IMG/VR virus record: IMGVR_UViG_3300048849_000019 | Coordinates: 1-25,336 of that record | DNA: 25,336 nucleotides | Reading direction: 5' to 3' (one strand) | Origin: a virus | Lineage: Duplodnaviria > Caudoviricetes | Shown: piece after piece, positions 1 to 25,336 of the stretch | How the letters are laid out: each line of letters starts with the position of its first letter | Position numbering within the stretch: position 1 is the first letter of the stretch | Notes under the pieces: model-generated | The model's input: only the letters and a program-made list of their open reading frames with translations | Told to the model about the DNA's origin: nothing | Database searches by the model: none | Position numbers and translations under genes: made by a program

Positions 1-154
1 TAGGGCGGCGCCGGCGCGCGAGTGCGTCGGCGGTGTTGGCCAGGCATAGGGCCAGAAGGGGGTCGGTCAGCGCTTCCTCGAGGGTGCCGCGCAGCTGGGC
101 CGCGCGGTGAGCGTGGGCGAGGGCGGCTTGGTCGGCGATCGGCGCGGCCATCAT
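1..154 (-). CDS. hypothetical phage early protein, 3' end outside the window
   Basis: ATG at 154 overlaps the primase stop (ATGA). The frame is open to the window edge: MMAAPIADQAALAHAHRAAQLRGTLEEALTDPLLALCLANTADALARRRRP. Not in the ORF track because it runs off the edge. Confidence 0.65.
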   Translation of the reverse strand, partial: MMAAPIADQAALAHAHRAAQLRGTLEEALTDPLLALCLANTADALARRRRP

Positions 155-2847
155 TTGCCCTCCCGAACGAACACCCACGCGCTGACCGTCGTCGACGTCG
201 TCGGCAGGTTGCTCTGCTGCTCGCGGATGACGCTGTTGACCTTCTTGATGTCGACGAAGCGGTAACGCTTCGAGGTCTTGAGCACCTTCTTCAGATCGCG
301 CAGTGCTGGCACCTGCTGACGGGCCTCGCTGGCGACGGTGATGAAGTGGTTGAGGTTGACGGCGATCAGGCTGTCGTCGCGGCTGTGATTCAGCTTCGGC
401 GCGGCTGGATCTGGGCCGTCCAGGTACTCGAAGGCTTCCCAAAACTCTTGCACCATCGGGTGATCGCTGCTGATGGCGGCCTGGCGCTCGATGGCCATGG
501 TGCGGATCTGGCGGTGCAGGGCGTCGCATTGGTCGGTCGTCATGGGCACGAGTTCTGCCAGGGCGTCGGCCAGCGCGGCCAGCTGCGCATGGTTCTTGGC
601 GATCCGCGTGCTTTTCACCTCGGGCATCGCCAGCATCGCCCGCTCATGGACGGGCGTGCGCTCGGCCAGCGTCTTCAGCACGTCGCGTTCGGCCTGGGCG
701 GCGCGCAGGATAAAGCCGCTCACGTCTTCCACGGGCATCGACTCCAGCGCCATCGCCGCTTCACGCGTCGCCGGCGTCTGGGCTGCTCGGTCGAACGTCA
801 GGTGCACGATGCGCTGCAGGATGGCGTCCGACGCCGACACCTCGGCGTTCTGACTGATGACGATGGCGCCGCGAAAGGGCGGCTCATACGTCTCGTTGCC
901 GCTTGTGACCATGCCGCGCGCGCGAACCGACCGGCCGTTGTACGCGGTCTTCAGTTCGTCCCAATCGAACGACTTGGCGTGGCTCTGGGCTTCGCCGATG
1001 CGCTCGCGGTCGGACTCGATCAGCACGACCGGCAGGCCGGACACCTGGGCGAAGTTCCGAGCACGCGCAGCGAGCGACGACTTCGACGGGTCGAAACCCT
1101 CGTAATCGCGCCGGCCGAAGAGCTTCCAGAGGAACTCGATGAGCGTGGACTTCCCGGCGCCGGCCTCGCCGACGACCTCGAGGAAGGGAAACGACTTCTG
1201 TTCCGCGCGGATCTGCTCGGCATACAGCGCGCCGAGCCAGAACGTGAGCGCCGCAAGACCCTTGGCACCGAAGCACGTCCACAGCAGGCGCAGCCAGTCG
1301 GCCTTATAGGCGGACGGCTCGCGCTCGATGGTCAGTTGAACCGACGCGTTCAGCGACTTCACCGACAGCGTGCCGATGTCGAAGAAGTCTTCGGCGTTGA
1401 TCTCGAACACCTTGCCGTCTTTCACGGCCACGTCGCCCAGCACATAGCATCCGTGGTCGCGGCTGTACCCGATGTAGTCGATGGTTTCGACACGTTTGAT
1501 GGCGTACAGCTGGCGCTCCATCATGCGCTCGAGCATGGCGTTCGTGCCGCTGTAGACAGCGCCCGGTGCCATGCCGAGCAACCGCTTCTTGAATTCGCTG
1601 GCCGTGCTGACCTGGCTCGCGCTGAAGGTGTTCTTCACCGCTGCGCCGCCGTGAGGGAACGACACGCGGAAGTAGTACCAGCTTTCGTCGGTGAGCTTGT
1701 TTTCCTGGAAGTACAGCGGCTGGGGGTAGCAGTTGGCAATGGGGCGGATGCCGCCGGCCTCCGACAGTGCACGCTCACGCATCTGCTCTTGCGTCAGGGT
1801 GTGGTCGCGCTGTTCCTCGCCGATGCGATCCATCGCCTTGTTGTAGGCGTCGAGGTCGAGCTTGAACCAGTACAGCCGATTCTCGAATTCAAGATCGAAT
1901 TCGGTGCGCTTGTTGTCGTGCTCGTAGATCAGCAGCGCCTTTTCGCTGGCCGACGCCGCGATGAGCACCGCGCCGTGATGGCGGTACTCCGTCATGGCGG
2001 CGGTGCCGAAGTGGCTGGGGCGGCCCTCGTCCCTGAAGCGGTCCATCAGGTGCAGATCGTTCCAGTCGACTTTGCGCGCCTTCTGCGGGATGACGGCGGC
2101 TTTCGTGATCCAGCCATCATCACGCGAGCGGTCGGCGAACTTCTTGATGCCGGCGCGGCCGGCGGCGTCGCCATCGAGCGCCCAGACGATGATCGTGGGC
2201 TGTCCATTGCGCGCCTGGCGGTACCTCGCAAGCGCCTCGCGCGGGTAGTTGGTCGACGACATGCACGCGGCGGCAGCAATGCCCTGATGCATGAGCGCGA
2301 TCGCGTCGAAGATGCCTTCGACGACCCACAGTTCTGCAGTGTCGGCCAGGTCCAGGGTCGGCGGCTGCCACCACTCGCCGACGTACTTGCCGCCGGTCTG
2401 GAAGCGCGCCTTCTGCTTGCCGAACCGCTCGGGCTGGTCGATCAGACGTTCCCACCAGGTGCCGGCGACGGGAAAGCGCACGGTCGACGAGCTTTGCGCG
2501 CCGCGTGCAAACGTCTCCTGGGTGAACCAGCCGCGGATCTTGGCCAAGTCGAAGCTGCGGCCGTCGCGCAAGTACGCCTCCGCGGCCGCATTCGGATTGT
2601 GGGGTTCTTCGCGCTGTGCGCGTTCCGTCCATCGGGTGAAAAGGTCGGAATACAGGTCTTTCACATGGAACTCCGCGCCGCATTTGTTCATGCGGCCGCA
2701 ACGCAGCACCCAGGGGTGCTCGGCATTGGTGTAGAGCTCCTTCTTCCTGCAGGCCGGGCATGTGCCCTGGCGAAGCCACCCGCCGACTTCCTTGAAATGG
2801 AATTCGCCGAGGCGCTGCAGGATGTCGTCGTGGAGTGTGGGGTTCAT
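151..2847 (-). CDS. phage DNA primase-helicase (Zn-binding + TOPRIM + P-loop NTPase), 898 aa
   Basis: N-terminal CPAC...CGRMNKC zinc ligands, TOPRIM motifs VVEGIFDAIAL and WALDGDAAG, Walker A GEAGAGKST, Walker B-like VVLIESD. Confidence 0.9.
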   Translation of the reverse strand: MNPTLHDDILQRLGEFHFKEVGGWLRQGTCPACRKKELYTNAEHPWVLRCGRMNKCGAEFHVKDLYSDLFTRWTERAQREEPHNPNAAAEAYLRDGRSFDLAKIRGWFTQETFARGAQSSSTVRFPVAGTWWERLIDQPERFGKQKARFQTGGKYVGEWWQPPTLDLADTAELWVVEGIFDAIALMHQGIAAAACMSSTNYPREALARYRQARNGQPTIIVWALDGDAAGRAGIKKFADRSRDDGWITKAAVIPQKARKVDWNDLHLMDRFRDEGRPSHFGTAAMTEYRHHGAVLIAASASEKALLIYEHDNKRTEFDLEFENRLYWFKLDLDAYNKAMDRIGEEQRDHTLTQEQMRERALSEAGGIRPIANCYPQPLYFQENKLTDESWYYFRVSFPHGGAAVKNTFSASQVSTASEFKKRLLGMAPGAVYSGTNAMLERMMERQLYAIKRVETIDYIGYSRDHGCYVLGDVAVKDGKVFEINAEDFFDIGTLSVKSLNASVQLTIEREPSAYKADWLRLLWTCFGAKGLAALTFWLGALYAEQIRAEQKSFPFLEVVGEAGAGKSTLIEFLWKLFGRRDYEGFDPSKSSLAARARNFAQVSGLPVVLIESDRERIGEAQSHAKSFDWDELKTAYNGRSVRARGMVTSGNETYEPPFRGAIVISQNAEVSASDAILQRIVHLTFDRAAQTPATREAAMALESMPVEDVSGFILRAAQAERDVLKTLAERTPVHERAMLAMPEVKSTRIAKNHAQLAALADALAELVPMTTDQCDALHRQIRTMAIERQAAISSDHPMVQEFWEAFEYLDGPDPAAPKLNHSRDDSLIAVNLNHFITVASEARQQVPALRDLKKVLKTSKRYRFVDIKKVNSVIREQQSNLPTTSTTVSAWVFVREGK

Positions 2848-2893
2848 TCTGTCGGGTGCGTAATGCGGTCGATCTGCAGGGGCCGGCGGCCGC

Positions 2894-3301
2894 TCAGCTG
2901 AGGTTCGCGGCTGTCAACCTGCCGGCGTCGGTGCGCGGCGCGGTCATGCCGCCACGAAGCACTACGGTGTCGGCATCCAGCCGAAGCAGGTGCAGCAGGT
3001 GGGCGGCCGTGATGGCGCGGGTGATGCCCTGCGCCGGATCGAAGACGAAGACGGTGGAAGAGGTCGACCGATCCAGGTCGATGCGCAGGCCTGTGCGGCT
3101 GCTCTCGACTTCACCGATGGCATGCGCGGCCATCGTTTCAGCGGTCTCGGCCGACAAGTCAGCTTTCGCCATCAGCATCTGAACGATCTTGCCCATCAGC
3201 GCGTCGCGCATCGGATGGCGAAGATCCGCCGGCAGGCGAGTACGGGCAAACTCGACGGCCTCGAAGTGCAGGGCGTCACGGTCGGTTCTGGCGCGGCTCA
3301 T
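2894..3301 (-). CDS. hypothetical phage early protein, 135 aa (MSRARTDRD...)
   Basis: Internal ATG at 3301 overlaps the ogr-like stop (ATGA). The longer 3655 start in the ORF track would overlap two other genes. Confidence 0.7.
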   Translation of the reverse strand: MSRARTDRDALHFEAVEFARTRLPADLRHPMRDALMGKIVQMLMAKADLSAETAETMAAHAIGEVESSRTGLRIDLDRSTSSTVFVFDPAQGITRAITAAHLLHLLRLDADTVVLRGGMTAPRTDAGRLTAANLS

Positions 3302-3564
3302 AGCAAGTTTCCTTGGCGAGGGTCGGTAAGCGCGGCGATCTGGCGTGCGCGGTCGACGTGGGGCGACATCGGCACCATCACGTCGGGGTTCAGGACAGGG
3401 GGGAGATTTAGCGAGCGCGCCGCCTCGAGGGTGGCGACCCACGCGAAATTGCAGTCGAGGTTCTGACAGACGAAGGTCAGCTCGCGCATCGTCGTGGACA
3501 TCTCGCGGCTGCGACGAACGATCGAGCGTGTTCCGCAATGCGGGCAGCACATGGAAATGACCAC
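3298..3564 (-). CDS. ogr: Ogr/Delta-family zinc-finger late-transcription activator
   Basis: CPHCG...RRSREMS...CQNLDC: C4 zinc finger with Ogr-like spacing, in a P2-like phage. The start could be GTG 3564 or the nearby ATG (MCCPHC). Confidence 0.9.
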   Translation of the reverse strand: MVISMCCPHCGTRSIVRRSREMSTTMRELTFVCQNLDCNFAWVATLEAARSLNLPPVLNPDVMVPMSPHVDRARQIAALTDPRQGNLL

Positions 3565-3570
3565 GATGAG

Positions 3571-3768
3571 TTATTTCCGGCGGCCGCGTTCGCGCAGGAA
3601 TGCCGCGAAGCCGCGATTCATCATGATCCGAGCGAAGGCAGCCAGCGACCGGCAATCCTCATCGGCGAAACGCCGAAGCTCGTCCATCTCTTTCTGCGTG
3701 ACACGCAACCCGATCATCCGGGTTGGAGCCTTTCGCTCACGAACAGGTAGCTTTGGTGTACGTTTCAT
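3571..3768 (-). CDS. small basic DNA-binding protein, probable ribbon-helix-helix fold (Cro/Cox position)
   Basis: 65 aa. MIGLRVTQKEMDELRRFADEDCRSLAAFARIMM fits an alternating beta strand plus two helices (Arc/CopG-like pattern). First gene divergent from the repressor. Confidence 0.7.
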   Translation of the reverse strand: MKRTPKLPVRERKAPTRMIGLRVTQKEMDELRRFADEDCRSLAAFARIMMNRGFAAFLRERGRRK

Positions 3769-3801
3769 GTTGTGACAGGTGATATCAAGCGTGACGCCTT
3801 G

Positions 3802-3830
3802 AGTATGGAAAACAAACGTTTACCTGTCAA
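3802..3830 (-). promoter_or_regulatory. sigma70-type early (lytic) promoter
   Basis: Minus strand reads TTGACA (3830-3825), 17-nt spacer, CATACT (3807-3802), pointing at the RHH-ogr-primase operon. Confidence 0.8.
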
Positions 3831-3855
3831 TACATTTGGAAAGCATATGTCTACT
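3807..3855. promoter_or_regulatory. two putative repressor operators
   Basis: GGAAAACAAACGTTTACC (3807-3824, imperfect palindrome) and GGAAAGCATATGTCTACT (3838-3855) match at 13 of 18 positions and start 31 bp apart. Confidence 0.55.
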
Positions 3856-4203
3856 TTGGGAGAGCGTTTACGCGAGGAGCGTGAGCGCCTTGGGCTCAAC
3901 CAGACTGCACTGGGGGAGATGGGGCGGGTGAGCAAGGTGTCGCAAATCAACTACGAGACAGGGAAGCGGTCACCTGCTGGCGACTATCTGGCTGCTGTGG
4001 CAGTTGTAGGCGTCGATGTTCTGTACGTAGTTACTGGCGTTCGCACCCCAACGGGACCAGCAGCTTTGGACGCAGATACCCAGGGAATGGTCGACCTGTA
4101 TCAGAGGCTTCCGGTCGAAGACCGGGTCGCCATGAAGCGACTTGCCAATTCGGCAGCTGAACATGCCGGAGAGCCGAAGAAGCGCGCGCGCGGCGGCGAA
4201 TGA
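3847..4203 (+). CDS. XRE-family HTH phage immunity repressor, 118 aa
   Basis: MSTLGERLREERERLGLNQTALGEMGRVSKVSQINYETGKRSP...GVDVLYVVTG is a typical HTH_3/XRE phage repressor N-terminus. ATG 3847 is preferred because the upstream starts lie in the promoter/operator region. Confidence 0.9.
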   Translation: MSTLGERLREERERLGLNQTALGEMGRVSKVSQINYETGKRSPAGDYLAAVAVVGVDVLYVVTGVRTPTGPAALDADTQGMVDLYQRLPVEDRVAMKRLANSAAEHAGEPKKRARGGE

Positions 4204-4267
4204 CTCCGCGTATTAAATGGCTTGTAAGAATAATTAAGCTGCAAACGAAAAACTAAGCTGAGGCCGT

Positions 4268-5347
4268 ATGTCAACTGCAAACACGCGCGCAAAGGTGGCC
4301 GTGATGGGACAATTCGAACAAGTTGAGCGACGGAAACTCGCATTTTCATTTCGACGTGTTCAGAACCATTTAAACGCTGCCGGTATGCCTAGCGCGCAAG
4401 GATGGGACGCGTTGCGCGAAAAATATGATGCAATGGGGGTGGATAAGGACTGGACCAGCTTCGTTAACCCCGTGAAACAACTGCAGTTGGCATCACTCAG
4501 CAGCGGAAAGACAGCGGTGTCGGTATTTGAGATTGGCATTCCGCAGGTAACTTTGATGGCGGGGAGGGCGGCCGAACTGTTGGACCTCCAGTCTCCGTTC
4601 CACGCACGCTATCCGCGACTACTGGCAGACACGAATCTCGCTGCGGAGTCCATGAATGGGAAGTTCATTCGGCGCTTGGTATATGCCGACGGTTCGATAG
4701 CGTTGGTGGCGTGCGGGAAGCGGATTTACCGAGAGCGCGTAGTCCTAGCCTTAACAGCCACGCAACGCGCCGCGCTCGGCTCTTTCGACCAAGTGATAGG
4801 TGTGAGAGACCATATCGTTCAGTTCTTTGATCGTGTAGTTTTTCGACCGAGCCTGGGCATTGTCGATATTTTTGTTGATCAATGTTGTCCCGGCGGATTG
4901 CCAAAAGATCAAATTGAGAGCATCCAGGACTACTATGCGGTGATAATAAACAATCATTTTCGTAGCAATTTTTCTGGCAATGTTTTTCCTGGTAGAAAAA
5001 ATCTTTTTCCGCTAATACAACAGTTCTACGATGATCCTGACGGGCGCGTCACCGAGCTGAGCCATGCCACCTCTACGAATTCGATAAAGCATGAAAAAAT
5101 GCGAGGCAAGGAGGATGATTTGCGTTCCGAGGAGTTTCATTCGGTCGGGCTCGGTGCGGTCGACTTCACAGACATCTTCGCGATTAAGAAAGAATGGCCG
5201 AGCTTCGGCGGTATCGGCCTTCCGTCTATCGAGTTGCCCGGACAGTTTTCGGCTGCTTCGGATGTCACGCCACGCTTGGAATATGCAATAATCGACGGGT
5301 GCGCTAAGAGAATCGAGGTCGAGGGAATGGTAGGTAAACTTCACTGA
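4268..5347 (+). CDS. hypothetical protein, 359 aa (cargo gene 1, putative defence component)
   Basis: Long ORF in lower-GC DNA and first of three coupled genes. I recognise no catalytic motif or transmembrane segment. Confidence 0.85.
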   Translation: MSTANTRAKVAVMGQFEQVERRKLAFSFRRVQNHLNAAGMPSAQGWDALREKYDAMGVDKDWTSFVNPVKQLQLASLSSGKTAVSVFEIGIPQVTLMAGRAAELLDLQSPFHARYPRLLADTNLAAESMNGKFIRRLVYADGSIALVACGKRIYRERVVLALTATQRAALGSFDQVIGVRDHIVQFFDRVVFRPSLGIVDIFVDQCCPGGLPKDQIESIQDYYAVIINNHFRSNFSGNVFPGRKNLFPLIQQFYDDPDGRVTELSHATSTNSIKHEKMRGKEDDLRSEEFHSVGLGAVDFTDIFAIKKEWPSFGGIGLPSIELPGQFSAASDVTPRLEYAIIDGCAKRIEVEGMVGKLH

Positions 5348-5355
5348 ATGCGTTC

Positions 5356-5772
5356 ATGAAACTTCAGGTTGCCATATCTCTGATTAATGAGGATCTCGGG
5401 CCTATGCCTGAAATCCGTGATATGTGTATTTCCATCGTCAAGTACCTCGCATCGGCCGATCCGAAGCTACTTCGACGTGTTTCGTTTCGCATGTTGCAGG
5501 AGATCACCAAGGTCGAAGACCCTGCCGAGATGCTCCCTGCTGTTCAATATTTGAACGGAGCTAGAGTTAAGGCTTTGGCTCTAAGATTTAATTTTGTTAT
5601 CGACGACTACGAGGCAGAGATTGATGCCGATGTTGTCGAGACGGCACGCTCAGAAGGGCGCTTTTATCATCCAGAGACTGGCGATCCGGTCGACAATTTT
5701 GAAAGCAAGATATTCGTTCATTTCGTGCCTGGTAAGGACGGTGTCGAGTTTGCTGGGGCGGAATCTGAATGA
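5356..5772 (+). CDS. hypothetical protein, 138 aa (cargo gene 2, possible winged-helix-like)
   Basis: Starts 8 nt after the gene 1 stop. Helical N-terminal half, then beta-strand-like LALRFNFVID and FYHPETG. The fold is inferred. Confidence 0.8.
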   Translation: MKLQVAISLINEDLGPMPEIRDMCISIVKYLASADPKLLRRVSFRMLQEITKVEDPAEMLPAVQYLNGARVKALALRFNFVIDDYEAEIDADVVETARSEGRFYHPETGDPVDNFESKIFVHFVPGKDGVEFAGAESE

Positions 5773-6509
5773 GCCTCGGTGATATGTCGCTGGCTACTCT
5801 GGCCAGTCTGGGAGATCTCCATCCGACCTACGCGCGTGTCGTGCAGCGTATGTTGGTTGCCAGTTATCCTGCCTTCGTCGATCTGCTTCATAAAGATATC
5901 GATGCCTGTGTCGGCATTTTGGAAGAGGATCCAGGCGCGCGGGGAGAAAGTGGCGAAGATTTTCTCACTACTGAAATCGCCGGCATGCTGCGTTGCATGT
6001 CTTACGACGCCAGGAGGGAAGAGCGCGTAGGTGGTCATGCTGATCTGGTCGTTCGCCATGCACAAGGCTATCTCTGGGTCTGCGAGGCGAAGGTTCATGG
6101 TGCCTACGATCATCTGCTTCAGGGTTTCAATCAGTTGGTTACTCGTTACTCGCTGGGTACACCGAATTGCGATCTGGGCGGGGTGCTGATTTACATCCGC
6201 AATAAGAACGCAGCCGCCGTTGTGGCGAACTGGAAAACCCATTTAACGGTTCATGGCGGTCCCGGCCTTGTCTTCGAGACATGCAATGCGCGCGATGATC
6301 TGGCCTTCTATAGCACGCACAATCATGAGCGAACGGGCCGGCCATTTAAAATTCGGCATATGGGCGTAGTCCTAAATTTCGACCCTCAAGATAAAGCTCA
6401 GCCTTCGACCGCAGGCACGGGATCTCACGCCTCGGCATCGGCGCCTCCTTTGCAAGTCGCCGTGGCTGCGATCTTGCCGACAACGCCGACAGCGACTCAA
6501 ACGAATTGA
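5769..6509 (+). CDS. putative PD-(D/E)xK restriction-endonuclease-fold nuclease, 246 aa (cargo gene 3)
   Basis: ATGA overlap with gene 2. Motif series E63 (GEDFLT), D92 (GHADLVV), E106-x-K108 (WVCEAK), then QLVTRY. Confidence 0.75.
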   Translation: MSLGDMSLATLASLGDLHPTYARVVQRMLVASYPAFVDLLHKDIDACVGILEEDPGARGESGEDFLTTEIAGMLRCMSYDARREERVGGHADLVVRHAQGYLWVCEAKVHGAYDHLLQGFNQLVTRYSLGTPNCDLGGVLIYIRNKNAAAVVANWKTHLTVHGGPGLVFETCNARDDLAFYSTHNHERTGRPFKIRHMGVVLNFDPQDKAQPSTAGTGSHASASAPPLQVAVAAILPTTPTATQTN

Positions 6510-6552
6510 TTGGTAATCGTTTTGACTGACGACCGGAGCAGGTCGACTGCGC

Positions 6553-7584
6553 TCAATCGTCGCCGTCCGAAGTGTCCGGCGGATCTTCGACCAGGTCGGG
6601 CCGGTCGGTGGTCTCGAGCTCGAGTGATGTTGTAAATCCGCTGCTGCTGAGCTCGTGGACGGCGCGTGCTGTGATCCAGGTCGTGGCGCTGATCTGCTGC
6701 TTCATGCCGGTGAAGCGGACGCTCGTCTGCGGTGCGAGATCCGCGCGTCCGTAGGCCAACGTGAAATGCATCGTTGCGGCGCCACGCTGGACCCGCTCCC
6801 ATTCGGCCTTCGCGGCGTCCAGCGCGTCGCGCTCGCTGGCATAGGTGTCGCGCAGCCGCTTTGCGTTGCCGGACACGCCGGCGATGACGCTGCGCCGCTG
6901 CGCTTTCCTCGGGTCATGCCAGTACGCGCGCACGCCGCTGTAGGAGTCGCGCCCGGCTTCCTGGTACCGGTGTCGATCGCCGTCGACGCGCGCGATCGTG
7001 ATGGTGGGCAATGGCGTGCCGCTGGCCGTCGCCGACATGCGCGCCGGCAGGAACAGCAGATGGCCCGATTTCACAGTGGCCACGGCGTCGAAGCGCTTGC
7101 CGAGCCTGGTCAGGAAGTGCAGGTCGGATTCCGCCGCCTGGTCGATGTGGTCGATCACGGTGCCGGCGGCCGCGCCGACCCGCGCGGCCAGGCCGTGGTC
7201 GCCGGCGATCGCGGCGACGATCTGCCCGATCGTCTGGCCGTGGAAACTGCGATCTTTCCGCACGCGCATGGCTTCCTGCATGTCAGCGCTGCGCGCCCGG
7301 ATGGTCAGGATGTCGGGCGCGCCGCTGTGCTCGACCTCGTCGACAATAAATCGGCCCTTCTGCACCAGGCCGGTGTCGGCCCACCCGAGGGCAACTGTCA
7401 GGGCGACGCCTTTGCGCGGGATGGCGACCTGGCCGTCGTGATCGCTGATGACGATGTCCAGCTGGTCGACTTCCTCGCTGCGCGCTTCGGTGATGCGAAG
7501 GCTCTGCAGGCGCGGCGCGATCTTCGCGCTCAGGTCTTTCCCGTCGAGCGTCACCCGCCAGGCCGGCGTCCGGTGCCCGCTCAT
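6553..7584 (-). CDS. D: P2 gpD-like tail/baseplate hub (late control D) protein
   Basis: DQLDIVISDHDG, LGWADTGLVQKGRFIVDEVEHSGAPD, HIDQAAESDLHFLTRL. Last gene of the tail operon, after U. Confidence 0.93.
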   Translation of the reverse strand: MSGHRTPAWRVTLDGKDLSAKIAPRLQSLRITEARSEEVDQLDIVISDHDGQVAIPRKGVALTVALGWADTGLVQKGRFIVDEVEHSGAPDILTIRARSADMQEAMRVRKDRSFHGQTIGQIVAAIAGDHGLAARVGAAAGTVIDHIDQAAESDLHFLTRLGKRFDAVATVKSGHLLFLPARMSATASGTPLPTITIARVDGDRHRYQEAGRDSYSGVRAYWHDPRKAQRRSVIAGVSGNAKRLRDTYASERDALDAAKAEWERVQRGAATMHFTLAYGRADLAPQTSVRFTGMKQQISATTWITARAVHELSSSGFTTSLELETTDRPDLVEDPPDTSDGDD

Positions 7585-8048
7585 GCCGACATACCCGCGT
7601 TGACCAGGTCGCCCGCCATCAGCTGGCTCGAGTCGGCCATGGCGACATCGTCGTCGACCCGACTTTCGTCCACGCGCTTCAGCGAAAGGTCGAACTCGAT
7701 GCGGCGCGGCGTGCCGTCGCCGAAGAAGAGCGTCGCGGTCTCGGTGAGGTTGTCGATCACGTAAGCGCCGTAGACGCTGCCAGTGCCGTCGACGAGCACG
7801 TAGGCCAGTCCGGTATCACCCATCTTGCGTAATGCGTCCAGCGAGGCCCTGCGGCCCTGGATCTGGGGGGTAATCAGGCCGGGCAGGTTCACGGTCTCCG
7901 CGCCGATGCCCAGAAACTGATTTCCGTCCCGCGTGCCGATGCGAGCCACGTCGGCGTGCTTCCAGGCGTTCACCCGGCGGAATTCCTGGTAGGCGAGGGT
8001 TTCCATGCCGAAGGCGAACAGCCCGAGCGACATCATGTTGTTGGCCAT
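7581..8048 (-). CDS. U: P2 gpU-like tail protein
   Basis: MMSLGLFAF...QFLGIG...LVDGTGSVYG...FFGDGTPRRIEFDLSLKRVD. ATG 8048 follows a GGGGGA ribosome-binding sequence; the start is slightly uncertain. Confidence 0.92.
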   Translation of the reverse strand: MANNMMSLGLFAFGMETLAYQEFRRVNAWKHADVARIGTRDGNQFLGIGAETVNLPGLITPQIQGRRASLDALRKMGDTGLAYVLVDGTGSVYGAYVIDNLTETATLFFGDGTPRRIEFDLSLKRVDESRVDDDVAMADSSQLMAGDLVNAGMSA

Positions 8049-8050
8049 GC

Positions 8051-10630
8051 TCAATCCCCCCGGTCAGACATGCTCGAGCGGCCGCGCGCTGCGCGATCGC
8101 TGTCACGCTGCTCGAGCTGCTGGCGAACGGCGGCCGCGATCGCCTGCGGATCTGCGCCGCCGGTGACGTTGATGTGAATCGTGATGGTGTCGCCGGCGAC
8201 GACGGGCGCCGGGCGTGCAGCTGCAGCTGCGGCGATCGGCGGACGGGTGTCGAAGCGCAGCGGCTCGGCGTCGCCCAGCACGCCGGCGCCAGCCGGCGAC
8301 AGCGCGCCGCCGGCGATGAGGGCCGTGGCCAGGGCTTTCGTCGCGCGGATGGCGTCAGGCTGCGCGCGCTCGATGCCGATCGCGGCGCCCTCGCTGATGT
8401 TCCCGCCGTAGCCGATGAACACCCGGCTCGGCGAGTGGATGCCCAGCTTCTCCTTGAACCATGACATCGTGCTGTCGGCCGCGCCGCCGATCGCGTCCTT
8501 CACGACGCCCAGACTGTTCGAGATCCCGGCCGCGAACCCCTGCAGGACCATGCTGCCGGCCTCGGTGAACTTCGCGGGCAGGTCCACGCCCAGATAGCTC
8601 ATCACGGCCGCGAACGCGGTGTAGAGCAGCCCGACCGGCGACCAGTTGACCAGCATCGCGCTGATGCTGCCGATGCCGCCGCTGAATGCTGTCTGCACCT
8701 GGCCCCAGAGACCGACGAAAAACGCCTTGATCGGATCCCAATACTGGTAGATCAGCAGCGCCGCCGTGCCGATCGCCGTGACGGCCAGGCCGATCGGGTT
8801 GGCCACCAGCGCCATGGTGACGGCGCGCACGGCGCCGAGCAGGAAGGGCAGCGCGCCCCTGGCTAGGCCCATCAGCACGCCGCCCAGGCCGCCGCCAGCG
8901 ATGCCGAGGTAGGACATGGCCAGCTTCAGCCCGGCCAGCGGGATGAGCACGCTTCCCACGATCAGCATCAGGCCGCCGAAGGCGAACAGCAGCGTCGCAA
9001 TCACGGCGACCACGCGCCCGATCGTCGCGACAAGCTCGGGATTCGCTCGCGCCCACGCGCCGACGCTCGAGGCCATGCGGCCCAGGTAGTTGAGGACGGC
9101 CTTCATGTCGGGTGCCATCGCAGCGCCGATGTCGGCCAGGGCGTTGGTGTAGCTGCCGCCGGCGGCGTCCGCGACGTTCTGCAGTGTGGTGAGCTGCGCC
9201 TTCACGCGCTCCTGCAGGGACGCCTGGCCGTCGAGCTTGCCCTTCATTTCCTGGTACCCGGCCATGCCTTTCGACATGATCGTGTTGACGACCTGCAGCG
9301 TCTCGGCGTCGTCGCCGAAGAGCTCCTTCAGCACGCTCATGCGCTTCATGCTGTTCAGGTCTTTCAGCTTGTCCAGCTGCGCGAAGAGCTTGTCGAGCCC
9401 GCCGAACTCGCCCTTGCCATCGGAAAAGTCGAGTTGCTGCTTCGGGTCGAGCAGGTCGTTCGCCTTGCCCAGCTTCTTGATGTCCAGCGTGGACTGGACG
9501 ACCTTGCGGATCGCGTTGCCCGATGCCTCGCCCGCCATGCCGGCCTGGTCCATCATCGCGACGAGCGGATTCAGCATCTGCACCGCCTCGAGGCCTTCCT
9601 TCTTGATGAGGCTCAGCGCCGGCGCGATCTTGCTGTAGGCGTTCAGCATGTTGTCGGGGTCGACGCCGGCGTAAAACCCGCGCTGGATGGCATCCATCAG
9701 CCCCATCATGTCGCCTTCGGTCGTGCGCGTGGCGTCCTGCATCTTGGCCGAGAACTCGGCGGCGCCGTCGAAGGGCATCTTCAGCAGCACGCCGGCGTAG
9801 GCCGTGGCCTCGCCAAGCCCGCCCAGGATGGCCTGGTCGCTCATGCCCTGACGTTTGAGCATGGTCATCATGTTCTGGAAGTCGGCGGTCGTGCCGGGTA
9901 GCAGGTCGCCGAGCTCGGTGGCCAGCCGCTTGATCTTCTCGTACTGGTCCGACACCTCGGCGCCCTTGCCCATCATCGACACCTGCAGCTGCGTCGCGGC
10001 GTCTTCCGCCGGCGCGAAAGCCTGCACGATCGCGCTGATCGGCGTGGTGACGGCGTAGCCGGCGCCGATGGCCACCGCGCCCGTCGCGGCTATGCTGCCG
10101 GCGGCGCTCTTCGACTTCGCATAGGCGGCATGCGCAGCGCCGAGGCGCTTCAGGCGACTCGCCTGGTCGGTGATCTGCCGATTCGTCTGGTCGATGTTCT
10201 CGCGAAGCCGGATCTCGTCGCGCGCCAGGTTGGCGGTCGACACGCCGGCGGTGGCCAGCCCGTCGCGAAGGCGCTGGAGCTCGGCACGCTGCTCGGCCTC
10301 GGCCGCCTCCAGCCGGCCGGCCGCGCGCACGGCGTTGTCGAAGTCCCGTTGCATGCCGCGCGTGGGCTCGGCAGTCCCGCGCATGGCGTTGGCCAGGTCG
10401 CGCACCTTGGCGCGCGCCTGGTCGAGATCTCCGCGCGTCTTGGCCAGACCCTGCGACAGTTCGCGGAACTCGCCCACCTCGCGCTGCGCGGCGTTCAGCT
10501 GCTTCACCTTGTCCCGCAGTGCTTTCATCTCTCGGCCGGCTGCGGTGGCGCCGCCGAGGATCCGATTCAGCGGCGCGGTGATGTTCTCCATGGCGCCCAG
10601 GATGATGCGAAGGCGTAGGTCGTTGCTCAT
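8051..10630 (-). CDS. T: tail tape-measure protein, 859 aa
   Basis: Ala/Gly-rich coiled-coil N-terminus, hydrophobic ANPIGLAV...YQYWDPIKAFF segment, C-terminal LGIHSPSRVF. Located after E/E'. Confidence 0.95.
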   Translation of the reverse strand: MSNDLRLRIILGAMENITAPLNRILGGATAAGREMKALRDKVKQLNAAQREVGEFRELSQGLAKTRGDLDQARAKVRDLANAMRGTAEPTRGMQRDFDNAVRAAGRLEAAEAEQRAELQRLRDGLATAGVSTANLARDEIRLRENIDQTNRQITDQASRLKRLGAAHAAYAKSKSAAGSIAATGAVAIGAGYAVTTPISAIVQAFAPAEDAATQLQVSMMGKGAEVSDQYEKIKRLATELGDLLPGTTADFQNMMTMLKRQGMSDQAILGGLGEATAYAGVLLKMPFDGAAEFSAKMQDATRTTEGDMMGLMDAIQRGFYAGVDPDNMLNAYSKIAPALSLIKKEGLEAVQMLNPLVAMMDQAGMAGEASGNAIRKVVQSTLDIKKLGKANDLLDPKQQLDFSDGKGEFGGLDKLFAQLDKLKDLNSMKRMSVLKELFGDDAETLQVVNTIMSKGMAGYQEMKGKLDGQASLQERVKAQLTTLQNVADAAGGSYTNALADIGAAMAPDMKAVLNYLGRMASSVGAWARANPELVATIGRVVAVIATLLFAFGGLMLIVGSVLIPLAGLKLAMSYLGIAGGGLGGVLMGLARGALPFLLGAVRAVTMALVANPIGLAVTAIGTAALLIYQYWDPIKAFFVGLWGQVQTAFSGGIGSISAMLVNWSPVGLLYTAFAAVMSYLGVDLPAKFTEAGSMVLQGFAAGISNSLGVVKDAIGGAADSTMSWFKEKLGIHSPSRVFIGYGGNISEGAAIGIERAQPDAIRATKALATALIAGGALSPAGAGVLGDAEPLRFDTRPPIAAAAAARPAPVVAGDTITIHINVTGGADPQAIAAAVRQQLEQRDSDRAARGRSSMSDRGD

Positions 10631-10743
10631 GTCTCGGATCCACTTCGTTGCCGGGCGCGCTCGCGCCAGGCCATCAGGTCGGCCAGGCCCATTTCATTCA
10701 TCGCGGCCGGTGGCCAATGGAAGACGACCGCGATGTCTGCCAT
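10627..10743 (-). CDS. E': gpE' tail-assembly chaperone extension (38 aa from its ATG; C-terminal part of the E+E' frameshift product)
   Basis: MADIAVVFHWPPAAMNEMGLADLMAWRERARQRSGSET matches the P2 GpE-family pattern. Its stop overlaps the T start (ATGA). Not in the ORF track. Confidence 0.9.
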   Translation of the reverse strand: MADIAVVFHWPPAAMNEMGLADLMAWRERARQRSGSET

Positions 10744-10751
10744 CGCGTCTT

Positions 10752-11075
10752 CTACTGCGCGAGGGATTCCCGCTGTGCCTTCTTGAGCAAAAAACTTGCG
10801 ATGCTCACGCCCATTTCGGTCAGGTCGGCCGGGTCCAGCGCGCGCACTTCGTGGTCGACCAGGCTGGGCGTCGAGATCCGGGGAATCAGACGGGTGAGGG
10901 TGCCGACTTCCATGGCGGCGACCTCGTGCAGCGACAGGCCGCGCAGTTCGCCGGCGGAAGGCTTGCGCAGCGTCACGGCGGCGATGGTCTGGTCACCGCG
11001 AACGATCGGCACGTCGAGGGTGACGATCACGTCGCTGGTGGGCGTGGCGGTGGTGGTGCTTGCGGCGTTGGCCAT
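10752..11075 (-). CDS. E: tail assembly chaperone gpE
   Basis: TLDVPIVRG...TLRKPSAGELRGLSL...LIPRISTPSL...LDPADL. ATG 11075 is preceded by GGAG. Confidence 0.9.
   Translation of the reverse strand: MANAASTTTATPTSDVIVTLDVPIVRGDQTIAAVTLRKPSAGELRGLSLHEVAAMEVGTLTRLIPRISTPSLVDHEVRALDPADLTEMGVSIASFLLKKAQRESLAQ
10788..10794 (-). promoter_or_regulatory. programmed -1 frameshift site TTTTTTG (E to E+E')
   Basis: mRNA reads AGT TTT TTG. The -1 frame is open (FAQEGTAGIPRAVEDA) and runs into MADIAVVFHW. Confidence 0.85.
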
Positions 11076-11131
11076 GGTGGCTCCGGTGGTGTGGTGAAGG
11101 GTGCCGGCGGGCAGGCGCCGCCGGCGGAAGA

Positions 11132-11647
11132 TCAAACGCCGATCGCGCGGCGGTGCTCGGCTAGGCGGTCGACGCCGCCATAGATCTCGATCATGTTGAT
11201 GAGGTCGATTTCCACGTCGACGACGCCATTGACCGATTCCTTGTAGTAGGTCGCATCGGTGGTGATCTTCGTCGTGGTGTCCTCGCCGGGCTTCATCTCG
11301 CCCCGGTCGATCTCGTTGTGCCGGCCGCGAATGACGATCTCGACGGCGTCGACAGCGCCGGTGTCGTCACGCTGCAGCGAGCAGACGAAACGCAGCATCA
11401 CGCCGCTCGCCGACGCGTTGCCCATCTGCTGGATGACCTGGCGGGCGTAGCCGCCCACCGTCCATTCGATCTGAAGGGCATCGTCGTCCAGGCCGTGGTC
11501 GACCTTGACGGCGCCGGCCAGGCCGCCGCCACGGAAGGGCTCATTCTTGCGGGTGAGCTTCGGCAGGGTGAACGATTCGGCCTCGCCCACGTAGGTGCGG
11601 CCTTCGTTGAAGATGTTGAGGTGCTTGAGTTTGGCGGGCAGGGCCAT
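11132..11647 (-). CDS. FII: major tail tube protein
   Basis: MALPAKLKHLNIFNEG...LPKLTRK...RGGG...GVDRLAEHRRAIG. Confidence 0.96.
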   Translation of the reverse strand: MALPAKLKHLNIFNEGRTYVGEAESFTLPKLTRKNEPFRGGGLAGAVKVDHGLDDDALQIEWTVGGYARQVIQQMGNASASGVMLRFVCSLQRDDTGAVDAVEIVIRGRHNEIDRGEMKPGEDTTTKITTDATYYKESVNGVVDVEIDLINMIEIYGGVDRLAEHRRAIGV

Positions 11648-11672
11648 GTGTTACTCCGGCGGGTGGTTGGGT

Positions 11673-11695
11673 GACCAGGTGCGCCGCACCTGGTC
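11673..11695. repeat. perfect inverted repeat between FI and FII
   Basis: GACCAGGTGC-GCC-GCACCTGGTC, a 10-bp stem with no U-tract. Confidence 0.7.
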
Positions 11696-11704
11696 GGATG
11701 GCGA

Positions 11705-12880
11705 TCAGCCGTTGATGCGCGACGCGAAGTCGATCAGGTAGGTGTCGGTGATTCGCTGCTGGAAATTCAGGTTTTCCAGCGGCGGGACCGGCGTGTAGTC
11801 GTAATCGATCGTGAGCTTGCCGCTCTTCAGGTTGTCGACGCTGTTCACCTCTTCGTCGTACCAGGCCTGGCCGTCGATGATGTACCCGCGCGCTTTCAGG
11901 TCGGCGAACTTGCGATTGATGCCTTCGATGATGTCGCGGATCAGCGAGGGATGCATCGGCGCGTCGACCGGCCACATATGGGCCTCGGCGATCGTGTCGG
12001 CGATCACCTGCGCCGTGCGGGTGTAGTTCTCGAACGGGAACAGGCTGTCGGCGCCGGCGCAGGTCCGGCTACCCCAGAAGCGGAAGCCGTTGTGGTTGAT
12101 GAGCGTCGTGACATCGAGGGCGTTCAGGTAGCCCGCATCGGTGGCCGGGTTCTGCAGATCCCAGAACACGCTGCGGCTGATCCCGGTCACGTTGTTCACG
12201 ACGACGTTGGACAGCGTCTTGTGCCAGCCGACCTCTTCGTCGAGCTTGGCGCGCAGGCCGAGGGCGACGGCGGTCGACGACAGCGTCGACGCGCTGCTGG
12301 TGACGGTGTTCCAGTTCTGGAAGTCCGGCCAGATCACCATGATTTCGCGCTGGCCGAAGGATTCGCGGTAGGCCGCGACCTCTTCCTTCGTCTGGCAGTC
12401 CCACGCCGACACGTAGGCGAAGGCGCGCAGCTGCTCGGCGACGCTGGCCAGGGCAACCGCGACCGCCTTGGTATCCAAGCCAGGCGCGCCGAGGATGCGC
12501 GGCTTGACCTGCAGCTGGCTCTGGGCGGCCAGCAGCGCCCGCATGCCGGTGTACTGGCCTTGCGCGTTGGTGCCGCCGATCACGTTGGTGGTGGTCTCGG
12601 CTTCGTCGTCGCCTTCGGCCACGCGCACGACGATCGTGAGCGGGCGCGCTTGGCTCGCGATCGCGTTCAGCGTGCGGGCGAGGGTGCCGGTCGTGCCAGC
12701 CTTGCCGACAGCCGTCAGCACGTTGGTGACGAGGACGGGCACGTTCAGGGGGAACATGGTCGCGTCGGCATCGTCGGCCGTGGCGATCAGGCCGATGACG
12801 GCGGTTGCGATGGTGCGGATCGGGCGCGTGCCGGCGTTGATTTCGACGACGCGCGTGCCGTGGTGGTAATCGGTGGCCAT
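11705..12880 (-). CDS. FI: tail sheath protein
   Basis: MATDYHHG...VKPRILGAPGLD...GWHKTLSNV...GFRFWGSRTC...DYDYTPVPPLENL. Confidence 0.97.
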   Translation of the reverse strand: MATDYHHGTRVVEINAGTRPIRTIATAVIGLIATADDADATMFPLNVPVLVTNVLTAVGKAGTTGTLARTLNAIASQARPLTIVVRVAEGDDEAETTTNVIGGTNAQGQYTGMRALLAAQSQLQVKPRILGAPGLDTKAVAVALASVAEQLRAFAYVSAWDCQTKEEVAAYRESFGQREIMVIWPDFQNWNTVTSSASTLSSTAVALGLRAKLDEEVGWHKTLSNVVVNNVTGISRSVFWDLQNPATDAGYLNALDVTTLINHNGFRFWGSRTCAGADSLFPFENYTRTAQVIADTIAEAHMWPVDAPMHPSLIRDIIEGINRKFADLKARGYIIDGQAWYDEEVNSVDNLKSGKLTIDYDYTPVPPLENLNFQQRITDTYLIDFASRING

Positions 12881-12945
12881 GGAATTCTCCGGGAGGCGGT
12901 TGTATGGACTGCGGCAGCGGCGCTGCCAGGGAAACGGGGCGCGGG

Positions 12946-13410
12946 CTATGCCTGCGGCGTCCAGTTCGACGGACGTTCGGACAACTGCACGGGTGCGGCA
13001 AGGATCTCGCCGGCGCGGGGTTCCTTGATGAGGCCCTTCGCCACCAGCGCCTGCAGGCCTTGCTGGGCGTCTTCGCCGTTGAGGTCGATGTATTCGCTGA
13101 CGGTCACGAACAGCATCACGTCAGCGACGACGATGTCTGTTTGCTGCGCGGCGGTGATGACCGCGCGTTCCTCGAGGGTGAAGCGCTTCAGGAATGCCAG
13201 CCGGGTGATGCGCCTGTCCTCGACGACCGGGGGCGTCGGCAGGTCGGGCGTGGGTGCGGGCGGCGCCCAGCCGTCGCCGGACAACTTCCAGCCAGGCCGG
13301 ATATCGTCCGGTACGGGAGCGAATTGGGCAGCAAGGGCCGGGTGATACAGCTTCGGATTGCCGGTGATTTCCGCGACGGTATCGCCGTCGAAGCGTGCGT
13401 AGTTCGTCAT
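12946..13410 (-). CDS. putative tail-fibre-associated/assembly protein, 154 aa
   Basis: Starts 3 nt after the Gly-rich gene. N-terminal YARF...VPDDIRPGW domain, Pro-rich linker, helical RRITRLAFLKRFTLEER domain. Occupies the position of P2 gene G. Confidence 0.6.
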   Translation of the reverse strand: MTNYARFDGDTVAEITGNPKLYHPALAAQFAPVPDDIRPGWKLSGDGWAPPAPTPDLPTPPVVEDRRITRLAFLKRFTLEERAVITAAQQTDIVVADVMLFVTVSEYIDLNGEDAQQGLQALVAKGLIKEPRAGEILAAPVQLSERPSNWTPQA

Positions 13411-13413
13411 GGC

Positions 13414-14283
13414 TCAATACTCCACAACGACGGAACCATTGCCGCCGTAGGTGATCGGGTAGGACTGTCCTGGAACGACGGGGATTTCGCCCATCGCGAA
13501 GCCGCCGCCGCCGCCGCCAGGCCCTTGCATACCGGTCCTGCCGCCGCCGGTATACGGTTGCGCCTGCGCGCCCGGCGAGGACCAGAACCCTTGTGTCGAG
13601 ACCTGGCCGCCTGAGCCGCCCGCCGACCATCCAGCGGCCACGGTTGCCGCCCCTCCCTGGCCAGGGCCGGCCGCACCAGGAACCCCGGTGTAGGGAACGC
13701 CCAGGTTCGGGAACGATTCGCCCGGAAACCGCGCGTAAAGGGAGATGACGCCCATCAAGAATGCGTCGCCTGCAGCTGGGTTTGCTGGTGTGCCGGATGC
13801 GCCAGGCGTGCCGCCAATCTGGCCGCCGGGAGTCGCGTCGCCGCCGTTGCCGAGGACGGACCCAGCCGCCCCGCCGGCGCCGCCGGCATAGGCCGAGCCC
13901 GAACCGCTCCAGGACGGCGTATCCGAACCCTTGCCCCCGTTCGCCCGGTAGTCACCGCCGATGCCGACGCCGCCGGTGCCGCCCGTGCTGCCCGGTACTG
14001 CTCCGCCACCAGTCGCAGAGATCAGCCCGCCGAACGAACTTGTCGGCCCGGCCCCCGGTGTGCCGAACACCGACCCCGACCCCGTGCAGCGAACGCGCAC
14101 CAAGGTGACGCCGGGCGGGCAGACCCATTGCACGGTCACGGAATCGCCGGACCCGCTCTCGTGCCCGAAGAGTCGGAACCGCATGGAGCCGAACGGCTCC
14201 ATGCGACCACGAGCGGACGCCCAGGGCAGGCCGGCGACGGCCGCCGCAACGGCCGTGGGGGCTGCGGTGAGGAAGCGGCCCAT
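13414..14283 (-). CDS. glycine-rich tail-fibre/receptor-binding-like protein, 289 aa
   Basis: WVCPPGVTLVRVRCTGSG...SSFGGLISATGG...GGGGGGFA...VVPGQSYPITYGGNGSVVVEY. TAATG coupling to the upstream gene. Confidence 0.7.
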   Translation of the reverse strand: MGRFLTAAPTAVAAAVAGLPWASARGRMEPFGSMRFRLFGHESGSGDSVTVQWVCPPGVTLVRVRCTGSGSVFGTPGAGPTSSFGGLISATGGGAVPGSTGGTGGVGIGGDYRANGGKGSDTPSWSGSGSAYAGGAGGAAGSVLGNGGDATPGGQIGGTPGASGTPANPAAGDAFLMGVISLYARFPGESFPNLGVPYTGVPGAAGPGQGGAATVAAGWSAGGSGGQVSTQGFWSSPGAQAQPYTGGGRTGMQGPGGGGGGFAMGEIPVVPGQSYPITYGGNGSVVVEY

Positions 14284-14609
14284 TACGCCGCTTCCTCGAA
14301 GCCATGCACGCGCACGCTCACGTCGGCGGTTGACGCGCGAACGAATACCTTTTCACCGGCCGAGCACACGACGCCGCTGCGCTCGAGCACGCCATTGGCG
14401 GGCACAGACGTGTCGTACTCGAGGAAGTCCGCCGCCGTGGGGGCGCCAGCCGATCCGACGCCGACCGCGATGCGGACCTTGGCGGCGGCCGCGCCTTTGT
14501 TGCAGGCGCTGATGCTCACGGTGGCCACCGTCGACGCCGGCACCGTGTAGATCGCGGTGTCGACGTTGGCGGTGGTCAGCGCGGCGGCGCCGAGTTTGCC
14601 TGCTGCCAT
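14283..14609 (-). CDS. small beta-rich tail-fibre module protein, 108 aa (MAAGKLG...)
   Basis: ATG 14609 with AAGGAG upstream, 10 nt after the H stop. IYTVPAST...LEYDTSVPANGVLERSGVV pattern. Confidence 0.75.
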   Translation of the reverse strand: MAAGKLGAAALTTANVDTAIYTVPASTVATVSISACNKGAAAAKVRIAVGVGSAGAPTAADFLEYDTSVPANGVLERSGVVCSAGEKVFVRASTADVSVRVHGFEEAA

Positions 14610-14619
14610 GCTGGGCTCC

Positions 14620-15360
14620 TTAGAAAGTGGCGTGGAAATACCGCTGGGCGCGGGCGCCGCGTAGCAGCGCCTGCATGCGCGCAGCGGTGAGGTACTGGGT
14701 ATGCGGGTCTTGCGTTGGGTTGACGTGTGCGGACAGTGACGCGGCCAGTTCGATATCGGTGGCGATCGCGGGCGGCAGCTGCGACAGCGGCACCAGGCCG
14801 TCGCCGTCGAGCGATGCGACGCCATCGGCCACGCCGCGCTGCGCCTTGCGCAGGTACTGCGGGTGCGGGTCGGTCTTCGCTTCGTGCGCAGCGATGGCGT
14901 TCATCAGCGCCTGGTGAGTGGCCACCGACACCGACGGATCGACGGTCAGTTGCACCAGCGAGGCATTGCCCACCTGCAGAATCATGCGAATGACCAGGTC
15001 GCGGCCGCTGCCCTCCGTCAGGACAGGCTTGTAGGTCTCGGGGAAGTTGCCCACCGCGAGCAGGCGCGCGGCGGCGCCGCCGATCAGGCCGATCTCTCGC
15101 ACGGTCCAGCCGCCGACCTCGGTCGGTACGACGGCTTCCACGATCAGCCACGAAGGGTTTTCGGGGTCGACCGTGATGCTGCTCAGCGGCACTCGGTGAA
15201 CCTCGCGCTTCAGCGCCGTCATGGCCTCGGTGGGCACGATCGGCGCCCCGTTGCCGTCGCCGAGCGCCAGGTGAGTGAGCTCGACAGTCGTGCCGGCCGC
15301 TTGCGCGTTGATGACCGCAGCCGCGCCGCTGGTCGTCAGCAGGGTGAAGTAAGTGCTCAT
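14620..15360 (-). CDS. H: short gpH-like tail fibre (baseplate-anchoring N-terminal domain, DUF3751-like), 246 aa
   Basis: MSTYFTLLTTSG...LALGDGNG...EVGGWTVREIGL...GNFPETYKP...EGSGR...DPSV, followed by two DPH(P/T)QYL repeats. ATG 15360 overlaps the I stop. Confidence 0.88.
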   Translation of the reverse strand: MSTYFTLLTTSGAAAVINAQAAGTTVELTHLALGDGNGAPIVPTEAMTALKREVHRVPLSSITVDPENPSWLIVEAVVPTEVGGWTVREIGLIGGAAARLLAVGNFPETYKPVLTEGSGRDLVIRMILQVGNASLVQLTVDPSVSVATHQALMNAIAAHEAKTDPHPQYLRKAQRGVADGVASLDGDGLVPLSQLPPAIATDIELAASLSAHVNPTQDPHTQYLTAARMQALLRGARAQRYFHATF

Positions 15361-15971
15361 ACGGCCCTTGGATAGATGGAAGTGGTTGCACAGTCGTAGT
15401 GCCCGATGCCAGCGCTCACGCGCAGCGCCGGCGCTGTGATGTCGGCGACCTGGTGCGGCTGGATCGTGACCTGGTCGCCGCCGAGCGCCGCGCACCCGGC
15501 GTAGACGGCCCCCCGGCTGGCCACAGAGATGACCAGGCGGCGCAAGTGCGACCTGGCCGGCTTGTACGCGTCGATCAGCTGGGTGATCTGGGGGTAGAGG
15601 TCTTCGGTCAGCGGGCGGTCGGTGACGGCGATGTCGACATCGAATTCCGCCCAATGCGCGCCCTCGGGGCGCTCGATCAGCTTCGCGCTGTCGACCACGC
15701 GTGACAGGGCACGCTTGACGGCCCACGGCGTGCCGCGCCGGCGGTGCAAAGCGAAGGCCTCGGCGATGGCCGTGCGCTTGTTCGCTTCCGACCAGGTCGG
15801 ATTCCACTCGTCGACGGCGACCGACCAGGCAAGCCACGGCAGCAGCGCCGCACCGATCGCGTGCGGGTTCCAGGCGTCGCGCGCCGGCGTTGGCAGTGCG
15901 GTCGCCTCGGCGAGCGTTTCAGCGGTCGCACGGGCGAGCGGCGTGGCGTTGGGGGCGAGCAGGCTACCCAT
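15357..15971 (-). CDS. I: tail/baseplate protein I
   Basis: LLAPNATPL...LLPWLAWSVAVDEW...HRRRGTPWAVKRAL...KPARSHL. Confidence 0.95.
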   Translation of the reverse strand: MGSLLAPNATPLARATAETLAEATALPTPARDAWNPHAIGAALLPWLAWSVAVDEWNPTWSEANKRTAIAEAFALHRRRGTPWAVKRALSRVVDSAKLIERPEGAHWAEFDVDIAVTDRPLTEDLYPQITQLIDAYKPARSHLRRLVISVASRGAVYAGCAALGGDQVTIQPHQVADITAPALRVSAGIGHYDCATTSIYPRAV

Positions 15972-16827
15972 TCGACGCCTCGATCGTCACGGCCGTGCAG
16001 AGCGTGGCGCCCAGCGGGCCGGGGTCCAGCAGGATGTCGGTATTGGTGTCGGCAGCGGGCGCGACGAGCTCCACCCGCGTGACGCCCGGCTGGCGAAGCG
16101 CCGCGATCAGGCCCGACCTGGTCACCTTCACGCCCAGGCGATATGCCTGCTTGACGTGCGCCCACACGGCAGCGTCGGCCGCTGCCTTCACAACCGCCGT
16201 TTCCGGGCCGGCGCCGATCTCGATCGCGGCGATTACTTGGTACGTCGTGACCGTGGCGCCGACGACCGACACCCGATCGTTGAGCGGCCGCACGGTTTCA
16301 CCGCTCAGCGCCGCCAGGACCGTCGCGAGCAGCGAAGGACCGGCAGCACCATCAGCCGCGCGACTGAGGATCGTCACCAGCACGTCGCCCGGCGTCGGGC
16401 TGGACACCGCCGCGTCGAGCACGTCCGCATGTGCCTGGCGCGCGTGCTTCAGGTATGCGCCGACCGGGCCGGCGCTGCTGAAGGCATACGGCGCCTGCTG
16501 GATGCGGGCGCGCAGCGTGGCGTCCGACTCGCCGGCGAGCCGCTGCGTGTCGGTAAGGGTGCCCAGGTGATCGAGCATCGCGCCGGTGGCGGTGGCCAGC
16601 AGCACGGCCAGCACGGAATCATTCACGCGCTGGCGCAACGTCATTTCGAGATAGGCGTTTTCCTCGAGCAGGGCCACCAGCGGTTCTGATTCGAGCTCGA
16701 GCGTTGGGGCAGCGTCGGGGAAGCGTTCGATCAGCCGCGCTTTGCGAGCGGCCAGGATCGTTTCGTAGTCGATGGTTTCGACCGCGTCAGGCGGCGGCAG
16801 AAGCGACAGGTCGATGATCGTGCTCAT
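15964..16827 (-). CDS. J: baseplate assembly protein J
   Basis: IDLSLLPPPDAVETIDYETIL...LESEP...ESDATLRAR...SSAGPVGAY...VRPLNDRV. Confidence 0.96.
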   Translation of the reverse strand: MSTIIDLSLLPPPDAVETIDYETILAARKARLIERFPDAAPTLELESEPLVALLEENAYLEMTLRQRVNDSVLAVLLATATGAMLDHLGTLTDTQRLAGESDATLRARIQQAPYAFSSAGPVGAYLKHARQAHADVLDAAVSSPTPGDVLVTILSRAADGAAGPSLLATVLAALSGETVRPLNDRVSVVGATVTTYQVIAAIEIGAGPETAVVKAAADAAVWAHVKQAYRLGVKVTRSGLIAALRQPGVTRVELVAPAADTNTDILLDPGPLGATLCTAVTIEASNG

Positions 16828-17168
16828 GAGGGCCTTCCGACAGGGACAGACACGGCGACGGCGGACCCGTCGACCAGCGAGCCGGTGATTTCCAGCACGG
16901 CGCGGCCGTCGAAACCGATGTGGGTGACGTAGATTCGCGAGATCCGAATCCGGGGCTCCCAGCGCATCAGCGCGGTCGCGGCCGCCGCGTACAGGCGCAC
17001 GAACGTGCCGCCGGTCGACGGCGCGTCGATGAGCTCCGGGACGAGGCTGCCGTACTCGCGGCGCTCGATGCGCGTGCCGATCAGGGTGCCGAGGATGTCG
17101 GCGATCGACTGGCGCAGGTGGGCCGCGCCCTCGATTCGGCGGCCGGTGGTGGCATCCATGCCGATCAT
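16824..17168 (-). CDS. W: baseplate wedge protein W (gp25-like)
   Basis: GMDATTG...HLRQSIADIL.T.IGTRIERREYGS...RWEPRI. Confidence 0.96.
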   Translation of the reverse strand: MIGMDATTGRRIEGAAHLRQSIADILGTLIGTRIERREYGSLVPELIDAPSTGGTFVRLYAAAATALMRWEPRIRISRIYVTHIGFDGRAVLEITGSLVDGSAVAVSVPVGRPS

Positions 17169-17779
17169 GCCGGCGGCCCTCCGGTGCCGTTGCCGCCGGA
17201 ATTGGTGTGTACGTGGGTCTCCAGCACGACGCCGTTGCTGCTCAGCTCGCCGTCGACCTGGATCAGCGGCCCGGTGATCGTGTTGCCCACGGTGCCGCCG
17301 TGGCCGGCGAGGCCGGCCTTGTACGTCAGCAGGCCATGCACGACCAGGTTGCCCATGACATCCGAATCAGGGCATTCGATGGTGAGGTGCTCGGCGGCCT
17401 GGACGGTGACGGTGCGAATCCCCGTCAGGCGCAGGTCGCCCGTGGCGTGGTTGTAGGTCGTGCGCGCGCCGTCCGGGTAGTTGACGACGTGTTCGTCGGG
17501 GCTCGAGCTCGGCGAGGGGTGAGCATCCGAGTACAGGCCGACGATGGCGGTACCGGCGGACAAGTCGCCATTGGGCGACACCAGCATCACCTGCTCGCCT
17601 ACCGTTGGCGGCGACCAGGTCGTCGTCGTCCCGGCGCGTGCAGACGCCCAGCGCACGGCGCCGGTGGTGATCTCGCCGAGGTTGACGCGGACGGTCACGG
17701 CGCCGTGGTCAACTGCCGCGATCGTGCCGTAGCGAATGAGATTCGCGATCCGGCGTTCCAGTTCTGCAGGGGGGCTCAT
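17165..17779 (-). CDS. V: baseplate spike protein V
   Basis: NLIRYGTI...RAG..TTWSPPTVGEQV...YPDGA...C-terminal HxH (THVH) metal-binding tip motif. Confidence 0.95.
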   Translation of the reverse strand: MSPPAELERRIANLIRYGTIAAVDHGAVTVRVNLGEITTGAVRWASARAGTTTTWSPPTVGEQVMLVSPNGDLSAGTAIVGLYSDAHPSPSSSPDEHVVNYPDGARTTYNHATGDLRLTGIRTVTVQAAEHLTIECPDSDVMGNLVVHGLLTYKAGLAGHGGTVGNTITGPLIQVDGELSSNGVVLETHVHTNSGGNGTGGPPA

Positions 17780-17785
17780 GCAGTC

Positions 17786-17844
17786 ATGGTGCCGGCGGGG
17801 GGATGCCCGCGCAGCAAGCCGGATCGGTAAAGAGGCGCATTACC
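17786..17844 (-). promoter_or_regulatory. putative late promoter pV with activator site
   Basis: GGTA-N11-TACC dyad at 17826-17844, centred 56 bp before the V ATG. -10-like CACCAT at 17791-17786, 6 nt before the ATG. Confidence 0.65.
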
Positions 17845-17899
17845 CACCGCTCGAAAATGAGCGGAAAACGGCGTGGGCTCTGGCTCGGGAATGATACCG

Positions 17900-18361
17900 C
17901 TATCCGCCGCCGGCGATGTGCTTCAGCAACGTGTCGGCAATGAATTCGCGGTCTTGCTCGTTGAGGCCGATGAGCACGCGCGCAGGCGTGACGAGCAGCT
18001 GGCCACGGCGTGACGTGCGCCGCTGTCCAAACTGGTGGACGCGGGCGATGGTCGCGCCGCGCCCTTCAAAGCCGACCGCGATTTCGTCGGCGGTGGTCGT
18101 CGCCTTGAGGAAGCGCGAGGTCCGCAGCTTGGCGAACATGCCGCGCCGGCGGATCTGGCCAGCTCGTGCGCGAAGACCTTTCGGCATCGGCGCGCGCGGG
18201 GCGTATGCGGACCCATCGGGCGCCTTCTGGCTGGCGATGCGCTGGCTTTGGCGCTGCCGGATCTCGCCGCCCACGGCGCGCATCACGCGGCCGCGCTCCG
18301 CAGGTGCAAGCCTGGCCAGCAGGCCGGCGGCCCATTCCTCGAGGGCGTCGAAGTCGCTCAT
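17900..18361 (-). CDS. S: tail completion / virion morphogenesis protein S
   Basis: QSQRIASQKAPDGSAYAPR...MFAKLRT...IARVHQFG...PARVLIG. ATG 18361 overlaps the R stop (ATGA). Confidence 0.93.
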   Translation of the reverse strand: MSDFDALEEWAAGLLARLAPAERGRVMRAVGGEIRQRQSQRIASQKAPDGSAYAPRAPMPKGLRARAGQIRRRGMFAKLRTSRFLKATTTADEIAVGFEGRGATIARVHQFGQRRTSRRGQLLVTPARVLIGLNEQDREFIADTLLKHIAGGG

Positions 18362-18852
18362 ACGAAGGGCTCGATGTTCCACCGCGCGACCAGGTCGTCG
18401 CGCACGTACAGATCCCACTGTTCGGCCGTCAGGGTCACGCTGGGGTCAGGCGGCTCGCCGATGTGCGTGGCCTCGAGGGCGCCGGGCCGGTCTTCCATCT
18501 TGCGCACGATCACGCGTTCCGTCAGATCGAGCTCGATGGACAGGTCGACCGTCTGCTGGTCGATGAACTCCACTTCAAAGCGGATACCCTTGTCGCGCAA
18601 GTCGGCGTTGTTGACCAGGTCCGGCTGGTGGACCCGCACCCAGGCCAGCAGCGGCACCATCACCGCAGCAGATTCGCCGGCGTAGTCCGTCAGGATCACG
18701 GTCAGGGTGTACCGGTATTCATGGGACAGCGACGCGGCGCCGGTGGCCACCAGGCGGCCCTTGTCCGCGAACACCTGCAGGCGCTCCGGGTTGGCAAGTA
18801 GATCCGGATTCGCGGCGGTGAGATGCACTCTAAGGAGCTGGGGTTTCAGCAT
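18358..18852 (-). CDS. R: tail completion protein R
   Basis: MLKPQLLR...NPERLQVFADKG...SHEYRYTL...WVRVHQPDL...DLSIELDLTERV. Confidence 0.95.
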   Translation of the reverse strand: MLKPQLLRVHLTAANPDLLANPERLQVFADKGRLVATGAASLSHEYRYTLTVILTDYAGESAAVMVPLLAWVRVHQPDLVNNADLRDKGIRFEVEFIDQQTVDLSIELDLTERVIVRKMEDRPGALEATHIGEPPDPSVTLTAEQWDLYVRDDLVARWNIEPFV

Positions 18853-19375
18853 CGGCGCCGACCTCGATCCGGACCCATTCCTGCAGGGCGTTCAGCCTGG
18901 TCGCTACGTCGTCGGCCTCGGCGAAGAGGGCGATAAGATCCGCTCCATCCTCTGGATGAATGTCGGCGCGGCCGGCTCCATCATCCACGCGGGCGGCAGT
19001 TGCCGGCGCGGCGCGGCCGGCAGGGCTTGTGCCGGCTCGGGCGGGGCAGGTGGCGCGGACTGACAGCCGGACATCACCAGAAGCGACGCCACGCTGAAGA
19101 TCAGTGCTGCTTTTTTGAGCATCTTGCAGTTCCTTGAAGTGCCGCTTCTCCGATGCGGCCTGGTCGGCCTTGCGCCGGTTGTCGGCGTCGATGGCCAGCT
19201 TCAGCGCGTCGGCTGTGCGCCCGTTCGCCGTTGCGACGCGGTTGGCGGCCGCCTCGCGCTCTTCGGCGTGTTCCTGCTTGACGATGGCCAGCTCTGCATC
19301 GTGTCGCCAGCCCTGCACGATCGCGGTCACGATGCACGCCGCGAGCACGCCGGCGATGGTTCTCACGTCAGGCAT
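18830..19375 (-). CDS. Rz-like inner-membrane spanin
   Basis: N-terminal hydrophobic segment, VQGWR, coiled-coil region, RLSVRATC...LNALQEWV. Located after the lysis enzyme. Confidence 0.85.
   Translation of the reverse strand: MPDVRTIAGVLAACIVTAIVQGWRHDAELAIVKQEHAEEREAAANRVATANGRTADALKLAIDADNRRKADQAASEKRHFKELQDAQKSSTDLQRGVASGDVRLSVRATCPARAGTSPAGRAAPATAARVDDGAGRADIHPEDGADLIALFAEADDVATRLNALQEWVRIEVGADAETPAP
18904..19122 (-). CDS. Rz1-like outer-membrane lipoprotein spanin, embedded in Rz
   Basis: MLKK plus hydrophobic core plus lipobox VMSG-C, followed by a Pro-rich mature part with LPPAWMMEP. Lies in the +1 frame inside Rz. Confidence 0.85.
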   Translation of the reverse strand: MLKKAALIFSVASLLVMSGCQSAPPAPPEPAQALPAAPRRQLPPAWMMEPAAPTFIQRMERILSPSSPRPTT

Positions 19376-19787
19376 CGCGAACCTCGAGCTCGAAGGGTTG
19401 GCCGCCCATCACCGCCTGGAAGTCGGCGACGGCCTGCTTGCTCTGCATCACGACCTGCTGATGATTCAGCATGCCTCGAGACAGGCCGAGCAGGATGCAG
19501 CCCTCGATGTCGCTGCGAAGGCCCTTCTTCGTGTCACCGCCATAGTTGCCGGCGTGGATCAGGATGCCCGACCTGGTCGGCACATTCGCCACGCCGTACA
19601 CCTTGCCGAACTTGGCCGACTGGACGACGGCGCAGCGGTAGACGCCGGCCGGGATGGACGACTGTTGCTTACGGTTGTCGCGCCAGGGAAGCTCGAGCGT
19701 GTTGCAGCCCCAGCCGATTTCGGTGGTCAGTCGGCCGAAAGTGCCGTGGTCCGCGCTGGCCTCGCGTTGGATGATGACGCGCATCAT
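19368..19787 (-). CDS. DUF5675-like protein, putative endolysin (L,D-transpeptidase-like His/Cys motif)
   Basis: TFGRL...TLELPW...IPAGVY...VPTRSGILIHAGN...EGCILLG. Lies between the putative holin and the spanins. Confidence 0.75.
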   Translation of the reverse strand: MMRVIIQREASADHGTFGRLTTEIGWGCNTLELPWRDNRKQQSSIPAGVYRCAVVQSAKFGKVYGVANVPTRSGILIHAGNYGGDTKKGLRSDIEGCILLGLSRGMLNHQQVVMQSKQAVADFQAVMGGQPFELEVRDA

Positions 19788-20215
19788 TTTTCACCTCGGA
19801 ACACGCGAAGCCATTCGGCCGTCCAGCTGACCGCGTCTTCACTCTCGAGGCGCGCGGTCCACCGCATGTAGCCACCCAGGATCCACCAGGCAGGCAAGCC
19901 AGCGATCAGCATGCTTGGGCCGAGGATGTAGAGCATGGCCAGGGCGGGATACTCGATGCCCGAGTGCGCCGCGAACCAGCGCGCCGACTCGGTGACGCCT
20001 GGCAGCCAGGTTGCGACCAGGATCGCCAGCAGCGGGCCGAACACGCACGAGCAGACGACGGTGGTGGTCACGCGAAGCGCGAACTCGCGGGCAGTCCGGG
20101 GCGGCAGCAGCAGCAGCCCCAGAATCGCGGCGAGGGCAGCGAAGACGCCGAAGGCGGCCGCCAACTTCACGGCGGCGAACCCGGCGGCGCCGGCGGTCGT
20201 ACTGGTGGGTTCCAT
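19784..20215 (-). CDS. putative holin (about three hydrophobic segments)
   Basis: Membrane protein with a charged C-terminus, between X and the lysis enzyme. Alternative ATG at 20242. Confidence 0.7.
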   Translation of the reverse strand: MEPTSTTAGAAGFAAVKLAAAFGVFAALAAILGLLLLPPRTAREFALRVTTTVVCSCVFGPLLAILVATWLPGVTESARWFAAHSGIEYPALAMLYILGPSMLIAGLPAWWILGGYMRWTARLESEDAVSWTAEWLRVFRGEK

Positions 20216-20248
20216 AAATGCGGCCTTCTGAGCGGTTTGCATGGGGTT

Positions 20249-20452
20249 TCAGTCCCAGAGGTTGAGCGTGGGCACGATCGCCGCGCCTTGGGGGTCGGGA
20301 AGGGCCACGGCCGTGCCTTGCGGCAGGATCGGCCCGAGGTCCGCTATGCCGGGATTCATCAGAAGCACCTGCTCGACGACAGCCCGCGTCGCCCGCAGGT
20401 GCCGCCAGCACAGCGCATCGATCGTGTCGCCCTGGCGTGCGACGACTTGCAT
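20249..20452 (-). CDS. X: tail protein X
   Basis: ARQGDTIDALCWRH...NPGIADLGPILPQGTAVALP...NLWD. Confidence 0.96.
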   Translation of the reverse strand: MQVVARQGDTIDALCWRHLRATRAVVEQVLLMNPGIADLGPILPQGTAVALPDPQGAAIVPTLNLWD

Positions 20453-20931
20453 CAGATGAGCTCGACGGTCAGGTGCGGCGCGCCCAGGATGTCGAGCACG
20501 GCGCAGCGGGCGACGCGGCGGGCGTCGTCCACCGACGTTTCCAGCGCGTCGGCCTTGCGGTCGCCGGCGGCCGTCGTATCGAAGTCCCGGTACTGCTCCA
20601 TCAGATCCGCGCGCGCCAGGTGGTAGACGGCGCGCAGGTAGTGATGCACCAGGCGGCTTTCGCCGGCGACGGAATCGGCGGGCAGCGCGTCGAGCGATTC
20701 GGCGCGGGCCTGGTGTCGGACCTTCCAGGCGGCGAGCTCCTGGTTCACCTGAACCATCGCGTCGGTCAGCGACTCGGTGAGGCGCGCCGGCGTCACGTTG
20801 GGCGACAGCCGCACGATCTCGCGCGCCAGGGCCGGGTCCACGTCGGGGAACCAGCCGTCGTTCTGGATCTTGGGTGCCGGCGTGCCAGCGGCCGGCGGGC
20901 TTTGTGTCGGGGGCAGTGCAGCGAAGGACAT
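20452..20931 (-). CDS. L: head completion/stabilisation protein L
   Basis: NDGWFPDVD...HYLRAVY...YRDFDTT..G...TVELI. Confidence 0.95.
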   Translation of the reverse strand: MSFAALPPTQSPPAAGTPAPKIQNDGWFPDVDPALAREIVRLSPNVTPARLTESLTDAMVQVNQELAAWKVRHQARAESLDALPADSVAGESRLVHHYLRAVYHLARADLMEQYRDFDTTAAGDRKADALETSVDDARRVARCAVLDILGAPHLTVELI

Positions 20932-20944
20932 GCGGATTCCTAGA

Positions 20945-21002
20945 GGCGGTGGGCGGGGTTCGGGATGCTGGGAATCAACCCCATCCGTCCCCCCGCGCCG
21001 CC
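20945..21002 (-). other. structured RNA/DNA element in the M-L intergenic region
   Basis: Minus strand forms nested stems GGCGG/CCGCC, GCGGGG/CCCCGC, GGATG/CATCC and GGG/CCC. Confidence 0.55.
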
Positions 21003-21029
21003 ATGCGCCAGTGGTGCAGGGTTGGCGGC

Positions 21030-21689
21030 TTACGCCGCCGAATTCTTGATGTCGGCTTCTAGCGCGGCGATGTCGCGCTTGACGCCGGCGTTCGGGTTGA
21101 GCTCGAGGGCGCGGGACAGCGCAGCCAGCGCGTCGGCCTTGTCGCCGGTCTGGCGCAGCGCCAGGCCGAGCGCCTTCAGCAGCTTCGCGCGGGCCTGGTC
21201 CGGCATGTCGTGATCGGCCGTCAGCGCGTTGGTGCGAGACAGCACCTCGGCGTCGAAGGGCTGGTCGGCACGCAGGGCGGCCAGGGCCTTGTCGGCGATC
21301 TCGTCGGCCAGGACCGTCGCGATCGGGCGTTCGTACTGGTCGGGCAGCACCAGGCTGTGACGCAGCGCGTAGGCCGCGATGTCGAGGGCGCGCCCGAAGG
21401 CGCCGGCGTCGATCGCCCAGACGAGCACCGTTGCCAGGACATCGTCCTGGCCGCCACGATCAGCGCCCAGCACGCCGTCCACCCAGGGGAAGTACTCCGG
21501 CAGGATCTCCGCCTTGACGACGGCCTTGCGCTCGATGGACTGCACCGCTTTCAGGCGGACGCGGTCGGAGTGCAGCTTGGCCAGCATCAGGTCGTAGGGG
21601 TTGCCGGCGGGCGCGATGGCCGAGGCCAGCGCGCCGGTCGACAGCGCCCCGCTGACGCGCTGGAAGTGGCGACGGGCGGGGCTGCTCAT
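21030..21689 (-). CDS. M: terminase endonuclease (small) subunit M
   Basis: MSSPARRH...LKAVQSIERKA..K..ILPEY.PWVDGVL...QDDVL...DMPDQARAKL...GVKRDI. TAATG coupling with N. Confidence 0.95.
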   Translation of the reverse strand: MSSPARRHFQRVSGALSTGALASAIAPAGNPYDLMLAKLHSDRVRLKAVQSIERKAVVKAEILPEYFPWVDGVLGADRGGQDDVLATVLVWAIDAGAFGRALDIAAYALRHSLVLPDQYERPIATVLADEIADKALAALRADQPFDAEVLSRTNALTADHDMPDQARAKLLKALGLALRQTGDKADALAALSRALELNPNAGVKRDIAALEADIKNSAA

Positions 21690-22711
21690 TACGCGCCCTC
21701 GGCCGGTGCCAGGATCTCGATGTTCTCGATCAGGCAACCCAGGTCGTAGTCCTCGACGACGTAATCGTCGTTGGACGACTCGAAGTTCTCGATTCGATCG
21801 CGCTTGGCGTTGTCCACCAGCTGGCGACGGCGGCCGCCGAGCTGGTAGTACACCGACAGGTTGTCGAAAGTCGTGATGAACACGCTGCCCGCCGGGAAGA
21901 ACGGCGCAGCGACGGCGGGCAGGTTGCCCAGGCGGCGCTGCGACACGATCAACTGCGCGGCCAGCTGCTCGGTCGGCTTGTCGGTGGTGTTGACGATCGG
22001 GAAGTACTTGTCGTGCAGCAGGTCGCGCGACACGACGGCCACGAGCGCCGGGTTCGACTGATGCCAGGGCGCGATCAGGTTCGCCACGGCATCCATCACC
22101 AGCGCGTCGAGGTTGCGGTAGTCGCCGCCGGCGCCGACGCGGATCTTGTTGACCGTGCTGCCTTCCTTCAGCACGCGAGCCGGCGCATGGGTGCGGTACT
22201 TCTGCAACCAGCCGATGCCGACGTCCTGCAGCATCGGATTGGCCGCGCGGTCGGACGTGGCAGCGCGCGTGCGACCGTTGAATCCGATGGTGATGCGGTC
22301 GAGGGCCTGGCGGATCACCAGCGCATTGCGCATGCGGGTCTGGAAATCCTTGAACTTGGCCCAGGCGTCGAGCTTCGCATAGGTCACATGGCTGTCGAAG
22401 TTGGTCTGGCGGCAGTGATATCCGTTCTCGTCGACGCCGGTCGGGTCCGTGGTCTCGCGGTCTTTCAGCGCGGTGTCGGTCGTGCTGGCGATCGAGCTGC
22501 CCACGCCAAGGCCCAGCTTCGAGCCCTGCGCCTCGTCGACGCCGATGATGTTGATCTTCTTCAGGAAGTCGCTGGACTCCTGCACGGCGGTTTCCAGCTT
22601 CTGCTGGATGGACGGATCGACAGCGAACTTGACGGTCGCGTCGGCGACGCCGTTGAGCTTGGCGACCTGGCCGATATAGCCGGTGTACACCTGACGGGTG
22701 CTGTTTTGCAT
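21689..22711 (-). CDS. N: major capsid protein N
   Basis: FAVDPSIQQKLE..VQESSDFL...LDAWAKF...ALDRITIGFNG...NPMLQDV.IGWLQ...NLSVY...YVVEDY. Confidence 0.97.
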   Translation of the reverse strand: MQNSTRQVYTGYIGQVAKLNGVADATVKFAVDPSIQQKLETAVQESSDFLKKINIIGVDEAQGSKLGLGVGSSIASTTDTALKDRETTDPTGVDENGYHCRQTNFDSHVTYAKLDAWAKFKDFQTRMRNALVIRQALDRITIGFNGRTRAATSDRAANPMLQDVGIGWLQKYRTHAPARVLKEGSTVNKIRVGAGGDYRNLDALVMDAVANLIAPWHQSNPALVAVVSRDLLHDKYFPIVNTTDKPTEQLAAQLIVSQRRLGNLPAVAAPFFPAGSVFITTFDNLSVYYQLGGRRRQLVDNAKRDRIENFESSNDDYVVEDYDLGCLIENIEILAPAEGA

Positions 22712-22754
22712 GCGAACTCCGAGGAAAAAGGGGAACGGGCGCGAGGGCGCGCGA

Positions 22755-23576
22755 TCAGAAGTCGGTGAGGGCCAGGCCGGCGCCGCCGGTGACCAGGGGC
22801 GGGCGGGCGCCCGGCTGCTCGGTGTGGTCGATCTTCTGGGCGAAGCCGTCGACCTTTTCGGTCAGGGCGGTCACGGCAGCGGCCAGCTTCGTGACCTGGT
22901 CGCCGGTGGGGGCGGTGGCGAAGCGCTCTTCGTGCTGCGCCAGCTGGTCGGCGACGATCTGCAGGCCGGCGGCGATGTCGGCCGTATCGGCGTCAGCTGC
23001 GGCGGCCGGCTTCTTCTTGAACATGCCGCGCAGGCGCTCGGTGATCGACTCGCCGGCCGGCTCGAACTCGATGGTCGATTCGATGGCGGCGGTGAACAGG
23101 TTGCCTGCGTCGTGCTTGCGGCCAGCGTAGGGCGAGGCGGTCGGATTCTGCGCCGAGAACGCGAGGATCTCGGTACCCAGCGATGCCGGGCTGTCGGTGA
23201 TGCCCAGGCCGACCAGGTAGGCCGCGCCGGTGTCGGCGAATTTCTCGTTGATCTCGATCGACGTGTAGATCTTTTGCTTGGCCTTGGTCAGCGCGACCAG
23301 GTCGGGCGTCGGCTCGATGGATGCGAACAGTGCCAGCTTGCCGTCCTCGACCTCTTGGGTCTCGAGGGCGAGCACGTCGCCGTAAGCGCGGAACGGGCTG
23401 TCGGGCACGATGCCGCGAATGTGTTCCAGCCAGATCCGGGCGCCGTACTTTTTGGGGTCGTAGGCCGTCGCCATCTGCGTCAGCCACTCGCGCGCGATCA
23501 CGCGGCCGTCGGTGGTCGCGCCCTCGGTGGCCACGCGGAACATTTTCGATTTGTATTTCTGGTTGGTGGTCGACAT
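22755..23576 (-). CDS. O: capsid scaffolding protein/protease O, 273 aa
   Basis: SKMFRVATEGATTDGR...YGARIWLEH...QKIYTSIE...YLVGLGITDSPASLGTE. ATG 23576 chosen because the longer ORF overlaps the divergent promoter and gene P. Confidence 0.95.
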   Translation of the reverse strand: MSTTNQKYKSKMFRVATEGATTDGRVIAREWLTQMATAYDPKKYGARIWLEHIRGIVPDSPFRAYGDVLALETQEVEDGKLALFASIEPTPDLVALTKAKQKIYTSIEINEKFADTGAAYLVGLGITDSPASLGTEILAFSAQNPTASPYAGRKHDAGNLFTAAIESTIEFEPAGESITERLRGMFKKKPAAAADADTADIAAGLQIVADQLAQHEERFATAPTGDQVTKLAAAVTALTEKVDGFAQKIDHTEQPGARPPLVTGGAGLALTDF

Positions 23577-23610
23577 CGCGATCCCGGATAGTGTTGAACA
23601 CGTCCGGCAG

Positions 23611-23709
23611 ATAGTCGCGATTCGACGAAAGCACCGCCACGCGGTGCAGTGGTAGTACCGCCCATTACCCAAGCGCCAAGCGGGTTTGCGCGTGGTGCGC
23701 CGATAGTCT
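23611..23709. promoter_or_regulatory. divergent late promoters pO/pP sharing one central dyad
   Basis: GGTAGTACCGCCCATTACC at 23651-23669. -10-like TAGTCT (+, 23704-23709) and GACTAT (-, 23616-23611) both begin 44 bp from the dyad centre. Confidence 0.65.
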
Positions 23710-23715
23710 GCGGGC

Positions 23716-25336
23716 ATGTCACTGCCCGCCGCTTCCCCCGAGAAAACCGATAACCGCCGCCTCGCCAAGTTCCTCTACTGGCAGGGGTGGACGATCACGG
23801 CTGTCGCCGATCACCTCGGCGAGAAACGCGCCACGGTGGAGGCCTGGAAGCAGCGCGACGGGTGGGCTGATGCGCCTGCGATCCAGCGGGTCGAAGGCGC
23901 GATCGAGGCCCGCATGGTGCAGCTCGTGATGAAAGACATCAAGAGCGGCGGAGACTACAAGGAAATCGACCTGCTCGGGCGCCAGATCGAGCGCCTGGCG
24001 CGCGTCGCGCGGTACAGCGAGACCGGGAAAGAGAACGATCTGAACCCGCGCATTGCTGCGCGCAATGCCGGCCCACGGCGCCAGGCCGTGAAGAACGAAT
24101 TCAGCGACGCGCAGCAGCAAGCGCTGCTAACGGCGTTCCGTGACAGCCTGTTCGACTATCAGCGCGCATGGTATCGGGAGATGCACCAGCGCACGCGCGC
24201 GCTGCTGAAGAGCCGGCAGATCGGCGCGACCTGGTACTTCGCGCGCGAAGCGCTCGTCGACGCGGTGCAGACGGGCCGGAATCAGATCTTCCTGTCCGCC
24301 TCGAAGGCGCAGGCGCACGTTTTCCGCCAGTACATCGTCGCCTTCGCGCGCGAGGCGTGCGACGTGGATCTGAAGGGCGACCCGATCATCCTCGCCAACG
24401 GCGCCCACCTGTACTTCCTCGGCACCAACGCGCGCACCGCCCAGGGCTACCACGGCAACTTCTATTTCGACGAGTTCTTCTGGACCGGCCGCTTCCAGGA
24501 GCTCAACAAGGTCGCGTCGGGCATGGCGCTCCACAAGCACTGGCGGAAGACCTACTTCAGCACGCCCAGCAGCATGAGCCATGAGGCCTACCCGTTCTGG
24601 ACGGGCGACCTGTTCAACCGGCGGCGCCCGAAGGCCGACCGCAGAATCATCGACGTGACGCACGCGGCGCTGAAGAACGGCATGCTCGGCGCCGACAAGA
24701 TCTGGCGGCAGATCGTCACGATCATGGACGCGGCCGACGGCGGTTGCGACCTATTCGACATCGATGAGCTGCGCAACTTCGAATACAGCCCCGACCAGTT
24801 CGAAAACCTGCTGATGTGCGGCTTCATCGATGACACCGCCTCGGTGTTCCCGCTCGCCGAGCTGCAGCGCTGCATGGTCGATTCGTGGGAAGTCTGGGAG
24901 GACTTCAAGCCATTCGCGACGCGGCCTTTCGGCCAGCGGCCGGTCTGGGTCGGCTATGACCCTTCGCACACTGGCGATCATGCCGGATGCGTCGTCGTCG
25001 CGCCGCCGGCCGTGCCTGGCGGGAAGTTCCGCGCCCTCGAGCGGCACCAGTGGCGTGGGATGGACTTCGCCGCGCAGGCAGACGCGATCCGGGCCATCAC
25101 GCAACGCTACAACGTGACGCACATCGGCATCGACGCGACTGGCTTGGGCCAGGGCGTGCTGCAGATCGTGAAGACGTTCTATCCCGGTGTGCAGGCGCTC
25201 ACGTACTCGCCCGAAGTGAAGACCCGCCTTGTCCTGAAGGCGAAGGACACGATCAGCAAGGGCCGGCTGGAGTTCGACGCCGGCTGGATCGACCTTGCTC
25301 AGGCTTTCATGGCCATCACGAAAACGACCACGGCCA
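23716..25336 (+). CDS. P: terminase ATPase (large) subunit P, 3' end outside the window
   Basis: Manual translation: MSLPAASPEKTDNRRLAKFLYWQGW...LLKSRQIGATWYFAREAL...FLSASKAQA...LGTNARTAQGYHGNFYFDEFFW...WVGYDPS. Not in the ORF track because no stop is reached. Confidence 0.96.
   Translation, partial: MSLPAASPEKTDNRRLAKFLYWQGWTITAVADHLGEKRATVEAWKQRDGWADAPAIQRVEGAIEARMVQLVMKDIKSGGDYKEIDLLGRQIERLARVARYSETGKENDLNPRIAARNAGPRRQAVKNEFSDAQQQALLTAFRDSLFDYQRAWYREMHQRTRALLKSRQIGATWYFAREALVDAVQTGRNQIFLSASKAQAHVFRQYIVAFAREACDVDLKGDPIILANGAHLYFLGTNARTAQGYHGNFYFDEFFWTGRFQELNKVASGMALHKHWRKTYFSTPSSMSHEAYPFWTGDLFNRRRPKADRRIIDVTHAALKNGMLGADKIWRQIVTIMDAADGGCDLFDIDELRNFEYSPDQFENLLMCGFIDDTASVFPLAELQRCMVDSWEVWEDFKPFATRPFGQRPVWVGYDPSHTGDHAGCVVVAPPAVPGGKFRALERHQWRGMDFAAQADAIRAITQRYNVTHIGIDATGLGQGVLQIVKTFYPGVQALTYSPEVKTRLVLKAKDTISKGRLEFDAGWIDLAQAFMAITKTTTA

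Follow-up and report, generated by a model that had tools for sequence, protein, structure and literature searches.

The stretch of viral DNA analysed here, hereafter the window (25,336 nucleotides at its full length), is a fragment of a P2-like prophage, as judged from its sequence and its Pfam and PHROG matches. A primase, an Ogr-type activator and Arc-like and HTH regulators occupy its left part, and tail, lysis and head genes its right part; a 289-aa ORF beside the tail-fibre gene (13414–14283) has no PHROG match at E 1e-5. Between an HTH repressor and the convergent P2-like gene D lies a cassette of three co-oriented genes (Table 1), the first two separated by an 8-nt gap and the last two overlapping by ATGA. 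Coordinates and translations (359, 138 and 246 aa) agree with the preliminary description of this DNA, and the Pfam matches HTH_31 and Phage_GPD confirm the flanks that it had assigned. The repressor is co-oriented with gene 1 and ends 64 nt upstream of it; we infer its ATG start, the longest ORF beginning at 3772. The true start of gene 1 may be a later ATG.

Table 1. Features of the cassette and its flanks, in window coordinates.
Feature	Position	Strand	Evidence
HTH repressor	3847..4203	+	Pfam HTH_31 E 2.6e-7; PHROG regulators
Swappable low-GC cargo interval	4205..6552	.	GC drop; absent from sister prophage L153
Gene 1, 359 aa	4268..5347	+	DS-21 protein 1 homolog
Helix-loop-helix, residues 28-55 of protein 1	4349..4432	+	resembles SAP/HeH DNA-binding motif
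Gene 2, 138 aa	5356..5772	+	DS-21 protein 2 homolog
Gene 3, 246 aa	5769..6509	+	DS-21 protein 3 homolog
Predicted catalytic core codons E63, D92, E106, K108, Q122, Y127	5955..6149	+	invariant, 42/42 rows of alignment A6
P2-like gene D (gpD, tail), convergent right flank	6553..7584	-	Pfam Phage_GPD E 7.8e-16; phrog_52

The cassette stands apart from its surroundings in composition, with a GC content of 0.519 in 4204–6552 against 0.671 in the remaining window, and a third-position GC of 0.56, 0.49 and 0.55 in genes 1, 2 and 3 against 0.86–0.91 in the primase, gene D and tape measure genes. The earlier count of 22 G+C in 60 positions (4921–4980), offered as a sign of AT-richness, is correct but marks a low point of the interval. 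A sister prophage (L153) aligns to window positions 6553–13584 at 97.7% and to 2848–4204 at 80%; nothing aligns between 4204 and 6553, where it carries other genes. The slot between repressor and gene D is a cargo swap site, the exchange being seen in one sister genome, which gives no frequency. No sigma-70-like promoter was found on the plus strand of 3700–6700, and terminator matches in that interval are at chance level; that the cassette is co-transcribed with the repressor is no more than a guess.

The family was recognised by a motif search of the DefensePredictor supplementary tables (Science 2026; PMC13092281), whose Table S6 gives DS-21 (working id TOXO; WP_001532221.1, WP_021552536.1 and WP_001557682.1) as three hypothetical proteins, defensive and replicated. 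Four viral loci fetched with a DS-21 motif (L148, L149, L151 and L152) carry genes for products of 365, 140 and 211 aa whose sequences, by reading, are the same as those in the DS-21 rows of that paper. On our family profiles, DS-21 protein 1 scores 195.5 bits (positions 3–351 of 353, profile A5), protein 2 115.8 bits (2–129 of 134) and protein 3 198 bits (7–211 of 215). These profiles were built from relatives of the window proteins before DS-21 was found, and because their nearest members are only 25–36% identical to DS-21, the test is not circular. Direct blastp comparison of the window proteins with their DS-21 counterparts gives 24% identity over 279 aa (E 5e-15) for protein 1, 33% over 126 aa (E 2e-13) for protein 2 and 33% over 205 aa (E 1e-33) for protein 3, and the gene order 1-2-3 is the same in the window and in the DS-21 locus L148 (5870–4773, 4762–4340 and 4347–3712).

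All three proteins are thus homologous over most of their length, the sizes are alike (365/140/211 aa in DS-21 and 359/138/246 aa in the window), and both trios hold a prophage cargo position, DS-21 copies lying between a Q-like gene and lysis genes. The two differ in that identity is low (24–33%), that the window is a P2-like high-GC prophage whereas DS-21 resides in an E. coli lambdoid prophage, and that the window protein 3 has a 35-residue low-confidence tail absent from DS-21; in the nuclease tree, protein 3 lies 2.5 substitutions/site from DS-21 protein 3. On sequence grounds the cassette is a new, distant member of the validated system DS-21. It is very probably both a member and defensive, the evidence for protection being that of the E. 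coli DS-21 copy, to which the window copy is only 24–33% identical. Homology of all three proteins to DS-21 refutes the alternative of a new system raised in the preliminary description, and its proposal of anti-phage cargo with a PD-(D/E)xK effector is upheld by the validation of the orthologous trio in E. coli and by the swappable slot.

In E. coli, DS-21 gives -log EOP values of 4.5 against Bas1, 2.0 against Bas11, 0.8 against Bas67, 0.5 against Bas3, 0.3 against T3 and 0.2 against Bas9 (Table S7, PMC13092281). Protection is narrow across these six rows, with four of the six phages below 1 log. As far as the main text and tables of that source extend, DS-21 is never named in the former, and most of protein 1 is without a fold in the latter. 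What was already known is DS-21 as a row in a screen, without mechanism and with its largest protein mostly unannotated; our search of the literature open without subscription found no mechanistic paper on the trio. For DS-21 protein 3, Table S8 of the same source lists the catalytic positions D103 and EXK at 121–123, as against D94 and E109-A-K111 when counted on the listed sequence.

Family models did not reveal this relationship. No match at E<=1 was found in Pfam or PADLOC for any of the three proteins, NCBIfam returned one sub-threshold match (protein 1, E 0.14), and PDB sequence searches with profiles of all three gave nothing below E 0.1. Each protein matches one PHROG of unknown function, and 135 protein-1 relatives gave 3 scattered single matches in PADLOC. 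DS-21 itself gives only one partial PADLOC match (PDC-S54, protein 3, E 7e-6), and the blank family scans therefore say nothing on novelty. Ten enterobacterial members and their clusters are named hypothetical or uncharacterised, except for two UniRef 'ZinT' labels on protein-3 relatives, which nothing in our analysis supports. Azaca was considered and dropped; it gave no PADLOC match, and its listing points to a nuclease-NTPase system.

The likeness to Rst_3HP (Rousset 2022, pFR109) drawn in the preliminary description extends to three unannotated genes in a P2 hotspot. Membership is not supported: in the tables of that source, the Hp proteins, set apart by reading the sequences, measure roughly 340, 360 and 230 aa, with Hp2 at ~360 aa, and have neither a small middle protein nor the ExAK and GxxQLxxRY motifs of the family. 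The middle gene encodes 138 aa in the window and 129–154 aa in most relatives, at odds with three proteins of similar size. Six family motifs sought in the Rousset 2022 tables (PMC9122126) are absent from the table of validated systems and occur only in Table S5B, where protein 2 of System 91 of the P2 hotspot catalogue matches, by reading, protein 2 of one of our loci (L037), which places System 91 in the family of the window trio. System 91 is listed there with 36 occurrences, no Pfam and no annotation, and the parts of PMC9122126 consulted give no sign of its functional testing.

Protein 1 is modelled with high confidence (pLDDT 96.9), and the model predicts a short helical N-terminus followed by a body of RdgC/RexA type. 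With residues 78–359, Foldseek places RdgC on top (E 5.9e-5), its three matches below 0.001 all being RdgC chains, and VIA places RdgC first (Z 9.8–10.2, about 220 aligned residues, rmsd 6.1–7.8). The match is moderate (TM about 0.32–0.37, rmsd 6–10). CENP-L and Iml3 are next in VIA (Z 7.2–7.6), and the next unrelated match, a COR domain (Z 8.3), falls on one half of the protein; RexA, KwaB and GAPS4b are not among the structural matches listed. The same structural set, RdgC with CENP-L/Iml3, is reported for lambda RexA in PMC11077077, which also describes RdgC as a dimeric ring with no sequence preference in its DNA binding and states that DNA binding by RexA did not correlate with exclusion. 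A shared fold of RdgC type does not show function.

The conserved basic positions of protein 1 (R22, R152, R157, R180, K274, K277, R279 and R286, with 83–99% K/R) would fit DNA binding. The model places helices at residues 28–37 and 46–55; across 135 rows, G45 is conserved in 86% and W46 in 90%. These N-terminal helices weakly suggest a SAP/HeH-like motif, judged against the SAP pattern. The DS-21 entry in the tables of PMC13092281 gives HeH/SAP a probability of 0.64 at residues 16–48. The Atlas, which scores language-model likeness, links protein 1 to GapS4b-family clusters (score 0.92, 195/256 features) and finds the family on 26% of the members of that GapS4b cluster, which serves as a lead only. 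Prediction of a two-copy complex of protein 1 reached a median of 0.38 against a mark of 0.42, which counts neither for nor against a dimer. Protein 1 is likely a DNA sensor.

Protein 2 is likely winged-helix-like and an adaptor or regulator, its fold being taken from the DS-21 table (wHTH 0.80, DUF5939 0.94; PMC13092281, as tabulated) and from an Atlas link to a DUF5939-containing cluster at 0.83, itself a lead only.

Protein 3 is a predicted PD-(D/E)xK nuclease of BamHI/OkrAI type. Its model has a pLDDT of 90.1, falling to 58–65 in the tail, and the four best VIA matches are OkrAI, BamHI, BglII and BstYI (Z 8.2–9.1, 132–142 residues aligned, rmsd 3.5–3.7); Foldseek gave no match below E 0.001. 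The family motif reads GGHxD-WxxExK-GxxQLxxRY, and the E...D...ExK...QxxxxY series first noticed in gene 3 proved invariant in all 42 aligned relatives. The Ala/Thr/Pro-rich, low-confidence tail spans about 35 residues (about 211–246; window 6400–6509), and some Paraburkholderia protein-3 relatives are of similar length (243–245 aa). The nearest relatives of protein 3 come from Paraburkholderia and Burkholderia genomes (46–50% identity), on a branch with a support of only 0.40.

The preliminary description had treated the three genes as one unit, and they do recur together and in unchanged order in both Proteobacteria and cyanobacteria; the trio is accordingly not a product of chance. Searches with protein 3 gave 62 viral loci: 60 have the complete trio in order, and the other 2 end at a contig edge. 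Each of 5 annotated phage-collection regions contains the full set. Among 79 genome loci found with protein 3, the trio is present in 60; in 13 the nuclease ends a HEAT-repeat protein, 4 are cut by the contig end, and 2 (L080 and L125) lack gene 1 but hold the other two genes. Searching from the other side, with a motif of protein 1, retrieved 46 metagenome loci, all of which encode that protein, and both partners follow in 39/39 of those with at least 1100 nt downstream. These linkage loci are not independent samples. Clustered at 50% identity, protein 1 alone accounts for at least 394 clusters (E up to 0.001).

The trio occupies the slot between replication genes and portal in a Klebsiella P2-like phage, a place next to the integrase gene in a PM2-like Vibrio phage and, in 7 Stx1a phage records, a position flanked by antiterminator Q and stx1A, with the trio on the opposite strand (L001, 3956–6063). 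DS-21 itself (L148) occupies a place before lysis genes equivalent to that of the trio in L001. The trio is common in enterobacterial prophages, Stx1a phages included, and the family is present in non-phage loci too. About 8 of 108 flanking ORFs match plausible defence models, a count from crude gene calls without a control, after two matches (a kinase and a radical SAM protein) were set aside as generic; enrichment in defence islands is not shown by it. Type II or IIG methyltransferase models match 2 of the 108, and among 60 genome loci no neighbour family is shared by more than 5. In six loci (L074, L128, L133, L143, L144 and L168) gene 1 or 2 is split, truncated or interrupted beside an intact gene 3; if these copies are real, the nuclease is harmless to the cell when its partners are lost. 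In a Sphingopyxis MAG (L125, 6483–10618), a type I HsdR frame runs into the gene-2 domain, followed by gene 3 without gene 1, and this joint may be either a real fusion or an assembly artefact.

The HEAT-repeat proteins that end in the nuclease (13/79 genome loci) are mostly NACHT-HEAT proteins of cyanobacteria: a NACHT domain is seen in 10, contig ends truncate 2 more, and the last is a short HEAT form. The NACHT-HEAT-nuclease proteins measure about 1000–1200 aa (L098, L100, L101, L103, L104, L106, L108, L110, L116 and L138), and the fused gene ends near 10540 in these loci except L104, L110 and L116. In a midpoint-rooted FastTree phylogeny of 108 rows, all 13 of the fused nucleases group in a single clade (support 1.0) that sits within the trio nucleases of cyanobacteria (0.84, 0.98), a pattern that would fit one recruitment of the nuclease effector by an NLR-like sensor. 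The fused forms are without about the first 25–30 residues of protein 3. Protein 3 behaves as a portable effector, and the fusions point to a second family using the same nuclease, candidate NLR-like proteins with a C-terminal effector.

Three known arrangements invite comparison. GAPS4, the nearest parallel with a worked-out mechanism, has a predicted GapS4b ring that holds DNA and a PD-(D/E)xK subunit that docks on the ring; when DNA is damaged, the chromosome is degraded and the cell dies (PMC13748975). It resembles the trio in pairing such a nuclease with a partner predicted to form rings and, as a lead, in the Atlas likeness of protein 1 to GapS4b clusters. It differs in having two genes with the nuclease first, the motif HGxD-SxK and no winged-helix subunit, whereas the window has three genes and its own nuclease motif; the GAPS4 models in Pfam give no sequence match to protein 1. 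In lambda, rexAB lies behind the cI repressor. RexA shares the RdgC/Iml3 fold set in the account of PMC11077077, but its effector partner RexB is a membrane protein, whereas the effector in the window is a predicted nuclease. By reading, none of the three proteins has a long hydrophobic stretch, which sets them apart from a RexB-type effector; together with the nuclease fold predicted for protein 3 and the wHTH-like protein 2, this bears out the earlier view that the trio contains no membrane protein. The remark that it contains no methyltransferase also stands, since none lies in the cassette or recurs beside relatives, and the cognate enzyme of type II restriction-modification is absent from the cassette. 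Tentatively, DS-21, GAPS4 and RexAB could form one defence class in which an RdgC-type sensor encircles DNA and the outputs are exchangeable. DS-21 would then be the form whose sensor acts by way of a winged-helix adaptor on a BamHI-like nuclease, and cyanobacteria would have taken this nuclease once to arm an undescribed NACHT-HEAT (NLR-like) family at the C-terminus.

The best explanation overall, which we regard as probable, is a DS-21-family cassette in which an RdgC-type sensor is linked by protein 2 to a nuclease, with a likely abortive outcome. Protein 1 would form a dimeric ring of RdgC/RexA type through which abnormal DNA arising during infection is threaded, or which caps such DNA, the trigger perhaps being DNA ends or replication or recombination intermediates. 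Within a putative three-protein complex, and likely via the winged-helix protein 2, it would switch on protein 3, whose degradation of DNA would likely lead to abortive infection and not to direct restriction of the phage. A division of labour into sensor, adaptor and nuclease fits the predicted folds, and because there is no methyltransferase, the nuclease would be kept off until triggered. The coupling of an RdgC-type DNA sensor to a nuclease seems to us a better than even prospect, and the whole chain, cell death included, somewhat short of an even one. The predicted RdgC-type fold of protein 1 offers a concrete, testable model of sensing.

Two other mechanisms draw on the same data. Direct restriction, in which phage DNA entering the cell would be recognised by the complex through its sequence, a modification or a free end and then be cut, with the cell surviving, accords with the structural closeness of protein 3 to the sequence-specific BamHI/OkrAI/BglII/BstYI group, with the DNA-binding motifs predicted in both proteins 1 and 2 and with the narrow phage range of DS-21. 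We consider it unlikely, given that a methyltransferase is neither in the cassette nor recurrent beside it and that the nuclease alone is fused to NACHT-HEAT proteins, which is more in keeping with a switchable effector than with a site-specific enzyme. A guard or toxin-antitoxin arrangement is more doubtful still: protein 2 would keep the nuclease inactive, and protein 1 would bind a phage protein, not DNA, so that release of protein 2 frees the nuclease. The ATGA overlap of genes 2 and 3, their occurrence together without gene 1 in two loci, the absence from fused nucleases of an N-terminal stretch that may be a docking segment, and the report that RexA exclusion is not strictly dependent on DNA binding (PMC11077077) all speak for such guarding, whereas protein 1 retains many basic residues and a predicted RdgC-type fold. 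Protein 2, with no invariant column besides a near-invariant G109, fits either role.

It is very improbable that the window copy is without activity or has a role in the prophage's own affairs, such as lysogeny control or recombination, and not in defence. Its place directly after the repressor in the same direction, the influence that RexA can have on the lambda switch (PMC11077077) and the split or truncated relatives L074, L133, L143 and L144 would agree with such a role, but the window copy keeps its three frames unbroken and retains every invariant residue, a 97.7% identical sister prophage does without the cassette, the family extends to non-phage loci, and DS-21 is defensive.

The slot of that sister prophage (L153) holds, on the minus strand (8834–7459), a DUF6731 protein of 319 aa and a hydrophobic protein of 139 aa; the slot genes run in the direction of the repressor. 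The pair has no PADLOC match, the DUF6731 protein does not match protein 1 in profile comparison (probability 0.2), and DUF6731 is not mentioned in the P. putida RexAB paper. Their layout recalls RexAB, and by this analogy the two are candidates for a defence pair of RexAB type. In the same prophage, gene D is followed by a 120-aa ORF (7049–7411).
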